A stretch of 64,000 bases of DNA, from IMG/VR virus record IMGVR_UViG_3300030099_005838. One strand, written 5' to 3'. Under the pieces are notes generated by a model. That model was not told the DNA's origin and made no database searches. It saw only the letters and a list, made by a program, of their open reading frames with translations. This document shows positions 1-64,000 of the stretch, one piece after another. Made by a program: the position numbers and the translations under genes. How positions within the stretch are numbered: position 1 is the first letter of the stretch; each line of letters opens with the position of its first letter. This stretch comes from a virus.

Positions 1-114
1 TGGGGTGTAAAATATAATGGTTTGAAATTAGGTAAACCTGCTTATGACTTATTTGTAGATGATAGAGCGATGAACAATAAAGATTGGTATAAAAAAGAAG
101 GAATCAAAATTTGA
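1..114 (+). CDS. 3' end of HAD-like (capsule-biosynthesis-type) phosphatase, partial
   Basis: Frame 1 reads WGVKYNGLKLGKPAYDLFVDDRAMNNKDW..KI*; GKPxxDxxVDD is HAD motif III/IV; stop overlaps next TTG start. Confidence 0.55.
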   Translation, partial: WGVKYNGLKLGKPAYDLFVDDRAMNNKDWYKKEGIKI

Positions 115-1064
115 ACATATTGATTTCTTGTGCTGGTGGGCCAGCAGCTGTCGGTATAATCAAATCCGTAGCTGAATTCAATGATAGTACACACAAAGTT
201 GTTGCAATAGATTGTGATGAACTTTCAGTTGGTTTTCATTTAGCAGATAAAAGTTATGTTGTTCCCTTTTCAGTTGAGGATGATTTTTGGAAGGAAGTTC
301 TCAAAGTTATTAGATATGAGAAAATAGATTTAGTAATACCTACAGGTGATGCAGACATTGTTCACTTTTCCAAAAACAAAAATGTTTTAAGAAAAATGGG
401 TGTTACTGTTTTTATGTCAGACTATAAGACTATTAAGATTTGTCAAGATAAACTCCTGTTTTACAAATATCTCGTTAAGAATGGATTAGAAAGTCTTCTA
501 CCCAAAACATCAACAGATTACAGAAAAATTGATTTACCAATACTTTGTAAGCCAAAAAGAGGTAGTGGTAGCAGGGGTATAGAATTGTGGGAAACAGAGT
601 CTCAAATAAAAGAGTTGGATAAAATAGAAAATCTACATTATAGTAGTGATTACATATTTCAAGAATACCTACCAGGTAATGAATACACAATCGATGTTTT
701 ATGTGATTTGAAAGGTGAGATACTATCTATAGTACCAAGGAAAAGACTACAGATAAAAGCTGGTATATCCTCTAAAGGTAAAATAATTAGAGACAAAATC
801 ATAGAAGATAGTTGTAGAATACTGTGTAAAAAACTTGGAGTGAAAGGGCCTGTTTGTATTCAGATGAAAGAAGATATAAATGGTACGCCAAAGTTTGTGG
901 AAATAAATCCACGTGTAGGTGGTGGTACTTATTTTGCTACTCTCGCAGGTGTTAACTTTATGAAAATAATTTTGGATATGATGAATAACGATGATATTTA
1001 TATAGAGGAGCCTAAAGAAATAACGGTTTTAAGGTATTACGAAGAGGTTGTAGTAAGTGAGTAA
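111..1064 (+). CDS. ATP-grasp protein (carbamoyl-phosphate-synthase-like, polysaccharide-locus type)
   Basis: KPKRGSGSRGI, IFQEYLPGNEYTID, FVEINPRVGGG. Confidence 0.8.
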   Translation: MNILISCAGGPAAVGIIKSVAEFNDSTHKVVAIDCDELSVGFHLADKSYVVPFSVEDDFWKEVLKVIRYEKIDLVIPTGDADIVHFSKNKNVLRKMGVTVFMSDYKTIKICQDKLLFYKYLVKNGLESLLPKTSTDYRKIDLPILCKPKRGSGSRGIELWETESQIKELDKIENLHYSSDYIFQEYLPGNEYTIDVLCDLKGEILSIVPRKRLQIKAGISSKGKIIRDKIIEDSCRILCKKLGVKGPVCIQMKEDINGTPKFVEINPRVGGGTYFATLAGVNFMKIILDMMNNDDIYIEEPKEITVLRYYEEVVVSE

Positions 1065-1683
1065 ATTTTTGAATTTAGATAACGTTCTATGTTTATCACC
1101 ACATCCTGATGATGTGGAATATGGTATGTTAGGTAGCATAATTAAACATAAAGATACTAATTTTCACATAATGGTATTCTCAATTGGTGGTGATTTTGAT
1201 GTTTCGTCTAATAAGAGTAGGCAAACTGAATGCCAGGTTATTTGGGATAAGTTAGACAATGTTACTGGTACTTTTTTATATGATACACACTTATCAGTAT
1301 TAACAGAGGATGAGTTAGTAAACAAAGTAGACAATTTTAATCACAACACTCAAACCAAATGGGATGCAATATTCTGTCCACCTAAAGAAGACTCTCATTT
1401 CGAACACAAAATGATTAATTCAATAGTACCAGCTTGTGTAAGAAGATTGGATTGTGGAATCATAGATTATAGAACACCAAGCACATTAGAAAATTGGATA
1501 CCTAATTTATATGTTGAGGTAGATATAGAAGAAAAGTCAGAGTTGTTAAAATCATTTGAATCACAATCAAACAAATCTTTTTTTAATAAAGGCCCTTTAG
1601 AAGTATTCCATACAAATTATAATTGTAAAAAAAGAGGGATAGATTTCGTAGAAACTTACAGAATAGAGAGACTATATGATTAA
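1057..1683 (+). CDS. PIG-L/LmbE-family N-acetylhexosamine deacetylase
   Basis: SPHPDDVEYG and DSHFEH metal-binding motifs. Confidence 0.8.
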   Translation: MSKFLNLDNVLCLSPHPDDVEYGMLGSIIKHKDTNFHIMVFSIGGDFDVSSNKSRQTECQVIWDKLDNVTGTFLYDTHLSVLTEDELVNKVDNFNHNTQTKWDAIFCPPKEDSHFEHKMINSIVPACVRRLDCGIIDYRTPSTLENWIPNLYVEVDIEEKSELLKSFESQSNKSFFNKGPLEVFHTNYNCKKRGIDFVETYRIERLYD

Positions 1684-2635
1684 CAAAAGAATTATGATTA
1701 TCGGTGGTACGGGAGCGTTAGGAAAACAACTTACTGAAAGATGGAAGGTAGGTAATGAGATACTAATATTTTCCAGAAACGAACACAAGCAAGAGGAAAT
1801 GAAAAGAACGTATCCTGATGCACTATATCGTATAGGAGATGTAAAAGATAAAGAATCAATACTAAGAAGTATGTATGAATTCCAACCCAATATTATTGTT
1901 AATACCGCCGCACTTAAAACAGTTTGGGTTGCACAAGACAATCCATACGAATCAATACAGACTAATATCATAGGACATCAGTATCTAATAGATTGTGTTA
2001 GGGAATGTAGACATCAAATAGAGTCTCTAATGTTTATATCAACAGACAAAGCTTGTAGTCCTGTGAATGTGTATGGTATGAGTAAGAGTATAGCAGAACA
2101 AATGTATGTAAACTTTGCAAAACAGCAATCGGATATCAAAGTTGCACTTTGTCGTTATGGTAATGTTTTAGATTCAACTGGTTCACTAATACCTGTTTTC
2201 AAAGATATGATTGAGAGAGGTGTTCAGAGTTTACCAATTACAAACTATGATATGACGAGGTTTTTGATAACTCTGAATGAGGCGATTGATTTGATTGAAT
2301 GGTCGTATCAATCACCGGATTCACATGGAAAGATAATTGTTCCTAAATTACCATCTATGAAAATTGTAGATTTTGCTAGTGCCATTGCAACATCGATGAG
2401 TGAATCAGGAATGAAATTTCATAAGATACCAATCAGAGATGGTGAAAAGCTTCACGAGGAGATGATAAGTTCCATAGAAATGCAGAGAGTAGAGGATACA
2501 GAGTCAGATAAATATCTGTCAATAGGTTACAAAAGAATTAATGAGGACTACAATCATAAACCTTTGAATTCTAAGTTTCATCTCATAGATAGTGATGAGG
2601 CGTTTATGTTTTTAGTTAATAAGGGAGTGTTATGA
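1676..2635 (+). CDS. UDP-GlcNAc 4,6-dehydratase (FnlA/CapE/PseB-like SDR)
   Basis: GGTGALG, FISTDKA, NVYGMSK, RYGNVLDSTGS, IRDGEKLHEE. Confidence 0.8.
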   Translation: MINKRIMIIGGTGALGKQLTERWKVGNEILIFSRNEHKQEEMKRTYPDALYRIGDVKDKESILRSMYEFQPNIIVNTAALKTVWVAQDNPYESIQTNIIGHQYLIDCVRECRHQIESLMFISTDKACSPVNVYGMSKSIAEQMYVNFAKQQSDIKVALCRYGNVLDSTGSLIPVFKDMIERGVQSLPITNYDMTRFLITLNEAIDLIEWSYQSPDSHGKIIVPKLPSMKIVDFASAIATSMSESGMKFHKIPIRDGEKLHEEMISSIEMQRVEDTESDKYLSIGYKRINEDYNHKPLNSKFHLIDSDEAFMFLVNKGVL

Positions 2636-3717
2636 AAGTAGGTATTACGGGCTCTAACGGTTTCATAGGATATCACCTATGGGTTCATCTAAAATATTTA
2701 ACTAAACCGATTGATAATTTAGAAGTAATTAGATTAAGTAGAGATTTAAAAGAAGTCAGTAAGTGTGATTTAGTGGTTCATTTAGCAGAAAAAAATAGAG
2801 GTGATGAAGATGAGATATATCATAATAATATATCATCTGCTAGTACATTAGCATCTGTAATGAATGGCAATCAACGAATATTATATGCTTCCTCAATACA
2901 TGAAGATGATGATTCAGTATTCGGTAGATATAGAAAAGAAAATAAGAAGATGTTTAAGAGTTGGGCAAAATCTACTGGTGGTTCATTTTCATCATTGAGA
3001 ATACCCAATGTCTTTGGCCCATTCTGTAAACCAAATTATAACTCTTTTATTGCAACATTCTGTCACAAACTAATAAACAATGAGGAGATACAGGCTAACT
3101 CTAATGAGGTTGATTTGGTGTATGTTCAAAACTTATGTAAGCAAATTGTAGAAATCATAAGGGGAAAAGGTAATGAGGAAAGTTACACCATAGAATCAGA
3201 TGTTAGATATAGTGTTCAGTATGTTTTAACTAAACTTTCTATGTTCAAAAAAAGATATGTTGATAATAATGTAATACCAGACATACATAAACCATATAAT
3301 ACATTTGAATTAGATTTATTCAACACATTTAGGTCACATCTAACCAACAGATTAGTCACTATGGATAGTAATTCAGATGATAGGGGATACTTATCTGAAA
3401 CTATAAAAACTGATGCGGGTGGACAATCATTCTTTTCAACCACTAAACCAGGTTACATCAGAGGACAACATTTTCATATGAGAAAATTGGAAAGATTTTG
3501 TGTTCTGAAAGGTAACGCTGATATAAATCTGAGGAAGATTGGAACGGATGAAATAATAACTTACAAAGTCTCAGGTGATAAAACACAGTATATAGATATG
3601 CCATTATTTTACACCCATAATATCACACCAGCTGATGAAAAGGAAATAATAACGTTGTTTTGGACTAATGAATTGTTAGACAAAAACGATACAGATACTT
3701 ATTGGGAAGATGTATAA
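2632..3717 (+). CDS. FnlB/CapF/WbjC-like SDR reductase with C-terminal cupin
   Basis: TGSNGFIG, PNVFGPFCKPNYNSFIATFC, DDRG, RGQHFHMRKLERF. Confidence 0.8.
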   Translation: MKVGITGSNGFIGYHLWVHLKYLTKPIDNLEVIRLSRDLKEVSKCDLVVHLAEKNRGDEDEIYHNNISSASTLASVMNGNQRILYASSIHEDDDSVFGRYRKENKKMFKSWAKSTGGSFSSLRIPNVFGPFCKPNYNSFIATFCHKLINNEEIQANSNEVDLVYVQNLCKQIVEIIRGKGNEESYTIESDVRYSVQYVLTKLSMFKKRYVDNNVIPDIHKPYNTFELDLFNTFRSHLTNRLVTMDSNSDDRGYLSETIKTDAGGQSFFSTTKPGYIRGQHFHMRKLERFCVLKGNADINLRKIGTDEIITYKVSGDKTQYIDMPLFYTHNITPADEKEIITLFWTNELLDKNDTDTYWEDV

Positions 3718-5458
3718 AAAAATATCAATCGAAGAAATAAACAACGTAGAGTGTGAAACTGTCTTAGACAAATGGGGTAGGATTGCATACGGTGTTAATC
3801 AATCACGCAAAGTCTTATATGATAGAAAGAGAAACCTATACTACAAAATATTCGATAAAGAATACTGTCGTAGAGACAATTTTATAACAGCTGTCGAAAA
3901 GGGTTACTTCAGAGAGGTCGCACCTGCTCTTCTATCACTAATAGTAGATGGTGATGATATAGTAGGTTATATTTGTGAAGGTGGAGAGACATTAACTACA
4001 CCCAATTCTATTCATACATTGCAAGAAAAACTATTGGAGTTAGTAGATGATACTAAACTATTCTATTATGATTTAGTGCCACAAAATATAGTCGTAATGA
4101 GAAACACTGGAAAACTAAGTCTCATTGATTTAGAGAGTGTGTATCATATAGATGAGCTATACAGAATAGATAAACATAAGGCGGTAGTAAAACCAGTTGA
4201 ATATTTCAAAGAATTAGAAAAGAAATGGAGAGAAAACATGGATAAGGTTATAAGTTTTATACAACCTAGCAGAAATAACTTAAAATATCTAAAGTGGAGT
4301 TATGACTCTATCAGAAAGAATTTAGGATACCGACATGAGATATGTTGGGCCGATGATTTCTCTGATGATGGAACTTGGGAATGGATGCAGGAGATAGCAG
4401 AAAAAGATAAGAATGTAAAAATACATAGAAATGATGGGCCAACCAGATTAGGACACACAATACTCTATGATACGTTAATAAATGATTATGCAACTAATGA
4501 TATTGTTATGATATACCATGCTGATATGTATGCGTGTCCAAAATTAGATGAAGAGATACTTAAATATTTAGAACCAGGTAAGGTGGTTAGTGCAACTCGT
4601 ATAGAACCACCATTACATCCTGATGGCCCTGAAAAAATACTAAAGGATTTTGGTATAGAACCTGAAGAATTTGATGAGTTTGGTTTAATGAGATTCTTAG
4701 ACGAAGGGGTGGACTACAGTAAGAAACCTACTAATGGTATATTTGCACCTTGGGCGATATATAAGGAAGACTTCCAATTCATAGGTGGACATGACCCGTT
4801 GTATGCTCCACAATCTAAAGAAGACTCTGATATATTCAATCGATTCAAATTAGCTGGGTATGAGTTTATTCAAACGTGGAGAGGGTTTGTGTACCATATG
4901 ACTTGTAGAGGTAGTAGATTTAAAGATGGTGCTATGAGAAATCCAGCCGGGCAGGTTTTTATGAAGGGTAGAGAATCATCAGAATGGTTAGCTCAGAATC
5001 TAAGAAGCACTCGTAATTTTATCCGTAAATGGGGACATATGGTGCAACATGACCACTTACTACATCCTGTCATACCACCTAAATATGATATAGCTTTTGT
5101 TGCATATCGTTGTAGTAAAAAGATACTTTATGAGCTAGAACCTTGGTGTAGTGTCATTTATCTAGACCTAAGTGATTCGGATGGTATGACTGAATATAGA
5201 CGTGAGGAACAACCAAACACATCATTTGATTTAGATAAAAGAATTAAATTATATGGTAACAGCACCATATCAGAGTTACATGACATATGTGTCGAATTTG
5301 ATGCAGATAAACTAACGCCAGAGAACTTTCAGACTATCGTTAACCTATCAGCTATAATTCAAAATAGCGGACAGATAGGAGTTATGCAACATGATATATT
5401 CAAATTTTTCATAAAATCTTTGGATACTTATGAAAAAGATTTAATTTTAGTCAAATAA
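3710..5458 (+). CDS. kinase-like domain fused to GT2 glycosyltransferase
   Basis: N-term YYKIF / YDLVPQNIV / LIDLE; GT-A motifs WADDFSDDGT, YHADM, EDSDIFNR, VYH. Confidence 0.75.
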   Translation: MYKKISIEEINNVECETVLDKWGRIAYGVNQSRKVLYDRKRNLYYKIFDKEYCRRDNFITAVEKGYFREVAPALLSLIVDGDDIVGYICEGGETLTTPNSIHTLQEKLLELVDDTKLFYYDLVPQNIVVMRNTGKLSLIDLESVYHIDELYRIDKHKAVVKPVEYFKELEKKWRENMDKVISFIQPSRNNLKYLKWSYDSIRKNLGYRHEICWADDFSDDGTWEWMQEIAEKDKNVKIHRNDGPTRLGHTILYDTLINDYATNDIVMIYHADMYACPKLDEEILKYLEPGKVVSATRIEPPLHPDGPEKILKDFGIEPEEFDEFGLMRFLDEGVDYSKKPTNGIFAPWAIYKEDFQFIGGHDPLYAPQSKEDSDIFNRFKLAGYEFIQTWRGFVYHMTCRGSRFKDGAMRNPAGQVFMKGRESSEWLAQNLRSTRNFIRKWGHMVQHDHLLHPVIPPKYDIAFVAYRCSKKILYELEPWCSVIYLDLSDSDGMTEYRREEQPNTSFDLDKRIKLYGNSTISELHDICVEFDADKLTPENFQTIVNLSAIIQNSGQIGVMQHDIFKFFIKSLDTYEKDLILVK

Positions 5459-5474
5459 ATATATATATATTATT

Positions 5475-5708
5475 ATGATGTATTACATATTATTCAACGA
5501 AAATTCCGAAGATTTATGGGATGAAAATACATTAGGAGAGGAGTCCTTTGGTACATTCTATACCGGATTAGGTTACATTGCACTGAATAAAATCGTACAA
5601 ACAGAGCCAGAGTTGTTAGCAAGCATCAAGATTAAAGATGAGCAGGGAAGGGATTATTCGGTGACAGAATTTTTAGATAGTTTACAAAAATGGAAAATAA
5701 TCACTTGA
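5475..5708 (+). CDS. hypothetical protein
   Basis: 77-aa ORF in gene order, phage-like composition. Confidence 0.6.
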   Translation: MMYYILFNENSEDLWDENTLGEESFGTFYTGLGYIALNKIVQTEPELLASIKIKDEQGRDYSVTEFLDSLQKWKIIT

Positions 5709-5733
5709 CTTTATCAAATATTATGTGTAGCTT
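5705..5733 (+). promoter_or_regulatory. early sigma70-type promoter
   Basis: TTGACT-N17-TAGCTT. Confidence 0.7.
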
Positions 5734-5746
5734 AAGGAGTTATTAA

Positions 5747-5920
5747 ATGGCTAAATATGATTATTATGAAGACCTAGAAGAACAGGCGTATCAAGATAGT
5801 ATAACACCCAAGAAAAAACCAAAGAAACAAAAAAAGAATTGGAGTGAAGATGTATCTAAAAAAAAGTTTGATTATCGTAAAAAAGATAATAAGTATAGTA
5901 ACAATCCTAAACGTATTTAA
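5747..5920 (+). CDS. small acidic-then-basic protein (57 aa, not in ORF track)
   Basis: AAGGAG SD then MAKYDYYEDLEEQAYQDSITPKKKPKK..; first ORF after promoter. Confidence 0.5.
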   Translation: MAKYDYYEDLEEQAYQDSITPKKKPKKQKKNWSEDVSKKKFDYRKKDNKYSNNPKRI

Positions 5921-6491
5921 TGCATGTGAATCAAAGTTAGAGCCATATTCTCACGAAGAGTATACCTATAATCCACCAGAGATTGATTATGAGATTACTC
6001 ACAATGATACGATTGAAGACGATATAGTAGAGGATACGCTTTCTAAATTACAATTCGAAGTATTAACAGATTTGGAAATGGATTCTAATGGTTACTACAG
6101 ATTACAAATAGATACTACAAATTGGCAGACTCTATATAGATTTAGTGGTAGAGTAACGAGAGATAGTCTACCATGTAGGGTTATAGAGTTTGGATGGTAT
6201 TCAGCTCATCATTGGATAATAGGTGATACTTTAGGATATGTTATTGCTAATAATGGTTTATCCGATGATATGGTTTACGTTGGGTACGACACAACATATT
6301 TGACTTGGTTCAATGGGTTCGAAGTACCAATAGTAAATGGCAGTTCTTACTCTAATGATGATGGAGAAGTCAATACTATGATTGCACCAGTTCAAACTAT
6401 GATTGGAGATACCATAAACATATCTTATGGTTTTTGGGATAATTGGAGATTAGAAGAGACACGAGGTTTCTTTGAAATTATTTTAGATTAA
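5844..6491 (+). CDS. putative lipoprotein
   Basis: KKIISIVTILNVFNA|CESK lipobox-like signal. Confidence 0.55.
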   Translation: MKMYLKKSLIIVKKIISIVTILNVFNACESKLEPYSHEEYTYNPPEIDYEITHNDTIEDDIVEDTLSKLQFEVLTDLEMDSNGYYRLQIDTTNWQTLYRFSGRVTRDSLPCRVIEFGWYSAHHWIIGDTLGYVIANNGLSDDMVYVGYDTTYLTWFNGFEVPIVNGSSYSNDDGEVNTMIAPVQTMIGDTINISYGFWDNWRLEETRGFFEIILD

Positions 6492-6501
6492 GGAGTTAAT
6501 T

Positions 6502-6699
6502 ATGGAAAAACTTATTAGAGAGGTTTTGGATAAATATAATAGTGGTAGGAAGAAGTTGCCTAACCAAGATTTAGCCAGATTAATAGTCGCTCACATTAGG
6601 GTTGGTATCGATGGTAAAAAAGGTTGGTTCTTAGATTTAAGTGATTATGATGGACAATATGATAGGGAGCGTGAACTTATAGCCGAGTATGAAAGATGA
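6502..6699 (+). CDS. hypothetical protein
   Basis: AAGGAG SD, coupled to next ORF. Confidence 0.65.
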   Translation: MEKLIREVLDKYNSGRKKLPNQDLARLIVAHIRVGIDGKKGWFLDLSDYDGQYDRERELIAEYER

Positions 6700-7001
6700 A
6701 ATGGGTATTGGTTAATAGATTTGATGAGATAGTTGATACTGTTGATATAGCTAGTGGGGTGGGAGTTAGTGGTGCAAAGACTTATTTCAGAAAAAGGAAG
6801 GAGATGAAAACAGAAGATTTTGATAAGCTATGGAAGGTGATGAGTAAAACAGAGTATGATAGGATATTCAAAAATAATTTACTAAATAGACAGATGGATA
6901 AACGTAAGTACGAATGGTGGAAAGATGAGGAAACCTATTTAGATATTGAAGCACCAATTACTAAAAGTGGAGAAAGTAATGGCGGGAAAACAAAAGGGTA
7001 G
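6696..7001 (+). CDS. hypothetical protein
   Basis: ATGA overlap with upstream gene. Confidence 0.65.
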   Translation: MKWVLVNRFDEIVDTVDIASGVGVSGAKTYFRKRKEMKTEDFDKLWKVMSKTEYDRIFKNNLLNRQMDKRKYEWWKDEETYLDIEAPITKSGESNGGKTKG

Positions 7002-7170
7002 GAGAAGACACCTATCACCATCTCAGGAAAAAGAACTTGAGATGTTAGCAACAGAGATAGAGGCCGAAGCTATACAGATGAAGATAGATTATGAGGATAA
7101 TCCTTCAGAAGAAAGTGGTAGTGTAATATATGTACATCAGAATGCAGATATTTTGAAGGAAGAAGAATAA
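6979..7170 (+). CDS. hypothetical protein
   Basis: GGAG SD favours ATG 6979 over track start 6946. Confidence 0.55.
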   Translation: MAGKQKGRRRHLSPSQEKELEMLATEIEAEAIQMKIDYEDNPSEESGSVIYVHQNADILKEEE

Positions 7171-7176
7171 TATTAT

Positions 7177-7638
7177 ATGCCAAGAATAAGAAGAACATTG
7201 GGAATTAAGACAAGAAAGTTTGATGAACAGACTTTCGAAAATAATTTCAGATTTCCACCAAAACCTGATTCCTATTACGATGTAAAAGAAAAGGGTATTT
7301 GCAGGTGGTGTGATGGTGTAATAAATAATGAAAGGGGTGAGAGAAATATGAGGGCTAGTTGGCATCCCGATTGTAGTGAAGAGTTTCTAATGTACTATAA
7401 TTCTAAACATATTAGAAAGTATATCAGACAAAGAGATTACTGCGAATGTGCTGAATGTGGTGAATATGACCCAAGATTTCAAATAGACCACATAAGACCA
7501 TTGTATGAGCAAAAGTACAAACAACCACATGAGGTTGATTGGTCATATTGGGATGAAAAGAATTTACAAACCTTATGTCGAAAATGTCATAAGGAAAAAA
7601 CAAAAACAGATATGGAAAATCTCAGGAGCATGAAATGA
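7177..7638 (+). CDS. HNH endonuclease
   Basis: CAECG..QIDHIRPL..NLQTLCRKCHKEK; extra CRWC..HPDC site. Confidence 0.85.
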   Translation: MPRIRRTLGIKTRKFDEQTFENNFRFPPKPDSYYDVKEKGICRWCDGVINNERGERNMRASWHPDCSEEFLMYYNSKHIRKYIRQRDYCECAECGEYDPRFQIDHIRPLYEQKYKQPHEVDWSYWDEKNLQTLCRKCHKEKTKTDMENLRSMK

Positions 7639-7856
7639 TAATAACAACATTGGGATGGCTTTGGATAGGTATATTAGTCGGTTCTACAGCTGGTTTAGTG
7701 TGGTCTACTATACATTATACGAAAAAGATAGGTACTTTAGAAGATGAAATAAAAACCCTTAGAGGGACTAGAAATGTACTGAAGGATGAGTTAATTAAAT
7801 TAAATAATTCACCTAAACCCAAGCCAAGAAGTAGACGAAAGGGATATAAAAAATAG
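7635..7856 (+). CDS. small membrane-anchored protein
   Basis: N-terminal TM helix, coiled coil, basic tail. Confidence 0.6.
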   Translation: MIITTLGWLWIGILVGSTAGLVWSTIHYTKKIGTLEDEIKTLRGTRNVLKDELIKLNNSPKPKPRSRRKGYKK

Positions 7857-7864
7857 TATATAAT

Positions 7865-7873
7865 ATATTTATA
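7865..7873 (+). promoter_or_regulatory. putative late promoter motif
   Basis: ATATTTATA, intergenic, upstream of 7897. Confidence 0.5.
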
Positions 7874-7896
7874 TGTAACTGAAATGGAGATTCCAA

Positions 7897-8178
7897 GTGA
7901 ATGCAAATGATAGAAAAGAGTTTGAGATAGTACATCTAAAGATAGACGAACTCAAAAAAGACATTACTGAACTAAAGATTGAGATGGGTAAACAACACTC
8001 AAAGACAGATGAATCTCTAAGTTTTATAAAAGAAAACCTATTTAATCCAAATCAAGGATTATGGGCTGAAACCAAATTAAATAGTCAATTCAGAGAGAAC
8101 TCACAGAAGTGGAGAGGGATAGTCGGTACGGGATTTGTCGGATTGTTCCTCAAACAGTTGTGGGATATGATGAGTTGA
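7897..8178 (+). CDS. coiled-coil protein with C-terminal TM helix
   Basis: Heptad N-half; GIVGTGFVGLFL tail. Confidence 0.6.
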   Translation: MNANDRKEFEIVHLKIDELKKDITELKIEMGKQHSKTDESLSFIKENLFNPNQGLWAETKLNSQFRENSQKWRGIVGTGFVGLFLKQLWDMMS

Positions 8179-8458
8179 AGACGTGTGAATACGTGTATCG
8201 CTTGACATCGTTGACACATGGTAAAATCTTCTAACGAAGATTTCACAGAATAGGGTTATATCAGCCTCCCCCATTTTCATTAGGTTTTCCAAAAAATCCC
8301 CATCCTTTTTTGCAATTTTTCAATCGATTAATCGGAAGACAGCTAAGAGATTTAGGTGATTGAAAAAAATATCCCATTGGATTAGATTTAGCCTAATATT
8401 TTGAAATACAACTTATATTTATCATAAAGGGAATGAGCCCTTTAGTAACCCATTAGTT

Positions 8459-8764
8459 GTGAGAGAAAGAATGTTATTGAATATACTGCTTAGTTCGTTA
8501 TTATTCATCACCAAAGAACCCGAGGTTATCAAACCCATTGAGATTAAACCCGATGATGTGAGCCCATCCCAAATCGGTTTAGCCATAGTGGAGTTTGTAA
8601 TAGATAAGCAGGGTGAGGTCGGTGAGGTTTTAATCATAGATACATTTGATTTGAAGATAATCCCCCTATTGGAAGAAGCTGTTCGAAGGATGGAGTTCGA
8701 ACCAGGTATGCAGAATGGTAGGCCTGTAGAGGTGAGGTATAGGTTGCCAATAGAATTCAAATAG
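8459..8764 (+). CDS. TonB C-terminal domain protein with N-terminal membrane anchor
   Basis: VEFVIDKQGEV..EAVRRMEFEPGMQNGRPVEVRYRLPIEF. Confidence 0.75.
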   Translation: MRERMLLNILLSSLLFITKEPEVIKPIEIKPDDVSPSQIGLAIVEFVIDKQGEVGEVLIIDTFDLKIIPLLEEAVRRMEFEPGMQNGRPVEVRYRLPIEFK

Positions 8765-9142
8765 ATGTGGAAATCTTTTTATATGCCAGAGGGTTCTGAA
8801 ATCTGAGGAAGTGAAGAGATTTGATTGGGGGGAGGGGATGAACCGAGCTCCCCCCAATTATCACCCCATTACACTACTTATATATAAGAAGGTTACATTG
8901 GATTCAGAACCAATGGAGAGAGCCCATCGAAACCATATTAGTGCTTTTACTCATTTTATTACCATTGGCCTACCTATGGTGGAAGGAATCCTAACCGAAA
9001 TCCCCTTTGACACACCTTAACCCATTCTTACCCACTTTTTGACACTATCACCTATTTATTATTAGAAGATATTGGTTATTATATACTACGTGTATGTCTT
9101 TATGACATATTTTTTTAGCCAAGCATTTTAATAAACTGTGTG

Positions 9143-9155
9143 TGTCATATTGTCA
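9143..9155. repeat. TGTCA-N3-TGTCA element abutting the SD of 9168
   Basis: Similar paired TGACA/TGTCA pentamers at 8203-8216, 9984-10000, 10325-10337, 10384-10396. Confidence 0.45.
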
Positions 9156-9167
9156 GGAGGTGATGAG

Positions 9168-9683
9168 ATGCCGAAGAACTTAAGCAAGGATAGGATGGTT
9201 TGGGCCATTAATGAGACTACTTCTATGAGGCAAGCGGCTGTGTTATTAGGGGTAGCCTATAATACTTTTAAAAAGTATGCTAAGATGTATGAGCTGTGGA
9301 AACCCAATATGGATGGGCCTAGAGCTAAAAGTGGTCTTCCACGTGGCTTTAAGCCGGTGGAGATAGCCGATATACTCTCCGGTAAGAACCCCGATTACTC
9401 CACAGCTAAGTTACAGTATAGGTTGGTTCGGGAGGGTTATCTGGAGGAGTGTTGTAGCAACTGTGGATATGATGAATACCGGCCGGCTGATATGACCAAG
9501 CCACTCCAATTAGACTATCTGGATGATGATTCTACCAATAAGGAATTTAGTAATCTCCGATTATTATGCTATAACTGTTATTATCTACTGAAATTGAACC
9601 GAAATGAGCCCGCTGTACCCTCGAATGTGAAGACTTTTACCGAAGCAATTAACAAAGCCTTCTCCACCGACCCAACTGAGTAG
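9168..9683 (+). CDS. HTH plus degenerate HNH-fold protein
   Basis: AGGAGG SD; SMRQAAVLLGVAYNTFKKY HTH; CSNCG..LQLDYLD..NLRLLCYNCY. Confidence 0.7.
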   Translation: MPKNLSKDRMVWAINETTSMRQAAVLLGVAYNTFKKYAKMYELWKPNMDGPRAKSGLPRGFKPVEIADILSGKNPDYSTAKLQYRLVREGYLEECCSNCGYDEYRPADMTKPLQLDYLDDDSTNKEFSNLRLLCYNCYYLLKLNRNEPAVPSNVKTFTEAINKAFSTDPTE

Positions 9684-9707
9684 CGAATCCCAATCTCAAT
9701 ACCCCTA

Positions 9708-9737
9708 AGCTTAACGCATTTTTGCCATATAAGTCAA
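9708..9737 (-). promoter_or_regulatory. inverted copy of the early promoter
   Basis: Minus strand CTTGACTTATATGGCAAAAATGCGTTAAGCTTAGGGGTA, close to the plus copy at 52088. Confidence 0.55.
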
Positions 9738-9831
9738 GTCTTTTCTTCAAAAAACCCTATATTTTATGCGGCGTATCGACTGCACGCGGCTAATTAATTG
9801 AAAAAAAATGAAAAAAAAGTGAAAAAAACCC

Positions 9832-9860
9832 TTGACTTTTAGCTTATTTCTTCGTAGCTT
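9832..9860 (+). promoter_or_regulatory. early promoter with phased A-tract UP element
   Basis: TTGACT-N17-TAGCTT; A-tracts at 9801, 9811, 9822. Confidence 0.75.
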
Positions 9861-9866
9861 AAGGGG

Positions 9867-10084
9867 TAATGATTAAGGAAATGATAATGAATTAGTGAGA
9901 AAAGATTTAAAGAGAACACTTTGGCTAAGACTTAATCTCTTCGCAGTGTTCTCTGAGTGGGGCTAGGGTTAAGAGCCACTGCCTGTCATTTTGTCTGACA
10001 TCTGGCGCCCCAAAGATTTACTTGTGTTGTTGGTTAGGTGTGGCTGAGAGGTTTCCTCCTTATTCCCTCTCAGCCACTTTTTTT
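9867..10084 (+). ncRNA. candidate small RNA
   Basis: Promoter to terminator unit with no real ORF; stem AGAGAACACT 9911-20 / AGTGTTCTCT 9945-54 plus further stems. Confidence 0.5.
10040..10084 (+). terminator. rho-independent terminator
   Basis: 12-bp stem GTGGCTGAGAGG/CCTCTCAGCCAC then T7. Confidence 0.85.
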
Positions 10085-10126
10085 ATTAACTCGGTTAGCT
10101 AAAATATATTTTGCTACGCAAACCTA

Positions 10127-10135
10127 ATATTTATA
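10127..10135 (+). promoter_or_regulatory. putative late promoter motif
   Basis: ATATTTATA 3 nt before ATG 10139. Confidence 0.5.
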
Positions 10136-10138
10136 TAT

Positions 10139-10327
10139 ATGAAAGACTTTAAACGATTACAGACACTTATCAACCAGATGGAGACGGACCTCATCATGCT
10201 CTATCAGAGCGGGGAGGTGCTTGAGTTCATGGAAGAGGACCCCGAGTACATAGCAGTATCGATGGTTAGTCTAATACTGGATAGGGAGCACTTCCTACAG
10301 CTAGGTATGGTGGTGGGGGAGGCATGA
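10139..10327 (+). CDS. hypothetical protein
   Basis: 62-aa ORF right after late motif. Confidence 0.55.
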   Translation: MKDFKRLQTLINQMETDLIMLYQSGEVLEFMEEDPEYIAVSMVSLILDREHFLQLGMVVGEA

Positions 10328-10504
10328 CAGAGTGACAGAGCTGGGGGCCATGCCGTAGCATTAAGTCGTTAATCGCGAGCAGGTGACAATATGTCACACG
10401 CTCATGCTGAAGCGTATATAGAGGCTAAATTTTTTTCCCTATAGTAATTGATAAAACTTTCGTATCATAATGATAAAAAATAATCAGCGTATTAGAAGGA
10501 GAGT

Positions 10505-10768
10505 ATGATGAGTAAATTAAATGATTTCATGCTACAATGGGGTGTGGATAAGTTTCTACACTTTATGGCTGGAGCTGCTATTTTCGCTATCACAGGATCT
10601 TGGATAGTTCTATTGGTTGTTAGCTTTGGAAAGGAATTGTACGACAGGTACAATGGAACAAGCGGTTGGAATAATTGGGATGCATTGGCAACTATCGCAG
10701 GTGGGGTGGTTGCATTTATCGGACAATGGGTTTGGAACTACCTACCCTATACAGAATATCTTATGTAG
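10505..10768 (+). CDS. small membrane protein (DKxxH..KExxD..D type)
   Basis: DKFLHFMAG, GKELYD, WDALATIAGG; GGAG SD. Confidence 0.6.
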   Translation: MMSKLNDFMLQWGVDKFLHFMAGAAIFAITGSWIVLLVVSFGKELYDRYNGTSGWNNWDALATIAGGVVAFIGQWVWNYLPYTEYLM

Positions 10769-10769
10769 A

Positions 10770-10934
10770 ATGATGTGGTTTAGGATTAAGGCATATGAAA
10801 GGGATATCGGACGTAACATTACCTTCTGGCTATGGGGTGATGGTGAGGAGCATATCAGAAGTATTTTATCCGATAGGGATAACATTACAGATATAGAGTA
10901 TATAGAAGAGGCCACACCAGACTTTATAGATTAA
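10770..10934 (+). CDS. hypothetical protein (54 aa)
   Basis: ATG right after upstream stop; track start 10617 is an overlap artefact. Confidence 0.45.
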   Translation: MMWFRIKAYERDIGRNITFWLWGDGEEHIRSILSDRDNITDIEYIEEATPDFID

Positions 10935-10965
10935 AAATAATTACCTTCTTTTCCCCACCTATCTG

Positions 10966-10974
10966 ATATTTATA
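10966..10974 (+). promoter_or_regulatory. putative late promoter motif
   Basis: ATATTTATA 5 nt before ATG 10980. Confidence 0.5.
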
Positions 10975-10979
10975 TATGT

Positions 10980-12695
10980 ATGCAAGGTTATATAAGTAAT
11001 TCAGATTTACATATAGGATTAATAGATAAGAAGTATTCCAAGCCGGTTAGGGCTTTAATCCATAGGTTTCTTCGCCCTTATCCTACAGGTATGGAGTATA
11101 TCCGAAGATTAGATCAGGAGTATAAGATTATAGAGCAAAAGGGTTTTGTATCCACGTTCCACAGGGTAAGAGATTTATTAGAGTTGATTAAGAACCAAAA
11201 TATTCCACACGTTCTCAGGGGTTCTGCCGCAAGTTCGTTAGTCTGTTATCAATTAGGAATTAGCGATATCGACCCCATCCAAGAGAAGATACCATTAACT
11301 CGATTTATGAACTGGTGCAGGGATACCCAACCTGATATCGATTTAGACGTTCCTCATTTCATTCGGGATAATTTGATAGAGCAGTTCCATGAGATACACC
11401 CTAACAAGGTCGCACGTATAAGCAATAAGGTGATGTACAAACCAAAGTCCGCGATGAGGGAAGCCATTCGGAAGTTTGGTTACCGTAAGTTTCTTCCACG
11501 TAGGTACAAACTTTCCGATATCTTTCCCGACCCTTATGTTCGAAAAAACGTTCAACACTACGCGAAATCTCTCGTCGGTAAACAACGACAATGGTCGCTT
11601 CACTGCGGAGGTTTAATCGTTTTTAACGACAAAGTACCGAATGAGCTTTGGTTGAAACCTGAAAGAAGACAAATCCTATTGGACAAGTATGATGTTGAGG
11701 AACAGAATTTAATAAAGATAGATTTACTATGTAACAGAGGATTGTCACAGTTGTGGTCGTTGAGTTCCATGCCTGTATCGGAATATCCAAAGGACGATAG
11801 GTTGGCTTCTGAACTGTTATGCAGGGGAGAGGTTATAGGGCTTACACAGAGTGAGAGCCGTACTATGAGAAAAACCATATTGGCTCTACAGCCTAAGAAT
11901 GTATACGATGTTGCATTGGCTCTAGCCTTAATCAGACCAGCTGCAGCTGATGGTGGTAGAAAGGCAGCTTACTTTCGTAGTGGTGGTAAGGGTAAGAGAC
12001 AGATAATAACCGATGAAGATGCTATAGAATACATCTCTGATAGCTTAGGATGTTCTATGGATTTTGCTGATAAGTATAGACGAGGATGGAGTAAACAACA
12101 GCCTGATATTATGGATGAGTTCCTAAACAGATTGCAGGGTAAGCGAGATAGTGGTGAACAATCTGATATAATTACTGAGTTGAGACATTCACCCAAGTAT
12201 AGTTATTGCAGAGGACATGCTTTATCTTACGGACAATTGGTATGGGCATTGGCTTATTGGAAAGCCAGAGAACCACAGAAGTTTTGGATAGCCACTATTA
12301 AGAATTGTAATTCATCTTACCGCAGATGGGTGCATAGAAGACAAAGTATATTAGCTGGTAATTATCTGTATAATGGTAAGCAAGGTACACCGATGTTTCA
12401 GTTTGAGAAAACAGGCTGGTGGGATGGTGCTGATTTTCTGTCAAATGATTTCGGTTGTGAGGATGCTGATGGTGTAACTTACTTTAGTGGAGTTGTTGCA
12501 AATAGTAGAACCATATATAGATTTAAAAAGAAGTTGATACTTATGAGTATAGGAGTTGGTAATAATCAGTACAGAGATTTGATAATAGATAAGAGAATAT
12601 TTAAAGGTGGAAAGAGATGGAATTTTATCGAAGGCTGTGGAATTACCAAAAGACAATTTAACTCTGAATATATAGAAGTATCACACTTATTATGA
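10980..12695 (+). CDS. dnaE: compact family-C DNA polymerase (DnaE core, no PHP domain)
   Basis: RGSAASSLVCYQLGISDIDP, PDIDLD, HCGG, KIDLL, YCRGHALSY. Confidence 0.85.
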   Translation: MQGYISNSDLHIGLIDKKYSKPVRALIHRFLRPYPTGMEYIRRLDQEYKIIEQKGFVSTFHRVRDLLELIKNQNIPHVLRGSAASSLVCYQLGISDIDPIQEKIPLTRFMNWCRDTQPDIDLDVPHFIRDNLIEQFHEIHPNKVARISNKVMYKPKSAMREAIRKFGYRKFLPRRYKLSDIFPDPYVRKNVQHYAKSLVGKQRQWSLHCGGLIVFNDKVPNELWLKPERRQILLDKYDVEEQNLIKIDLLCNRGLSQLWSLSSMPVSEYPKDDRLASELLCRGEVIGLTQSESRTMRKTILALQPKNVYDVALALALIRPAAADGGRKAAYFRSGGKGKRQIITDEDAIEYISDSLGCSMDFADKYRRGWSKQQPDIMDEFLNRLQGKRDSGEQSDIITELRHSPKYSYCRGHALSYGQLVWALAYWKAREPQKFWIATIKNCNSSYRRWVHRRQSILAGNYLYNGKQGTPMFQFEKTGWWDGADFLSNDFGCEDADGVTYFSGVVANSRTIYRFKKKLILMSIGVGNNQYRDLIIDKRIFKGGKRWNFIEGCGITKRQFNSEYIEVSHLL

Positions 12696-12843
12696 AACTA
12701 AAGTACAGAATATTAGAATGGTTGCGTAAAATAAAAGTAAAGAAGAAAACTAAAACAGTTTATGTTTACAGCGATGATGTCTGCCGCACTGATTCAAATA
12801 ATAAACCCTACAAAATAAAAATCAAAAAAGATTAGAAAAAGAC

Positions 12844-12873
12844 TTGACTCGTATTGCATTTTTGTTATAGCTT
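12844..12873 (+). promoter_or_regulatory. early promoter
   Basis: TTGACT-N18-TAGCTT. Confidence 0.75.
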
Positions 12874-12899
12874 AAGGCATAATAAAAAAGGAATATTTA

Positions 12900-13241
12900 A
12901 TGAACGAAACAATTTATTTTAGAGACCATATAATCGGTGTTGAGGAACTAGACCCGCCTTTTAGAGAAGTTCCTTTCTTTCAGCTGATGGATGAGTTTTG
13001 TAATGACTATGATGATAGAAATTACTGTGAGAACTTCGCTGTGGTTTGGAATCAAGTAGACGAGGAACTTCACGTTCAACAGATATACAACCATGATACT
13101 GGTGAGATTTATTGGGAAGATAATTTTCCTGAACTTGAAGGTTGTGGGATGGCACCAGGTGGTAGGGATTGGACTATAGGTGATGAGATAATTTACTGTA
13201 GTCTTCTAATGTGGGGTGAGATGGAACAAACAATTGCGTAA
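12900..13241 (+). CDS. acidic hypothetical early protein
   Basis: AAGGA SD, follows promoter. Confidence 0.7.
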   Translation: MNETIYFRDHIIGVEELDPPFREVPFFQLMDEFCNDYDDRNYCENFAVVWNQVDEELHVQQIYNHDTGEIYWEDNFPELEGCGMAPGGRDWTIGDEIIYCSLLMWGEMEQTIA

Positions 13242-13258
13242 AAAAATTAAAAAAAGAC

Positions 13259-13288
13259 TTGACTCGTATTGCAATTTTGTATTAGCTT
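13259..13288 (+). promoter_or_regulatory. early promoter
   Basis: TTGACT-N18-TAGCTT, near-identical to 12844. Confidence 0.75.
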
Positions 13289-13293
13289 AAGGC

Positions 13294-13536
13294 ATGATAA
13301 ATGAGGAAAATATGAAAAACATAATCAAATTAGAAAGTATCGGAACTGCATTAAATATGAAAACCGGCATGACTCATCCGATAAATGCTGACGGTACTAT
13401 TGACTTTGATGAGGGAATGGCAGAACACATTCTTTATGACACAGGTGGTTTTGATGAGGATGGTTTTGAATTGTATGACTTGGCTGATTTAGAGGATAGG
13501 GAAGTCATCGAAGAATATTTAGAAACAACAAAGTAA
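13294..13536 (+). CDS. acidic hypothetical early protein
   Basis: ORF after promoter; start may be the downstream ATG (MKNIIK) after GAGG. Confidence 0.65.
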   Translation: MINEENMKNIIKLESIGTALNMKTGMTHPINADGTIDFDEGMAEHILYDTGGFDEDGFELYDLADLEDREVIEEYLETTK

Positions 13537-13548
13537 AAGGAAAAAATA

Positions 13549-13920
13549 ATGGCTTATATGAATCAAGAAAAGAAAAAAGAGTTAGCTCCAAATATTAAAA
13601 AGGCTTTGAAAAAGCATAATATGAAAGGTACACTTAGTGTCGATAACTATTCTACTTTAAGGTTGACTCTTCAATCTGGTCCTATTGACTTCAAGTACAT
13701 TGGGCAAGATGGTGAGACTATCAGACATATAAATGAGTATTGGTATAAAGACCACTTCAAAGATAATCCTGAAGCACTTGCTTTCTTATCAGAGGTGATT
13801 CCAGCGATGAATAATGGAAACCATGATAACTCTGATATAATGACAGATTACTTTGATGTCGGTTGGTATATTTCTGTTAACCTTGGTAAGTGGGATAAAC
13901 CTTATATAGTTAATGCGTAA
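13549..13920 (+). CDS. conserved phage early protein (LPD29-like SDxMTDYFD motif)
   Basis: HDNSDIMTDYFDVGWY; family name from memory. Confidence 0.45.
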   Translation: MAYMNQEKKKELAPNIKKALKKHNMKGTLSVDNYSTLRLTLQSGPIDFKYIGQDGETIRHINEYWYKDHFKDNPEALAFLSEVIPAMNNGNHDNSDIMTDYFDVGWYISVNLGKWDKPYIVNA

Positions 13921-14338
13921 TAAGGAAAGATTCAAAAAAGAGATTAGGGCTCTTAGAACCGTACTTATGGATGAGCACTACTGTAAATCTTTAGGTAGTT
14001 TTCATACATTTGTAGCTGATATGCATGTAGCATTAGTATCTGATAGAAGGATTACAGATAAGATGCAAGGTAGTATCCAAAAAATTATTAATAACTATCA
14101 TAGGTTAAATCAGCCTGATATTAGGACAAAGAGATTACAGATTATGGATAAGATGGATATGTTGTCCAAAAAATTAGAGCAGTGTGATTACCACAAGTTA
14201 TATAGGATGGAAAAGCAGGAAGTCATAGATAGTATGAAGAGGTGGGCATCAAGAACAGGTAAGTTGACTAAAGGACAGATGGTATATTGTAATAAACTTT
14301 TTAAACAATTCAATAAAAAAATTCAAAAAAGACCTTGA
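13913..14338 (+). CDS. hypothetical protein
   Basis: Coupled ORF. Confidence 0.65.
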   Translation: MRNKERFKKEIRALRTVLMDEHYCKSLGSFHTFVADMHVALVSDRRITDKMQGSIQKIINNYHRLNQPDIRTKRLQIMDKMDMLSKKLEQCDYHKLYRMEKQEVIDSMKRWASRTGKLTKGQMVYCNKLFKQFNKKIQKRP

Positions 14339-14363
14339 CTTTTAGCAAAAGTTTTTGTAGCTT
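14335..14363 (+). promoter_or_regulatory. early promoter
   Basis: TTGACT-N17-TAGCTT; core identical to 14602. Confidence 0.8.
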
Positions 14364-14389
14364 TAGATGTTAAATAAAGGGAATAAATA

Positions 14390-14593
14390 ATGGAAACATA
14401 TCAAATCAATGGAATAACAGTTCGTGGAGAAATCAAGTGGACTAGAATTGGAGAGCCAGTGGATATGGATAATGACTACGAGATGGCTAGGGTTTATGGA
14501 ATGGATAAGGCCGGTAGAGGGTATTGTGCCATAGGATATATCGAAGACGGTCTCATAGATGACATCGTTGATGAAACTTTTGAAATACTTTAA
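14390..14593 (+). CDS. hypothetical early protein, paralog of 15424
   Basis: GEIKWT..GMDKAG..IG..DG. Confidence 0.65.
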   Translation: METYQINGITVRGEIKWTRIGEPVDMDNDYEMARVYGMDKAGRGYCAIGYIEDGLIDDIVDETFEIL

Positions 14594-14601
14594 AAAAGTA
14601 C

Positions 14602-14630
14602 TTGACTTTTAGCAAAAGTTTTTGTAGCTT
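14602..14630 (+). promoter_or_regulatory. early promoter
   Basis: CTTGACTTTTAGCAAAAGTTTTTGTAGCTTTAG exact repeat of 14334. Confidence 0.8.
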
Positions 14631-14656
14631 TAGCCGTTAAATAAAGGGAAAAAATA

Positions 14657-14800
14657 ATGAAAACAATTTTTGAAGAAATACAAAATGATATGGATGAGTT
14701 CTTCGCAGAGATAGATGCTATCATCGGTAGGGAACCTGAGATGACAGATGAAGAAGCTGAACACTTGGAAATGAAAGCGGAGTTGGCTTATGGAATTTAA
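14657..14800 (+). CDS. small acidic protein (47 aa, not in track)
   Basis: AAGGGA SD; MKTIFEEIQNDMDEFF.. Confidence 0.55.
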   Translation: MKTIFEEIQNDMDEFFAEIDAIIGREPEMTDEEAEHLEMKAELAYGI

Positions 14801-15146
14801 TCAGGCCATAGATAAATTACTTGTAGGGATTGGTGATGACTATACCAGATGGTCTTCACCATTGAAAACTGATGAGCAGGGTATGGTTGATATTAAGACT
14901 AAGATGATCGCTGAGTTTAGAGATAATATTAAAATTAGGAATGGTAAGAAGTATGTAAAAGTTATCACCGGTTCTTCTGTTTGGGGTTTTATTGCTAAAG
15001 ACGATGGAGTTCACAAAGGTATACCACATAAGAAAGGCGATGTCTTCAAAGCCGCTGGTTGGGCAGCTCCGGCCAAATGGGCTAGAGGAAGTATTTTTGA
15101 CACTAACACAAATTGGTTCAGATGGACTGGGCCTAATTACTTATAA
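14790..15146 (+). CDS. conserved phage hypothetical protein
   Basis: GKKYVKV..GDVFKAAGWAAPAK pattern recalled from T4-like marine phages. Confidence 0.6.
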   Translation: MEFNQAIDKLLVGIGDDYTRWSSPLKTDEQGMVDIKTKMIAEFRDNIKIRNGKKYVKVITGSSVWGFIAKDDGVHKGIPHKKGDVFKAAGWAAPAKWARGSIFDTNTNWFRWTGPNYL

Positions 15147-15156
15147 GGAGTAAAGT

Positions 15157-15351
15157 ATGATAAATCCAAAAGATGAAGCCATCTTAGATATGATGGCTGA
15201 TGAAATCGAAGTCAGTAACGAACTAATCGCTGATAACAGCGACTACGTTGATTATCTTCTCAATGAGAGGAAGGATGGTTACTCAGGTGATTATGAGTCA
15301 TCTGATGTATTAGAGTTTGATGAAACTGATGACGAATGGTATCTTGACTAA
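15157..15351 (+). CDS. acidic hypothetical protein
   Basis: AAGGAG SD. Confidence 0.65.
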   Translation: MINPKDEAILDMMADEIEVSNELIADNSDYVDYLLNERKDGYSGDYESSDVLEFDETDDEWYLD

Positions 15352-15370
15352 AAAATATCTAAAAAAAGAC

Positions 15371-15400
15371 TTGACTTGTATTGCAATTCTTTTGTAGCTT
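15371..15400 (+). promoter_or_regulatory. early promoter
   Basis: TTGACT-N18-TAGCTT; 36-nt exact match to 48041-48076. Confidence 0.8.
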
Positions 15401-15423
15401 TAAACGTAATGAAAAGGAAAAAT

Positions 15424-15666
15424 ATGATACACGAATTAGTTCACGAAACAGTAAACATTAAAGGATGGGACATAGTTGGTTCTATCGATTGGACAGTTGG
15501 TAATGAAACCGAATTACCATTTGAAGATCATCAACCTGATAAGACATTACATTACATCAATGGATATGATAAGGCTGGAACATCAGTTAGTTGTATCGGT
15601 GAAGTAGTTGATGGTAAAGTTGTAGATGTATTTTTTGATTATTTAATTGCTAAATATAATAAATAA
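15424..15666 (+). CDS. hypothetical early protein, paralog of 14390
   Basis: AAGGA SD before ATG 15424; GSIDWT..GYDKAG..IG..DG. Confidence 0.6.
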   Translation: MIHELVHETVNIKGWDIVGSIDWTVGNETELPFEDHQPDKTLHYINGYDKAGTSVSCIGEVVDGKVVDVFFDYLIAKYNK

Positions 15667-15680
15667 AGGAGTCAGTTAAT

Positions 15681-15950
15681 ATGACATATGTGTATGAATA
15701 TGTTGTCGGTAATGACAACGTTAAAGTGGAGTACTGTTTTAGCAGTGTTTCAGACTCAATCAAAGTGGTTGAGATGTGGGTTAATGATAAATTCCACAGA
15801 GTGAATTGGATGAGTCCAGAAGGTAATAAGGCTTTGATGACTAGGTTGGAAGCCGATATGGAGAATAGGATGTGTGGTACTTTGGATGATGTAACCGTTG
15901 GAACTGAAATTGATTTAGATAGAGATATACCGGAGATTGCAATTGCTTAA
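15681..15950 (+). CDS. hypothetical protein
   Basis: AAGGAG SD. Confidence 0.65.
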   Translation: MTYVYEYVVGNDNVKVEYCFSSVSDSIKVVEMWVNDKFHRVNWMSPEGNKALMTRLEADMENRMCGTLDDVTVGTEIDLDRDIPEIAIA

Positions 15951-16179
15951 AGAAATATTAGATAGGCTTGTAGATATAGAAGGTCAGTTAGATGACGCTT
16001 ACTACAACCTGCCTGAGTATGATGCTAACTCAGAAGGTAAGGGTTATATAGATGGTGCAAGGTGTGACTTGTACCATCTAAAAGATGAGATAGAAAAAAC
16101 TATCTTAGAAAGCCAAAAAGAAAATGTATCACTAGATGAGGTAATGAATACATCACCGACATTAGCCAAATTATTATAA
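15937..16179 (+). CDS. hypothetical protein
   Basis: Coupled ORF. Confidence 0.55.
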   Translation: MQLLKEILDRLVDIEGQLDDAYYNLPEYDANSEGKGYIDGARCDLYHLKDEIEKTILESQKENVSLDEVMNTSPTLAKLL

Positions 16180-16397
16180 TGAATCTATTAGAGAAAATAA
16201 TAGACACTTTCGATGGAGTTATTATTGAAGATAACCAATGGACTGTGGATGGTTCTAATGGCAAACGGTATATCGTAGAGTGGGATAAGTATAATAAAAA
16301 ATACAGTTGTCAATGTAAGGGTTATATTTATAGAAAGAAATGCAGACACATTACAGAACTATCAGAATCTTTTAGGAGACATTATGCAGTTAGATAA
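16179..16397 (+). CDS. SWIM zinc-finger protein
   Basis: YSCQCKGYIYRKKCRHI. Confidence 0.75.
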   Translation: MNLLEKIIDTFDGVIIEDNQWTVDGSNGKRYIVEWDKYNKKYSCQCKGYIYRKKCRHITELSESFRRHYAVR

Positions 16398-16683
16398 TAT
16401 AGACCACGTTGCTATACAAGTTACACACATAGCTAGAGGTGTAGCTTTTTATAAAAAGAATTTCAATTGTGAAGTAGAATATGAAGACCAATCTTGGGCC
16501 TTACTAAAATTTAAAAACACAAAACTAGCTTTAGTATTACCTGCAGAACACCCGCCACATATTGCAATTATAGATGATGAATTAGAAGGTGGAGATGTAC
16601 ATAGGGATGGTAGCCGTTCTAAATACGAACATGATGGCTATGGGAATATGGTAGAAATAATTACTTATAAGGATGTAAAATGA
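16384..16683 (+). CDS. VOC/glyoxalase-family protein
   Basis: IDHVAIQV..FY..HIAI..DGYGNMVEI. Confidence 0.75.
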   Translation: MQLDNIDHVAIQVTHIARGVAFYKKNFNCEVEYEDQSWALLKFKNTKLALVLPAEHPPHIAIIDDELEGGDVHRDGSRSKYEHDGYGNMVEIITYKDVK

Positions 16684-16855
16684 AAGATAAAATAAAGATA
16701 AACGATGTTGTTGAATTTAAGGCAACTTCACTTGGAAAGGGAACTATAATTTCTGTACCTAATGAAGATACTCATATGTATACCGTTAGGCTAGGGGTAC
16801 AGGATATAAATGGTAAACATATAAGTTGTACAGAACATTACTTTAAGGTGGTTGA

Positions 16856-17068
16856 ATGATTGAAATTCAAAAGAATAGAAGAGAGACTATCAGAATCTCT
16901 GAATCAGAATATGAAGGCCATAAGTTTATTGATTTAAGAATTTGGTATGATGATAATGGAGAAATGAAACCTACAAAAAAAGGTATATCATTCAATCCTA
17001 ATATTGCAAAAGAAGTTATCGAAGGAATACTAAAAACGGTAGAGGAGTCAGATTGGAAAAACTTCTAA
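16856..17068 (+). CDS. PC4/YdbC-like ssDNA-binding protein
   Basis: EYEGHKFIDLRIWY..KPTKKGISF. Confidence 0.85.
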   Translation: MIEIQKNRRETIRISESEYEGHKFIDLRIWYDDNGEMKPTKKGISFNPNIAKEVIEGILKTVEESDWKNF

Positions 17069-17412
17069 CCAACAAATTGTATTTGGCTATCCTAGCACAA
17101 ATCATCGGTGGTATAATCGCTTTCTTTCAGTTACAAGGTTGGGTTGTTTGGCCGGATAAACCGTTTCTGAAATCTATATGGTGGTTGTACCTAACAAGTA
17201 TTATTATAGCACCATTATTCTTTTGGAGTACAAAATGGTCTTACGACCACTTTGGTGCTTTTTGGAATATGAGGTTAGCTGGATTTGGTATTAGTACAAT
17301 AATATTTGGTTTACTGGCGTGGAGCCTGATAGGTGAAATACCAACAATAAAAACTATGATTAGTCTCTTACTAGCATTAGCTATAATCTTAATACAAATT
17401 AGTAATCTTTAA
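17053..17412 (+). CDS. four-TM membrane protein
   Basis: Four hydrophobic segments. Confidence 0.6.
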   Translation: MEKLLTNKLYLAILAQIIGGIIAFFQLQGWVVWPDKPFLKSIWWLYLTSIIIAPLFFWSTKWSYDHFGAFWNMRLAGFGISTIIFGLLAWSLIGEIPTIKTMISLLLALAIILIQISNL

Positions 17413-17423
17413 GGAGAATTGAA

Positions 17424-17819
17424 ATGAAAACTATATCTAAAATACACATCATAATTGCGGTACTTGCTTTCATATTTGGAACTCAACTCAAAGGACAGAC
17501 ATTCAATTATAACACAGTTTCAGACTTTGAATTGAAACCGATGCCACCTGAATTAGTCCCATACCAGATTGTGCCACTAGACCCTGTACCTGATTGTAGA
17601 CTAGAAATGGGTATTGAATTAATATATCCCCAAAGTATTATGAATCTACCAGAGCCACAAAGAGAGGAAACATTAGAAATTATTTATAAAAGAGTGGCAT
17701 TTGAGATATCGAATCCTGAGAAATCTGCTGGTTTATTTCAGATTGATGGACGGATGTATCATTTAATCAGAATACCTTATACAGGTGCTTCTAACTTTTG
17801 GGGTTGGGAATATGATTGA
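17424..17819 (+). CDS. secreted hypothetical protein
   Basis: AAGGAG SD; signal-peptide-like N-terminus. Confidence 0.6.
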   Translation: MKTISKIHIIIAVLAFIFGTQLKGQTFNYNTVSDFELKPMPPELVPYQIVPLDPVPDCRLEMGIELIYPQSIMNLPEPQREETLEIIYKRVAFEISNPEKSAGLFQIDGRMYHLIRIPYTGASNFWGWEYD

Positions 17820-18126
17820 GTATATTTTATTAGGAGTATTTGCTCCGATAATTTTAAACCTTATGCATATGATTATTGGATTATATGTGGTGACACAACG
17901 TGGTAATATGATGTCGTTAGGATTTACAGGTATGGGTTTTCTAACTAAGACAGTAGCTATGTTATTCTTAACATGGCTGGGTGTTGGTTATTTGAATATG
18001 GACTTTAGAATATTTATTCCGTTACTAACATTCTTTTGGTTTTTTACTCACATGGTGGAAGCATTTGTCATACAGCATTATATGAAAGAAAATGTTCCAA
18101 AAGAATTACAAAGGATACAGATATGA
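17812..18126 (+). CDS. three-TM membrane protein
   Basis: Start at MIEYILL; three hydrophobic helices. Confidence 0.55.
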   Translation: MIEYILLGVFAPIILNLMHMIIGLYVVTQRGNMMSLGFTGMGFLTKTVAMLFLTWLGVGYLNMDFRIFIPLLTFFWFFTHMVEAFVIQHYMKENVPKELQRIQI

Positions 18127-18187
18127 TTTATTTACTTTTAGGAATTTTAATACTTATACTAATAATGCAAATAAGGAATGGTTGGAA

Positions 18188-18478
18188 ATGAAAATAAGTT
18201 TAATGCAGAGACATTTATTCAACGACTCAAAACCAATGATTCAACTTTGGGGTCCTGATGCTGAGAAGGAACATCATATGCATCAGAGTGCTGACAAATG
18301 GGTTCAATGGGATGAGTGTGATTTAAGTGATTCACCACCATATAGATTACCTGGTAGTATGACAGCACATGGTAAGTTCCCAACTTATAAATATGAGGAG
18401 TTACCAACGACATTCAAAGATACCAATGGTGAGGAACACGAGATAGAGGATATAATAGCATATAAGAGTAGTAAATGA
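18188..18478 (+). CDS. hypothetical protein
   Basis: ATG 18188 in frame with track ORF 18092. Confidence 0.5.
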   Translation: MKISLMQRHLFNDSKPMIQLWGPDAEKEHHMHQSADKWVQWDECDLSDSPPYRLPGSMTAHGKFPTYKYEELPTTFKDTNGEEHEIEDIIAYKSSK

Positions 18479-18669
18479 AACAAATAAGACATAGTAAATT
18501 ACCAATCACCTTAATATCAGATGACCATCTCACAACAGATTTTCTGAAGGCTATTCAGATACAGATGGAGGAATACAGTTGGGATGATTGGATTGATGAA
18601 AATGGTAATTGGTTTACATTTTGGAATAAACCAAACCCTAAACAATTGGAGCTGTTTGATGAACTATAA
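18475..18669 (+). CDS. hypothetical protein
   Basis: ATGA-type coupling. Confidence 0.55.
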   Translation: MKQIRHSKLPITLISDDHLTTDFLKAIQIQMEEYSWDDWIDENGNWFTFWNKPNPKQLELFDEL

Positions 18670-18923
18670 AGATGTAATGGACTTATGGTATGTTTGGATG
18701 CCAGTTCTGATAATTATTATAAAATATGTTAAAGGTATAGTGGATAGTTGGAATGATTAAGCTGTGGAATTCAGGTTGGTGGTTAAGATTTCAATTTCGT
18801 CCATTTTGGGTAAAGTTTATGGAATGGAGGATAGGTAGGCAATCTGAAAAGTTTGCAAAGGAATTGAAGAAAAAAAATTACAAACCACGACAACCGTGGG
18901 ATGTAGGGATATGGAGATAGAAT

Positions 18924-19247
18924 GTGGCGTATAATTACTTTAAAGGCATACCAGAGTTACCTGAGTATGCAAGAGAAAAAAGAAAAAGACCACCGATGGT
19001 TGCAGTTGTTGATGAGGATAATTGTACAGGATGTCAAGCCTGTGTTCCTTTTTGTCCTGTGGATTGTATCGAACCAGTCGCTTCTGATAAGTATGAATGG
19101 CCAGTCATTCCACCAGTACAAGTCAGATTTAATGAATGCACTGGATGTCAGGTATGTGCAAGAGTGTGTACCAAGTTTACATGGGATGCTATAAGGATGT
19201 TTAAAACCGATAAATTCGAAGAGTTTTACCAATTTGAGGTAGATTAA
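18924..19247 (+). CDS. 2x[4Fe-4S] ferredoxin-like protein
   Basis: CTGCQACVPFCP and CTGCQVCARVC. Confidence 0.85.
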   Translation: MAYNYFKGIPELPEYAREKRKRPPMVAVVDEDNCTGCQACVPFCPVDCIEPVASDKYEWPVIPPVQVRFNECTGCQVCARVCTKFTWDAIRMFKTDKFEEFYQFEVD

Positions 19248-19543
19248 TGAAATCAAAAGTTATATTATTATTTTTATTTTTTATTGGCTGTAATGATGAA
19301 TCACTAAAGCCCACAACTTATGAAATAAAAGATGAGGTTACCGGAGAAATTTATCTATTACGAAAAAAACCTAAATTGAAAAAGAGTATAGTGTACTGTA
19401 CCAAGAGAAAAGAAAATGTTGTAGTTTGGGTAAATTGGCATGTCAATCAAACTCCTGAATACACTTACAGAGTTGATTCATATAAAAATTACTTAGAAAA
19501 GAATTGGGTTGAACAACATTATGGATATGATATAGCCCCATGA
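19247..19543 (+). CDS. putative lipoprotein
   Basis: MKSKVILLFLFFIG|CNDE. Confidence 0.6.
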   Translation: MKSKVILLFLFFIGCNDESLKPTTYEIKDEVTGEIYLLRKKPKLKKSIVYCTKRKENVVVWVNWHVNQTPEYTYRVDSYKNYLEKNWVEQHYGYDIAP

Positions 19544-20037
19544 AAAAACTAATTTGTTTATTAATATTATTTTGTTGTGATGGAAGGGTAGAAGATACTA
19601 ATGAGGCAAAAGTAATAGTCACCATGCTCAGAGTTAATAGAATAGAAATATTGGATAACCTATGGATAACACCTTATCCATTATGGGGACATTTAGAATC
19701 GGTTCACACGCCTGTTGAAAGATTAGTTGTTCATTGGTGGTGTAACTTGTATTGGGATGAGAATGATTCAAGTGGACATTATAGATTACTACCCAACAGA
19801 AGAACCAAAGCAATATGGTATGATAACTTTGGTAACAGAGATACGATGGATGTAAATGTGGATACTCTTAGATGGATAACAGATAGATATTCTACCGTTG
19901 ATAGTTTAGGATATTTTCACAATACGCTGATGCCAGTTAGGGTAATGCAAGATAAAGGATCAGGTAGTGAGATGAAACTGTATTGGAGTATTGAGAATAC
20001 TTTGATAGATTCTCAAGAAATTTTTTTAATGGATTAA
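19540..20037 (+). CDS. putative lipoprotein, weakly similar to 5844
   Basis: MKKLICLLILFC|CDGR; DSSGHYRL vs DSNGYYRL. Confidence 0.55.
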   Translation: MKKLICLLILFCCDGRVEDTNEAKVIVTMLRVNRIEILDNLWITPYPLWGHLESVHTPVERLVVHWWCNLYWDENDSSGHYRLLPNRRTKAIWYDNFGNRDTMDVNVDTLRWITDRYSTVDSLGYFHNTLMPVRVMQDKGSGSEMKLYWSIENTLIDSQEIFLMD

Positions 20038-20125
20038 CATAGGAGTTAAAAATGACATTAGGATTAGGAATAGCAGCGGCAATATTATTCTTGACATTTT
20101 GGTTGTACAGAGATGATTTGAGGAA

Positions 20126-20365
20126 TTGGTAATGAAAGACTTTCCACAAAAAGAAGCATATATATTATTTGGCGACCAACTGAATAAAATTATGAAGTGT
20201 TTGTATATTCTGAAAAGTAGAAATAACGACATTGATGGTTTATCACGTTTTATCGAACAGCTAGAGACTATGCCATCATACGATGATATGCTTAGTAAGT
20301 TTGAAGATCCAGATGATGATTTAGAAGATCTTTTGAATGGTTTCGGATTAACATTACCAGATTGA
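20126..20365 (+). CDS. hypothetical protein
   Basis: Acidic C-terminus, coupled. Confidence 0.55.
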   Translation: MVMKDFPQKEAYILFGDQLNKIMKCLYILKSRNNDIDGLSRFIEQLETMPSYDDMLSKFEDPDDDLEDLLNGFGLTLPD

Positions 20366-20562
20366 TTATGAAGAAGAAATTAGAACATGAAATAGATTCT
20401 ACAATAGTTGATTTGATAATGGAACATTATAATATACAATCTTTTAGTGGTTTGAAGGAAAACTTAACTGGTAAAGAGTTCGACAAAATAATAGAGGTTG
20501 CAAAAGAAATGTATTATATGGATATGTTGAAGAGTGTTAAACATAACATGCCACGAAGCTGA
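20362..20562 (+). CDS. hypothetical protein
   Basis: Coupled ORF. Confidence 0.55.
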   Translation: MIMKKKLEHEIDSTIVDLIMEHYNIQSFSGLKENLTGKEFDKIIEVAKEMYYMDMLKSVKHNMPRS

Positions 20563-20695
20563 TGTATTATTTACTAAAGATAAAATGGCTTGTTGAAGAT
20601 ATAATTAATTTTGTATATCAGGCTCTACAACTATACTTATATAGTAGACATTTAAAAATGAGAATTGAAAAAAATAACTTTGGGAGAAGAGAGGA

Positions 20696-21175
20696 ATGGT
20701 AAATCTTAATATAAAAATAATAGACGAGTCAGTAAGAAGATACTATGACACAAGTAAAGGTTGGTCACATGTAAGAAAAAGAAAACCTGAAGGCTATAAA
20801 GGTGATGCCGGTTTTGATTTGTATTTTCCCGACCAACATTTAATCTGTGCTCACGAAACTGTATTGATACCATTAGGTATTGCAGGAGAGATGACAGATG
20901 AATATGTACCAATCAGTTACTATGTTACACCAAGAAGTAGCATTTATAAAACACCAATTAGAATGGCTAACTCAATCGGTGTTATGGATAGTGGATATCG
21001 TGGTGAGTATATGGTGCCTGTTGATAATAATTCTGATGAAGATTATATGATTAAACCTGGTGAAAGACTGTTTCAAGTGATTCATCCTTTACTAATACCA
21101 TTCACTACAAAAATAGTCGATAGACTATCAAAATCAGAAAGAGGTGAAGGTGGATTTGGGAGTACCGGTAAATGA
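20696..21175 (+). CDS. dut: trimeric dUTPase
   Basis: AGFDL, PRSS, GVMDSGYRGE, RLFQ, RGEGGFGSTG. Confidence 0.92.
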   Translation: MVNLNIKIIDESVRRYYDTSKGWSHVRKRKPEGYKGDAGFDLYFPDQHLICAHETVLIPLGIAGEMTDEYVPISYYVTPRSSIYKTPIRMANSIGVMDSGYRGEYMVPVDNNSDEDYMIKPGERLFQVIHPLLIPFTTKIVDRLSKSERGEGGFGSTGK

Positions 21176-21325
21176 GTAATGAAGTACTTGCAATAATCAT
21201 AGCCATAATAATTATGGTGCCGACAATATTGTTTTACGAACTTATTATAGTTAGAAACTATGCTGATAAGTTTTTACCACCAACGATATTGAGTTTGTTC
21301 TCAAATGGAAACCCAAGAAACTTAG

Positions 21326-21586
21326 ATGAGAAAAAGAAGAATGGATAACCAACTACAAGAATTACTAACAATCACTATGGAAGAGTGTGGTGAATTAATT
21401 CAAGCATGTAGTAAAGCCATACGATGTGATGATTATCATATGAATGAAAAGCTCATTGAAGAGATTGGTGATGTTATGTGTATGATTGAATTATTACAAC
21501 AATATGATTTGGTCTCTTATCAAGAAATAGATGAGAGAGTAATAGAGAAAAGAAAGAAACTAGAAAAATGGAGTAATTTAATATGA
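21326..21586 (+). CDS. MazG-like NTP pyrophosphohydrolase
   Basis: MEECGELIQACSK..EEIGDV. Confidence 0.75.
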   Translation: MRKRRMDNQLQELLTITMEECGELIQACSKAIRCDDYHMNEKLIEEIGDVMCMIELLQQYDLVSYQEIDERVIEKRKKLEKWSNLI

Positions 21587-22524
21587 ATATAGGTTATGCT
21601 TGTATTAATATGCAATTGTCGTATCCACAAAAGTATGGTGGTAAAGAAAAAGGTGTGAAGCCAATCACTACGGGCCGTAGCATGATTAAACGAACTTTTG
21701 AGTCTAAGGGTTTAGATTATGCTAATGAACTTACTTTGGCTAATGTTATGGATTTGAACAGAATTATTGATTGGAACATACTTAATGGTTACAAATTTTT
21801 CCGTATGACATCAGGTCTTGCACCATGGAAATCGGAATACGAATGGGATGACTTGGAAGATATATCTACAATCAGAACTTACTTACGTTCTGCAGGTATT
21901 AAATGTGAGACTCATAACGTAAGGATTACATCCCATCCTGGTCCTTTCAATGTATTGACTTCCCCACATGAACACGTTGTAGAAAATTGTATTTCCGATT
22001 TAACCGATCATGGAGATACTTTTGATATGATGAATCTGAGTCGTACACCCTACAACAAAATTAACATTCACATTGGTGGAGCATATGGAGATAAACCAAA
22101 ATCAATGGAAAGATTCTGTAAGAACTTCGAAAGGTTACCAGAATCAGTTCAGAGTAGGTTAACAGTTGAGAATGACGACAAAGCATCAATGTATTCAGTA
22201 AAGGAGTTATATGATGGAATATATAAACGTATCGGTATTCCTATTGTTTTCGATTATCATCACCACAAGTTCTGTACAGGTGACTTATCAGAAAAACAAG
22301 CTTTGGAGTTGGCTTGTTCTACTTGGCCCAAAGGTATTACACCAGTTGTCCACTATAGCGAAAGTCGGAGTAAGGAACGACTTGACGAATCAATTAGACC
22401 CCAAGCACATTCTGATTATGTTTACGAGTATATTGATACTTATGGTAATGATGTTGATATTATGATTGAAGCAAAACACAAAGAGTTAGCTGTTCAGAGA
22501 TACAAAGAGTTACATTTAAACTAA
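21583..22524 (+). CDS. uvsE: UV damage endonuclease
   Basis: GYACIN, SHPGPFNVL, VENDD, VFDYHHH, HYSE, MIEAKHKE. Confidence 0.92.
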   Translation: MNIGYACINMQLSYPQKYGGKEKGVKPITTGRSMIKRTFESKGLDYANELTLANVMDLNRIIDWNILNGYKFFRMTSGLAPWKSEYEWDDLEDISTIRTYLRSAGIKCETHNVRITSHPGPFNVLTSPHEHVVENCISDLTDHGDTFDMMNLSRTPYNKINIHIGGAYGDKPKSMERFCKNFERLPESVQSRLTVENDDKASMYSVKELYDGIYKRIGIPIVFDYHHHKFCTGDLSEKQALELACSTWPKGITPVVHYSESRSKERLDESIRPQAHSDYVYEYIDTYGNDVDIMIEAKHKELAVQRYKELHLN

Positions 22525-22542
22525 TAATTTTTCAGTTTCTTC

Positions 22543-22557
22543 ATATTTATAATTGTA
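22543..22557 (+). promoter_or_regulatory. putative late promoter motif
   Basis: ATATTTATAATTGTA, identical at 29402-29416. Confidence 0.55.
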
Positions 22558-22564
22558 TAGATTT

Positions 22565-23800
22565 ATGGAGATTACTGTGACCAAAAATGAATTTAGAAAT
22601 TTAGTTGTATCTGAACTGAGAGATTATTTAGAAGCTAAAATGAGTTCAGAAGAAACTAAAGTCCTACAGTTTCTAATCAAGCATGGTGCCAACCCAAAAG
22701 AAGCAGAAAAAGATGTAAAGAAACATTTCAAAAATGCTAAAAGAATTTGGAAGGGTTCTACCCCAGCAAAACTTGCAAATAAAATCTCCTTTTTGGCCGC
22801 CAACGAATCCATTACAGAATCTCACCATGATAGAAAGGAAGGTAAGATGGCTAAGTATGATGCCAAAGAAATAGCAGAAGATTCACTTGCAGTCTTCAAA
22901 ATGATAGATAAAGATATGGACTTACCCGAATGGTTAGAAGCTAAGATTACAAAGTCGGCTGACTATATGAACTCAGTAAAAGACTATCTAACCCACCATA
23001 TGAAAAGTGATGATAATGAGAATCAGTCTCAAAACGAAGATATGAAAAATACCTATAATATGATGAAGTCTGTTCGTAAAGGACCTAAAGTCGGACCTTG
23101 GGATATCATTGTAAGTAAAAATAACAAAGTAGTAAAAAGAGTACTTGTAAAAAATCTAAAAGAGATACCAGCGGAAATGTCTGATTTGAGAGATAAGTAC
23201 CCAAACCATGTTATCGGTATAGAATCTAAAGCAGGTAAGATAGTTTACAGAGAAGGAACCTGTGGTTATGGAGTAGATGGTAAGTTAGGTGAAGAACCAG
23301 CAGGCCCACATTTATTAAATAAAAGAAGATTACTAAAGTCTAAGAAGTTTGATTTAGATGAGGCTTGTCAAAAAGGATATATGACACATCCAACACGTAA
23401 GACTAAGATTATGTTTGGTAAGAGATATAGGAATTGTGTTAAGAAAGAAGGAGTTGATACTACAGTTACCTTAGAACAGCTAGAACAAATTGCAGATAAT
23501 ATTTGTGTAAATTGTGGCGACTTTACAAATGAAAATTTAAGAAAGTGGTTCAAACAGAAATGGGTGAATATCGGAAAGAAAAAGAAGGGTGGTGGGCATC
23601 CACCGTGCGGTACAAGTGGAAAGAAAAGAGGATATGCTAAATGTGTACCAGCAGCAAAAGCTGCTCGTATGACTAAGAAACAAAAAGCAAGTGCTACCCG
23701 TAGAAAAAGAGCGGCACAGAATAAAGCAAATAGAGGTGGTAAACAATCGGCTGGACAGGGTAAGAAACCGATATACGTTTCTACAAAACCGAAGAAATAA
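22565..23800 (+). CDS. mosaic putative internal head (poly)protein
   Basis: Leader KNEFRNLVVSELRDYLE; short basic Cys-containing modules separated by xxE linkers. Confidence 0.55.
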   Translation: MEITVTKNEFRNLVVSELRDYLEAKMSSEETKVLQFLIKHGANPKEAEKDVKKHFKNAKRIWKGSTPAKLANKISFLAANESITESHHDRKEGKMAKYDAKEIAEDSLAVFKMIDKDMDLPEWLEAKITKSADYMNSVKDYLTHHMKSDDNENQSQNEDMKNTYNMMKSVRKGPKVGPWDIIVSKNNKVVKRVLVKNLKEIPAEMSDLRDKYPNHVIGIESKAGKIVYREGTCGYGVDGKLGEEPAGPHLLNKRRLLKSKKFDLDEACQKGYMTHPTRKTKIMFGKRYRNCVKKEGVDTTVTLEQLEQIADNICVNCGDFTNENLRKWFKQKWVNIGKKKKGGGHPPCGTSGKKRGYAKCVPAAKAARMTKKQKASATRRKRAAQNKANRGGKQSAGQGKKPIYVSTKPKK

Positions 23801-23801
23801 A

Positions 23802-24245
23802 ATGATTAAATTAAAAGACTTATTATACGAACAAGAGGTTGATAAAGATTCATCACATAAAATACCCGATCATTTTGGTAGTGGAAAAGAGATAACCGTA
23901 AAAGGTTATAAAACTAATCATTTTGATATATGTGCATCCGCCGTTGAACTATTCACCAAATTGGATAAAGTTGAAGATGAGGAAGCAACAGAATACATAA
24001 TCGAGGCAGCTAAGGGTATGGACCATATATTTGAGATGGAAAAAGCTGTGGTGAGAAAGGAAGCATTAAATCACGACCCAATCAAGCATGGTATAGAATT
24101 AACAAATACGGTTTCGTTTCAGTTAGGTTATGTAGCAAAAATCACAGGTGAAGATTTTATGAAGGAAACTTTATTTATACCAGCCCATATAATGGTAATG
24201 ATTGAGAGACAGGATACTATAAAAATAGAGAAAGAAAATGATTAA
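23802..24245 (+). CDS. MIKLK-leader protein
   Basis: MIKLKDLLYE at ATG 23802 (track start 23691 overlaps upstream gene). Confidence 0.7.
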   Translation: MIKLKDLLYEQEVDKDSSHKIPDHFGSGKEITVKGYKTNHFDICASAVELFTKLDKVEDEEATEYIIEAAKGMDHIFEMEKAVVRKEALNHDPIKHGIELTNTVSFQLGYVAKITGEDFMKETLFIPAHIMVMIERQDTIKIEKEND

Positions 24246-24741
24246 ATTAAAAAGTTTATTAGTAGAACAGCCTATCGTAGAGGAAGCCGGTGTCTTCAAA
24301 AACAAAGATGCTGATAAGTATCTAAAAGAACTTTTGGATATGTTGGGTGAGGAGACTTATAAAAGTGATAAGGAGTATGGTTGGTATGATGTTACACTCA
24401 AAGATCCATACTATGTAAAAAAATTGGACAAGGTGTATATAATAGATGAGTCAATACCACATTCGTTTCCAGCAGACCATAGGGATTTCTGTTACTCACA
24501 GTATACCGTACCTGAGTGGAAACCGAAGGATGGACAACATACAATAGACACTCAGTTATTTGAGGACTTTGCCAAAGTAACAGGTTCGATAATTATAGAT
24601 GGGCTGAAGGGAACTGTTACGGCAAGGTGTGGTGATTTGGTGGCAAATGATGTCACAATAAATTTTGTTCTTGATGTAGTCAAAGGAAAGATTGATGCTT
24701 CAAGAGATGAGTATAAAAAGAGAATATTAGCAACGAGGTAA
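24238..24741 (+). CDS. MIKLK-leader protein
   Basis: MIKLKSLLVE. Confidence 0.7.
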   Translation: MIKLKSLLVEQPIVEEAGVFKNKDADKYLKELLDMLGEETYKSDKEYGWYDVTLKDPYYVKKLDKVYIIDESIPHSFPADHRDFCYSQYTVPEWKPKDGQHTIDTQLFEDFAKVTGSIIIDGLKGTVTARCGDLVANDVTINFVLDVVKGKIDASRDEYKKRILATR

Positions 24742-24743
24742 TT

Positions 24744-25052
24744 ATGGATAAATATAATAAATCAGTACAACATCAATGATTCCACCATGCTACTTGGGGG
24801 GACTCCAAGTATAAAAAAGAAGGTGTGGGAAAAGTAATGTGGCATTCACTCACAGAAGATGGACAAGTAGAAGTGGTGAATATACAATTTGGAAAAAACT
24901 TTTATGAGAATGTAAGTGTGAAACATTTAAAACCTATCAAAATGGAAGCACATGGACATCCTGCAGAAAAAGAAAAGAAGGTGAAGAAAAAGCCTAATAA
25001 TGAAGTAAAGGAAATTGTAATCAATGGAACTAAGTACCGCCCGGTTAAATGA
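24744..25052 (+). pseudogene. interrupted or recoded ORF
   Basis: GAGG SD, ATG 24744, in-frame TGA at 24777-79, frame continues into track ORF 24825. Confidence 0.45.
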
Positions 25053-26655
25053 AAAATGGAGCAAGAAATACAAAAAGAGTATTGATTGTAATAACCCAAA
25101 AGGATTTAGTCAGAAAGCACATTGTGCTGGAAGAAAGAAGAAGGAGAATGTAATGAGTTCAAAGTTAGAAGAGTTGGTAGGTAAAAGACTTACAGAGGAA
25201 CAGTTCGATGAAGCTGCAGGTAAGAAGGATGCTTGTTACTATAAGGTAAAGGCTCGTTACGATGTATGGCCTTCGGCATATGCAAGTGGAGCACTTGTAA
25301 AGTGTCGTAAGGTTGGTGCAAAGAATTGGGGTAATTCAAAGAAAGAAGGTGTGAATGAAGCTAGTATGGAATTAAACAAACTCAAAGACGCAATCAAAAT
25401 GTTTCAAAAGAAAATTGAGAAGCAAGGTAGAGTTACTAATGCAAGAGATGAAGAACACCTATCCAACTTAATTAAACTTTACAAGCAAATGGGTGGTAAA
25501 GGTGTAAAAGAAGGTGTCAATGAACAGAGTTGGCATAAAGATTTCAAAGGATATAGTGATAAAGAACTAAAAGTTATTTCTAAATTTATTATGTTGAATG
25601 ATAAAGGTATTGATGGTGTTATCAAAATGTCTAAGAAAAAAGATTTTAAACCTTTGATAAAAAAAATGGCACAGAAAGGATTACACGAAGGTTTAGATGA
25701 TTTGAAAGCCTTACCAAAAGATTTGAAGAAAAGTATTAAAAAGAATAGGGAAGAAAATGTAAATGAAGCTAGAGACCCTATTATAGATAAGATGGATAGA
25801 AAAACAAAAATCACCTTTTCTAAAAGTTTGAGTCCAAGACTAAATCACTTAAAAGGTAAGACACTTACAGTTGTTAAAAAAGGTATTAATCTTTTCAACG
25901 TATTACCTGATGGAGCTAAGTATAATCCAGCAAATGTCAGAACGATAGAAGCACCAGTGCTTTTGAGAATGATGAAGAATAGAGCCATAACAAAAATTAT
26001 TGATGGTAAAGGTAAGGTTCTTCATAATGTCAAAGAAGGTGTAATCAAAGAAAATCCAGCGGCAATAGCAGCTGCACAAAGAATGGTTGTACAGAATAAG
26101 TCAGGTAATAAGATATCTGTAAATACTGCACGTCAATCTTCTTATGCACAAAAAGACCCTTCTACTCATAAGAAAGCCAAAAGTATGTTTCAGAGAATCA
26201 AAGATAAATTTAAAAAGAAAGAATCCGTAGATGAAGCCAGAGGAACTTGTTGGGTAGGATACCAACAAAAAGGTATGAAGGAAAAGAATGGTAGAATGGT
26301 GCCTAATTGTGTAAAAGAAATCTATGAAATTTATTATGAAGAAAATGGAGAAGGGCACGGATACACATTTGAACATATTAAGGAAAATGATTTAAATGAA
26401 GCTGAATACCAAGGTAGAAAGGTAAAGTTAGGAAAGATAATGCAGGGTGATGTAAAGAAGTTCAAAGTGTATGTAAAAAATCCTAAAGGTAATGTAGTTA
26501 AGGTTAACTTCGGACAAGGTGGTGGTGCTAAAGGTGGAACTATGAGAATCAGAAAATCCAATCCTAAGGCAAGAGCTAATTTTAGAGCAAGACATAATTG
26601 TGATAACCCAGGGCCAAGACATAAGGCCAGATATTGGAGCTGTAGAAAATGGTAA
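25024..26655 (+). CDS. polyprotein of small basic modules, putative internal head protein
   Basis: Repeated KEGVNE/EENVNE/KESVDE/ENDLNE linkers. Confidence 0.65.
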   Translation: MELSTARLNEKWSKKYKKSIDCNNPKGFSQKAHCAGRKKKENVMSSKLEELVGKRLTEEQFDEAAGKKDACYYKVKARYDVWPSAYASGALVKCRKVGAKNWGNSKKEGVNEASMELNKLKDAIKMFQKKIEKQGRVTNARDEEHLSNLIKLYKQMGGKGVKEGVNEQSWHKDFKGYSDKELKVISKFIMLNDKGIDGVIKMSKKKDFKPLIKKMAQKGLHEGLDDLKALPKDLKKSIKKNREENVNEARDPIIDKMDRKTKITFSKSLSPRLNHLKGKTLTVVKKGINLFNVLPDGAKYNPANVRTIEAPVLLRMMKNRAITKIIDGKGKVLHNVKEGVIKENPAAIAAAQRMVVQNKSGNKISVNTARQSSYAQKDPSTHKKAKSMFQRIKDKFKKKESVDEARGTCWVGYQQKGMKEKNGRMVPNCVKEIYEIYYEENGEGHGYTFEHIKENDLNEAEYQGRKVKLGKIMQGDVKKFKVYVKNPKGNVVKVNFGQGGGAKGGTMRIRKSNPKARANFRARHNCDNPGPRHKARYWSCRKW

Positions 26656-26918
26656 AGTTAAAAGAATTAATCGAAGAAGAATTATTAAACGAAGCATCTA
26701 ATGTAAAAGGTAAGATGATGACTCTACTAAAAAAAGATTTTAAAATCGTACATGATGGTTTTGTCGGTAATGTAATTGACTCGCCTGATTTAACTGATGA
26801 GGAAAAATATCAAGCATTTGGTAAGTTTAGAAAAATGATGGATACGGCTCGTTCTAATTATGTGAGTGCAGTGATGAAAGCAACTAAACCATTTGATAAA
26901 AAATTGACTGGAAGGTAA
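26649..26918 (+). CDS. MIKLK-leader protein
   Basis: MVKLKELIEEELLNE. Confidence 0.7.
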   Translation: MVKLKELIEEELLNEASNVKGKMMTLLKKDFKIVHDGFVGNVIDSPDLTDEEKYQAFGKFRKMMDTARSNYVSAVMKATKPFDKKLTGR

Positions 26919-27391
26919 TGATTAAACTGAAAGAACTACTAAAAGAAGCACCTCAGATTAAGAAGGTAAAAAATGTTTCCGTACAATACTTTGGTGCAGA
27001 GTATGCTGGTGAGATGGCTTTCTCAGGATACTTTAGAAAGGCATGGTTGTACGAAAAAGATAATGGTGAATGGTTTGCTATAGTGATTACCAAAAATAAG
27101 AATAGGTATCAGATTGAATTAGGCAAACACAAAAATAAATTAAGTGCGGATAAGGCAGCAGAAAAAATCATTAAAAGAAATCTTAACAAATTTGAATCCG
27201 TAAATGAAAAGATGAATCCAAGAAGATACTCTGAGATAAAAGGACAGGCTAGGTATCTTGCTATGGAAATGAAATCTTTAAACAAAGCTATCAGAACTCA
27301 AAATGATAAAGATTTAGTAGATAGTATAGATTACATATTAGGTAAAGCAAAAATGATGAAAGAAATTTTAACGGATAAGAGATATGATTAA
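26918..27391 (+). CDS. MIKLK-leader two-module protein
   Basis: MIKLKELLKE; internal ESVNE linker. Confidence 0.7.
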   Translation: MIKLKELLKEAPQIKKVKNVSVQYFGAEYAGEMAFSGYFRKAWLYEKDNGEWFAIVITKNKNRYQIELGKHKNKLSADKAAEKIIKRNLNKFESVNEKMNPRRYSEIKGQARYLAMEMKSLNKAIRTQNDKDLVDSIDYILGKAKMMKEILTDKRYD

Positions 27392-27758
27392 ACTAAAAGA
27401 CTTATTATTAGAAAAGAAATTAACTGATAAAGACATCAATGTTGGTGACGCATATCATAGAAAGACGCATGTTGGTTATGTGGTTAATTTTGTATATGGT
27501 AAAAATAGTTATGGTAGTTGGACAACAATAGAATATCAATTTAAACCACAATACGGAAACCCAGAATTTATGGGAGTAGGCTTTGGATCTGCTGAGGCTA
27601 TTAATGGATGGGGTAAATGGCCAAAGGTTAAAGTTACTTCTAAAATGAAAAAGGAAATGATTAAGACTTTGCAAGATAAGAATTCAGAAGAGGTGGATGT
27701 ATTAAAAAGAAATGATTTACGATTATCCAATGTATTGAGTTGGGTTAAGAGATTATAA
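27384..27758 (+). CDS. MIKLK-leader protein
   Basis: MIKLKDLLLE. Confidence 0.7.
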   Translation: MIKLKDLLLEKKLTDKDINVGDAYHRKTHVGYVVNFVYGKNSYGSWTTIEYQFKPQYGNPEFMGVGFGSAEAINGWGKWPKVKVTSKMKKEMIKTLQDKNSEEVDVLKRNDLRLSNVLSWVKRL

Positions 27759-27782
27759 TAAAATCACAGCACGACATAGATA

Positions 27783-28022
27783 GTGGACTCAAAAATAAAG
27801 GATAAGTTAATATCCCTCAAAAGTAAAGGACCTGTAAAAGGTTTACCAGAAGATGTAGCTAAGGCCGTAGATACATTTATAAAACAAGCAATAATAGTTG
27901 GAGAGTATGAATTAGATTACCTACCACATCAGTATGTAGAAAATCTTTTGAAAACCTTATCCAAATATCCTGAGTATAATGTTTTAACGCTTCAACTAAT
28001 AAACATATTAAATAGAGATTAA
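27783..28022 (+). CDS. hypothetical protein
   Basis: GTG start, 79 aa. Confidence 0.5.
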   Translation: MDSKIKDKLISLKSKGPVKGLPEDVAKAVDTFIKQAIIVGEYELDYLPHQYVENLLKTLSKYPEYNVLTLQLINILNRD

Positions 28023-28037
28023 ACCATAGTATATATT

Positions 28038-28046
28038 ATATTTATA
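28038..28046 (+). promoter_or_regulatory. putative late promoter motif
   Basis: ATATTTATA upstream of phoH. Confidence 0.5.
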
Positions 28047-28096
28047 GTTAAAGGTAGAACCTCAGTTTTTAACTATAAACATAAGGAGATATCACT

Positions 28097-28927
28097 ATGG
28101 ATAAATCCAAGGTAAAGACGGTTACTCAAGTCAAGTCTAATCAACCCTGTGAAAACAAACGACAAGCTCTGTCACAAATCAAAAGAATAGATTGGAGATC
28201 ATTAGAGTTCAGAACACCTAATCAAAAAGGTTTCTATCATACTATTAGTAGAAATGATGTCACTTTTTCAGTAGGGCCAGCGGGTTGTGGTAAGACATTT
28301 TTAGCTACACATTATGCGTTAAAAAATCTCGCAAAAGGTAAGTATGATAAGATGGTAATCACTAAACCGCTTGTGGAAGTGGATGGTGAAAAGATGGGAT
28401 ATTTACCTGGAGATATAGATGAAAAGACAGCACCTTACATGATGTCATTATATTATAATATGGAACAGATAATTGGTAAGCAAAGATTGGAAGTTCTGAA
28501 GAAAGCTGGTGTGGTGCAAGTGATACCATTAGCTTATATGAGAGGTTTAACATTGACTGATAGTATAGTTGTATTAGATGAGGCTCAGAATGCAACACCT
28601 GCACAAATAAAAACTTTCATAACCCGTATTGGTAGTGGAAGTAAATACATAGTTTGTGGGGATTTAATGCAGTCTGATATTAGAAAAGAAAATGGTTTAG
28701 AAGATTCAATAAAGAGATTTACAGGAATAAGAAGAGTTGGATTCAGTCAGTTTGATTTAGAAGATGTTGTTAGGCATCCTATAGTTGCAGAACTATTAGA
28801 AAGATATCAAGATGATTATGAGTTAGGTTCATTATCTGCAGAAGAAACTCTTTCTATGTGGATACAGAAACAAACATTTGATGAACCACAGATTAATAAT
28901 AGATACTTTTACAAAATCAGGAATTAG
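28097..28927 (+). CDS. phoH: PhoH-family ATPase
   Basis: GPAGCGKTF, AYMRGLT, LDEAQN, GDLMQSD, VVRHP. Confidence 0.92.
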   Translation: MDKSKVKTVTQVKSNQPCENKRQALSQIKRIDWRSLEFRTPNQKGFYHTISRNDVTFSVGPAGCGKTFLATHYALKNLAKGKYDKMVITKPLVEVDGEKMGYLPGDIDEKTAPYMMSLYYNMEQIIGKQRLEVLKKAGVVQVIPLAYMRGLTLTDSIVVLDEAQNATPAQIKTFITRIGSGSKYIVCGDLMQSDIRKENGLEDSIKRFTGIRRVGFSQFDLEDVVRHPIVAELLERYQDDYELGSLSAEETLSMWIQKQTFDEPQINNRYFYKIRN

Positions 28928-28928
28928 T

Positions 28929-29150
28929 ATGAAAGTTATGTACGCAAAAAGAGTTCCACCTGGTGATAGGTGGAAGATAGAAAATGATGTATACGATTCT
29001 CTCACAGAATGTTTGAATCAAATATTCTTAACCGAAGGTGTCACAACTTTTGAAGTTGATGCCGGCAAGGGAGAAATATTTATTGATGATGGTAAGGAAG
29101 CTCCTAAGCCACCACCTAAGACTTGGGACTTATACGGAGAAAAAGAATGA
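28929..29150 (+). CDS. hypothetical protein
   Basis: ATG directly after phoH stop. Confidence 0.55.
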   Translation: MKVMYAKRVPPGDRWKIENDVYDSLTECLNQIFLTEGVTTFEVDAGKGEIFIDDGKEAPKPPPKTWDLYGEKE

Positions 29151-29386
29151 AAGATAACGTAGTATATAATAATGCAGATAATATGGTAATGGTTAAAACT
29201 AATGGTGATGAGATTAATGTGATATGTAATACTGAAAAACAGATAGATCAAGTAGTGAAAAAATTATCTACAGATACCTGTTTATTATCTGGCTATGAAG
29301 AATGGGATAAAGGAAAAGATAAAAAATGGATTTTAAAATTTTTGGTATGTGATCCAGAGTATGAATTAATACCTGAGCTAAACTAA
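29147..29386 (+). CDS. hypothetical protein
   Basis: GGAG SD, ATGA overlap. Confidence 0.55.
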   Translation: MKDNVVYNNADNMVMVKTNGDEINVICNTEKQIDQVVKKLSTDTCLLSGYEEWDKGKDKKWILKFLVCDPEYELIPELN

Positions 29387-29401
29387 TTTTTTATCGAACT
29401 G

Positions 29402-29416
29402 ATATTTATAATTGTA
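29402..29416 (+). promoter_or_regulatory. putative late promoter motif
   Basis: ATATTTATAATTGTA. Confidence 0.55.
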
Positions 29417-29442
29417 ATAATGTTTCAAACAAGGAGACTAAA

Positions 29443-29658
29443 ATGAAAAACGTATTTAAATTAATATTGTCATTAGTAATTATGTTTGGTGCTGTTCCAA
29501 CAGTTCAAGCTGTTCCAGCTCAAGCATGTGAGATGACTTGTGAAATGGCATGTGCTGATGAAGATATTAAAAAGAAGAAAAAGAAGAAAAAGAAAGTAGG
29601 TGGAAAAGGAAAGAAAAAGAAGAAGGGATTCTTTTCCAAAGTATTCGGGAGTAAATAA
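29443..29658 (+). CDS. secreted peptide with poly-Lys tail
   Basis: AAGGAG SD; signal peptide; CxxxCxxxC; K9-V-GGKG-K5-GFFSKVFGSK. Confidence 0.7.
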   Translation: MKNVFKLILSLVIMFGAVPTVQAVPAQACEMTCEMACADEDIKKKKKKKKKVGGKGKKKKKGFFSKVFGSK

Positions 29659-29951
29659 TGAACAATCCATTAACTAAACTATATAGTTGGCAAGTAAATA
29701 GTGGACAGTTAGATGGATGGACATCTTACCATTTAGCGGCTGGTTTATTTATAGCAAAAGTCGCTCAATGGTTAGGTGCTTCTGATTTGTGGGCAGTTCT
29801 TTGGGTTCTAATAATCGGTGTTGCCTGGGAAATATTTGAGGTATACATCGAAGGTATGGAAGAAACTTATGGCACACGAAAGAAGTGGGCTTGGAATACA
29901 GCGGCTGATATTATTGTAGAAGTCGGTGCGGCTTGGTGGATGGTATTGTAA
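29658..29951 (+). CDS. small membrane protein
   Basis: WTSYHLAAG..WEIFE..DII pattern, echoes 10505. Confidence 0.65.
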   Translation: MNNPLTKLYSWQVNSGQLDGWTSYHLAAGLFIAKVAQWLGASDLWAVLWVLIIGVAWEIFEVYIEGMEETYGTRKKWAWNTAADIIVEVGAAWWMVL

Positions 29952-30025
29952 TGTGTGACTGTAAGGATTGTACGCCAAAGCCTGATGGTAAGTGTTTAGA
30001 AAGTTGTGAATGTGATTCTTGTTAA
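29951..30025 (+). CDS. Cys-rich metallothionein-like microprotein (24 aa)
   Basis: MCDCKDCTPKPDGKCLESCECDSC*; TAATG coupling; fills intergenic gap. Confidence 0.6.
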   Translation: MCDCKDCTPKPDGKCLESCECDSC

Positions 30026-30040
30026 CTTTAGGAGAAAACA

Positions 30041-31327
30041 ATGTTAAAAAAACTTATGATGGGTTTACTATTAACTACATCATTACTTAGTCAAAATATA
30101 ATTGGAGACTTTTTTAAGTATTCTACTGCATATGCAAGTTTCAGTTTGAATGCTCCACGATATCAAGACGATAGATTTGCTATCATAGGAGGATTAAGTA
30201 CAGGACAGTTAGAAATCAGTAGGGATAAGAGGGAATTAAAGCCTGACTTTCAGACATCATTTGGTTTAAGAAAGATTGGTAGATTCCAATACGAACCAAA
30301 AAGAGGTGTAAAGTCTGCTGGTAAAGGTGGTACTTGGTACGATGGTTCAGAACAGAATGCTAATGAAAGTGCCACATTTGGTCCTGTTAAAGGTTGGGAG
30401 TATTTAATAAAGTTGTCAGAAGGTAGACAATGGGGCAATGATTATGTTAATAGAGAATTTTGGTTAAGATACATTGGTGATTATTTGATGGCAAAAGTTG
30501 GTGTTACTGAATTAGGGCTAGAAGATATCAAATATACACAAGGTGATATTAGACTTCATCTAACACCTGAAGCACTTAATGACAAATTTCACTTATCAGT
30601 TGGTGTAAAACATAGACAACATCCAGTATATGGATTTGACGCAATGGTATTGGATACGACTTGGTATAGAGGTGAATGGTGGAAGTTTGCTGAGAAAGCA
30701 TTTGGTATAGATGATAATGCTTGGTTCACACAGGAGTATTATGAAAACGGAGATTTAGATGTCCAATTGTACGAGTTAGATCCTGAGACTGGAGAACTGA
30801 GACCAATCGAAGGTGGTGGTCCTTTTTGGAATGATGATGGTAGATTTGTCGGAGTAGACTGGCTTTGGAGAGATGTTGACGGTAGAATATTTGCTTATAC
30901 GGATAGAGAGTATTTCTTATATCATTTTCCTGGTATGTTAGAAGAATACATCGGTGAAGTCAAGAAAAGTTTGGGTAGTCAAAATGAAACCTCATTAGTA
31001 TTGGGTATTGATTTTTATCACTACGGTGAAAATTGGTGGTTACATACTTGGGGTAATTGGTTACCTTATCACTACGGACATACAACACATGCATATCACA
31101 ATGCAGCCCATTATAGAAAACACAAAGATGATGGTGGTAAACCGCATGAGTTTATGTTTATGGACAAAATGTGGCATAGTTGGAATGATTACGATATGGG
31201 AGCAATATTTGGAGTAAAGATAAAAGATAATCTTGGAGTCTTTGCTGAAGGAAGATATTTGTATTATTGGGAACGGCCAGCATACGATATCAAATTAGGA
31301 ATTAATTATCAATTTATGGGATTTTAA
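30041..31327 (+). CDS. putative outer-membrane beta-barrel protein
   Basis: Signal peptide; amphipathic aromatic strands; C-terminal YDIKLGINYQFMGF. Confidence 0.6.
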   Translation: MLKKLMMGLLLTTSLLSQNIIGDFFKYSTAYASFSLNAPRYQDDRFAIIGGLSTGQLEISRDKRELKPDFQTSFGLRKIGRFQYEPKRGVKSAGKGGTWYDGSEQNANESATFGPVKGWEYLIKLSEGRQWGNDYVNREFWLRYIGDYLMAKVGVTELGLEDIKYTQGDIRLHLTPEALNDKFHLSVGVKHRQHPVYGFDAMVLDTTWYRGEWWKFAEKAFGIDDNAWFTQEYYENGDLDVQLYELDPETGELRPIEGGGPFWNDDGRFVGVDWLWRDVDGRIFAYTDREYFLYHFPGMLEEYIGEVKKSLGSQNETSLVLGIDFYHYGENWWLHTWGNWLPYHYGHTTHAYHNAAHYRKHKDDGGKPHEFMFMDKMWHSWNDYDMGAIFGVKIKDNLGVFAEGRYLYYWERPAYDIKLGINYQFMGF

Positions 31328-31328
31328 G

Positions 31329-31937
31329 ATGACACACGAGGAAATATACAATACAGTAAGAATGATTTGCGGTTCACTACTAATGGTAGGAATATTAATA
31401 ATACCAAGTTGTGAAGATGAAATAGTAGAAGAAGAAATAGTTTTAGAACCATCCATGCAACTTTGGGTAAATGGTGATTATATCGATCCATATACTTATT
31501 ACGCACAAATAAATACTTATGGTGAAAAAGTTTTAGGTGATGATGGTAAGATTAAAAAACTATTTGTTCTGCATTTACAAAGAGAAGTAGGTAGAGTTTT
31601 ACCAGAGTTAGAACATTATGCTGGTATATGGTATGATGAAGATGGGGAAGATAATGCTATGTTAATTGATCCTGGTTTATATTTGAACTACGGCCCGACA
31701 GATACATTGTCTCACACAAGAGAACAAACAATGAATATGGAGATTATCGGTAGCTTTGATTACACAGAATTTGCTCAATCAGAAATATACATCAATAATG
31801 ACAATAAAATTTCTGGTATGGCAAACGGTAAATTTTACAACCCATATAGAGATGAGATGCAGATTGGCTTATTAATTTTTGAAAACATAGAAATAGGAAC
31901 AGATCCAGACGCAACATTTTATACTGGTGAGAATTAA
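31329..31937 (+). CDS. putative lipoprotein
   Basis: LLMVGILIIPS|CEDE. Confidence 0.55.
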   Translation: MTHEEIYNTVRMICGSLLMVGILIIPSCEDEIVEEEIVLEPSMQLWVNGDYIDPYTYYAQINTYGEKVLGDDGKIKKLFVLHLQREVGRVLPELEHYAGIWYDEDGEDNAMLIDPGLYLNYGPTDTLSHTREQTMNMEIIGSFDYTEFAQSEIYINNDNKISGMANGKFYNPYRDEMQIGLLIFENIEIGTDPDATFYTGEN

Positions 31938-31940
31938 ATA

Positions 31941-32576
31941 ATGAATGGTGATATCAAAATAGGTAAGTTATTATGTGATGAAGATATAATCACTAAAAGA
32001 CAATTGAACAAAGCATTGCAGGCTCAAGTAAAGGGTGATAAACGCACGATTGGTGAAATTTTAGTTGATTTGGGTTTTTGTGATTTTGATGATATTACCA
32101 ACGCCTTACTAAACCACGATTCTGATACCACGCATCATGAAGAAAAAACAGAAGAAATACATTCTGAACCAGAACCAGTTGTCGAAGAACCAAAAGAAGA
32201 ACCAAAGAAAAAAGAATCAATAGAACTGAGTGAAGATAAGGTATTGGATACTAAATTCACGTTATCTGTACAAACAATGATTGCGGCTGGTACAGGTTTG
32301 GCATCATTGATTGGTATGTGGTATGCCTTACAAGCAGAAATAGAAGAGGCAAAAGAGTTACCAGCCATTGACATAGAAAAGATTTTTTCAGATGAGTATC
32401 CATCTAAACCCGAAGGTCATAACTGGCCTCGATCTTATGAACAGTATAAAACACAAGTAGGCCAGCTCCAGGAAGATATGGATGAAGTATTTGAACAGTT
32501 GGAGGAATATGAAGAAACCATAGATGAGTTGGAAAAACAGGTAACTAATTTAAGGGTAAAAGTAGGGAGTAAGTAA
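31941..32576 (+). CDS. MshEN/T2SSE_N-like domain + TM helix + coiled coil
   Basis: KIGKLLCDEDIITKRQLNKALQAQ / TIGEILVDLGF.. Confidence 0.7.
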   Translation: MNGDIKIGKLLCDEDIITKRQLNKALQAQVKGDKRTIGEILVDLGFCDFDDITNALLNHDSDTTHHEEKTEEIHSEPEPVVEEPKEEPKKKESIELSEDKVLDTKFTLSVQTMIAAGTGLASLIGMWYALQAEIEEAKELPAIDIEKIFSDEYPSKPEGHNWPRSYEQYKTQVGQLQEDMDEVFEQLEEYEETIDELEKQVTNLRVKVGSK

Positions 32577-32950
32577 TGAAGTATTTAACAGCGTTGTTAA
32601 TATTACTGTCTGTCACATTAGCACAAGTTAATGACAAGAACTTTAAAGAGAAGATTAATGGCGGTATAGTCGTAGCCGTCTTTACATCCGAATGGCAGGA
32701 ACAAGAATTAGATAAGAAAGTATTGAAGGGAGTTAGTGGATATCAGGATTGTGAAATTATTTATGTCGCTAGCGAACAAGCAAAAAAGGTTACGAAAAAA
32801 CTGAGATTTAGAAACTTCCCATCGATTGCCCTATTCTTTGACGGAAGTAAAAAGGAAACTTGGAAAGCTGATATGGATGGTGAGGTTGACTGTTCCTCAA
32901 AGGATATAAAAGATGCTATTGATGATATGTTGGCTGAAGATGTATTCTAA
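32576..32950 (+). CDS. exported thioredoxin-fold protein lacking CxxC
   Basis: Signal peptide; VVAVFTSEWQEQ; FRNFPSIALFFDG. Confidence 0.6.
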   Translation: MKYLTALLILLSVTLAQVNDKNFKEKINGGIVVAVFTSEWQEQELDKKVLKGVSGYQDCEIIYVASEQAKKVTKKLRFRNFPSIALFFDGSKKETWKADMDGEVDCSSKDIKDAIDDMLAEDVF

Positions 32951-32964
32951 TGATACAACAATAG

Positions 32965-32980
32965 TGTAACAGGTGTAACA
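32965..32980. promoter_or_regulatory. candidate enhancer (bEBP UAS)
   Basis: TGT-N10-ACA inside GTGTAACA direct repeat, 117 bp upstream of sigma54-like site. Confidence 0.35.
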
Positions 32981-32985
32981 TTTTG

Positions 32986-33013
32986 AAAACCTCACTTTTT
33001 AGTGGGGTTTTTT
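32986..33013 (+). terminator. rho-independent terminator
   Basis: AAAACCTCACT-TTTT-AGTGGGGTTTT plus T-run. Confidence 0.7.
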
Positions 33014-33096
33014 GTTGCGTACTCTAAGTAGTTAGTATACAATAATTTAAAAAACTAATAAGAAAAAAATAAAAAAGTTTTCTATATTGCAAAGTT

Positions 33097-33112
33097 TGGT
33101 ACAGTTATTGTA
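33097..33112 (+). promoter_or_regulatory. sigma54-like -24/-12 promoter
   Basis: TGGTAC-AGTTA-TTGTA (GG-N10-GT); near copy at 46389. Confidence 0.5.
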
Positions 33113-33147
33113 CATATATAGGTAAATAACTAAATAGGAGAACTGAA

Positions 33148-33774
33148 ATGTTCAAAACAATCAAACGATATCTAAAGAGCACGAATGGTAACTCGTTGGC
33201 TGAATTTGCTGTAACAACAGCTATGATGGCTACACTTGCTACTACTGCTGCACCTAAATTTTCTGGTGTTGGTGAAGGTGCTAAAGAGAAAAAGACAATG
33301 GCTGATATTGATAAAATTGTCAAATCTGCTAATAACTTTTATAACGCTAAAGTAACTGAAGAAGGTCGTGGAAGATTTCCAGGTCAGGTTAAGTATGATG
33401 AGGGTGTTGGTGGATATGCTTCCGACTCACTTATAGTATCTGGTTTAGGTGGTTTCACTTCTTATGAATCATCAGAGGGTTCTAATTGGGTTTCTGTATT
33501 TGGTACAACAACTACAGGTGCTCTAGCTCCAAGTGGTCATAACATTGATGTTTCAGAAGACGATAACAAAGATGGTTCGTTCGATCCTTCCATTGGTGCT
33601 GAAGAATTCTTAGACCAATTTGGTGGTAACCCAATCAAGACACCATTTCAGGATGGTCATTACATCTATGCGGTAATCGCTGGTGGTGGAAGTGGTTCAT
33701 CTTCTTATTCACCAATCTTGTATGTTGCTGATTTAGAAAACCCATCAAACTTCTTTAAGAAGTTACAGCCGTAG
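33148..33774 (+). CDS. type IV pilin-like protein (atypical G|NSLAE site)
   Basis: Basic leader, G at -1, E at +5, hydrophobic helix ending APKF. Confidence 0.7.
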   Translation: MFKTIKRYLKSTNGNSLAEFAVTTAMMATLATTAAPKFSGVGEGAKEKKTMADIDKIVKSANNFYNAKVTEEGRGRFPGQVKYDEGVGGYASDSLIVSGLGGFTSYESSEGSNWVSVFGTTTTGALAPSGHNIDVSEDDNKDGSFDPSIGAEEFLDQFGGNPIKTPFQDGHYIYAVIAGGGSGSSSYSPILYVADLENPSNFFKKLQP

Positions 33775-33784
33775 GAGATACAAA

Positions 33785-34210
33785 ATGAAAAATCAGAAAG
33801 GATTTACTCTAATAGAACTTATTATGGTTACGATCATTTTAGGTATTTTAGCCGCTGTTGCTATTCCTCGATATATGACATCGGTTACGAAAGCAGAAGA
33901 AGCGGCTGAAGATGCGGTGATTAGTGCAATCAAAGCTGGTTTAGAAACATATGCTGTAGAACAACTTATGGATAATGGTCGTAGAAGTTGGCCTGATAAT
34001 CCGTGGGATGCTTTAGAAACTAAACCTGCTGGATACACTACAGATGCTACTGATGCAGATGTCGATGGAGAGTGGACATACAATACCACTTCCAAAAAAA
34101 TCACACATCAGCGTGGTGATAACTCTCGTGTAGGTTGGCTATATGATGAAGGTACACAAACAGGAGACAATGCTGCTGTTGGTACACTTGGTGCAAGAGC
34201 TGATTTGTAG
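33785..34210 (+). CDS. type IV pilin/pseudopilin (MshA-like)
   Basis: KG|FTLIELIMVTIILGILAAVAIPRY. Confidence 0.92.
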   Translation: MKNQKGFTLIELIMVTIILGILAAVAIPRYMTSVTKAEEAAEDAVISAIKAGLETYAVEQLMDNGRRSWPDNPWDALETKPAGYTTDATDADVDGEWTYNTTSKKITHQRGDNSRVGWLYDEGTQTGDNAAVGTLGARADL

Positions 34211-34219
34211 GAGTTAACT

Positions 34220-34660
34220 ATGAGAAACTCTAAAGGGTTTACTCTGATAGAGTTAGTCGTAACTATAGCTTTAGTGGGGATACTCGTTGGTTCGGTTATC
34301 CCCACTTTTCATAGGGCGGTAAATGAAACTCAGATATCAGTAAACATATCCAATATGACAATCATAAAACAATCATTTATGCAATATTATTATGATAATC
34401 ATATGAGCGGTAATCCACACTTTCCACAATTACCACAAGATAGCCTAATGAATGCTACATACCGACAAACTGTATTAGGAGATGGTAGAACACCTGATAT
34501 GCTGTTTAGTGGAGATTTACCTTATAATACAAATCAAAAGCCTTATATTTATTATTGGGAAAACGATACGTTAAATGGATATGTAACTAAGCGTATCATA
34601 ATAAAAGATACAGATCCTGATAGTCCATCTTTTGAAAAAGAAGTGGTTGGAGAAATTTAG
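34220..34660 (+). CDS. type IV pilin/pseudopilin
   Basis: KG|FTLIELVVTIALVGILVGSVIPTF. Confidence 0.9.
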   Translation: MRNSKGFTLIELVVTIALVGILVGSVIPTFHRAVNETQISVNISNMTIIKQSFMQYYYDNHMSGNPHFPQLPQDSLMNATYRQTVLGDGRTPDMLFSGDLPYNTNQKPYIYYWENDTLNGYVTKRIIIKDTDPDSPSFEKEVVGEI

Positions 34661-35055
34661 TGAGTAAAGGCTTTACACTAATAGAAATATTAGTTGTAAT
34701 TCTTTTAATTGGTATAATGAGTGCGGTAGCTGTACCGAGGTTTGAGAAGAGAATTGAATTAGAAGAATTGAAACACGAAAAGAAATTCACATATACATTG
34801 TGGGAAGAGTTGGAAGTATATGCAAAGAAACAATATGAATTGACAGGTGAACAAAGTTGGCCTGAACATCCATTATCTGTTTTAGGTAGAACAAGAAATA
34901 TAATAGTCACTTATGATTTAGGAATACCTGATGAAGACAATGAGTGGCAATTTGATGGAATTAATCTATACCATAGGAGAATGAATAATGAAATCTGGTA
35001 TTACCAATATGATCCCAATACTTTTTTTCTTTCTGAACATCCAAGTAAGTTATAG
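34660..35055 (+). CDS. type IV pilin/pseudopilin
   Basis: KG|FTLIEILVVILLIGIMSAVAVPRF. Confidence 0.9.
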   Translation: MSKGFTLIEILVVILLIGIMSAVAVPRFEKRIELEELKHEKKFTYTLWEELEVYAKKQYELTGEQSWPEHPLSVLGRTRNIIVTYDLGIPDEDNEWQFDGINLYHRRMNNEIWYYQYDPNTFFLSEHPSKL

Positions 35056-35377
35056 TGATACTACTGATTTCGAATTAGACTTAGATGTCATGTGGGAAAA
35101 TACGGTATGGGAAGAAATACAAGATGTAGTAGATGTAGGTTATGAGGTTGAGAAAGTAACACCCGTAGCTGGTGTTCGTGGAGCAGAAGCAGAGGATGAA
35201 GCTCTAGCATTATTATATTATAGAAAGAGTATGAAAGGATTATCTCTTTTAGATTTACAAAAGGCTTATGGTAAGTTAGTTAATAGAAGAGAAATCATGA
35301 TTAAGGATGGAGTAGATACTAAAAAAATAGATGGTTTCATTATTACATTAAGAGGAAAAATACAAAAAAAGTCTTGA
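35009..35377 (+). CDS. secreted hypothetical protein
   Basis: MIPILFFFLNIQVSYS signal-like; VAGVRGAE. Confidence 0.5.
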   Translation: MIPILFFFLNIQVSYSDTTDFELDLDVMWENTVWEEIQDVVDVGYEVEKVTPVAGVRGAEAEDEALALLYYRKSMKGLSLLDLQKAYGKLVNRREIMIKDGVDTKKIDGFIITLRGKIQKKS

Positions 35378-35403
35378 CTTGCATTACATTTATTTTGTAG
35401 CTT
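35374..35403 (+). promoter_or_regulatory. early promoter
   Basis: TTGACT-N18-TAGCTT. Confidence 0.75.
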
Positions 35404-35409
35404 TACTAT

Positions 35410-35934
35410 ATGAATAAATGTAAAAAATGTCAGGTTGAAATGGACAAACATCGTCTCCACTTGGGTTACTCAGAATGTGTTGAGTGTTCAAGTGTAAAGA
35501 AATATGTGTCTCATACTATATATCCACACAAAACAGGTGCTTGGGTACAACCAGTTTCGGAAGAACAATCAGAAAATTTAAGTAGGTTAGATAGAAGAGG
35601 CGTTGGTGGTTCTAAGAAAGCAAAAGGTGTTTTTGCAGATAAGAGTTGGGATAGATTTTTGGAGAACTATTTAAATCCAAAACCACCTAAAAAGAAACAT
35701 GAACCCAAGCCCATAGTGAATATCTTTATTCCTGTAAAACAGGCTATGAAAAAAGTTATCAATGAATTCGATAGTCGTGGATATGAATCTGCTTGTCAAC
35801 TTACACAATCACTTTATTCCGAAGATAAAATTAGTCTTATCAGTAAATCAAAAATCATAAATGAATTATCAAGTCTACAGATGATGACAACTAAACAGAG
35901 AAAATTTATGAAAAAACTTCAAAATATTCCTTGA
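35410..35934 (+). CDS. zinc-finger hypothetical protein
   Basis: CKKC..CVEC. Confidence 0.65.
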   Translation: MNKCKKCQVEMDKHRLHLGYSECVECSSVKKYVSHTIYPHKTGAWVQPVSEEQSENLSRLDRRGVGGSKKAKGVFADKSWDRFLENYLNPKPPKKKHEPKPIVNIFIPVKQAMKKVINEFDSRGYESACQLTQSLYSEDKISLISKSKIINELSSLQMMTTKQRKFMKKLQNIP

Positions 35935-35960
35935 CTCGTGTTGCAATTTATTCGTAGCTT
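35931..35960 (+). promoter_or_regulatory. early promoter
   Basis: TTGACT-N18-TAGCTT. Confidence 0.75.
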
Positions 35961-35983
35961 AACATATCAATTAAAGGGAAAAT

Positions 35984-38023
35984 ATGACAAAGATAAAACA
36001 CAATTTTAATCCGATGGCTTTACGAGAGAGACACTCTGCAAGTTCTCGGACTAACAACTATTCATCTTTTTGGTTAGATGAAGGTTGGGATACCACCGGT
36101 TCTATCTTCGATGATGAAGAGAAGAAAAAAGGTGTAGACTTAATTGCATTGGCCTCTTATCGTAGAGCCATCAGTAATTTTGTTTCTATTGTAACCGGTG
36201 AGTCTGATATCAAAGTTACTTTTAATTCACATGGGGATAGCTATACTGACGGCAAGTCAGTTGTTATCTCTTCTAAACTAGATGATAAACTATTTGACTC
36301 AACTGTTGGTTTGGCACTTCACGAAGGTTCTCACATCAAACTATCAGATTTTGATTTTCTAAAAAATCTTACTGGTCACATACCAAACACTATAGTCGAC
36401 CAATCGAATAAGCTTGGTACTGAATATTTTACAGATGTTAAAAACCTACTTAACTATGTAGAGGATAGGAGAATTGATTACTTCGTATTCTCAAATTCAC
36501 CTGGTTATAAGGGTTACTATCATTCAATGTATGACAAGTATTTTCATTCAAAAGTAATTGATAAGGCTCTCCTGACTACTGAATACACTTCATTAGATTT
36601 AGATTCCTATATGTTTAGAATTATCAATCTTACTAATAAGAATTCAGACTTAGATGCTTTACCAGGTTTGAGAAAGATATACAACACTATCTTTAGTAAA
36701 GTAAAAACCTTATCTTCAACGAGTGAGTCTTTCTACATTGCTTGTAAAGTTTATCAAATTATTTTAGATAACATCACCCCAAAGTCAAAAATTGATGGTA
36801 ATCAAGTTCCACAACCTTCTGATGATGGTAATGGTAATGAGTCTTTAGATTCCTCTGGTAATAGTAATGATACCAAAGATTCATCTGAAGAATCTGTTTC
36901 TCAATCTCAACAATCTTCTGATAAACCAGAATTATCAGATGCTCAAAAAAAACAACTTGAGAATGCAATTAGAAAACAAAAGAAATTTATGGATGGTGAT
37001 ATTCAAAAGAAAAAGTTGACTAAGAAAGATAAAGCAGCTATGGATACTGTTGAATCAGCCGGTATGAGTTATGTTGATGTCGCCGGTGTTACTGATAGAT
37101 GGACTGGTAAAAAAACCCCCACTAAGGTTTTGATGGTAAAAAAGTTTAACAAAGCATTGGCTGAGTCTGATACAATCGGTATGATTTCTAATCCATCATA
37201 TGCTTGGTATCGTGAAGAAAACAAAGAAGCGGTCGATAAGGGTTTGGTTATGGGAACTATCTTAGGTAGAAAGCTTCAGGTTCGTGGTGAGTCTCGTGAG
37301 ACTAAGTGGTCCAGAAAAGATAGTGGTAGAATTGATAAGAGATTGATTGCAGAGTTAGGTTTTGGTAATGATAGAATTTTTCACACTTCTTTTGTAGAAC
37401 AGTATTCAGATGCTTTTCTTCACATCTCAGTTGATGCTAGTGGTTCGATGGGCGGAGATAAGTGGAGAAATACTCAAACTGCAGTAGTCGCAATTGCTAA
37501 GGCTTGTTCAATGATAAACAATGTTGATTTGGTTATCTCATACAGAAGTACTCAGAATTCAACTGGTAGATATGGTAGGGGTGGAAAGACTTACCCACTT
37601 ATGTTAATTGCTTATGATTCTAGAATTGACAAAATTAACAAAATCAAAAATATATTTCCTCTATTACATCCCGCAGGTACTACACCAGAAGGTTTATGTT
37701 TTGAGGCTGTAATGAAAGAAATAGAAATGGGTTCTAATGATAAAGATTCTTACTTTCTTAATTTTTCAGATGGGATGCCGATGTTTTCTAATGATGATAT
37801 TGATTACAATTGGGATACAGCAATCAATCATACTTCTCAAATGGTTAAGGAGATTAAGAATCGTGGTGTAAAAGTTCTCAGTTACTTTATCGGTGGTAGA
37901 TATGACACTCGTGATGAAAAAGGTACATTCACAAAAATGTATGGTAGTGATGCTGAGTACATCGATGTAACTTCTGTTCTACCAGTTGCCAAAACAATGA
38001 ATAAGAAATTCTTACAGAAGTAA
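35984..38023 (+). CDS. vWA-domain protein with N-terminal HExxH (CobT-like)
   Basis: ALHEGSH..EDRRID; acidic linker; VDASGSM MIDAS; GTTP; FSDG. Confidence 0.8.
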   Translation: MTKIKHNFNPMALRERHSASSRTNNYSSFWLDEGWDTTGSIFDDEEKKKGVDLIALASYRRAISNFVSIVTGESDIKVTFNSHGDSYTDGKSVVISSKLDDKLFDSTVGLALHEGSHIKLSDFDFLKNLTGHIPNTIVDQSNKLGTEYFTDVKNLLNYVEDRRIDYFVFSNSPGYKGYYHSMYDKYFHSKVIDKALLTTEYTSLDLDSYMFRIINLTNKNSDLDALPGLRKIYNTIFSKVKTLSSTSESFYIACKVYQIILDNITPKSKIDGNQVPQPSDDGNGNESLDSSGNSNDTKDSSEESVSQSQQSSDKPELSDAQKKQLENAIRKQKKFMDGDIQKKKLTKKDKAAMDTVESAGMSYVDVAGVTDRWTGKKTPTKVLMVKKFNKALAESDTIGMISNPSYAWYREENKEAVDKGLVMGTILGRKLQVRGESRETKWSRKDSGRIDKRLIAELGFGNDRIFHTSFVEQYSDAFLHISVDASGSMGGDKWRNTQTAVVAIAKACSMINNVDLVISYRSTQNSTGRYGRGGKTYPLMLIAYDSRIDKINKIKNIFPLLHPAGTTPEGLCFEAVMKEIEMGSNDKDSYFLNFSDGMPMFSNDDIDYNWDTAINHTSQMVKEIKNRGVKVLSYFIGGRYDTRDEKGTFTKMYGSDAEYIDVTSVLPVAKTMNKKFLQK

Positions 38024-38208
38024 TGATTACTAAGGTTTTAAAATGGTTACACAACAGAAAACTAAATTCACCAATGTGTCCTTGTGGGTGGAAAATGATT
38101 CCATCCACTCGCAAGCATTTCGAACAGTATTGGATATGTAAATGGAAAGAATGCACTTGGGAAGCATTTGCGACAACAAGCTATAGAATTAGATTTTGGA
38201 AATCGTAA
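38023..38208 (+). CDS. small Zn-binding hypothetical protein
   Basis: CPCG..CKWKEC. Confidence 0.5.
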   Translation: MITKVLKWLHNRKLNSPMCPCGWKMIPSTRKHFEQYWICKWKECTWEAFATTSYRIRFWKS

Positions 38209-38391
38209 ATGGGCTTTTTATTACATTCAAAAATGGTTAGAGATATGGTTACAAATTTGATTACAGACTATATTGAAGAGTGTCGAGAAAATGATTCAAC
38301 AGACCATACACAGTTTGTAAAGGATTTGTTCAGATATTTGCGATATGGAGAATTATCAAGAAAATTTAAAAAAAATGAAAAAAGTACTTGA
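38209..38391 (+). CDS. hypothetical protein
   Basis: Abuts upstream stop. Confidence 0.45.
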   Translation: MGFLLHSKMVRDMVTNLITDYIEECRENDSTDHTQFVKDLFRYLRYGELSRKFKKNEKST

Positions 38392-38417
38392 CTCATGTGC
38401 AATTTTATTCGTAGCTT
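38388..38417 (+). promoter_or_regulatory. early promoter
   Basis: TTGACT-N18-TAGCTT with upstream A-tracts. Confidence 0.75.
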
Positions 38418-38470
38418 AAGGTATGATTTTGAGAGATAATACAAACAACTTAACAAAAGGAAAAAACAAT

Positions 38471-39619
38471 ATGTCAAACGTTGTTGTAAAAATAGAAATG
38501 TCGGGTAACCGATATAATGCATGGGATGCTGATGGTAATAAATACACATCCCAAATTGGTAATGGTACTAGGAAAAGTGCCTTCCAAAAAGGTATGGCTC
38601 TTGAACAAAGAGTCAATAAAAATGGTAAAACTTTTTGGTGGAAAGTTCCGATGTCAGTTTTTGAAGCTTCCACCGCACCAGTAATCGATACCACTGGGAT
38701 TGACATCCCTACCGATCATGAGGAAGTTTTGAACTTCATTCACACTTCATATAACATCAAGCCACAAGGTTTAGTTATGAAAGAACTAAAGTGGAAGTAC
38801 TTAGTTCGTTCTGCTGTTCGTGGTAAGAATATTCTGATGACAGGTCCTGCGGGTTGTGGTAAGACAATGGCAGCTAAGTCATTGGTTAACTCACTTGACA
38901 GACCAGACTTCTACTTCAACTTGGGTGCAACTCAAGACCCCAGAGCCACCTTGATTGGTAATGTACACTTCGATAAAAAGAAAGGTACTTACTTTTCAGA
39001 ATCTCTGTTTGTCAAAGCGATTCAAACTCCAAATGCAGTTATCCTATTGGACGAGTTGAGTCGAGCCCATCCTGATGCTTGGAATATTTTAATGACAGTT
39101 TTAGATAGTGGTCAGAGATATCTCAGACTTGATGAGTCTGATGGTCAGGACACTATCAATGTGGCTGAAGGTGTTACTTTTGTCGCTACCGCTAATATTG
39201 GAAATGAATATACATCCACCAGAGTTATGGATAAGGCTCTAATGGATAGATTCATTATTGTTGAGATGGATGTGTTGAACTCTGAAGAAGAACATGGATT
39301 ACTTCAGTACATGTTCCCTCATGTTGATTCAGACTTACTAAAGTCTGTTGCTGAGATTTCAACTTTGACTCGTAATGAGGCTAAGTCTGAGTCAGGTAGG
39401 TTGTCAACTGGTATTTCAACCAGAACTTCGGTTGAGATTGCTGGACTACTCTTCGATGGTTTCAGATTGGAAGAGGCCGCTGAAGTTACTGTCTATCCTC
39501 AGTTTTCTGATGACGGTGGTCTTGAGTCTGAAAGAACCTATGTAAAGCAGTTAGTACAAAAGTATGTTTCCGATGGTTCTTCCGATGATTTATTTAATGA
39601 AGAAGAGTTAGATTCTTAA
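38471..39619 (+). CDS. MoxR/CobS/NorQ-type AAA+ ATPase
   Basis: GPAGCGKT, LLDELSR, ATAN, MDKALMDRF; AAGGA SD before 38471. Confidence 0.88.
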   Translation: MSNVVVKIEMSGNRYNAWDADGNKYTSQIGNGTRKSAFQKGMALEQRVNKNGKTFWWKVPMSVFEASTAPVIDTTGIDIPTDHEEVLNFIHTSYNIKPQGLVMKELKWKYLVRSAVRGKNILMTGPAGCGKTMAAKSLVNSLDRPDFYFNLGATQDPRATLIGNVHFDKKKGTYFSESLFVKAIQTPNAVILLDELSRAHPDAWNILMTVLDSGQRYLRLDESDGQDTINVAEGVTFVATANIGNEYTSTRVMDKALMDRFIIVEMDVLNSEEEHGLLQYMFPHVDSDLLKSVAEISTLTRNEAKSESGRLSTGISTRTSVEIAGLLFDGFRLEEAAEVTVYPQFSDDGGLESERTYVKQLVQKYVSDGSSDDLFNEEELDS

Positions 39620-39710
39620 TTCTCTCTGAGACACCATACTGGTGTCTATGGGGGTCGGGTTTTTTCCTTTTTCCTGGCCCCCTACAAAAATTAAAAGGAT
39701 GGAGTAAACG

Positions 39711-39998
39711 ATGAAGAAAAAAACGTGGAGTGATTACGAAACATTTTTAGTAATTGCACATAAGACAAAAAATTTACCACCTAATTATACAGCATATTTA
39801 CAGTATAAAACTGTATTAGAATTTGTATCAGGTATAGCCAATAGTAATGGTGATGTATTTTCTTATAAAGGTAATATTTATAATAAGAAGATAACATCTG
39901 GTCAAGCTATGCATATTTTAAATGCACACAATAGTTGTAAGTTTGATTCTAATTTAATAATTTGTGCAAACCAGATTGGTGTACAATTCGGGAGATAA
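39711..39998 (+). CDS. hypothetical protein
   Basis: GGAG SD. Confidence 0.55.
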   Translation: MKKKTWSDYETFLVIAHKTKNLPPNYTAYLQYKTVLEFVSGIANSNGDVFSYKGNIYNKKITSGQAMHILNAHNSCKFDSNLIICANQIGVQFGR

Positions 39999-40001
39999 GT
40001 T

Positions 40002-40517
40002 ATGGATAAAATAGGAATGTTTTGGGGTAGCAATACCGGTAACCAAGAAGAGGCCGCGGGTTTTTTAAAAGAGTATATGGAATCAGAAGGAATTGAAGTT
40101 GATGAATATAACATAGCTGATACTAATCCTGATAAAATGCTTGAATACAAAAAGCTAATAATCGGATGCCCCACCTGGCATATTGGAGAGTTGCAGGATG
40201 ATTGGGATTTTATATATGAAAAATATAAAGGGCTAGATTTTAGTGGAATTACAGCTGCTTTCTTTGGATGCGGTGACCAAGTTGGATATGCTGATAACTT
40301 TCTTGATGCACTTGGATTATTAGGAAAACCATTTATGGAGAATGGTGGCAAATTAATTGGTAAGTGGCCTACAGAAGGATATGAATTTGATAATTCACTA
40401 GGCCAAGACGGCGATGAATTTTTAGGTCTTGGGTTGGATAACGATAACGAGGAAGAACTTTCGGAGGAAAGATTGATAATATGGGCAGAATTAATTAAAG
40501 ATGAATTTGAAGCGTAA
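40002..40517 (+). CDS. fldA: long-chain flavodoxin
   Basis: GSNTGN, GCPTWHIGELQDDW, FGCGDQVGY..FLDA, GLDNDNE. Confidence 0.92.
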   Translation: MDKIGMFWGSNTGNQEEAAGFLKEYMESEGIEVDEYNIADTNPDKMLEYKKLIIGCPTWHIGELQDDWDFIYEKYKGLDFSGITAAFFGCGDQVGYADNFLDALGLLGKPFMENGGKLIGKWPTEGYEFDNSLGQDGDEFLGLGLDNDNEEELSEERLIIWAELIKDEFEA

Positions 40518-40531
40518 CTCAGGAGAATAAA

Positions 40532-40918
40532 ATGGGTAAGCAAGTAAAGAAACACGGTTATAGTTGTAAGTTGGTTAGGGTTGTCGATGGAGACACCTGT
40601 GATGCTATGATAGATTTAGGATTTGACGTTTGGGTAAAAAACAGAATCAGATTTTATGGTGTTGATACTTGGGAAAGTAGAACCAGAGATTTAGAAGAAA
40701 AAGAAAAAGGTCTCGCTGCAAAAGCCTTCACTAAAGACCTTTTAGAAAATTCAGATGAAGGCAAGTTTTCAATCATATCACATGGTAAAGGTAAATATGG
40801 TCGTGTGCTTGGAGAGTTATTTGTTAAGGGACATGAAAAGTCAGTAAATGAATTACTAAAAGAACATGGACATGCTTATGAGTATCATGGGGAGAAGAAA
40901 AAAGTATTTGGGAGTTAA
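40532..40918 (+). CDS. thermonuclease (SNase)-family protein
   Basis: VVDGDT..IDLGF..RIRFYGVDTWE..KYGRVL. Confidence 0.85.
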   Translation: MGKQVKKHGYSCKLVRVVDGDTCDAMIDLGFDVWVKNRIRFYGVDTWESRTRDLEEKEKGLAAKAFTKDLLENSDEGKFSIISHGKGKYGRVLGELFVKGHEKSVNELLKEHGHAYEYHGEKKKVFGS

Positions 40919-41308
40919 AAAATGAGTGAAAGAGAAGAATCTGTCGTGCGGAGTCAGGCTATTCTCTTAATGATGAGGAATTATTCGAAACCACATATCA
41001 TTAATAGAGTTGTTAAAAAATTCATGAGGTGTCTTAGGAATAGCCTGTGAAAAGAAATAAATCACAAGCTAAGGTAAAAGAAATATCTTTATTGGAGTTG
41101 AAAAGAAAAGTTGGTCCTCCAATAATAAATTTTAGGAAAAAAAGATAAGAGGTTATAATGCCAAAGAAAAAAAAAGGTCAGTTCGACCACTATAAAAAAT
41201 GGACAACAGATGAAGGTTACACCTTTGTCGCAGAAACTAAAAAAGATGCAATTGAGTATCTTAAACATATCGATTATTCTAATTTAGGTAAACTAAGAGA
41301 AGTGACTA

Positions 41309-41494
41309 ATGAAAGATAATTGTGTTTCCTGTAATAAGGAGACTATTTATAATAGAACGGATCATATCAATTTTAGAATAGGATATATTGAAGGTGCAGG
41401 TCAGTTATGTTTGGATTGTTATGATGAAATTTACATAGGAGTAAAAAATGTCAATAATTCCGATGCAAAGGGAAGTAAAAAAAATACAGAGTGA
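41309..41494 (+). CDS. small zinc-finger protein
   Basis: CVSC..YIEGAGQLCLDC. Confidence 0.55.
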   Translation: MKDNCVSCNKETIYNRTDHINFRIGYIEGAGQLCLDCYDEIYIGVKNVNNSDAKGSKKNTE

Positions 41495-41639
41495 GCTCTC
41501 TGAAATATCGAAAGGCTTACATCAAATACTAGAATTATTAAAAAAAGATAAAAAGTTTTCTATGGTTGTAAAAGAAAGTGACACCACTTCATTTTCTGAT
41601 GCCAGACACTTAATAGATTCTATGGAGGAAGAAGGATAA
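41448..41639 (+). CDS. hypothetical protein
   Basis: AGGAG SD. Confidence 0.55.
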   Translation: MSIIPMQREVKKIQSELSEISKGLHQILELLKKDKKFSMVVKESDTTSFSDARHLIDSMEEEG

Positions 41640-41785
41640 TGGCGAAGGCAAAAAGTTTTAACAATGAATCAAAAGAACAAAAACGTAGGAAAAAAACTAG
41701 GCAAGGGTACGGACGTGGAACAAAATTTTCTACTAGAGTAGGTAGTAAAAGATTCAAAAAGAAAAGGCGAGGACAGGGAAAATGA
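41639..41785 (+). CDS. highly basic 48-aa peptide (not in track)
   Basis: MAKAKSF..KKTRQGYGRGTKFSTRVGSKRFKKKRRGQGK; TAATG coupling. Confidence 0.65.
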   Translation: MAKAKSFNNESKEQKRRKKTRQGYGRGTKFSTRVGSKRFKKKRRGQGK

Positions 41786-41985
41786 CGAGGAAAAGCTATA
41801 GAGTTTTAGAAACTATATCAACTGTCAATGGAACTCTTTACAAAGATGATTTAGTAGATTTTGAAAATATAGAAAGTAATGGTGATTGGAGAGTTAAAGA
41901 TAAGATGGGTAAAATATGGTATATTAAAGAACAGCAACTTTCATCGTCACCTGTAAAATTATCAAAGGAGTCTAAGAATGAATAA
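41782..41985 (+). CDS. hypothetical protein
   Basis: ATGA coupling. Confidence 0.55.
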   Translation: MTRKSYRVLETISTVNGTLYKDDLVDFENIESNGDWRVKDKMGKIWYIKEQQLSSSPVKLSKESKNE

Positions 41986-42104
41986 ATTAGAAAAAGTTAT
42001 AGACGATGTAACCAGATTTATATTAGGTGATAGAAGAGATGGTGATGATCGTAGAGTGAAAAAATCAAAACGTAAACGCACCAGAAGAAAAGCAAATAGA
42101 AGAA

Positions 42105-42335
42105 ATGGATAGTAAATCATTAGAAGAACGTATTTCGGATTTAGAAAAATTGTCACATGAGCCACAAAATTATCGTGAAAAATGTGAGGAGATGGAAAAG
42201 CGAATTGACGAGTTAGAAAGTAAGATAGATGATTTTATGAATAAATGGGGGCCTGATGTACAGAAAAGAAGGGATGAAAGAGATGCGAAGTGGGATGAAA
42301 TGATTAGGGTATTAACTGTGCAGAGGAGAAAGTAA
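42105..42335 (+). CDS. coiled-coil hypothetical protein
   Basis: LEERISDLE..MEKRIDELE. Confidence 0.55.
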   Translation: MDSKSLEERISDLEKLSHEPQNYREKCEEMEKRIDELESKIDDFMNKWGPDVQKRRDERDAKWDEMIRVLTVQRRK

Positions 42336-42464
42336 TGGATATAGAGGCTTTAAATTATCTTGGATATACAGAGGTATTTGAAATATCGTTGTGGTTGGCA
42401 ATTATGTATACTGGTAAATGCTACATCGATGATTTTTTCAACAGAAGATTAAAGTAATATTTAG

Positions 42465-42473
42465 ATATTTATT
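42465..42473 (+). promoter_or_regulatory. putative late promoter motif
   Basis: ATATTTATT 4 nt before ATG 42478. Confidence 0.45.
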
Positions 42474-42477
42474 ATCT

Positions 42478-43260
42478 ATGAATAAAAAATCATTGCTACA
42501 GAGATTAGGAGAATCTCAGGTCTGGAAATCAATTATTAGGTCTGGTATTCCTAGAACTAGAAGACAGCGTATGCACGCAATTCTTGGTAGTGTATTCCTA
42601 CATCTACATCCTGCTAGACTTCCTAAACATGCGGTAAAGCTTGGATACACGTGGTGTATGGGTGGATTATCTTTTTTTCTATTTGTTAATCTAACAATCA
42701 CTGGTATTCTGCTTATGTTTTATTACAGGCCTGTAGTAGAATATGCCTATACCGATGTGATTGATTTGGCCGAACAAGTTCCATTAGGTATCATGAGAGA
42801 GCTACATAGATGGGCCGCACACTCTATGGTTCTTGTAGTTTGGTTACATATGTTAAGAGTATTTATGACAGGTTCTTACAAACCGCCAAGAGAATTTAAT
42901 TGGGGTGTGGGTGTTTTACTTATGACATTAACTATGTTTATGTCATTCACTGGTTATTTATTACCTTGGGACCAGTTGGCATTATGGGCCGTTACTGTTG
43001 GTTCGAATATGGCAAGGGCTCATCCTTTTATCGGACATGAAGGTCCTGGTGCTAGTCTACTAGCCATAGGGGATATAAACCTCATACATATTGGTTCTGA
43101 TGTAAGGTTCGCACTTATAGGTGGTAGATTTGTAGGTGAAGCTACACTACTTAGATTTTATGTGATTCATTGTATAGCAGTACCATTTATTATGATGATA
43201 TTTATGGCGGTTCATTTTTGGAGAATTCGTAAAGATGGTGGTATTTCAGGTCCGTTATGA
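42478..43260 (+). CDS. cytochrome b6-type subunit of a Rieske/cytochrome b complex
   Basis: WCMGG; HRWAAHSMVLVVWLH; GYLLPWDQ; HCIAVPFIMMIFMAVH. Confidence 0.92.
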   Translation: MNKKSLLQRLGESQVWKSIIRSGIPRTRRQRMHAILGSVFLHLHPARLPKHAVKLGYTWCMGGLSFFLFVNLTITGILLMFYYRPVVEYAYTDVIDLAEQVPLGIMRELHRWAAHSMVLVVWLHMLRVFMTGSYKPPREFNWGVGVLLMTLTMFMSFTGYLLPWDQLALWAVTVGSNMARAHPFIGHEGPGASLLAIGDINLIHIGSDVRFALIGGRFVGEATLLRFYVIHCIAVPFIMMIFMAVHFWRIRKDGGISGPL

Positions 43261-43448
43261 TATTAGATATTTTATACGCATGTGCTGTCTGTTTTGGTGA
43301 TGTCAATTCATCCGCTGTTAATGGAATGAATAAAGCCATAATATCTTTATTAGGAACTACAGGAGTCGTATTATCAGGTATTGTTGCATCAATATTTAGT
43401 ATAAGAAATAAATCTAAAAAAATGGGAGAAAATAATGGTTTTAGATAG
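43257..43448 (+). CDS. small membrane protein with CAVC motif
   Basis: YACAVCFGD..GMNKAIISLL + TM. Confidence 0.6.
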   Translation: MILDILYACAVCFGDVNSSAVNGMNKAIISLLGTTGVVLSGIVASIFSIRNKSKKMGENNGFR

Positions 43449-44004
43449 TTTATTAGCAGGAGTAATGTTGTTCAGCTCGTTTGCTGTAAGAACGCCAAAT
43501 GTACAACCGAACCCCGATGATTACGAAGTCAGTATTGGTGCTAGTCACCCAGCTTATTATTTCAATCGTCAATGGGAAAGAGAACTGGGTACTAAGTATA
43601 TTGATGATTTAGTTTGGGTTAAAATAGAAAATCATGTTTATTTTAAACCAGAGTATATGAATAAGGAAAGCAAGAATGTTAAGTATGCAAAATTAGATTG
43701 GAGAAAAGAATGGCGAGGAACTACTTGGGGATTTACAACTCGTTCCATTGATGAAACTTTGAAACTATATGAAACATTCGCATCAGTAGGGTATACCAAT
43801 AAAAAAACTTATTGGGGAAAGGTAGATTTTGAATTTTCTTTCGATGGATATGCTCCACCTGAACAAAGTTTCGAGTATGAAAATAAATTCAGAGTTAGTT
43901 GGAAGCTCACAGATAAAATCAGATTGTATAACTTAGGAGAAGTATCTAAATTAAAAGGTACTGAATTCTATAAAGCTAAGATAGGAATAGAGTATTCTTT
44001 ATAA
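43435..44004 (+). CDS. putative outer-membrane beta-barrel protein
   Basis: Signal-like N-term; alternating aromatic strands; ends YKAKIGIEYSL. Confidence 0.5.
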   Translation: MVLDSLLAGVMLFSSFAVRTPNVQPNPDDYEVSIGASHPAYYFNRQWERELGTKYIDDLVWVKIENHVYFKPEYMNKESKNVKYAKLDWRKEWRGTTWGFTTRSIDETLKLYETFASVGYTNKKTYWGKVDFEFSFDGYAPPEQSFEYENKFRVSWKLTDKIRLYNLGEVSKLKGTEFYKAKIGIEYSL

Positions 44005-44010
44005 TCCGTT

Positions 44011-44019
44011 ATATTTATA
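44011..44019 (+). promoter_or_regulatory. putative late promoter motif
   Basis: ATATTTATA upstream of the lysis-like cassette. Confidence 0.5.
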
Positions 44020-44027
44020 TTTGTATA

Positions 44028-44360
44028 ATGGAGAAATTCATGCCAGGTAAAAAACTATATAGAGGAAATGAGGATAAGGTTATAGATCAAAAACATTTTA
44101 TTAATACTAAATTAATAGAGATTATGGAGTACCGGCAATCACGAAAGTGGTATGTATCTATAGCTATAGTTTCCATATTCTCTTTTATATTAGCTATGAT
44201 GATTTATTATATGAGTCAAGGTAAAGATGTAACTGATGGATGGAAAGAAATACTATTGTTGATGTTAGGTGGATTCGTAGGTTCATTTGCTAAGGTAGTA
44301 GATTTTTGGTTCAATAATCAAGAGAACGATAATAAGTTATTAGAACATGCGGATGATTAA
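44028..44360 (+). CDS. two-TM holin-like protein
   Basis: Two TM helices; proximity to endolysin. Confidence 0.4.
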   Translation: MEKFMPGKKLYRGNEDKVIDQKHFINTKLIEIMEYRQSRKWYVSIAIVSIFSFILAMMIYYMSQGKDVTDGWKEILLLMLGGFVGSFAKVVDFWFNNQENDNKLLEHADD

Positions 44361-44362
44361 TT

Positions 44363-45013
44363 ATGAATATAGCAAACATAGCTGGTCACTTAGCATTTGG
44401 ATTAATAGCATTTTCTTTTCTGGTCAAGGACATCTTGTGGTTACGAGTTGTTTCTATACTGGCGAGTCTATTCTCAGTATTTTATAATTTCTACATACCA
44501 GCCGAACCGATGTGGTTGGCAATTAATTGGAATATTGTCTTTGTAGGGGTGAACTTATATCATATAGCAGTCATCATATATGAAAAACGACCAATTAAGA
44601 TGGCACCAAAAGATAAAGAGTTGTATGAAACTTTGTTTAAAGAATTAAGTCCTGTTGAATACTTGAAAATAAGTAAAGTTGCGGAATGGAAAAAATTCAA
44701 ATCTGGTGAAACTATAATAAGACAAGAACATTTGGTTTCAGATTTAATTCTTATATACAATGGCACGGTTGATGTTGTGGTTGGTAGGAAGAAAGTGGCT
44801 GAACTTAAAGATGGACAATTTGTAGGTGAAATGTCATTTTTAACTGAGAAGTCGGCAACAGCTACTTGTATCGTAAAACATGATACTGAATGTTTGGTGT
44901 GGAAACAACCAGAGTTCAAAGAATTATTAAAAAGAAATCCATCTTTGTATTATACGATACAAAGTTTATTAAGTAATCAATTAGTGAGTTACAGTAACAA
45001 AGGAGAAAAATAA
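44363..45013 (+). CDS. Popeye-like membrane protein with cyclic-nucleotide-binding domain
   Basis: Three TM (KDILWLRVVSI..INWNIVFVGVN); LIYNGTVDV..GQFVGEMSFL..ATAT. Confidence 0.8.
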   Translation: MNIANIAGHLAFGLIAFSFLVKDILWLRVVSILASLFSVFYNFYIPAEPMWLAINWNIVFVGVNLYHIAVIIYEKRPIKMAPKDKELYETLFKELSPVEYLKISKVAEWKKFKSGETIIRQEHLVSDLILIYNGTVDVVVGRKKVAELKDGQFVGEMSFLTEKSATATCIVKHDTECLVWKQPEFKELLKRNPSLYYTIQSLLSNQLVSYSNKGEK

Positions 45014-45489
45014 TGTTAGTAGAATTTAATGATATCATAGAAGTAGTATTACATCATGAAGGCGGGTATGTTAACGATCCCGATGATCCAGGCGGGGAAA
45101 CTAATTTTGGTATTGCAAAACGTAGTCATCCTGATGTTGATATTGCCAACTTAACTAAAGATGGTGCAAAAGAAATCTATAAGGAACATTATTGGGATAA
45201 GAACAAAGTAGAAAGTTTACCTGAAGATTTGAGACATATTTACTTTGACATGTGTGTAAACCAGGGTAGAGGTAGAGCTGTTAAGATTATGCAAAAAGCT
45301 GCTAATGCCAAAGGAGCTGGTTTAGTTGTGGATGGTGGTATGGGTCCTAAGACTATCGCCGCTATGGATGGTGTAGAACTACAAAGAGTTAGAGCATACA
45401 GAGTAAAGTATTATGCTGATTTAGTAACGAGAAAACCAGACTTAGAAAAGTTTTACTTTGGATGGTTTCGTAGAGCGTTGGAAGTCTAA
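45013..45489 (+). CDS. GH108 endolysin with peptidoglycan-binding domain
   Basis: HEGGYVNDPDDPGGETNFGI; VDGGMGPKT; GWFRR. Confidence 0.92.
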   Translation: MLVEFNDIIEVVLHHEGGYVNDPDDPGGETNFGIAKRSHPDVDIANLTKDGAKEIYKEHYWDKNKVESLPEDLRHIYFDMCVNQGRGRAVKIMQKAANAKGAGLVVDGGMGPKTIAAMDGVELQRVRAYRVKYYADLVTRKPDLEKFYFGWFRRALEV

Positions 45490-45720
45490 ATGGCTAAATA
45501 TAGAATAATAAAAACATTTATGACTAAACCTGAAGGGTGGGATTTTAAACATGGGATATGGCCGCCAGATTCTACCGCATGGGTTGCTCAATTAAATGAT
45601 AGCGATACACTTTGGGAATTTAGTGGGAGTAATGCATCAGCTTCTGCGGTTACCAAAAAAGATGAATTACAATCCTCTGATGCAGATAGGAAATATAGAA
45701 TAGAAGAAATACCTGAATGA
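45490..45720 (+). CDS. hypothetical protein
   Basis: Abuts endolysin stop. Confidence 0.55.
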   Translation: MAKYRIIKTFMTKPEGWDFKHGIWPPDSTAWVAQLNDSDTLWEFSGSNASASAVTKKDELQSSDADRKYRIEEIPE

Positions 45721-46196
45721 ATGATAAGTTATATTTAGACAAACTCAAAGCAGAGGTAAAGTTTTTAAAGTTAGAGTCACAATACATCAGAGGTTTATTT
45801 GAGGATGCGTTGTTAGAATTCAATAATTGTTTTAAAGAGAAATTGGAAAACAAAAAAGCTCCGCAAAATAAAAAATCAAAAAAATCTAAGAGTAAAAACT
45901 TAGATAAGATATATAAGAAAATAGCTAGTAAAGTACATCCTGATAAACCGCTTGGTAATAAACAAGTTTTCAATCAACTAACTGATATGGTTGAGCAAAA
46001 TGATTTGCATGGTTTAATGGAGATGGCAGAAACTTACAATGTCGATGTTGTAAAAGATATCAACACTAAGACATATGAAGTTGTTGTTGATGATTTGAAA
46101 GATACCATTGATGAGTATAAATCAACTATTGCATATCAATGGAAATATAGTGATAAGGCTACAAAAAATAAAATAGAGTCTATTATAAAAAAATAG
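45717..46196 (+). CDS. J-domain protein
   Basis: KIYKKIASKVHPDK..FNQL. Confidence 0.75.
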   Translation: MNDKLYLDKLKAEVKFLKLESQYIRGLFEDALLEFNNCFKEKLENKKAPQNKKSKKSKSKNLDKIYKKIASKVHPDKPLGNKQVFNQLTDMVEQNDLHGLMEMAETYNVDVVKDINTKTYEVVVDDLKDTIDEYKSTIAYQWKYSDKATKNKIESIIKK

Positions 46197-46216
46197 TATG
46201 ATGATATTTATATATA

Positions 46217-46321
46217 GTTCATGCCACCGAAAGAATGGGGAGCATATTTAAGATGGGTGGAGATAATTTTATTTCTCAAAGATTGATAACCCGCTCTACT
46301 TTCGTCTGGTGTGACTTTTTT
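46217..46321 (+). ncRNA. candidate ~100-nt structured RNA
   Basis: Follows ATATTTATA 46204; nested stems CGAAAG/CTTTCG, GGAGC/GCTCT, GGGT/ACCC, GAGA/TCTC; ends in T6. Confidence 0.45.
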
Positions 46322-46388
46322 ACAGAAAAAATGTTTTTTTTACAGATAACCTAATATTTATATATACAATATGACATACGCACGAATG

Positions 46389-46404
46389 TGGTATAGATAT
46401 TGTA
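46389..46404 (+). promoter_or_regulatory. sigma54-like -24/-12 promoter
   Basis: TGGTAT-AGATA-TTGTA upstream of hsp20. Confidence 0.5.
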
Positions 46405-46472
46405 ACATATAGTTGTATCGCTCACGGTGAGGATACAAGTTTGACTAAATAGTAAACAACTGGAGAAATAAA

Positions 46473-46949
46473 ATGACTAAAGTTACTTTTCATCGCGGTT
46501 TACCCGTAATCGATAGAGATTCCTTTTTAACACCTTTTGATAGAATGTTTGATGAGATTGTAGGAAAATCTTTTCCTGAAATCAATCAGCAAGTTGGAGT
46601 CAATCCATTTCAAGGTACAGCATACCCAAAAGTCAACGTATATGAATACGATGACAAAATTGGTGTGATAGCAGAGATACCTGGTTTGGATAAAAAAGAC
46701 TTACATGTAGAAGTTGAAGAAGGTGTGTTAACCGTATCTGGAGAGAAATCTCATGGATTTTTTGATGAAACCAAAGCAAAAGTTTTGCGTCGTGAGTTAA
46801 AGCACTCATCTTTTAAAAGACAATTTACTTTAGGTGATATGTTAGATGGAGATAATATCTCTGCTAATTTTAAAGATGGTATTTTATCAATCGAAATCCC
46901 AAAGATAGAACCCGCACTTCCAAAGAAAAGCGTTGTCAAAATTAAGTAA
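46473..46949 (+). CDS. small heat-shock protein Hsp20
   Basis: YPKVNVYE..AEIPGL..LTVSGEK..FKRQFTL..FKDGILSIEIPK. Confidence 0.92.
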   Translation: MTKVTFHRGLPVIDRDSFLTPFDRMFDEIVGKSFPEINQQVGVNPFQGTAYPKVNVYEYDDKIGVIAEIPGLDKKDLHVEVEEGVLTVSGEKSHGFFDETKAKVLRRELKHSSFKRQFTLGDMLDGDNISANFKDGILSIEIPKIEPALPKKSVVKIK

Positions 46950-47130
46950 TAAATTAATTTCGACTAACGACAGGTTGTATTATGTTCTTGGAACGGTGTC
47001 GGTAGATTCTGGTTTTAGTGTAGATAAATTAAAAAGAATGTGGAGATTGGCTGATGCCGTTCTAAAGAACGGAAATGTTTATTATATATGTAATGGTATC
47101 ATAGATGCCGAATTTGAAGAGATAAAGTAG
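46933..47130 (+). CDS. hypothetical protein
   Basis: TTG start, 65 aa. Confidence 0.45.
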   Translation: MSKLSNKLISTNDRLYYVLGTVSVDSGFSVDKLKRMWRLADAVLKNGNVYYICNGIIDAEFEEIK

Positions 47131-47168
47131 GTTAGGTATATTTATTACTAATATACAGGAGAACCTTA

Positions 47169-48047
47169 ATGTTTGAAAATACTAAATCATTCAATAAGTT
47201 AGTAGGATTTTCGGCCTTATCAATAGCTGGTAGTGCTGCTTTCTTTTCGGTTTATGGATTATCAAAGTTATTTGCAGGTGCACAGACTGCTGTAATCATA
47301 ATGGCTGGTTCATTGGAATTCGGTAAGTTAGTTGCAGCTTCGTTTCTATACAGATATTGGAAAGACATAAATCCTTTTCATAAAGTATATATGACAATAG
47401 CTACAATAATACTTATACTGATTACTTCGGCAGGTATATTTGGTTTTCTATCTAATGCATATCAAGGTGCTACTGTTTCTTTCGAAAAGGAAACCACAGC
47501 ATTACTATATAAGGAAGATAGATTAGAACAACTAAAAGATGATAAAAGGTTTTTGAAAGAGGAGTTAGAGGCTGCTTTATCTGAGTTGCCTGATAACTAC
47601 AGAACAGCAAAAAGAAAACTCAGAGAAGAATATCAACCCAAAATAAATAAAATTAATGAAGACATAATAAATCTCAAAAGTGAGGTTGGAGATTTAAAAG
47701 TACAGATAATAGAAACAGGTGTAGAAGTAGGGCCCGCTATTTATTTAGCAAAAGTGTTCGATACTGATGTAGATACTGTAGTTAAATTTTTTATCTTTGT
47801 ACTAATATTTGTTTTTGATCCTATGGCAGTTATATTTGTGATAAGTTACAATGTAACCTTATTAGATCAGAAAAAATCCAAACCCACAAGTTCCAATTCC
47901 GACATTACCACAAAGAAAAAGTGGTGGGAGGTATATGGTGAAAAGAAAGAGAAAGTTGAATCACCAATCACAATAAATACAGAAACCGGCGAACAAGAAG
48001 AATTACCCATACCGAAGGGAGCGATAATAAGAAAAAAAATGACTTGA
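47169..48047 (+). CDS. multi-TM protein with periplasmic coiled coil
   Basis: AGGAG SD; ATATTTATT at 47138; GSLEFGKLVAAS; IFVFDPMAV. Confidence 0.7.
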   Translation: MFENTKSFNKLVGFSALSIAGSAAFFSVYGLSKLFAGAQTAVIIMAGSLEFGKLVAASFLYRYWKDINPFHKVYMTIATIILILITSAGIFGFLSNAYQGATVSFEKETTALLYKEDRLEQLKDDKRFLKEELEAALSELPDNYRTAKRKLREEYQPKINKINEDIINLKSEVGDLKVQIIETGVEVGPAIYLAKVFDTDVDTVVKFFIFVLIFVFDPMAVIFVISYNVTLLDQKKSKPTSSNSDITTKKKWWEVYGEKKEKVESPITINTETGEQEELPIPKGAIIRKKMT

Positions 48048-48073
48048 CTTGTATTGCAATTCTTTTGTAGCTT
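48044..48073 (+). promoter_or_regulatory. early promoter
   Basis: TTGACT-N18-TAGCTT. Confidence 0.8.
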
Positions 48074-48099
48074 TAATAAGTAATTGAGAGGTAAAAAAT

Positions 48100-48618
48100 A
48101 TGATTTCAACAAAAAGTGCTTATGTCGCTATAATTACCATTACTTTAATCAATGGATTCTTTTCGACAAATATGTTTAAAAAATATGATGATATGTATAA
48201 AAAACAAATTACTGAACTGAGAGTCAGTAATAGAGCTTTGATTAAAAGATTGTCTGAATATGAAAAACATGGTGTAATTGTAGATGTGACGATGTATCAG
48301 CCTGATAAGATACAATGTGATGATACGCCTGATATTACAGCTGATGGTACTCGTATAAGGGTACACAAAGCTTCAGAGTATAAATTTGTTGCACTGTCTC
48401 GTAACCTTCTTAAACGTTGGGGCGGAGCTTTTGATTATGGGGATTTCATCCTAATCAAAGATGCAGGACATAAAGATGGTGTATATCAAGTAAGAGATAC
48501 TATGAACCCTAAATGGGTTAATGTCGTAGATATCTTAGAATCAAAAGGTGTTGAGCCGTACAAGTTCACCAACGCTCACATCTTCAAATTACCTTGGGTG
48601 AGCACAGAAAAAGGATAA
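48100..48618 (+). CDS. membrane-anchored 3D/RlpA-like (double-psi barrel) cell-wall enzyme
   Basis: VTMYQP..CDDTPDITADG..VALSRNL..VRDTMN..VDIL. Confidence 0.7.
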   Translation: MISTKSAYVAIITITLINGFFSTNMFKKYDDMYKKQITELRVSNRALIKRLSEYEKHGVIVDVTMYQPDKIQCDDTPDITADGTRIRVHKASEYKFVALSRNLLKRWGGAFDYGDFILIKDAGHKDGVYQVRDTMNPKWVNVVDILESKGVEPYKFTNAHIFKLPWVSTEKG

Positions 48619-48621
48619 GTT

Positions 48622-49050
48622 ATGTCAAAAAGTACATTTGAAAAAAATGGTGGTTACTTCATTGATGGAGTAGCATACATGGATTGTAAAATTACAGGTG
48701 AACCTGTTGCCAACGTTAGTACAAACGCTAAATCTGTAATTGGTAGTAGGGCTGTAATGGGCATGGTTGGAATACCAAAAGAGAAACCAAAAAAGGTTTC
48801 CACCGGTAGACCTGCCGGTTGGCACTTTATGAATGAGTTTGTTGATAAAGATGGTAATGTGTTTCATAAAGGTGTAGAACAGCCTAAGTTGAAAGGGACT
48901 CTTAAACCTACTAAAGTTGTTCCTAAAAAGAAAACTAAACGTAGAACTAAAGAAGAGATTCTTTTGGCACGTGATGCCGAGAAAAAAGCTGCACTTAAAA
49001 AGGCAGTAAAAAAGCAGAAAGATTTTCTAAATCATAAATTTGGAGATTAG
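48622..49050 (+). CDS. basic hypothetical protein
   Basis: GRPAGWHFM..FVDKDGNVFHKG. Confidence 0.65.
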   Translation: MSKSTFEKNGGYFIDGVAYMDCKITGEPVANVSTNAKSVIGSRAVMGMVGIPKEKPKKVSTGRPAGWHFMNEFVDKDGNVFHKGVEQPKLKGTLKPTKVVPKKKTKRRTKEEILLARDAEKKAALKKAVKKQKDFLNHKFGD

Positions 49051-49809
49051 ATGAAAATTGATATTGAAGATATCAAACCATGGGAATTTGATTTGAGTTC
49101 AGGTAAAATGAATCCAGATGATTTAAAGGGTTATGCTAGTAAAAACACACCTGATATGTATAAAATAGTACATTATCTTAAAAGAGAAGTTATCGATTGT
49201 AATAAACATGATAATCCCGTTATCAATAGAAAACTGAGAGAAGTTACAGTTGAAGAGGGAATGAAAATTGCCAAAGAGCTTTTTGAGATACTTGTTGATA
49301 GGGGAGATGGTATAGGATTAGCAGCTAATCAAGTAGGTATTGATGCTCAGGTTGCAGTTGTAAATGTTCGTGAACCTCTAATACTTATCAATCCAAAGAT
49401 TATATCCAAAGATAATAAGATACCATATTATGAAGGTTGTTTATCTTATCCAGGTAAGGGAATACATACCGAAAGATATGAAACCATTGAAGTAAAAACC
49501 GAACAGTTAGAGGGTAGTTGGATTTTTACAGGTGTCGAAACAGGTGAAACTGGTAAGGGTAGTTGGGAGGCCGATGATAACAAGCGGGATAGACAATCAA
49601 CATTATTAGAGTCTGTTTGTGTTCAACATGAAATCGACCACTTGAATGGAATCACCATCTTAGATAGAAAAGTTGATACAACAGTAAAAAGAACTGAAAA
49701 GAAGATTGGTCGTAATGAATTAGTCACAATCAAAAAGGGTGATTCTGTTAAGGTATTGAAATATAAAAAGGCACAAAAGTTTTTGAACGATGGGTGGTTC
49801 ATCAAATAA
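49051..49809 (+). CDS. def: peptide deformylase
   Basis: GIGLAANQVG, EGCLS, QHEIDHLNG. Confidence 0.92.
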   Translation: MKIDIEDIKPWEFDLSSGKMNPDDLKGYASKNTPDMYKIVHYLKREVIDCNKHDNPVINRKLREVTVEEGMKIAKELFEILVDRGDGIGLAANQVGIDAQVAVVNVREPLILINPKIISKDNKIPYYEGCLSYPGKGIHTERYETIEVKTEQLEGSWIFTGVETGETGKGSWEADDNKRDRQSTLLESVCVQHEIDHLNGITILDRKVDTTVKRTEKKIGRNELVTIKKGDSVKVLKYKKAQKFLNDGWFIK

Positions 49810-50216
49810 TGAAAATTAGAGATATAGTCAGACCATTGTTACAAGAGATATATCAACCCGATGGTTGGAAAATGTTAACATGTTGTATGTTATTGAATCT
49901 AACCAACAGAAGACAGGTGGATGTGATTAGAGAAGAATTATTTAGACGATATCCTACACCAAAAGATATGATGAACGCTGATGAGTCTGAACTGGCACAA
50001 CTATTACAACCTTTGGGTTTGTATAATAGACGGGCCAAGTCATTAAAAAAAATGAGTGAAGGATATGTTAAAGGATTTAAATCTGTTGATGAATTATATG
50101 GTATAGGACAATATGCTAAAGATTCATGGGAGATATTTCAGAATAATAATAGAAACATAAAACCAACAGATAAGGTTTTACAAGAATATTTGAGGGTAAC
50201 AGATTGTATCAATTAG
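49809..50216 (+). CDS. MBD4-like HhH-GPD DNA glycosylase
   Basis: WKML..LLNLT..YPTP..LLQPLGL..RAK..LYGIGQYAKDS..PTDK. Confidence 0.8.
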   Translation: MKIRDIVRPLLQEIYQPDGWKMLTCCMLLNLTNRRQVDVIREELFRRYPTPKDMMNADESELAQLLQPLGLYNRRAKSLKKMSEGYVKGFKSVDELYGIGQYAKDSWEIFQNNNRNIKPTDKVLQEYLRVTDCIN

Positions 50217-50719
50217 AATTATTCGAAAAAACAGACATACAAATAAAAGATGAGATTCAATATTACTTTGATTACTTACAAACTTCAAATGATGCATTTG
50301 GTGGTTTACCTGTTTGTCCTTTTTTGAAAGCAGAAATAGAAAGTAATAAGCTTATGGTTGAAATTTGGCGACCAGACGAAAAAAGTTTTGTCGAAATTTG
50401 GAATGAGTTTGAAAAATCAAATTACGATTCGGCAATAATAATTTGTATTGATACGGAAGGTATAAATTGGAATGTTGTGGATAGAAGGGGATATCAAAAA
50501 TTTATTCAAAAATATTTGAAAAAAACCAAATACAAAGCATTATGTTTTTCACCCTTCGAGGAACATACCGCAGCCGGAGAAGAGACAAGAAAAAAATCAC
50601 CATATTTTTTGATAAACATCGCAGGAAGAGATGCACTCAATGACGCTCACAAAAAATTATTGAACACAAAGTATTTTAAAAATTTTTCTAAAAAAGAATT
50701 GAAAACTCTAAAAGTATAA
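50204..50719 (+). CDS. hypothetical protein
   Basis: GGLPVCPF motif. Confidence 0.55.
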   Translation: MYQLELFEKTDIQIKDEIQYYFDYLQTSNDAFGGLPVCPFLKAEIESNKLMVEIWRPDEKSFVEIWNEFEKSNYDSAIIICIDTEGINWNVVDRRGYQKFIQKYLKKTKYKALCFSPFEEHTAAGEETRKKSPYFLINIAGRDALNDAHKKLLNTKYFKNFSKKELKTLKV

Positions 50720-51241
50720 AGGTTAAAAATGAAAACAGTAAGAACAATCATAAAAGATATGGTGGATAAATATCCCAATGATATGGAACTAGGTGCTCGC
50801 GTCAGATGGTATATTCGTTGGTTATATGAAGGTAAGGAAGATGCAGAAGAGAATACTAATAAATCTAAATGGTCAGCGTGAAAAAGAATTGGGTATATTA
50901 TATGATAGAAGGTATTAAAAATATGTTTGGTAAGAGGACACCTTCAAATTGGATTGAGGGTATGTCGATTGAATTGAAATCAAGAAGATTTGATTGGCCA
51001 AATGTATTTGTTTACTTTATATTTATTCCTGGTATGAGTTATATATTTTTTTATGCAGTATTTTGTTTATGGAGATTATATAATGGGTAGACTAGGTGAT
51101 TGGGATAAAGTAGAAAAAAAACCAAGACCATTAAATTACACCAGACAAGATGAACTTTTTGATTATTTCAAATTCTTTCTGATATTTATTATTGGTTATT
51201 TATATTTTCATTTTATTATAATGGGATGGAATATTTAATAT

Positions 51242-51655
51242 GGGGCTGAAATGGTATCGATTATTATCATCAGTTTAGTAAGTGCAGCAGAGATTGAGTC
51301 AATATCTCGTGACAAAAGACTCACTACACTCAAATGGCGATAATTCGCTTGAAGGGTTAGATATAGATTGGCATCTTGCAGAGTATGATTACTCTCAAGC
51401 ACCAATCGGTGATTATCAACCATCTTACTCATACGCTGCGTAAGATACTGAGTTGTCTAACACTCGGTCATAAAATAAGTTAGACAAACTCACTTTAGCT
51501 AGAGGGAAGTTAGTGATTAAAGAAACTGCCAGTTGGTAACTCTGAACAAAGTTACAAGTGGTTTGTCAGTATCTACTCATTTGAAACTGAACTAAGCTGT
51601 AAATGACTTAACGAATGGATATAATAAGACGTGGGTTCGACTCCCGCCAGCTCCA
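51242..51655 (+). ncRNA. ssrA: tmRNA
   Basis: 5' GGGGCTGAAATGGTATCGAT, 3' GGGTTCGACTCCCGCCAGCTCCA, G3-U pair, PK1, tag frame ending YAA*; CCA not encoded. Confidence 0.92.
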
Positions 51656-51673
51656 CAAATTTAGGAAGTAAAT

Positions 51674-52078
51674 ATGGCAAGTATATTGTTACCACCCTGT
51701 ATAGCTGCAAAATCTTTGGTTTCTTCATCGATACCAATAGCACAAAGCTCGATAGCTTTGGCGGCAGGTTATTCAGCAGGTGTAGCACCTGTTGTGGCGT
51801 CATTGACAACTGCAACTACAACATTGGCCGGTGTAACAGCTATTCTTACACCAGCTGCAGCTGTGTCTCCACCTTGTGTTATAGGTTTGAATACTGTCGC
51901 AGGTGCAGTTAGTCAGATTGTAACAATAAACGCTTCTATAGTAGCAGCAGGTGTACAAGCAGTAGCCGCTGCAGGACTTCCATCACCAACGTTTCCTGCT
52001 GCTGGACAATTAGTTGTAACTCAATTAACTGCTTTGGATACATACATTCAAACAGTATTAATTACACCGCAATTGTAA
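51674..52078 (+). CDS. almost uncharged Ala/Val/Thr-rich protein
   Basis: AGGA SD; 134 aa with only one Lys and one Asp. Confidence 0.65.
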   Translation: MASILLPPCIAAKSLVSSSIPIAQSSIALAAGYSAGVAPVVASLTTATTTLAGVTAILTPAAAVSPPCVIGLNTVAGAVSQIVTINASIVAAGVQAVAAAGLPSPTFPAAGQLVVTQLTALDTYIQTVLITPQL

Positions 52079-52087
52079 AAAAAGACT

Positions 52088-52117
52088 TGACTTATATGCA
52101 TTTTTATTCGTAGCTTA
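52088..52117 (+). promoter_or_regulatory. early promoter
   Basis: TTGACT-N18-TAGCTT. Confidence 0.8.
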
Positions 52118-52139
52118 AGGGGTAACGAAAGAGGAAAAA

Positions 52140-52649
52140 ATGAACAAAAAAACAGTAATATTTGATTTAGATGGTACTCTGGCCAACATCGATACCAGAA
52201 GAAATATGTCTATGAAACCAAATGGTAGATTAGATTGGGATATATTTGCTGACCATTCTTCGATTCTCAATTGGGATGTACCAAATGTACCAGTAATTAA
52301 GATGGCTCAGTTATTCAAAGCTGATGGATTTAGAATTGTTATTTTCTCAGGTAGGAATGATAGAGGTTTTGATGCGACAGTTCAATGGTTGGATAGTAAC
52401 GATGTACCATTTGATTTGTTGGTTATGAGACCTGATAAATTTAAGGATAAGTCCTGGCCAATTGCAGATGGTAATCCTGCAACACCTGATATGAGATTTA
52501 TGCCAGATGAAATTTTGAAGAAGAAAATGTTAGATACTTTTGTAGATATTGATGATGTCTTTTTGGTTGTGGATGATAGAGATAAGGTTGTGAAGATGTG
52601 GAGAGATTTAGGTTTGAATACTTTCCAAGTGGCACCAGGAGATTTTTAA
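52140..52649 (+). CDS. HAD 3'-phosphatase (T4 PseT/Pnk phosphatase-domain-like)
   Basis: IFDLDGTLA, FSGR, MRP, VDDRDKVVKMW. Confidence 0.85.
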   Translation: MNKKTVIFDLDGTLANIDTRRNMSMKPNGRLDWDIFADHSSILNWDVPNVPVIKMAQLFKADGFRIVIFSGRNDRGFDATVQWLDSNDVPFDLLVMRPDKFKDKSWPIADGNPATPDMRFMPDEILKKKMLDTFVDIDDVFLVVDDRDKVVKMWRDLGLNTFQVAPGDF

Positions 52650-52753
52650 GAGTGTACTCCAATGATTCTCGAGCGTCGAACGCTGATAGTGCGTTCTCCA
52701 CATTGGTTGATAATTGCCATCCTAGGAATGTGGATTAAGTTGGAGACACTCTT
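52648..52753 (+). ncRNA. candidate multi-helix RNA upstream of tRNA-Ala
   Basis: 14-bp closing stem enclosing GAACGC/GCGTTC and TCCACATT/AATGTGGA. Confidence 0.5.
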
Positions 52754-52760
52754 TGATTAT

Positions 52761-52833
52761 GGGGCTGTAGCTCAGTTGGGAGAGCGCTACACTTGCACTG
52801 TAGAGGTCGCAGGTTCGATTCCTGTCAGCTCCA
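52761..52833 (+). tRNA. tRNA-Ala(UGC)
   Basis: GGGGCTG/CAGCTCC, CTACA-CTTGCAC-TGTAG, GGTTCGATTCC. Confidence 0.95.
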
Positions 52834-52840
52834 CTTTAAT

Positions 52841-52911
52841 GTGGTGGTAGCCAAATGGTTAGGCAACGGATTGCAAACCCGTGTACGTGAGTTCGATTCT
52901 CACCCACCACT
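52841..52911 (+). tRNA. tRNA-Cys(GCA)
   Basis: GTGGTGG/CCACCAC + U73; loop TTGCAAA; GTTCGATTC. Confidence 0.88.
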
Positions 52912-52936
52912 CAAAAACTTTTAGTGAGGTTATGAA

Positions 52937-53146
52937 ATGAAAATAAAGATAAAGAAAAAATTAGTAGATGGTGAAATACTGAAAACAGAGCAGTTACACC
53001 TGTCTATACCGAAAGTGATATTCGATGAGTTGAATTGGGAAGAAGGTACATTGGTTGAATGGGAAACCGATTTACATTTGGAAAATGGTAAAGATGATAA
53101 AGTTAGAATATTGCTTAGAAACATTGATGATAAAATTTTACAGTAG
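52937..53146 (+). CDS. AbrB/MazE-like DNA-binding protein
   Basis: LSIPKVIFDELNWEEGTLVEW. Confidence 0.55.
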   Translation: MKIKIKKKLVDGEILKTEQLHLSIPKVIFDELNWEEGTLVEWETDLHLENGKDDKVRILLRNIDDKILQ

Positions 53147-53198
53147 GTAAAAATAAATTTGTATTTGGGAAAATATATAAATATATATTATTATACAT

Positions 53199-53270
53199 GC
53201 GGTGGAAGTCTTAGAGGTAAGACGTTTCGATTCCATCGAAAAGGTGTAGGTTCGATTCCTACCCACCGCT
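53199..53270 (+). tRNA. tRNA-Gly(UCC), atypical
   Basis: GCGGTGG/CCACCGC + U73; TTTCG-ATTCCAT-CGAAA; A8 and A32. Confidence 0.85.
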
Positions 53271-53320
53271 CAAAATTTTTGGCCAGTAAGGCTATTTAAC
53301 GATTGATAATTAACTAAAAT

Positions 53321-54478
53321 ATGTTTGATAAATTTTTTGATGAACCAAAATTCGACTTTGACGCTGAGCGTACAAAGTTCATATCTAACTTAGACTTACT
53401 AAAGTCTATGTCTGTACAAGAACAAACCTTATATAAGAAGTGGCAAGAATTCAATAAGAATGAATATAATATGAGGAATAAAGTTACGAACTTTCCTAAA
53501 TATTATAACAGACTTTGGAAACCCACCGATATTACAAATAAAGAATTAACCATAAAAGAAATTGAATCTATAGAACCAGAGGTTGTGTTTGTTCCATCTG
53601 ATGATGCTAGTAATTGGACTATGTATCGTATGTTAATTCACACTATGGATTGGAGTGCTAATCCTGGTCGTAATCAAAAGTATTTTGTAAGAGATAAAGT
53701 TACAGATAAGATATTAGGTTTAGTATCATTAGGTTCTGATGTTACATCAATCAAAGTTCGTGATGACTATATTGGTTGGAGTAAGGATAATAAATTTGTC
53801 GACCATAAACTAAATAATACCGCTATCGCTTCTACAATAGTTTGTACTCAACCTATTGGTTTTAATTTCTTAGGTGGTAAACTAATTGCAGCATTAACAA
53901 CATCATCTACCATTCGTGATAAATGGTTTGAACAATATAATGATATTCTAATTGGTGTAACCACTACATCGCTTTATGGTGTACACTCACAGTATAATGG
54001 TATACCACATTGGAAAACACTTGGTGAATCTGCTGGTAAGATTGCAATCAAACCAGACGATGATGTTTACTTTGTGTGGGCCAATTGGTTGAAAGAAAAT
54101 TATAGGGAAGAGTTTGATAAGGCACAAAGTCAAACAGGCCCTAAACAAAATACTATCAATCGTATCTTCAAACACTTAGGTATAAAAGGTAAGGATTATG
54201 AACATGGATTTCATAGAGGTGTATTCTTTGCCAATATGTATGACAATGGTTTAGAATATCTGAGAAATGAAATTGAAGATAAAGATTTAAGAATGAAACC
54301 AAAATTTGAAAATGATATAGATTACATAATGAATTGGTGGAAACCAAAAGCCATCAGACGTTATGTTAAACTATATGACAATGATAAACTTAAACCTGAA
54401 GTGCTTTTCTATGGTGATATTGTAGGAAAGACTTGGGAAGAAACTAAGAAACAATATATAGGAGAAGTAGGAAGATGA
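53321..54478 (+). CDS. DUF4338/DruA-like protein
   Basis: NPGRNQKY..RDDYIGW..QPIGFNFLGGKLIA..TTTSLYG. Confidence 0.65.
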   Translation: MFDKFFDEPKFDFDAERTKFISNLDLLKSMSVQEQTLYKKWQEFNKNEYNMRNKVTNFPKYYNRLWKPTDITNKELTIKEIESIEPEVVFVPSDDASNWTMYRMLIHTMDWSANPGRNQKYFVRDKVTDKILGLVSLGSDVTSIKVRDDYIGWSKDNKFVDHKLNNTAIASTIVCTQPIGFNFLGGKLIAALTTSSTIRDKWFEQYNDILIGVTTTSLYGVHSQYNGIPHWKTLGESAGKIAIKPDDDVYFVWANWLKENYREEFDKAQSQTGPKQNTINRIFKHLGIKGKDYEHGFHRGVFFANMYDNGLEYLRNEIEDKDLRMKPKFENDIDYIMNWWKPKAIRRYVKLYDNDKLKPEVLFYGDIVGKTWEETKKQYIGEVGR

Positions 54479-56286
54479 GCATGAACAAATATTTTTCAGA
54501 ATCTACATCACCATCACCAGAAATAAAAACTGGCAAGGTTGATATTAGTAATATAACTACTGAAAAGCACTCCTTAGAATTGAACGTAGAACAGTTACTT
54601 GTAGACTATACAACAATAAATTTTACCCACAACAATAAAAGAATAAAGATTATTTTTTTGAGAAAAAGTCAACGTGGAAATACTATAGATTCAGATTTTA
54701 ATATTTGGTCGAAATCTCAGGCAGTCGATGTTTGTTACGAAACGGCTCATGGACGACAGGATTTTTCTTTACAATTAGTTAAAATTTCAAAAGAAAATGT
54801 CAAATTCAATAAGGATAAATCAGGTGAAGATTCAGAGGACTATTTAGTAATGAAGTCTTTGTATAAAAAGTTCGGAGATTGTTTATTAGGACAGGATGGA
54901 CAACAAACCTTTTCTGTTTTAAATATGCTTGTAAGACCTTTTTTACCTGATGATTTAAAGCATAATCTAAATGAATTGAAATTCAAAGAAGAAATTAAAT
55001 TTGAAAAAGAACATAGTGAAGAAGGAAAAATAGAAAGTTGGAGCTATCCTCGTAAAAGCCAAGATTCATATGTAATATCGGATTGGCCAGAACATGCGAA
55101 GAAAAATATTTTATCGTCAACTGTCAACTTAACTATTTACACTAAAGTTTTGTATAGTCATATTCCTAAAATTTTTCAAAATAAAAATGTAAGATCTTCA
55201 CCTAATGCTGCAGAAATAAGAACGGTTTCAACAAATTTAGTATCTTGGGTTTCAAGTTTTATTACTGCAACTGACGATGAATTATCGAATAGATTTCAAA
55301 AACACGAAAAGTCAATACCTTTAACAATATTAAGAGAAAAAGGTAAGGATCCATTTGTACCAATGAAAAAACAATTTGGTTCTAATATGGGTGACTTATT
55401 TAATAAATATATTGGTAATAATCTCAGAATGGCAAACGAAGAATTTTTTCAAAAAATATTAGTTTGTGAACAAACAAAAACACAAAAATGGGCAGATAAG
55501 GCGTACATAGTGACTGCAAAACATTTAGATAAGCTTGTAAAAGAGGATATAAACAAAAAAAATTATCGGGAATGGAAAGAGAGATTACTATATACTATAG
55601 ACAATTTTCGCATTATGTTTGAGATGTTTGAATCACATGATAACTTTTCTAAAAATCTTTCGAAAAGAATTGGTTTCATAACTGATTTGAATAATATTAT
55701 AAGTTACATAAAAAGTGATATTACAGATTACAAAGTGTCATATCAACTTGATGGTTCAAATATAGAGGACTATATTCGTGTTGAACTTATATTTAAAAAC
55801 TTCAAAAAATTTATTGAATTATTTGTTGAAGAATGGAATGAGCTTGTAAAGGTTTATCAGATGAAACAAGATGGTGATAAACTTACTGATGAGGAACTGA
55901 AAATGTATGATGTAATAGAATCTACAGATTCGTTTCAATGGAAATCGATAAAAAGACGAACTAAGTATTGGGAAGAATGGTATCATAATAATAAAGATAA
56001 TTTTTTAGAAGATGGTGTTTTATTAGTAAAAGATTTAAATAGATTTTTTAGTACCAATCAAAGAGTAATGATTGCAGCAATAAATGATTATACTAATCCA
56101 TTTGGTGAAGAAATTAATCCAATAGATGTTTGGAATGGCAAAATTTATCAAACAGACCATTGGTACATTTCTTACGCAAATGGAGGGTTTACTTGTGCAT
56201 TTAATGCACAAGTATTGAAAGCAAAAACAAACCAAAAAAAAGGTAAGACAAATGCAGAAGATTACAAATTCGAAGGAGTTCAGTAA
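54475..56286 (+). CDS. GmrSD-like DUF262 + C-terminal HNH nuclease
   Basis: SQR, DGQQT, IFQNKN..AEIR; TDHW..GG..NAQVL..TNQKKG. Confidence 0.6.
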   Translation: MSMNKYFSESTSPSPEIKTGKVDISNITTEKHSLELNVEQLLVDYTTINFTHNNKRIKIIFLRKSQRGNTIDSDFNIWSKSQAVDVCYETAHGRQDFSLQLVKISKENVKFNKDKSGEDSEDYLVMKSLYKKFGDCLLGQDGQQTFSVLNMLVRPFLPDDLKHNLNELKFKEEIKFEKEHSEEGKIESWSYPRKSQDSYVISDWPEHAKKNILSSTVNLTIYTKVLYSHIPKIFQNKNVRSSPNAAEIRTVSTNLVSWVSSFITATDDELSNRFQKHEKSIPLTILREKGKDPFVPMKKQFGSNMGDLFNKYIGNNLRMANEEFFQKILVCEQTKTQKWADKAYIVTAKHLDKLVKEDINKKNYREWKERLLYTIDNFRIMFEMFESHDNFSKNLSKRIGFITDLNNIISYIKSDITDYKVSYQLDGSNIEDYIRVELIFKNFKKFIELFVEEWNELVKVYQMKQDGDKLTDEELKMYDVIESTDSFQWKSIKRRTKYWEEWYHNNKDNFLEDGVLLVKDLNRFFSTNQRVMIAAINDYTNPFGEEINPIDVWNGKIYQTDHWYISYANGGFTCAFNAQVLKAKTNQKKGKTNAEDYKFEGVQ

Positions 56287-57633
56287 GTGAGTATATATCA
56301 ATTTACAGATTCAAAAGATACTAATAAGGAATATAAATATAAAGTATTAGTATATCCCAATATTACTTTTCAGAAGGATTTAGAAAAAGATTCTTACGTT
56401 GTTGTACTTGGTAATATTATAAAAGAGATGAACAAAAAGCGTTTTGGCAAAGATATACATTGGACAATATTTTCACCAGAACATATAAACAGTTTGGACT
56501 TCGATAATACCCACCAATTAATGCTACCATTACCATCATATCCTAATGCGATGAGGTTACATTTCGACCAAAAAAGAATCATCAAAGGTATTGACTTCAG
56601 ACACAATGACTTTGACATTGTATATTCTCATCTACCAGAACACACTCTTCAATTAAAAAATGTTTTACTTAATGAAACAAACATAGAGCCTGGTTTTGTT
56701 GGTTACACTCATTGGACTGAATTTCCTGAGATTACAAATTACAAAGAAACCGTAATGGATATTAATTTTCTTGGTTTACTAGCTATGGAAAAGTGTGGTA
56801 TCAATACGCAAGGACAAAAGAATTTAGTATTGAAAAATGCAAAAACACATTTCAATGATGATGTTGTAAACAGATTAGATGAAATATTAGAACCACAATA
56901 TCTTGGTTGGGAAATTCCTAAGTATGAAAAACAAACAACCGACAAAAAAATTATCGTATTCAATCATCGGCCTCATGCTTACAAAAACTATCCTTGGTTT
57001 TTAAAACAAATGGATAAGTTATGGAAAAAAAGAAAAGACTTTGAAGTATGGGTGCCTCTTGCTGATAAGATAGAAAGAGAATATATGACTAATGATAAAT
57101 ACGATAGAGTTGGATACTTTTCTAAATTGTCATCGTGTCGTCTTGGTGTATGTGCAAAACAAAAATATAGTGGTTGGGCCGTATCTGCTACAGATGGTAT
57201 GTCGGTTGGTGTTCCATATGTATTTTCAGATGATGATTACTATCATGAACTCGCAGGTGATGATGGTATCTATTACTATGATGTTGATGATGCATTAATA
57301 GATACAATAGAAGAACTTTTAGATAGTGATTCATTAAGAGAAAGATATTCTAAGAAGGCACTTAATAGATTTGAGAAAGGTAAATGGGGAACTGCAATAA
57401 ATCAATTTAATAATATGTTTAAAGAGACAGCTCAAAACTTACCAATGTTAAAGAATGATACCGATACATATAAAAAGGTATTGGATTTCATACATAAGAA
57501 AAAATCGGTTACTAAAGCAGATATACTTAATATGTTAAATTGGGGAGTTAGGATATCATTTAGCGGGTATCGTAATAGACTCAGAAACGAACCTACCATA
57601 AGGTTCACAAAAGATAGATATGAGGTTAGATAA
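56287..57633 (+). CDS. GT-B glycosyltransferase with C-terminal winged-helix-like tail
   Basis: FNHR..KN; WAVSATDGMSVGVPY; KSVTKADILNMLNW. Confidence 0.7.
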   Translation: MSIYQFTDSKDTNKEYKYKVLVYPNITFQKDLEKDSYVVVLGNIIKEMNKKRFGKDIHWTIFSPEHINSLDFDNTHQLMLPLPSYPNAMRLHFDQKRIIKGIDFRHNDFDIVYSHLPEHTLQLKNVLLNETNIEPGFVGYTHWTEFPEITNYKETVMDINFLGLLAMEKCGINTQGQKNLVLKNAKTHFNDDVVNRLDEILEPQYLGWEIPKYEKQTTDKKIIVFNHRPHAYKNYPWFLKQMDKLWKKRKDFEVWVPLADKIEREYMTNDKYDRVGYFSKLSSCRLGVCAKQKYSGWAVSATDGMSVGVPYVFSDDDYYHELAGDDGIYYYDVDDALIDTIEELLDSDSLRERYSKKALNRFEKGKWGTAINQFNNMFKETAQNLPMLKNDTDTYKKVLDFIHKKKSVTKADILNMLNWGVRISFSGYRNRLRNEPTIRFTKDRYEVR

Positions 57634-58413
57634 ATGAAACAATTATCAGAAAAACAAATACTAGACAATTGGAATAAGTTAATACAGCTTATAGAGGATA
57701 CCTTTTCAGGTGAAAGAAAAGAGAAACTCTTAGAGATGTATAAATACTTTGAAGATAGAATGTCGGTTGCACCAGCCAGTGGTAAGGCAGCATATCACAA
57801 TGCTATGGTAGGTGGTTATGTAGAGCATGTATTGCATGTTACCGATTGTGCCATTCAAATTAAAAAGCTGTGGGAGTCTAATGGTGCGATGATTAACTTC
57901 ACCGATGAAGAACTAATCTTTGCTGCAATGCATCACGACTTAGGTAAGGTAGGTGATTTGAATCAAGACTATTATATCCCACAAGACTCCGAATGGCATC
58001 GGAAGAACAGAGGTGAGATATTTAAACATAATCCAAGTCTCCAATACATGACAGTTACCGATAGAGCGATTTTTCTTCTAAATCACTTCGGTATCCAAAT
58101 GTCTCAATGGGAGTACATCGGATTAAGACTAACCGATGGTTTGTATGAAGAGGGTAACAAGTCTTACTACATTTCTTACAATCCTGATTGGTCTTTGAAA
58201 TCAAACATTGCATATATCTTACATCAAGCAGATATGATGGCAACTCATATTGAATATGACGAATGGCAAAAGTTGGATGAAGAGTCAAACACTCAGTTAC
58301 AGACTAACTTCAAAAAGGCTGTAGATACTCGTAAGAAGGGGGAAGTCAAATCTCCTAAATTAAGTGAGAAATCACAGGACCTTTTTGACGAACTATTCGG
58401 AGATAAGAAATGA
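57634..58413 (+). CDS. HD-domain phosphohydrolase
   Basis: HNA..GGYVEH; MHHDLGK; LHQAD. Confidence 0.85.
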   Translation: MKQLSEKQILDNWNKLIQLIEDTFSGERKEKLLEMYKYFEDRMSVAPASGKAAYHNAMVGGYVEHVLHVTDCAIQIKKLWESNGAMINFTDEELIFAAMHHDLGKVGDLNQDYYIPQDSEWHRKNRGEIFKHNPSLQYMTVTDRAIFLLNHFGIQMSQWEYIGLRLTDGLYEEGNKSYYISYNPDWSLKSNIAYILHQADMMATHIEYDEWQKLDEESNTQLQTNFKKAVDTRKKGEVKSPKLSEKSQDLFDELFGDKK

Positions 58414-58676
58414 TTTTAGAAATAAGTCTTGTAATATTGGCAATTTTGTGTGTGGCTTCTTGGTATGGATTGTGGAATACTATGAAAAAGTTAGAGATTA
58501 TGGAAGATTGGATATCATCATTTATGACTACAATTATAGAGATAAATAATAAAGTCAATGAGATAGATTACAAAGGTTACTTTGCAGAAGACGATGAGAC
58601 AGGTACAATATTTAAACAATTAAAAGAAACAATTAATCAACTAGATAAACTTCAAGGAGAAGATATTAATGGGTAG
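58410..58676 (+). CDS. membrane-anchored small protein
   Basis: N-terminal TM. Confidence 0.6.
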   Translation: MILEISLVILAILCVASWYGLWNTMKKLEIMEDWISSFMTTIIEINNKVNEIDYKGYFAEDDETGTIFKQLKETINQLDKLQGEDING

Positions 58677-59385
58677 AAAAAGAAAAAACTACTATTTCAC
58701 AGAAAGAACAGAAGCTGCAATTATTAGGTATAATAACACAGATAGTGTACGTCTGAAAAATAAAATATACAACGAACACATCCGTTCTGCTTTTGATAAA
58801 CTATGTGAAAATATAATTCACACATTTAAGTTTTACTACTTTGATACTTCCTCTGAAGAAGTTAAACATGAGGTTGTATCTTTCTTAGTTATGAACATGC
58901 ATAAGTTTAAGGAAGGTAAAGGTAAAGCTTTTTCATACTTTAGTATTGTTGCTAAAAACTATCTGATTCTGAATAACAATAAAAACTATAAGATGGGAAA
59001 GATACATTCTGAAATGGATGTTTTAGATTATAAAAGAAACACAACTACAGAGAATGCACAATTTGAGGCAAAAGAAAACACCTCAATATTTGTTGATGAA
59101 CTTAACAGATTTTGGGATGTGAATCTAACTAATATCTTTAGTAGACAAAAGGATATTAAAGTCGCTGATGCAGTTCTACATATGTTTCGTATGAAAGAGA
59201 ATATTGAGAACTTTAATAAGAAGGCCTTATATATTCTAATTAGAGAAATGACAGGTTCGAATACACAACACATAACTCGTATTATAAATGTTATGAAGAA
59301 GTATAATGATAGATTGAAATATGAGTTCTATAAGTATGGAATGGTTGATGTGAGTCATACAGGCTCATTAATAAAGACAGATTAA
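58669..59385 (+). CDS. gp55-like late-transcription sigma factor
   Basis: YFT..AI..YN; F..GKGKAFSYFSIVAKNYL region-2-like pattern. Confidence 0.65.
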   Translation: MGRKRKNYYFTERTEAAIIRYNNTDSVRLKNKIYNEHIRSAFDKLCENIIHTFKFYYFDTSSEEVKHEVVSFLVMNMHKFKEGKGKAFSYFSIVAKNYLILNNNKNYKMGKIHSEMDVLDYKRNTTTENAQFEAKENTSIFVDELNRFWDVNLTNIFSRQKDIKVADAVLHMFRMKENIENFNKKALYILIREMTGSNTQHITRIINVMKKYNDRLKYEFYKYGMVDVSHTGSLIKTD

Positions 59386-59391
59386 TAATAC

Positions 59392-59419
59392 AGAGGGGAG
59401 TAAAATCCCCTCTTTTTTT
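59392..59419 (+). terminator. rho-independent terminator
   Basis: AGAGGGGA/TCCCCTCT + T-run. Confidence 0.8.
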
Positions 59420-59472
59420 ATTCCCACCTTTTTTCCGATTAGCTATATATTTATTAAAAAAGATGTTATAAA

Positions 59473-59481
59473 ATATTTATA
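59473..59481 (+). promoter_or_regulatory. putative late promoter motif
   Basis: ATATTTATA (second copy ATATTTATT at 59447) ahead of structural genes. Confidence 0.55.
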
Positions 59482-59512
59482 TATAGGCATATTTTCATAA
59501 TCGGAGTTCGAA

Positions 59513-59902
59513 ATGAGCATAAAATACGAAATCTTTGATGGCAAGACTCTATCGGATATTTTCAAAGATATTTACAGCAATACAGAAAAAAATAAAGAAC
59601 AACTTGAAGTGTTGATGAAAGAAGTTGTTGGTTTTATAAAAGATGGTGATACTGCGATACAAATCATCCCTATGTTGAAAGAGTATTTAGAAATCAATGT
59701 AAAGAATGATGACCAATTGGTTAAGATGGCAGGTATAGTTCAAAGAATGATAGCATCAGAGAACAAAGGTGGTGCAGAGGAAGAGTTTGGATTATCCGAT
59801 GCAGAAAAGGAACAATTGATGAATGCAGTAAATGATGTAGCAGAAGATGTTCAAAAGTATTCAGATGAGATAGTGAGTAAAAAAGATTATGAGCAGACCT
59901 AA
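59513..59902 (+). CDS. conserved hypothetical protein
   Basis: GGAG SD; helical. Confidence 0.65.
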   Translation: MSIKYEIFDGKTLSDIFKDIYSNTEKNKEQLEVLMKEVVGFIKDGDTAIQIIPMLKEYLEINVKNDDQLVKMAGIVQRMIASENKGGAEEEFGLSDAEKEQLMNAVNDVAEDVQKYSDEIVSKKDYEQT

Positions 59903-60995
59903 AATATATAGACAAATAAATCCAGAATTACCAACTCCGAAAAGAGATAAATCAGGTTTAGTAAGTTATGATCAAATGATAGAATATGTTAATTCTGTAA
60001 GTAGGTCTTCAGAATTTTATGAACTTGTAGAAGCTAGAGTTTTAAAGGTTTACAGAGTTGAAGCTGACTTAGACATTATAACAAAACCAAATGGGGAAGA
60101 AACACGTGATTGGACTCAGATAGGAACTTTGGATGCGATTATGATACATAACGGAGAGAGAGTTAGAAATGTTCAACCACTATGTTCACATTTTAATTGT
60201 GCACCACTTGCAGATGAAAAAGTAATTATATCAGAATATAGTGGTAGATATTATTATTCATTTCCACTTGCATCTATGGGTAAGGTCGATAATAATAGAG
60301 AAAAAATAGTCTCTGGTGAATCACTGGTATTTCCAAAATTAACTTTTTTAAACAGGCCACTTTTTACGGGACCAGGAGATACCACAATTCAAGGTAGATA
60401 TGGAAACTATATGAATTTTGGTGGAGATATGGAGGAAAATGGTTTACCATCTTATCCTTACATAATTATAGGTAATAATCAAAGTAACGATACAATACAA
60501 AATGCCTTAAAAATAAAAGATTCATCATTTCCACATTACCACAGTATTAATAGTATCGGTTCATCCATTACTTTACGTTCTAGTGATGTTAAGTCTGGTA
60601 TTGTCAAATCTTATGATGATGGTGAAGATGATTTTTTACAAGGAAATTTGATTATAATTAATTCTGATGAGATATTGTTTAATACAAGAAAAGATGATAT
60701 TATACTGTCATCAGGTGACCAGATAAGATTAGGTGCTGTCAACGATGTTTTTATATCATCAGGTGCAAATGGAACTATTAGATTAGGAAGTAAAGACCCA
60801 ACAACCACAGTCGATCCTGTTGTTAAGTATTCCACTTTATCTGCCTTTTTGAGTGAATTTATCGATATAGTAGATGCGACTTTTTCGTTTTTAGAAACAA
60901 ATCCAAATATTGCTGCAATAAATGGAAGTGGTAAGTTGGAATCGTTAAAAGAAAGATTAGAATCAATCGCAAGTAAAAAAGTTTTCATAGATTAA
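59889..60995 (+). CDS. baseplate hub/spike (gp5-like) protein
   Basis: OB-like N-term, GDTTIQGRYGN, beta-helix-like repeats; context. Confidence 0.5.
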   Translation: MSRPKIYRQINPELPTPKRDKSGLVSYDQMIEYVNSVSRSSEFYELVEARVLKVYRVEADLDIITKPNGEETRDWTQIGTLDAIMIHNGERVRNVQPLCSHFNCAPLADEKVIISEYSGRYYYSFPLASMGKVDNNREKIVSGESLVFPKLTFLNRPLFTGPGDTTIQGRYGNYMNFGGDMEENGLPSYPYIIIGNNQSNDTIQNALKIKDSSFPHYHSINSIGSSITLRSSDVKSGIVKSYDDGEDDFLQGNLIIINSDEILFNTRKDDIILSSGDQIRLGAVNDVFISSGANGTIRLGSKDPTTTVDPVVKYSTLSAFLSEFIDIVDATFSFLETNPNIAAINGSGKLESLKERLESIASKKVFID

Positions 60996-61004
60996 GGATT
61001 TATT

Positions 61005-61724
61005 ATGGGATTATTAGCAAATATGGCAAGAAAAGAATTTATGAAAAAAGCTTCTGAAGGTTTTGATAAAATTGATCTTAAAGTTTATAATGAAATCATT
61101 TTACCATTGGAAGAAAATATAGATTTGTATGCAGAAAAAAGTGACCAAATTATAGAAATACAAGAAGCAGTACTTGTTGCATATGATGCATATGAAGATA
61201 TAGCTACAATAATCACTAATATTAGGAGAGCAAGAAAGGTTGCACAGGCTAGTGAAAAAACTGCAGATACAAGTGATAAAGCTTCAACAATTGCATCAGC
61301 ATTAGACAAAATTTCTGCTGCAATAAGTTATGGTTTAAAAGTATTGAAAGACAAACTGAGGGAAGAGATAAGAGAGTTGCTTGAAATAGAGGGGTATAGA
61401 GCACCACTCAAAAAAGAATTTGGTAAGCGAAAAGAAAGAATTTTAGATACATTAGAAAGACAAAAAAAGAGGTTTGATACAATTACAGAAAATAGAAGAA
61501 AACAACAGGAAAAGTTGACTGCAAAACGAGAGGAACTTGCACAAAGGAGAAGGAATAGGTTAGCAGGTAGAACTGATTTCTCAGGACCTATTGGACAAGC
61601 AGTCGATTATGTTGAGGACGCTTATAATACGGCGGTTGACGAAATTAGAAATGATTTATTTGGAGAACCTGAAAAATCAAAGTTGGAAGAAAGTACAAAA
61701 CTTTCTGCTTGTGGTTCAGATTGA
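61005..61724 (+). CDS. coiled-coil protein
   Basis: Long heptad helices. Confidence 0.6.
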   Translation: MGLLANMARKEFMKKASEGFDKIDLKVYNEIILPLEENIDLYAEKSDQIIEIQEAVLVAYDAYEDIATIITNIRRARKVAQASEKTADTSDKASTIASALDKISAAISYGLKVLKDKLREEIRELLEIEGYRAPLKKEFGKRKERILDTLERQKKRFDTITENRRKQQEKLTAKREELAQRRRNRLAGRTDFSGPIGQAVDYVEDAYNTAVDEIRNDLFGEPEKSKLEESTKLSACGSD

Positions 61725-61743
61725 CAAACTTTTAAAAAAGTAG

Positions 61744-61752
61744 ATATTTATA
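61744..61752 (+). promoter_or_regulatory. putative late promoter motif
   Basis: ATATTTATA upstream of 61770. Confidence 0.55.
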
Positions 61753-61769
61753 TTAAACAGGAGTAAAAT

Positions 61770-62192
61770 ATGTCGGAATCAAAAAAACTTGTAAGTTTAA
61801 TCAGAGAATTGGTTAAATCCGAAGTTAAAAAAGAACTAAATCAAATACTTATTAGTGAAGGTAAAAAGGTAGTCTCTCAAAAGATGCAATCTCAATCCTT
61901 CGAAAATAATCCGAATGAACAAGCCCTAAATGAAACCATAAGTAAAGATACAGAAGAGTATCCAACCATGAGTGGTAAGCCTTATGACACAGGTAGAATG
62001 GCAGAAATGTTAGGTTATGGTAATATAGCAGGAGATGCAGAAAGTAGAAGAAAAGCATCAGCTATACAGACTGCACAATCTGCTGGAGTAGATCCTAATA
62101 ATCCAGCGGTAAAGGATGTTATGGATAACCTAACAAAAGATTACAGAGGTGTAATGACGGCTTTAAAAAAGAAAGATGGTAAATTATTATGA
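61770..62192 (+). CDS. hypothetical late protein
   Basis: AGGAG SD; LIRELVKSEVKKE leader. Confidence 0.65.
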   Translation: MSESKKLVSLIRELVKSEVKKELNQILISEGKKVVSQKMQSQSFENNPNEQALNETISKDTEEYPTMSGKPYDTGRMAEMLGYGNIAGDAESRRKASAIQTAQSAGVDPNNPAVKDVMDNLTKDYRGVMTALKKKDGKLL

Positions 62193-62632
62193 GTGTAATA
62201 GAAAAAGATTTAGATCCTGATACTTTTATTGGTTTAACTTTGCCTTTGGGTAGACATCAGCAAGGTGTATTTAAACGTACTCAAACTTTACTAGAACAAA
62301 CTAAATCAAGTATTAAAAATCTTCTATTAACACGAAGAGGTGAGAGATTAGGTAATCCTAATTTTGGTAGCGATTTGTTTACAGTATTATTTGAACCCGA
62401 AGGAACAGATACAGAAAACAAAATAGAGGAGATCATCAGAGGGAGTATTAAAGAATTTCTACCCTTTGTTTCAGTACGGGAAGTCACCTTCTCATTTTCA
62501 GGTAATACAATAACACCAAGAATTATTTTTTCTATTCAACAAAGTCAATTAACTCTTGAAGAAGTCACTTTGGAATTACCTTCTTTAGAAGCGAATACCG
62601 AAGGAAATATTGGTGGTAATACACCAGGTTAG
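62189..62632 (+). CDS. gp25-like baseplate wedge protein
   Basis: SIKNLLLTRRGERLGNPNFGSDL..LFEP. Confidence 0.88.
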   Translation: MSVIEKDLDPDTFIGLTLPLGRHQQGVFKRTQTLLEQTKSSIKNLLLTRRGERLGNPNFGSDLFTVLFEPEGTDTENKIEEIIRGSIKEFLPFVSVREVTFSFSGNTITPRIIFSIQQSQLTLEEVTLELPSLEANTEGNIGGNTPG

Positions 62633-62644
62633 TAGGAGAACAAA

Positions 62645-64000
62645 ATGCCTTACACAGCACCCAAAAATAATTCAGTTAAAGAAGTAAGATATTTAAATAA
62701 AGATTTTACTTCTTTCAAAAACAATTTGATTGAATTTGCTAAAATATATTTTCCAAAAGACTATAATGATTTCAATGAAGCATCACCGGGTATGATGTTT
62801 ATCGAAATGGCGTCATATGTAGGTGACGTTCTTTCTTACTATATTGATAATCAGTTCAAAGAGTCTCTAATGGCTTTTGCACAAGAAAAAAGAACTGTTT
62901 ACAATATGGCTCAAACATTTGGTTATAAACCGAAATTATCATCACCTGCTATAGCCAATGTAGATGTTTTTCAAACAGTTCCAGCAGTCAGTAGTGGAAC
63001 TGGTACTAATTATGTTACTAATCCTGATTTGAATTACTCTATGATTATAAAATCAGGTATGCAACTACAATCACAATCAGGTATCAAATTTACAACAACT
63101 GAAGACTGTAATTTTAAGTTTTCATCATCTTATGATCCTTTGGAGATATCTGTATTCGAAACAAATGACAATGTACCTGTAAGCTACTTACTGAAAAAAT
63201 CTGTACGAGCATATAGTGGTGATATCGCACAAGACTTTTTTACATTCGGAAATGCAGTTAAGTACGATAGAGTAAGTCTTAGTAACGAAAACGTAACAGA
63301 AATATTATCCTGTACGGATAGTGATGGTAACGATTGGTATGAGGTGCCGTTTTTAGCACAAGATACTGTATACACAGATATGGAAAATACACCTGCTAAT
63401 GATGCTGATTTGGCACAATATTCTGATTCAACTCCCTACTTATTAAAACTTTTGAAAACTGCAAGAAGATTTACGACATTTATAAGAGAAGATAACAAGA
63501 CAGAAATTAGATTCGGTGCCGGTATTAGTAGTAATCCAGATGAGGAGATTATACCTAATCCTGATGAGGTAGGTTCTACATTACCTGGTTCCCCAAGTCA
63601 GTTGGGGGTAGCATTCGACCCATCTAATTTTTTGAATACAAAAGCATATGGACAAGCACCTTCAAACACAACACTCACAATAACATACAGATATGGTGGG
63701 GGAGTGAGTCATAATATATCTTCCAACACCCTTACTAAAATACAAGCATTAAATGTCGAACTAGATACGACAGGTTTGAACAGTGCATTAGTCGGGGCAA
63801 CAAGAGCATCACTAGCAGTGACTAATCCACAACCTGCACGAGGTGGTAGGAGTGCAGAAAGTATTGTAGAAGTTAAGAACAATACATTGGCATATTTTCA
63901 AGCACAACAAAGAGTTGTAACAAAGGAAGATTATATTGTCAGAACCTATGCTTTGCCTCCTAAGTTTGGTAATATAGCAAAAGCATGCGTCATACAAGAC
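62645..64000 (+). CDS. gp6-like baseplate wedge subunit, runs off window
   Basis: AGGAG SD; YLNKDFTSFKNNLIEFAKIYFPKDYNDFNEASPGMMFIEMASYVGDVLSYY..GYKP; open to end. Confidence 0.85.
   Translation, partial: MPYTAPKNNSVKEVRYLNKDFTSFKNNLIEFAKIYFPKDYNDFNEASPGMMFIEMASYVGDVLSYYIDNQFKESLMAFAQEKRTVYNMAQTFGYKPKLSSPAIANVDVFQTVPAVSSGTGTNYVTNPDLNYSMIIKSGMQLQSQSGIKFTTTEDCNFKFSSSYDPLEISVFETNDNVPVSYLLKKSVRAYSGDIAQDFFTFGNAVKYDRVSLSNENVTEILSCTDSDGNDWYEVPFLAQDTVYTDMENTPANDADLAQYSDSTPYLLKLLKTARRFTTFIREDNKTEIRFGAGISSNPDEEIIPNPDEVGSTLPGSPSQLGVAFDPSNFLNTKAYGQAPSNTTLTITYRYGGGVSHNISSNTLTKIQALNVELDTTGLNSALVGATRASLAVTNPQPARGGRSAESIVEVKNNTLAYFQAQQRVVTKEDYIVRTYALPPKFGNIAKACVIQD

What the first reader, a model, noticed from the sequence alone, without database searches (positions are those of the whole stretch)
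25024..26655. Polyproteins of shuffled basic mini-domains joined by E-x-V-N-E linkers
About nine modules are separated by LNE, FDE, KEGVNE (x2), GLHE, EENVNE, KEGVIKE, KESVDE and ENDLNE. Several modules are Cys-paired and Lys-rich. CxxGY..K..G..NCVK occurs here and in 22565. The linker DNA AAAGAAGGTGT(G/C)AATGAA repeats at 25342 and 25507, offering recombination joints. Inference: the prohead protease releases a mix of small DNA-binding or anti-defence peptides.
Basis: partly seen in the sequence, partly recalled or inferred. Interest (0 to 1): 0.75.

Follow-up and report, generated by a model that had tools for sequence, protein, structure and literature searches.

The report
Cleavable head-cargo polyprotein of marine phage
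A marine T4-like phage strings about ten tiny, very basic protein modules into one gene, joined by the cut motif of the T4 head protease, so the chain is probably loaded into the capsid and cut into small DNA-companion proteins; the family is huge and unannotated.

Summary
ORF 25024-26655 (543 aa, pI 10, 17.7% Lys) has a 10-residue leader (MELSTARLNE) and about ten modules. Every joint carries hydrophobic-x-Glu, and the 18-nt linker repeat is real.

- Modules are gained, lost and reordered in relatives (8,446 clusters at 50% identity).
- Before the last module (M9), 165 distinct upstream contexts all read [L/I/V/M]-x-E|A, which is the T4 gp21 motif L/I-x-E.
- Among isolates and records at least 90% complete, this form is found only where a gp21-type protease (Peptidase_S77) is present: 8 of 8. 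Forms of the same module without the motif (11 leaderless stand-alone, 2 embedded) occur in 13 such genomes, none of which has S77.
- Elsewhere M9 is fused to an XkdF-type prohead protease or to portal-MuF.
- The cyanophage homologue (T4-GC119, S-SM1 gene 115) was detected in purified virions.
- The gene sits in a run of six genes with T4-like 10-residue leaders (Phi8/E10).
- Relative L002 lacks one module exactly between the two linker repeats.

Cleavage, packaging and the modules' activity remain untested, and the window's own protease gene is not in hand. This scan reported a similar head-tagged polyprotein 88 kb upstream in the same genome. Verdict: a new variant of a known kind.

The parts
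25024..26655 (+). Polyprotein ORF, 543 aa, pI 10.0, 17.7% Lys
   Evidence: No Pfam or NCBIfam hit. PHROG hits are all to multi-module families of unknown function.
25024..25053 (+). 10-residue leader MELSTARLNE (Leu8, Glu10), a candidate capsid-targeting sequence
   Evidence: Same layout as T4 IPII/IPIII MKTYQEFIAE and Alt MELITELFDE, read from the T4 record. L014 has MEKDTELLSE in this place.
25054..25212 (+). M1: WSKKYKKSIDC..HC module (2 Cys) plus the fossil leader MSSKLEEL..FDE (aa 44-63)
   Evidence: In L013 the M1 gene and the MSSKLEEL-led gene are separate. Many relatives start at MSSKLEEL or MKLEEL.
25213..25359 (+). M2: KDACYYKVK..PSAYASGALVKC module (2 Cys), ends KEGVNE
   Evidence: Shared with cyanophage T4-GC119 proteins. 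Phi-x-E lies at a fixed offset in 41 of 46 contexts.
25360..25524 (+). M3: helical Lys-rich cassette flanked by the two 18-nt KEGVNE repeats
   Evidence: Absent from L002, which keeps a single repeat copy. Present in L007 with a different module after it.
25342..25359 (+). Linker repeat copy 1, AAAGAAGGTGTGAATGAA
25507..25524 (+). Linker repeat copy 2, AAAGAAGGTGTCAATGAA
   Evidence: The L002 junction carries this GTC variant.
25525..25689 (+). M4 (QSWHKDFKGY...), ends GLHE
25690..25767 (+). M5, short 26-aa segment, ends ENVNE
25768..26052 (+). M6, 95 aa, pI 10.5, ends GVIKE
26053..26235 (+). M7 (NPAAIAAAQRM...HKKAK..RIKDK), ends SVDE
   Evidence: A weak homologue (37% identity, E 0.001) lies in a 294-aa gene between prohead protease and major capsid protein of related contig G004, also preceded by LFE|.
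26236..26319 (+). M8a: CWVGY..NCVKE hairpin module (2 Cys)
   Evidence: It is a free-standing 32-aa gene in pelagiphage Kolga (gp57) and also occurs in ORF 22553. A breakpoint peak lies at residues 427-432.
26320..26400 (+). M8b: acidic spacer (pI 4.3), ends DLNE
   Evidence: It is replaced by unrelated spacers in relatives.
26401..26652 (+). M9: AEYQGRKV..FRARHNC..YWSCRKW, 84 aa, pI 11.2, 2 Cys. Modelled as a small beta-barrel plus two helices.
   Evidence: AF2 pLDDT 76.5. No PDB match by sequence or by fold.
23802..24245 (+). Neighbour gene with leader MIKLKDLLYE
24238..24741 (+). Neighbour gene with leader MIKLKSLLVE
26649..26918 (+). Neighbour gene with leader MVKLKELIEE
26918..27391 (+). 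Neighbour gene with leader MIKLKELLKE
27384..27758 (+). Neighbour gene with leader MIKLKDLLLE
22553..23800 (+). Second modular protein (415 aa) with LDE|ACQKGY..NCVK and NE|NLRKWFKQKW modules

Best explanation
The gene most likely encodes a capsid-internal cargo polyprotein. INFERRED: the 10-residue N-terminal leader (hydrophobic at 8, Glu at 10) brings the chain into the assembling prohead core, as the T4 capsid-targeting sequence does. The phage's gp21-type prohead protease (Peptidase_S77) then cuts after Glu of each hydrophobic-x-Glu joint. That removes the leader and the acidic spacer and frees about eight Lys-rich mini-proteins of 26-95 residues. These would stay with the packaged DNA, probably neutralising its charge, and enter the host with it. 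SHOWN: the motif sits at the joints; it goes with S77-bearing genomes; modules are shuffled; an indel is bounded by the linker repeats; a homologue is a virion protein. Because joints are encoded by near-identical DNA, they also serve as in-frame crossover points at which modules are gained and lost.
For: (1) gp21 cuts after Glu in L/I-x-E, first seen at a Glu-Ala bond. The T4 CTS is 10 residues, with processing determinants at positions 8 and 10 (PMC9026906). T4 IPII/IPIII/Alt leaders read from the T4 record have the same layout as MELSTARLNE and MIKLKxLLxE.
(2) Before M9, 165 distinct upstream contexts give P1 = E in 165 of 165, P3 = L 117, I 30, V 12, M 6, at least 12 different residues at P2, and P1' = A in 162. 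Other modules carry Phi-x-E at fixed offsets, against a background of 2.9% per position.
(3) The Glu is not needed by the fold. M9 genes that start MA.Y.G, and embedded forms reading ..KAEYQG, lack it.
(4) Among isolates and records at least 90% complete, the Phi-x-E form goes with Peptidase_S77 in 8 of 8, and forms without it in 0 of 13.
(5) M9 is fused to ChaB-DUF5824-...-XkdF prohead protease, and to portal-MuF, in other phages. In Melnitz it follows an orthologue of the virion cytidylyltransferase T4-GC190.
(6) S-SM1 gene 115 (T4-GC119; E 1.4e-20 to residues 55-169) was detected in purified virions with 13 peptide counts (PMC3037559 Table S8). Cyanophage homologues lie between gp15 or terS and terL.
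(7) Six consecutive genes at 23802-27758 carry the Phi8/E10 leader, out of 9 such among 117 ORFs in the window. The same leader heads a gene next to the protease gene in G004.
(8) L002 lacks M3 with one repeat copy left.
Against: No peptide data show cleavage or capsid location for this protein. The window's own protease and capsid genes are not available. Syn9 gp114 was not detected in Syn9 virions. The S77 association is confounded by phylogeny, since all S77 genomes are T4-like myoviruses. Some relatives start directly at a module with no leader (MGWSKKY), and a few joints lack the motif (T-N-E in L009, N-E-E in L061). The gene lies among nucleotide-metabolism genes (UvdE, MazG, PhoH) and no TATAAATA late promoter precedes it. 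M9 also occurs in an archaeal spindle-shaped virus, which has no such head. In this protein P3 is often Val rather than the Leu or Ile of T4.
Confidence: 0.68

Rival explanations
1. It is an uncut, or only leader-trimmed, multi-domain virion protein. The Glu-rich joints are simply flexible linkers between DNA-binding mini-domains, and the whole chain acts as one long polycationic thread on the packaged DNA.
For: Not every L/I-x-E in T4 proteins is cut (background knowledge). Phage N4 virion RNAP is an example of a multi-domain protein packaged unprocessed (PMC5512222). The S-SM1 data show presence in virions but say nothing about size.
Against: A plain linker does not explain an invariant Glu and an aliphatic P3 with a free P2 in 165 contexts. 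It also does not explain loss of the motif wherever S77 is absent, or the existence of the same modules as separate tiny genes.
Confidence: 0.15
2. It is a cytoplasmic (non-virion) set of small basic nucleic-acid- or ribosome-binding proteins made as a fusion. The Phi-x-E signature would be a lineage-specific sequence habit of T4-like phages.
For: The gene lies among metabolic genes and no late promoter was found. Leaderless M9 genes sit in early-looking regions of small phages and in an archaeal spindle virus. The Atlas neighbours include clusters in which a minority of members carry RMF.
Against: A homologue was detected in virions. M9 is fused to prohead protease and to portal-MuF. Cyanophage homologues lie within the structural gene block. 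The leader matches the T4 CTS layout.
Confidence: 0.1
3. The conserved joints exist mainly as recombination sites for module shuffling, and their protein-level motif is a by-product.
For: The two KEGVNE joints are 17/18 nt identical, three more joints are 78% alike at DNA level, and L002 differs by an indel bounded by the repeats.
Against: Across the family the joints differ widely in DNA and in P2 and P4-P6 residues, while P3 and P1 stay fixed. This points to selection on the peptide. The idea is compatible with the best explanation rather than exclusive of it.
Confidence: 0.07

Closest known systems
Phage T4 internal proteins IPI, IPII, IPIII and Alt (CTS-bearing gp21 substrates)
   Same: They share a 10-residue N-terminal leader with hydrophobic at 8 and Glu at 10. 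They are basic and Lys-rich (T4 IPs pI 8.9-9.5, 13-15% Lys). The genes lie outside the head operon, the mature parts are highly diverse behind a shared leader, and the phage lineage has a gp21-type protease.
   Different: There is no sequence similarity to the T4 IPs. Here about ten modules sit in one chain with the cut motif at every joint, whereas each T4 IP is one product per gene. P3 is often Val. Nothing here is shown experimentally.
Multiply cleaved head and inner-body proteins of giant phages phiKZ, 201phi2-1 and SPN3US (and T4 gp22/gp67/gp68)
   Same: A gp21-related prohead protease cuts head-internal proteins after Glu at several sites per chain (PMC5694885, PMC9026906).
   Different: In those phages the motif is S/A/G-x-E or A-x-E, and cleavage mostly removes propeptides or destroys scaffold. 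Here the motif is L/I/V-x-E, and the pieces look like the products, because they also exist as stand-alone genes.
Polyvalent proteins of phages and conjugative elements (Iyer et al. 2017, PMC5512222)
   Same: Many unrelated domains are combined in one polypeptide, with variable architectures, predicted to be packaged and delivered with the DNA and released by proteolysis. The MuF and portal contexts are shared.
   Different: Polyvalent proteins carry enzymatic effector domains and an embedded zincin-like peptidase. This one has only tiny basic modules, no peptidase, and would rely on the prohead protease acting in trans.
Cyanophage gene cluster T4-GC119 ('structural protein', Sullivan et al. 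2010)
   Same: It shares the M2 and CxxGY modules (E 1.4e-20 to S-SM1 gene 115) and the same modular build with Phi-x-E before modules.
   Different: The C-terminal module differs (DUF6321 instead of M9). T4-GC119 lies between gp15 or terS and terL. It was described only as a hypothetical or structural protein, with no modular or cleavage reading.

Membership tests
T4-type CTS-bearing head-internal proteins (gp21 substrates) | N-terminal ~10-residue leader with hydrophobic residue at 8 and Glu at 10 | tested here: met
   MELSTARLNE compares with T4 MKTYQEFIAE and MELITELFDE. Five neighbouring genes carry MIKLKxLLxE.
T4-type CTS-bearing head-internal proteins (gp21 substrates) | The phage encodes a gp21-type (Peptidase_S77) prohead protease | tested here: inconclusive
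   The window's own genome is not available. S77 is present in 9 of 10 large related IMG/VR records and in all 7 related isolates carrying Phi-x-E forms.
T4-type CTS-bearing head-internal proteins (gp21 substrates) | L/I-x-E cleavage motif at the processing sites | tested here: met
   The motif is present at leader end and at all ten joints. Family-wide, P3 is L, I, V or M and P1 is E in 165 of 165 contexts before M9. Actual cutting was not tested.
T4-type CTS-bearing head-internal proteins (gp21 substrates) | Protein present inside purified heads and processed there | not testable with these tools
   The only evidence is a homologue: S-SM1 T4-GC119 was detected in virions with 13 counts, and Syn9 gp114 was not detected.
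Polyvalent proteins (Iyer et al. 2017) | Several conflict-related enzymatic or effector domains in one chain | tested here: not met
   No Pfam or NCBIfam domain was found in the 543-aa protein. Relatives do carry kinase or nucleotidyltransferase domains.
Polyvalent proteins (Iyer et al. 2017) | Embedded peptidase (MPTase) for self-processing | tested here: not met
   No peptidase domain was found.
Cyanophage T4-GC119 modular structural proteins | Shared homologous modules | tested here: met
   Matches of E 1e-15 to 1e-20 to Syn9 gp114, PSSM2_123, PSSM4_156 and S-SM1 gene 115.
Cyanophage T4-GC119 modular structural proteins | C-terminal DUF6321 module and a position between gp15/terS and terL | tested here: not met
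   The query ends in M9, not DUF6321, and lies between UvdE and PhoH.

The most novel reading that the evidence does not exclude
A small repertoire of tiny basic modules (M9, CxxGY, KDACY and others) may be a pan-viral set of 'genome-companion' proteins. Different virus lineages would load them into the particle by interchangeable devices: T4-style leader plus trans-cleaved polyprotein, fusion to an XkdF prohead protease, fusion to portal-MuF, or free-standing genes. In T4-like marine phages the codons of the protease site would double as in-frame crossover sites, so that cleavage grammar and recombination grammar coincide and let the cargo mix evolve rapidly.
Probability: 0.3. Interest if true: 0.85.

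Novelty: new variant of a known kind. Interest (0 to 1): 0.68.

Why it matters
If correct, one of the largest unannotated protein families of ocean viruses gets a concrete, testable role. The family has 8,446 clusters at 50% identity, no Pfam model for its most conserved module, and members in cyanophages, pelagiphages and OM43 phages. The role would be capsid-packed, protease-released mini-proteins that travel with the DNA. It would extend the T4 capsid-targeting and gp21-processing paradigm to abundant marine phages. It would also give a simple sequence rule (10-residue leader plus L/I/V-x-E joints) for predicting ejected proteins in metagenomes. Finally, it would be a natural example of a polyprotein whose cleavage sites are also its recombination joints.

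Tried and rejected
- Pfam, NCBIfam and PDB sequence searches of the protein and of an M9 profile gave nothing significant.
- The first AF2 model (M8-M9, shallow alignment) was unusable, with pLDDT 50. The second (M9, diverse alignment) reached pLDDT 76.5 but had no PDB fold match by Foldseek or VIA-align. No function could therefore be read from structure.
- The weak SH3, chromo and Sso7d-like rows are not significant, and I do not rely on them.
- A search for the window's own contig in the viral and metagenome collections failed, and no G000 genome is held.
- The T4 late promoter TATAAATA was not found upstream on the + strand.
- The small ORF 24825-25052 had a weak PHROG 'cytidyltransferase' hit but shows no similarity to the P-SSM4 virion cytidylyltransferase. 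That lead was dropped.
- Long relatives were scanned for peptidoglycan-binding domains hinted at by the Atlas. None were found in the ten tested.

Full report
**What is there.** Window 25024-26655 (+) is one open frame of 543 codons. The window belongs to an uncultured marine T4-like myovirus. It carries a DNA polymerase, PhoH, CobS/T-like genes and a baseplate wedge gene, and has no near-identical isolate. The protein has pI 10.0 and 17.7% Lys. It matches no Pfam or NCBIfam family, only PHROG families of unknown function that are themselves multi-module.

Hydrophobic-x-Glu ends at residues 10, 63, 112, 167, 222, 248, 343, 404 and 459. The 18-nt DNA AAAGAAGGTGT(G/C)AATGAA occurs exactly twice, each copy ending at a joint, and none was found in 100 shuffles. 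Four modules hold exactly two Cys. The CxxGY..NCVK module recurs in the upstream 415-aa ORF.

**Modules are real units and are shuffled.** A full HMMER scan found 8,446 clusters (50% identity level) with E <= 0.001, and 634 with E <= 1e-30. Lengths run from 90 to over 700 aa, and matches cover different parts of the query. IMG/VR gave more than 596 loci. In these, modules are present, absent or reordered.
- L002 (75% identical overall) lacks M3 and has an extra cassette elsewhere.
- L007 keeps M2-M3 but joins them directly to a different spacer and M9.
- In L013 the M1 part and the rest are two genes, the second starting MSSKLEEL..FDE|AAGKKDACY. Residues 44-63 of the query are therefore a leader left behind by a gene fusion.

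Alignment end-points of 544 HSPs pile up at joints 112, 167, 248, 404, 432 and 459. Of these, 52% lie within 4 residues of a Phi-x-E site, against 26 +/- 9% for random site sets (P = 0.007).

At DNA level, L002 has a single KEGVNE copy (the GTC variant) exactly where the window has repeat-M3-repeat. This is the footprint of an indel between the two repeats.

**The joint motif is the T4 head-protease motif.** T4 gp21 cuts after Glu in L/I-x-E, first seen at a Glu-Ala bond. The T4 capsid-targeting sequence is the first 10 residues of the internal proteins, with processing determinants at positions 8 and 10 (PMC9026906).

From the T4 record I read IPII/IPIII as MKTYQEFIAE|A and Alt as MELITELFDE|D. 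The query starts MELSTARLNE|K. Five neighbouring genes start MIKLKxLLxE, encoded by a 30-nt DNA repeat. Only 9 of 117 + strand ORFs in the window meet the Phi8/E10 rule, and six of them are consecutive at 23802-27758. The same arrangement is kept in relatives L002, L007 and L014.

Before the most conserved module, M9, there are 165 distinct upstream contexts:

| Position | Residues |
|---|---|
| P3 | L 117, I 30, V 12, M 6 |
| P2 | at least 12 different residues |
| P1 | E 165 of 165 |
| P1' | A 162 |

Other modules show the motif at fixed offsets, against a background of 2.9% per position.

**A natural control.** M9 also occurs without the motif. It is found as leaderless stand-alone genes starting MA.Y.G(K/R). 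About 50 of 80 loci in a second IMG/VR scan are of this kind, as are pelagiphage Kolga gp56, roseophage CRP-901 gp67, podophage HTVC106P gp30 and ORF8 of a Nitrosopumilaceae spindle-shaped virus. It is also found embedded after ..KAEYQG. The Glu is therefore not part of the fold.

I then asked which genomes have Peptidase_S77 (PF03420), taking only isolates and records at least 90% complete.
- Phi-x-E form: 8 of 8 have S77 (G002, G003, G007, G013, HTVC008M, Melnitz, immuto, C48C1).
- Forms without the motif: 0 of 13 have S77 (nine IMG/VR records, Kolga, CRP-901, HTVC106P and the spindle virus).

S-SM1, Syn9 and DSL-LC02, which carry other modules with the motif, also have S77. The association is perfect, but it is confounded by phylogeny, because all S77 genomes are T4-like.

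**Links to the head.**
- Cyanophage homologues form cluster T4-GC119 (Syn9 gp114, PSSM2_123, PSSM4_160, S-SM1 gene 115). PSSM4_156, filed under T4-GC420, also shares modules. The T4-GC119 genes of Syn9, P-SSM2 and S-SM1 and the DSL-LC02 homologue lie between gp15 or terS and terL, and all of these proteins show Phi-x-E before their modules.
- Table S8 of Sullivan et al. 2010 (PMC3037559) lists T4-GC119 as a structural protein detected in purified S-SM1 virions with 13 peptide counts. It was not detected in Syn9.
- In OM43 phage Melnitz, M8 and M9 follow, in one ORF, an orthologue (40% identity, E 2e-63) of the cyanophage virion cytidylyltransferase T4-GC190.
- In phages of about 30-45 kb, M9 sits in one ORF with ChaB, DUF5824 and an XkdF-type prohead protease (Peptidase_S78_2). 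In L161 it ends a portal-MuF fusion.
- In related contig G004, the genes between protease and major capsid protein include a 116-aa gene starting (TTG) IKLKKILNE and a 294-aa gene holding LFE|NPAAIATAARM. The latter is a weak homologue of M7 (E 0.001). The capsid protein has LIDE|S about 38 residues before VQPM, where T4 gp23 is matured. That last placement is by analogy.

**What the modules are.** A second AF2 run on M9 with a diverse alignment gave pLDDT 76.5. The model has four to five short strands, then two helices bearing the Cys pair, and the spacer in front is disordered. It matches only uncharacterised phage proteins in BFVD, some of them named ChaB or XkdF fusions, and nothing in the PDB. 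Function is therefore inferred only from composition: pI 9.6-11.2 and Lys-rich, like the T4 internal proteins whose lysines contact DNA phosphates (PMC3012670).

**Weighing.** Cleavage and packaging of this protein are not shown, and its own protease gene is outside the data. Some relatives lack a leader (MGWSKKY), and a few joints lack the motif. No late promoter was seen. M9 also occurs in a virus with no such head.

I put 0.68 on the cut-polyprotein reading. The alternatives are an uncut virion protein (0.15), a cytoplasmic basic protein (0.10) and joints that are purely recombinational (0.07).

**Comparison and novelty.** The mechanism is that of the T4 internal proteins and Alt, and of the multiply cut head proteins of phiKZ-like phages. 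The architecture recalls polyvalent proteins (PMC5512222), but without enzymes or an embedded peptidase. Four literature searches found no description of CTS-type cargo or such polyproteins in marine T4-like phages. T4-GC119 is only called a hypothetical or structural protein.

This scan already reported a head-tagged, cleavable enzyme polyprotein 88 kb upstream in the same genome. I did not use that report as evidence. Verdict: a new variant of a known kind, and directly testable in cultured phages.

Noticed in passing
window, 23 sites (e.g. 22544-22551, 28039-28046, 10967-10974): TATAAATA is found 19 times on the - strand and only 4 times on the + strand. The + strand therefore carries TATTTATA, often just upstream of + strand gene starts (22553, 28097, 10980). 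This may be a promoter-like element of this phage.
   Followed up: no
L102:4266-4364 (Pelagibacter phage Kolga gp57): A 32-aa annotated gene consists of nothing but the CxxGY..C module, right after the leaderless M9 gene gp56. These are the same two modules as the end of the window polyprotein, but in reverse order.
   Followed up: partly
L119:775-2154, L116:1324-2160, L169:1081-2178, L178:939-1880: In phages of about 30-45 kb, one ORF combines ChaB, DUF5824, M9 and an XkdF-type prohead serine protease. The protease gene thus carries the small basic modules as N-terminal passengers.
   Followed up: partly
L161:1-1773: A portal (Portal_Mu) and MuF fusion protein ends in an M9 module, in the place where MuF proteins often carry effector domains.
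   Followed up: partly
L108:2498-2749 (Nitrosopumilaceae spindle-shaped virus ORF8): An archaeal spindle-shaped virus encodes a leaderless M9 homologue (37% identity, E 3e-5). The module thus crosses the bacterial-archaeal virus divide.
   Followed up: no
L101:7261-7611 (contig G004): Directly after the prohead protease gene lies a 116-aa ORF that has a TTG start and the leader (M)IKLKKILNE, the same leader family as the window's five neighbour genes.
   Followed up: partly
L183 and L185, ORF holding the match at 1501-1743: Stand-alone M9 proteins begin MKTYKQVEAI..., close to T4 IPII/IPIII MKTYQEFIAE, and carry VISE|AEYQGK.
   Followed up: no
L103:3984-4502 (Roseobacter phage CRP-901, between gp68 and gp67): An unannotated stretch encodes KDACY..PSAYGSGALVKC (M2-like) and SLRKWF..GWVNC (MX-like) modules in different frames. 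These are probably missed small genes.
   Followed up: no
window 24744-25052: A small ORF (GTG 24825-25052) overlaps the polyprotein start by 29 nt. An upstream ATG at 24744 is separated from it by an in-frame TGA. Another note of this scan reads it as a selenoprotein candidate.
   Followed up: no
L054:3819-7109: A 1,096-aa relative joins an M1 module to an AAA_33/Zeta-toxin-like kinase domain, so the same module set also travels with enzymes.
   Followed up: partly

What the first reader, a model, noticed from the sequence alone, without database searches (positions are those of the whole stretch)
33148..35055. Phage-encoded four-gene type IV pilin cassette
Four tandem class III prepilins (three G|FTLIE, one G|NSLAE) form their own unit between a terminator and the next early promoter. 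No peptidase, ATPase or secretin is present in the window, so host machinery would process them. With the MshEN gene and sigma54-like promoter this looks like a pilus-reprogramming system for receptor switching, superinfection exclusion, or altered adhesion and DNA uptake. This is the strongest novel-system candidate; function is inference.
Basis: partly seen in the sequence, partly recalled or inferred. Interest (0 to 1): 0.85.

Follow-up and report, generated by a model that had tools for sequence, protein, structure and literature searches.

The report
Phage copy of host pilus genes
A large uncultured ocean phage carries five genes for pilus subunits copied, on-switch included, from its probable host (SAR406/Marinimicrobia bacteria), so infected cells most likely build or re-coat their pili with phage-made parts; this kind of trick has a recent laboratory precedent.

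Summary
Four tandem prepilin genes lie at 33148-35055. A fifth co-travelling gene (34988-35377) belongs to the unit.

The cassette is not an orphan invention. It is syntenic with the pilin array of Marinimicrobia (SAR406) genomes: P1 57-70%, P2 62-74% and P3 31-41% identical. P4 is a diverged P2 paralogue. The fifth gene matches the last gene of the host's pilus secretin operon.

The phage copies are nested inside host diversity, are under purifying selection, and have phage-like codon composition. They keep a sigma-54-type promoter and TGTAAC enhancer repeats at the host position. The host operon encodes the matching sigma-54 activator. The hosts also have RpoN, a prepilin peptidase, a PilB-like ATPase and a secretin; no phage record held has any of these.

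Most likely the host machinery expresses, cleaves and assembles the phage pilins into the host pilus. The purpose is inferred. Re-surfacing the pilus to exclude other phages is favoured, by analogy with P-FimU/P-PilA (PMC12952977). Keeping the pilus working during infection is the main rival.

This scan reached the same kind of result on other DNA (e1-5747533, e1-5736103). I rate it a new variant of a known kind.

The parts
32966..32981 (+). Two TGTAACA repeats (also a TGT-N10-ACA), candidate enhancer for the host sigma-54 activator, about 130 bp upstream of the promoter
   Evidence: Identical in L001 and L005. TGTAAC/GTTACA occurs 1.56 times per promoter in -220..-60 of 27 phage and host P1 promoters, against 0.12 per 160 bp background.
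32985..33014 (+). Intrinsic terminator closing the upstream genes
   Evidence: Hairpin of -20.6 kcal/mol, z = -6.5, none of 200 shuffles as stable, followed by a U-run.
33097..33112 (+). Sigma-54-type promoter (TGGTAC-N5-TTGTA), 51 nt before the P1 start
   Evidence: A TGGTAY-N5-TTGTA element lies upstream of P1 in all seven related phage loci with upstream sequence, at -47 to -52 in four of them. The host proximal P1 genes carry TGGCAY-N5-TTGCT at -53 to -72. The pattern has 4 matches in the window against 0.67 expected.
33148..33774 (+). P1: divergent type IV pilin (14-residue leader, G|NSLAEF), orthologue of the promoter-proximal P1 paralogue of the Marinimicrobia pilin array
   Evidence: pilin fold; 57-70% identity to host; clade with host proximal paralogues, support 99/98; dN/dS 0.21 overall, helix 0.05, head 0.25.
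33785..34210 (+). P2: canonical type IVa-like pilin, orthologue of host P2; likely co-major subunit
   Evidence: N_methyl 36.7 bits. 62-74% identical to Marinimicrobia P2. dN/dS 0.13. Best solved full-length relative is Thermus PilA5.
34220..34660 (+). P3: pilin, orthologue of host P3 (31-41% identical)
   Evidence: N_methyl 34.7 bits. Same position in the host array. dN/dS 0.13.
34660..35055 (+). P4: pilin, diverged paralogue of P2 (GTG start overlapping the P3 stop)
   Evidence: N_methyl 26.5 bits. 34% identical to P2 over 121 residues, E = 2e-22. Its best host match is the host P2 gene itself, 30-32%. dN/dS 0.32.
34988..35377 (+). Fifth gene: small secreted acidic protein of unknown fold; homologue of the last gene of the host pilus secretin operon
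   Evidence: 50-58% identical to one gene in each of five Marinimicrobia genomes. In G003 that gene ends the PilMN-PilO-secretin operon. 30 invariant columns between phage and host. Travels with the pilins in L001, L006, L007 and L008. AGGAG site 8 nt upstream.

Best explanation
This is a fragment of the host's own pilin operon, captured once by an ancestor of this group of large marine phages from Marinimicrobia (SAR406) bacteria, together with its sigma-54 promoter and enhancer.

Shown:
- Homology and synteny with the host array.
- Phage copies nested within host diversity.
- Purifying selection with the same helix/head pattern as host pilins.
- Phage-like codon composition.
- A conserved promoter and enhancer motif.
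- In the hosts, and not found in the phage records held: RpoN, a sigma-54 activator inside the pilus operon, a prepilin peptidase, a PilB-like ATPase, a PilC-like platform protein and a secretin.

Inferred:
- In an infected cell, host sigma-54 RNA polymerase and the host PilR-like activator transcribe the cassette.
- The host peptidase cuts the leaders after the conserved glycine.
- The host machinery polymerises the phage subunits into the host's surface filament, because the assembly helix is 82-95% identical to the host's.
- The exposed heads are only 43-67% identical, so the pilus surface changes.

Most likely purpose (inference, by analogy with P-FimU/P-PilA): re-surfacing a pilus that phages use as a receptor. 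Further phages, or the phage's own progeny, then no longer adsorb to an already infected cell.
For: Phage identity of the window: DNA polymerase III alpha domain, CobS/CobT-like pair and baseplate wedge hits. Eight IMG/VR viral contigs from different samples carry the cassette among phage genes.

Host locus:
- It reads [P1 x 2-4]-P2-P3-(further pilins)-LamG protein in Marinimicrobia MAGs, single-cell genomes and contigs up to 583 kb.
- No other window ORF matches those loci.
- In G003 the P1 array starts directly after response regulator-PilD-PilB(MshEN)-sigma-54 activator-PilC.

Trees: phage P1 sits in a 99/98-supported clade with the host proximal paralogues, and phage P2 is nested within host P2.

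Selection: dN/dS is 0.13-0.32 for all five genes. For the helix it is 0.05 and for the head 0.17-0.25, the same as in the host.

Composition: GC3 is 22-24% in the phage copies, as in the phage background, against 26-58% in host copies.

Promoter and enhancer.

Host machinery: peptidase, T2SSE ATPases, secretins and RpoN are present in 5 of 5 host genomes. None was found over the family cut-off in the phage records or the window.

Precedent: prophage FimU copies are built into the Pseudomonas pilus and block tip-binding phages, and PilA-like genes occur in virulent phages (PMC12952977).
Against: - No expression, cleavage or assembly data exist.
- The phage promoter has T instead of the canonical C at -12 (TTGTA), and TGGTA at -24. 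Only one host paralogue promoter (L125) shows TTGTA, so it may be weak or used differently.
- It is not known that this or any other phage uses the Marinimicrobia pilus as receptor.
- The filament could be a secretion pseudopilus. ATPase, platform and secretin score about equally for T4P and T2SS models, all below the equivalog cut-offs.
- The phage records are at most 68% complete, so absence of machinery from the whole phage genome is not proven.
- Tree roots are midpoint or outgroup-by-choice, and phage monophyly has only moderate support (76/83 and 88/85).
Confidence: 0.6

Rival explanations
1. Auxiliary 'keep it running' genes. The phage supplies fresh subunits so that the infected cell keeps a working pilus once host gene expression fails. 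The pilus might serve attachment to polysaccharide particles, staying suspended, or DNA/nutrient uptake. This would parallel cyanophage psbA.
For: - Retention of the host's own promoter and enhancer means expression follows the host's pilus regulon rather than the phage programme.
- Selection on the phage copies cannot be told apart from that on host copies.
- The host pilin locus is followed by a LamG protein, a fucosidase and a GH109 enzyme.
- A T4-like cyanophage carries a lone 'pilin' gene among psbA, psbD and talC.
Against: - The exposed heads differ by 33-57% from every sampled host allele. A pure replacement function does not need this.
- Nothing shows that host pilin supply becomes limiting during infection.
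- No experimental precedent was found in four literature searches.
Confidence: 0.27
2. Assembly poison. The phage pilins enter the host machine but block extension or retraction, so the pilus is removed as a receptor or host competence is shut down.
For: - PMC12952977 raises this possibility for truncated phage PilA-like proteins, and notes that over-expressed FimU disrupts assembly.
- P4 is a fast-evolving extra paralogue with no host orthologue.
Against: - All four are full-length pilins.
- Their heads are under purifying selection like host pilins.
- Gene order and the bicistronic P1-P2 arrangement mirror the functional host locus.
- A poison would not need four subunits plus a secretin-operon protein.
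Confidence: 0.08
3. Pseudopilins of a type II-like secretion system. The phage boosts secretion, for example of glycan-degrading enzymes, rather than a surface pilus.
For: - P2's best NCBIfam hit is GspG, and P4's is GspH.
- The host platform protein scores best as GspF.
- A GspB-like (T2SSB) protein and an ExeA-like AAA_22 domain lie in the host operon.
Against: - All of these scores are far below the curated cut-offs (GspG 48.9 against 88.85 bits).
- The host carries 2-4 tandem, highly diverged P1 paralogues, each with its own strong promoter. That pattern fits an exposed, varying surface filament, not a periplasmic piston.
- The ATPase scores highest as PilB and the secretin as PilQ.
Confidence: 0.05
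4. Passenger DNA or an assembly chimera: host DNA joined to phage contigs, with no function in the phage.
For: The cassette is clearly of host origin. Host arrays often sit at contig ends, which shows they are hard to assemble.
Against: - Eight independent viral contigs carry it between phage genes.
- dN/dS is 0.13-0.32 across phage copies whose dS is 0.7-1.0.
- GC3 is ameliorated to the phage value.
- Phage-specific promoter changes are shared by all phage copies.
Confidence: 0.01

Closest known systems
P-FimU and P-PilA: phage or prophage copies of type IV pilus subunits (Sztanko et al., Cell Rep 2026, PMC12952977)
   Same: A phage encodes a diverged but assembly-competent copy of a host pilus subunit and no machinery. 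In that work the copy is built into the host pilus and blocks phage adsorption. The paper also lists PilA-like genes in virulent phages.
   Different: - Here there are five genes rather than one: two likely major subunits, two further pilins and a secretin-operon protein.
- They were captured with a sigma-54 promoter and enhancer.
- They sit in a large, apparently virulent marine phage of an uncultured phylum.
- The host system and the P1 pilin family are uncharacterised.
- No incorporation or exclusion has been tested.
Single pilin-like genes annotated in T4-like phages (Synechococcus phage ACG-2014f 'pilin'; N-methylation-motif ORFs of Aeromonas phages 44RR and Aeh1, PMC1524935; PHROG 3433 'pilin')
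   Same: A prepilin-motif ORF in a large myovirus, without machinery.
   Different: Those are lone genes known only from annotation, with similarity limited to the N-terminal helix. None matches P1, and no host-syntenic multi-gene cassette or host promoter has been reported for them.
Sigma-54/PilR-dependent pilA promoters of type IVa pili (Pseudomonas, Myxococcus; from established knowledge)
   Same: Pilin genes are preceded by a -24/-12 promoter with upstream activator sites, and an NtrC-family activator is encoded in the pilus locus.
   Different: - The phage version has GT instead of GC at -12, and TGGTA at -24.
- The motif repeats are TGTAAC.
- No sigma-54-dependent promoter is known to me in a T4-like phage; this last point rests on my own knowledge.
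Cyanophage auxiliary genes under host regulators (for example pstS/phoA under PhoBR; from established knowledge)
   Same: A host-derived gene kept with a host regulatory site, so that the infected cell's own sensor decides its expression.
   Different: The products here are structural surface subunits rather than metabolic enzymes or transport proteins.

Membership tests
Type IV pilin (class III signal peptide; PF07963 / TIGR02532) | Short basic leader ending in Gly, Glu at +5, hydrophobic N-terminal helix recognised by the family models | tested here: met
   P2, P3 and P4 score 36.7, 34.7 and 26.5 bits against a cut-off of 21.2, and 32.7, 27.0 and 28.9 bits against 16.3 for TIGR02532. P1 hits no model, but Gly14 and Glu19 are near-invariant and one family member has G|FSLTEL.
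Type IV pilin (class III signal peptide; PF07963 / TIGR02532) | Pilin 'lollipop' fold: a long N-terminal helix packed on a beta-sheet head | tested here: met
   P1 model has a helix at 13-72 plus three strands, pLDDT 78.6. 22 of the top 30 VIA-align entries are pilins or pseudopilins, but Z is only 5.0-5.5. Foldseek found nothing significant. P2-P4 were not folded.
Type IV pilin (class III signal peptide; PF07963 / TIGR02532) | Cleavage and N-methylation by an A24 prepilin peptidase, and polymerisation into a filament | not testable with these tools
   Only the prerequisites are shown. A24 peptidases are present in 5 of 5 host genomes, and the host's own P1 genes carry the same G|(N/Q)SLAEF site.
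Phage-encoded replacement pilus subunit (P-FimU / P-PilA kind) | Encoded in a phage genome and homologous over its full length to a pilus subunit of the host | tested here: met
   Phage context. Full-length homology and synteny with Marinimicrobia pilins.
Phage-encoded replacement pilus subunit (P-FimU / P-PilA kind) | Built into the host pilus and prevents adsorption of pilus-binding phages | not testable with these tools
   Indirect only: the assembly helix is 82-95% identical to the host's and the head 43-67%.
Sigma-54-dependent promoter | Conserved GG at -24 and GC at -12 with fixed spacing | tested here: inconclusive
   GG and the spacing are met and conserved in all phage copies. At -12 the phage has GT (TTGTA) instead of GC, while the host paralogues have canonical TGGCAY-N5-TTGCT; one host promoter (L125) also reads TTGTA.
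Sigma-54-dependent promoter | RpoN and an enhancer-binding activator available, with upstream binding sites | tested here: met
   RpoN is in 5 of 5 host genomes and in none of the phage records. A Sigma54_activat plus HTH_8 protein lies inside the host pilus operon. TGTAAC repeats are enriched 13-fold upstream. Binding itself is untested.
MSHA-type pilus system (host machinery) | MshE-type ATPase with an MshEN c-di-GMP domain, MshL secretin, MshM AAA protein, MshN TPR protein | tested here: inconclusive
   MshEN domain on the ATPase scores 43.5 bits against a cut-off of 38. An AAA_22 domain is fused to PilM/PilN, and a TPR protein is present. But the secretin scores higher as PilQ (188) than as MshL (94), and all equivalog scores are below cut-off.
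Type II secretion major pseudopilin GspG | Score above the TIGR01710 equivalog cut-off | tested here: not met
   P2 scores 48.9, P3 33.1 and P4 30.9 bits against a cut-off of 88.85.

The most novel reading that the evidence does not exclude
A virulent T4-like phage has wired part of its genome into the host's sigma-54/enhancer-binding-protein regulon as an extra promoter class. A second intergenic copy of the phage-type element lies at 46389. Through this wiring the phage makes a phage-specified, two-component (P1 plus P2-type) filament. With the conserved secretin-operon protein, this filament gives the infected cell a new surface behaviour, such as clumping with uninfected hosts or particle attachment, rather than merely masking a receptor.
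Probability: 0.2. Interest if true: 0.8.

Novelty: new variant of a known kind. Interest (0 to 1): 0.62.

Why it matters
- It gives a sequence-based host assignment (SAR406/Marinimicrobia, a major deep-ocean phylum with no cultured member or isolated phage) for a very abundant group of uncultured marine phages.
- It extends the newly described strategy of replacing a host surface part with a phage-made copy. The extension runs from a single minor pilin in a Pseudomonas prophage to a whole multi-subunit cassette in an oceanic lytic-type phage.
- It shows a captured host sigma-54 promoter and enhancer kept intact in a T4-like phage. That implies the infected cell's own pilus regulator decides when the phage genes are on.
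- It defines an uncharacterised pilin family (P1, G|N/Q-SLAEF) and a conserved small secreted protein as parts of the Marinimicrobia pilus system.

Tried and rejected
- blastn of the region against 50,697 deposited phage genomes gave no match. tblastn with P1 gave none. With P2 it gave only N-terminal-helix matches to lone pilin genes, and one 'Acinetobacter phage' record that is really bacterial chromosome.
- No whole genome is held for the window.
- Foldseek of the P1 model against the PDB found nothing at E <= 0.001.
- The AlphaFold model of the fifth protein was too poor to search (pLDDT 53). The protein atlas gave only unnamed viral clusters at scores below 0.9.
- The upstream outer-membrane-barrel-like gene (30041) and the MshEN gene (31941) were tested as possible further host captures. 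Neither matched five Marinimicrobia genomes, and the MshEN gene resembles host PilB only at motif level. I do not count them as part of the cassette.
- I first took P4 for the counterpart of the host's fourth, GspH-like gene. I rejected this because its best host match is P2 itself.
- I considered a phage-type promoter in the conserved ATATAGG just after the -12 element. The motif is rare and is not placed before other genes.
- Four literature searches for marine or Marinimicrobia phage pilins found nothing specific.
Full report
**What is there**

The window is a low-GC (34%) stretch with almost all genes on the plus strand. It carries phage hallmarks: a DNA polymerase III alpha domain, a CobS/CobT-like pair and gp6-type baseplate wedge hits. 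No whole genome is held for it.

Five tightly packed genes lie at 33148-35377, each behind an AGGAG ribosome site:
- P1, 208 aa.
- P2, 141 aa.
- P3, 146 aa.
- P4, 131 aa, with a GTG start overlapping the P3 stop.
- A 129-aa secreted acidic protein that overlaps P4 by 68 nt.

P2-P4 pass the curated cut-offs of the prepilin N-methylation models. P1 matches no model, but the evidence shows it is a pilin:
- Its family has 318 clusters at 50% identity.
- Gly at -1 and Glu at +5 are near-invariant, and one member has a classical G|FSLTEL site.
- Its model is a long helix plus a small beta head.
- A fold search independent of Foldseek puts pilins and pseudopilins in nearly all top ranks, at modest Z of 5.0-5.5. 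Foldseek itself found nothing significant.

A strong terminator closes the upstream genes.

**It is a resident phage cassette**

Eight IMG/VR viral contigs from different samples carry it.
- Five keep the flanking phage genes of this window.
- Two (L006, L008) have a reduced form in another phage context: P1, one pilin with a P2-like helix and a P4-like head, and the fifth gene.

Among phage copies dS is 0.7-1.0 and dN/dS is 0.13-0.32 for all five genes. Third-position GC is 22-24%, as in other phage genes, against 26-58% in the cellular homologues. An assembly chimera or a recent passenger is therefore excluded.

**Where it came from**

P2 has full-length relatives at 62-74% identity in MAGs and single-cell genomes labelled Marinimicrobia / Neomarinimicrobiota. 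Those loci contain 2-4 tandem P1 paralogues, then P2, then P3. In L010, three further pilins (one GspH-like), a 631-aa LamG protein and glycan-degrading enzymes follow P3. No other window ORF matches these loci.

A family-wide scan found P1-type genes in 44 genome loci. The named ones are almost all Marinimicrobia, and they include chromosomal contigs of 220 and 583 kb. A few oddly labelled short contigs look mis-binned, and one (L169) is phage-like.

In trees, phage P1 falls in a 99/98-supported clade with the promoter-proximal host paralogue. Phage P2 is nested inside host P2 when rooted on a distant single-cell genome. One acquisition is compatible with both trees, though support for phage monophyly is moderate.

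P4 has no host orthologue. Its best host match is P2 (30-32%), and it is 34% identical to phage P2, so it is a diverged P2 paralogue.

The fifth gene has one homologue (50-58% identity) in each of five host genomes, with 30 invariant columns.

**The host system**

In one host genome (G003, contig 33) the order is: response regulator, A24 prepilin peptidase, PilB-like ATPase with an MshEN c-di-GMP domain, a sigma-54 activator (Sigma54_activat 219 bits plus HTH_8), a PilC/GspF platform protein, and then a P1-type gene at the contig end.

On the other strand lies an operon containing:
- an AAA_22-PilM-PilN fusion;
- a PilO-like protein;
- a GspB-like protein;
- a secretin;
- a CHASE2 cyclase;
- an FG-GAP giant protein;
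- a PorV/TPR protein;
- last, the homologue of the phage's fifth gene.

Host pilin arrays tend to start contigs. This fits an assembly break inside the tandem P1 paralogues.

All five host genomes have A24 peptidases, two PilB/GspE-type ATPases plus a PilT-like one, two or more secretin-domain matches each, and RpoN. The phage records held (at most 68% complete) and the window have none of these.

Whether the system is best called MSHA-like, type IVa or type II-like is open, because all equivalog scores are below cut-off. I read the filament as surface-exposed because the host keeps several strongly diverged, separately promoted major-subunit paralogues. That reading is an inference.

**Regulation**

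Every host P1 paralogue is preceded by a canonical sigma-54 promoter, TGGCAY-N5-TTGCT, 53-89 nt before the start.

Every related phage copy with upstream sequence has TGGTAY-N5-TTGTA upstream of P1. In this window and four relatives it lies 47-52 nt before the start, followed by a phage-specific ATATAGG.

TGTAAC/GTTACA repeats lie 60-220 bp upstream of these promoters, 1.56 per promoter against 0.12 expected. In this window they are at 32966-32981.

The pattern has four matches in the window against 0.67 expected. Only two of the four are intergenic: the one before the cassette, and one at 46389.

The shared derived promoter changes in all phage copies argue for a single capture. The T at -12 is a caveat for promoter strength.

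**How it most likely works**

The mature N-terminal helix, which forms the filament core, is 82-95% identical between phage and host P1/P2. The exposed head is only 43-67% identical. Both parts evolve under the same constraints in phage and host: omega about 0.05 for the helix and about 0.2 for the head.

The simplest reading has three steps:
- Host sigma-54 polymerase and the host activator switch the cassette on.
- The host peptidase and machinery process and polymerise the products.
- The infected cell's pili then carry phage-type surfaces.

The purpose is not shown. A recent study demonstrated that prophage FimU copies are incorporated into the Pseudomonas pilus and block tip-binding phages. 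The same study listed PilA-like genes in prophages and virulent phages (PMC12952977).

By that analogy I favour exclusion of further phages. Sustaining pilus function during infection is the main rival. Assembly poisoning and a role in type II-like secretion are less likely.

**Relation to earlier notes**

The scan had already reached the same kind of conclusion on other DNA (e1-5747533, e1-5736103). A note on a prophage (e1-5353158) pointed me to the Sztanko paper, which I read. My host link and promoter comparison were obtained before I saw these notes. They agree with them, and with the SAR406 host proposed for this genome from another gene (e1-5810317).

**Limits**

- The host is uncultured.
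- The phage genomes held are incomplete.
- The fold of the fifth protein is unresolved.

Noticed in passing
window 46389-46404: A second intergenic copy of the phage-type sigma-54-like element, TGGTAT-N5-TTGTA followed by ACATATAG as in phage L008. It lies 69 nt before the ORF at 46473-46949. Two further matches, at 923 and 7360, lie inside ORFs.
   Followed up: partly
window 31941-32576: A membrane-anchored protein with an MshE-type c-di-GMP-binding domain above the curated cut-off (NF053729, 42.1 against 38 bits), plus a transmembrane helix and a coiled coil. The host pilus ATPase carries the same domain, but the two are alike only at motif level. The gene is not next to the cassette in phages L006/L008.
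   Followed up: partly
window 53321-54478: Phage ORF with a clear match to the Druantia defence protein DruA (PF14236, 88.7 bits, E = 5e-25; also phrog_19197).
   Followed up: no
window 30041-31327 and 31329-31937: A signal-peptide protein ending in an aromatic residue, like an outer-membrane barrel, followed by a lipoprotein-like gene. Neither has any family hit. The barrel-like protein has no match in five Marinimicrobia genomes; the lipoprotein-like gene was not searched there.
   Followed up: partly
L124 (G003 contig 33, 26000-45999): The host secretin operon also encodes a CHASE2-adenylate/guanylate cyclase (960 aa) and a 1410-aa FG-GAP repeat protein between the secretin and the TPR/PorV-like protein. 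This is an unusual make-up for a type IV filament locus.
   Followed up: no
L150, L151 (Marinimicrobia contigs of 583 and 220 kb): Some hosts carry 3-4 tandem P2 paralogues as well as several P1 paralogues, so both subunit types are multiplied and diversified in the host.
   Followed up: partly
L169, L148/L164, L011, L016: Contigs with this pilin array are filed under Dehalococcoidia, Methanobacteriota, Balneolaceae and Nitrospinaceae MAGs. L169 has phage-like P1-P3 (65-78% identical) and is probably a mis-binned phage fragment. The others look like mis-binned Marinimicrobia DNA.
   Followed up: partly
L128 (CAKLQH020000005.1): A record deposited as 'Acinetobacter phage MD-2021a' shows ordinary chromosomal genes (priA, lnt, kefB, T2SS epsF/xcpT) around the match. 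At least that contig is bacterial.
   Followed up: no
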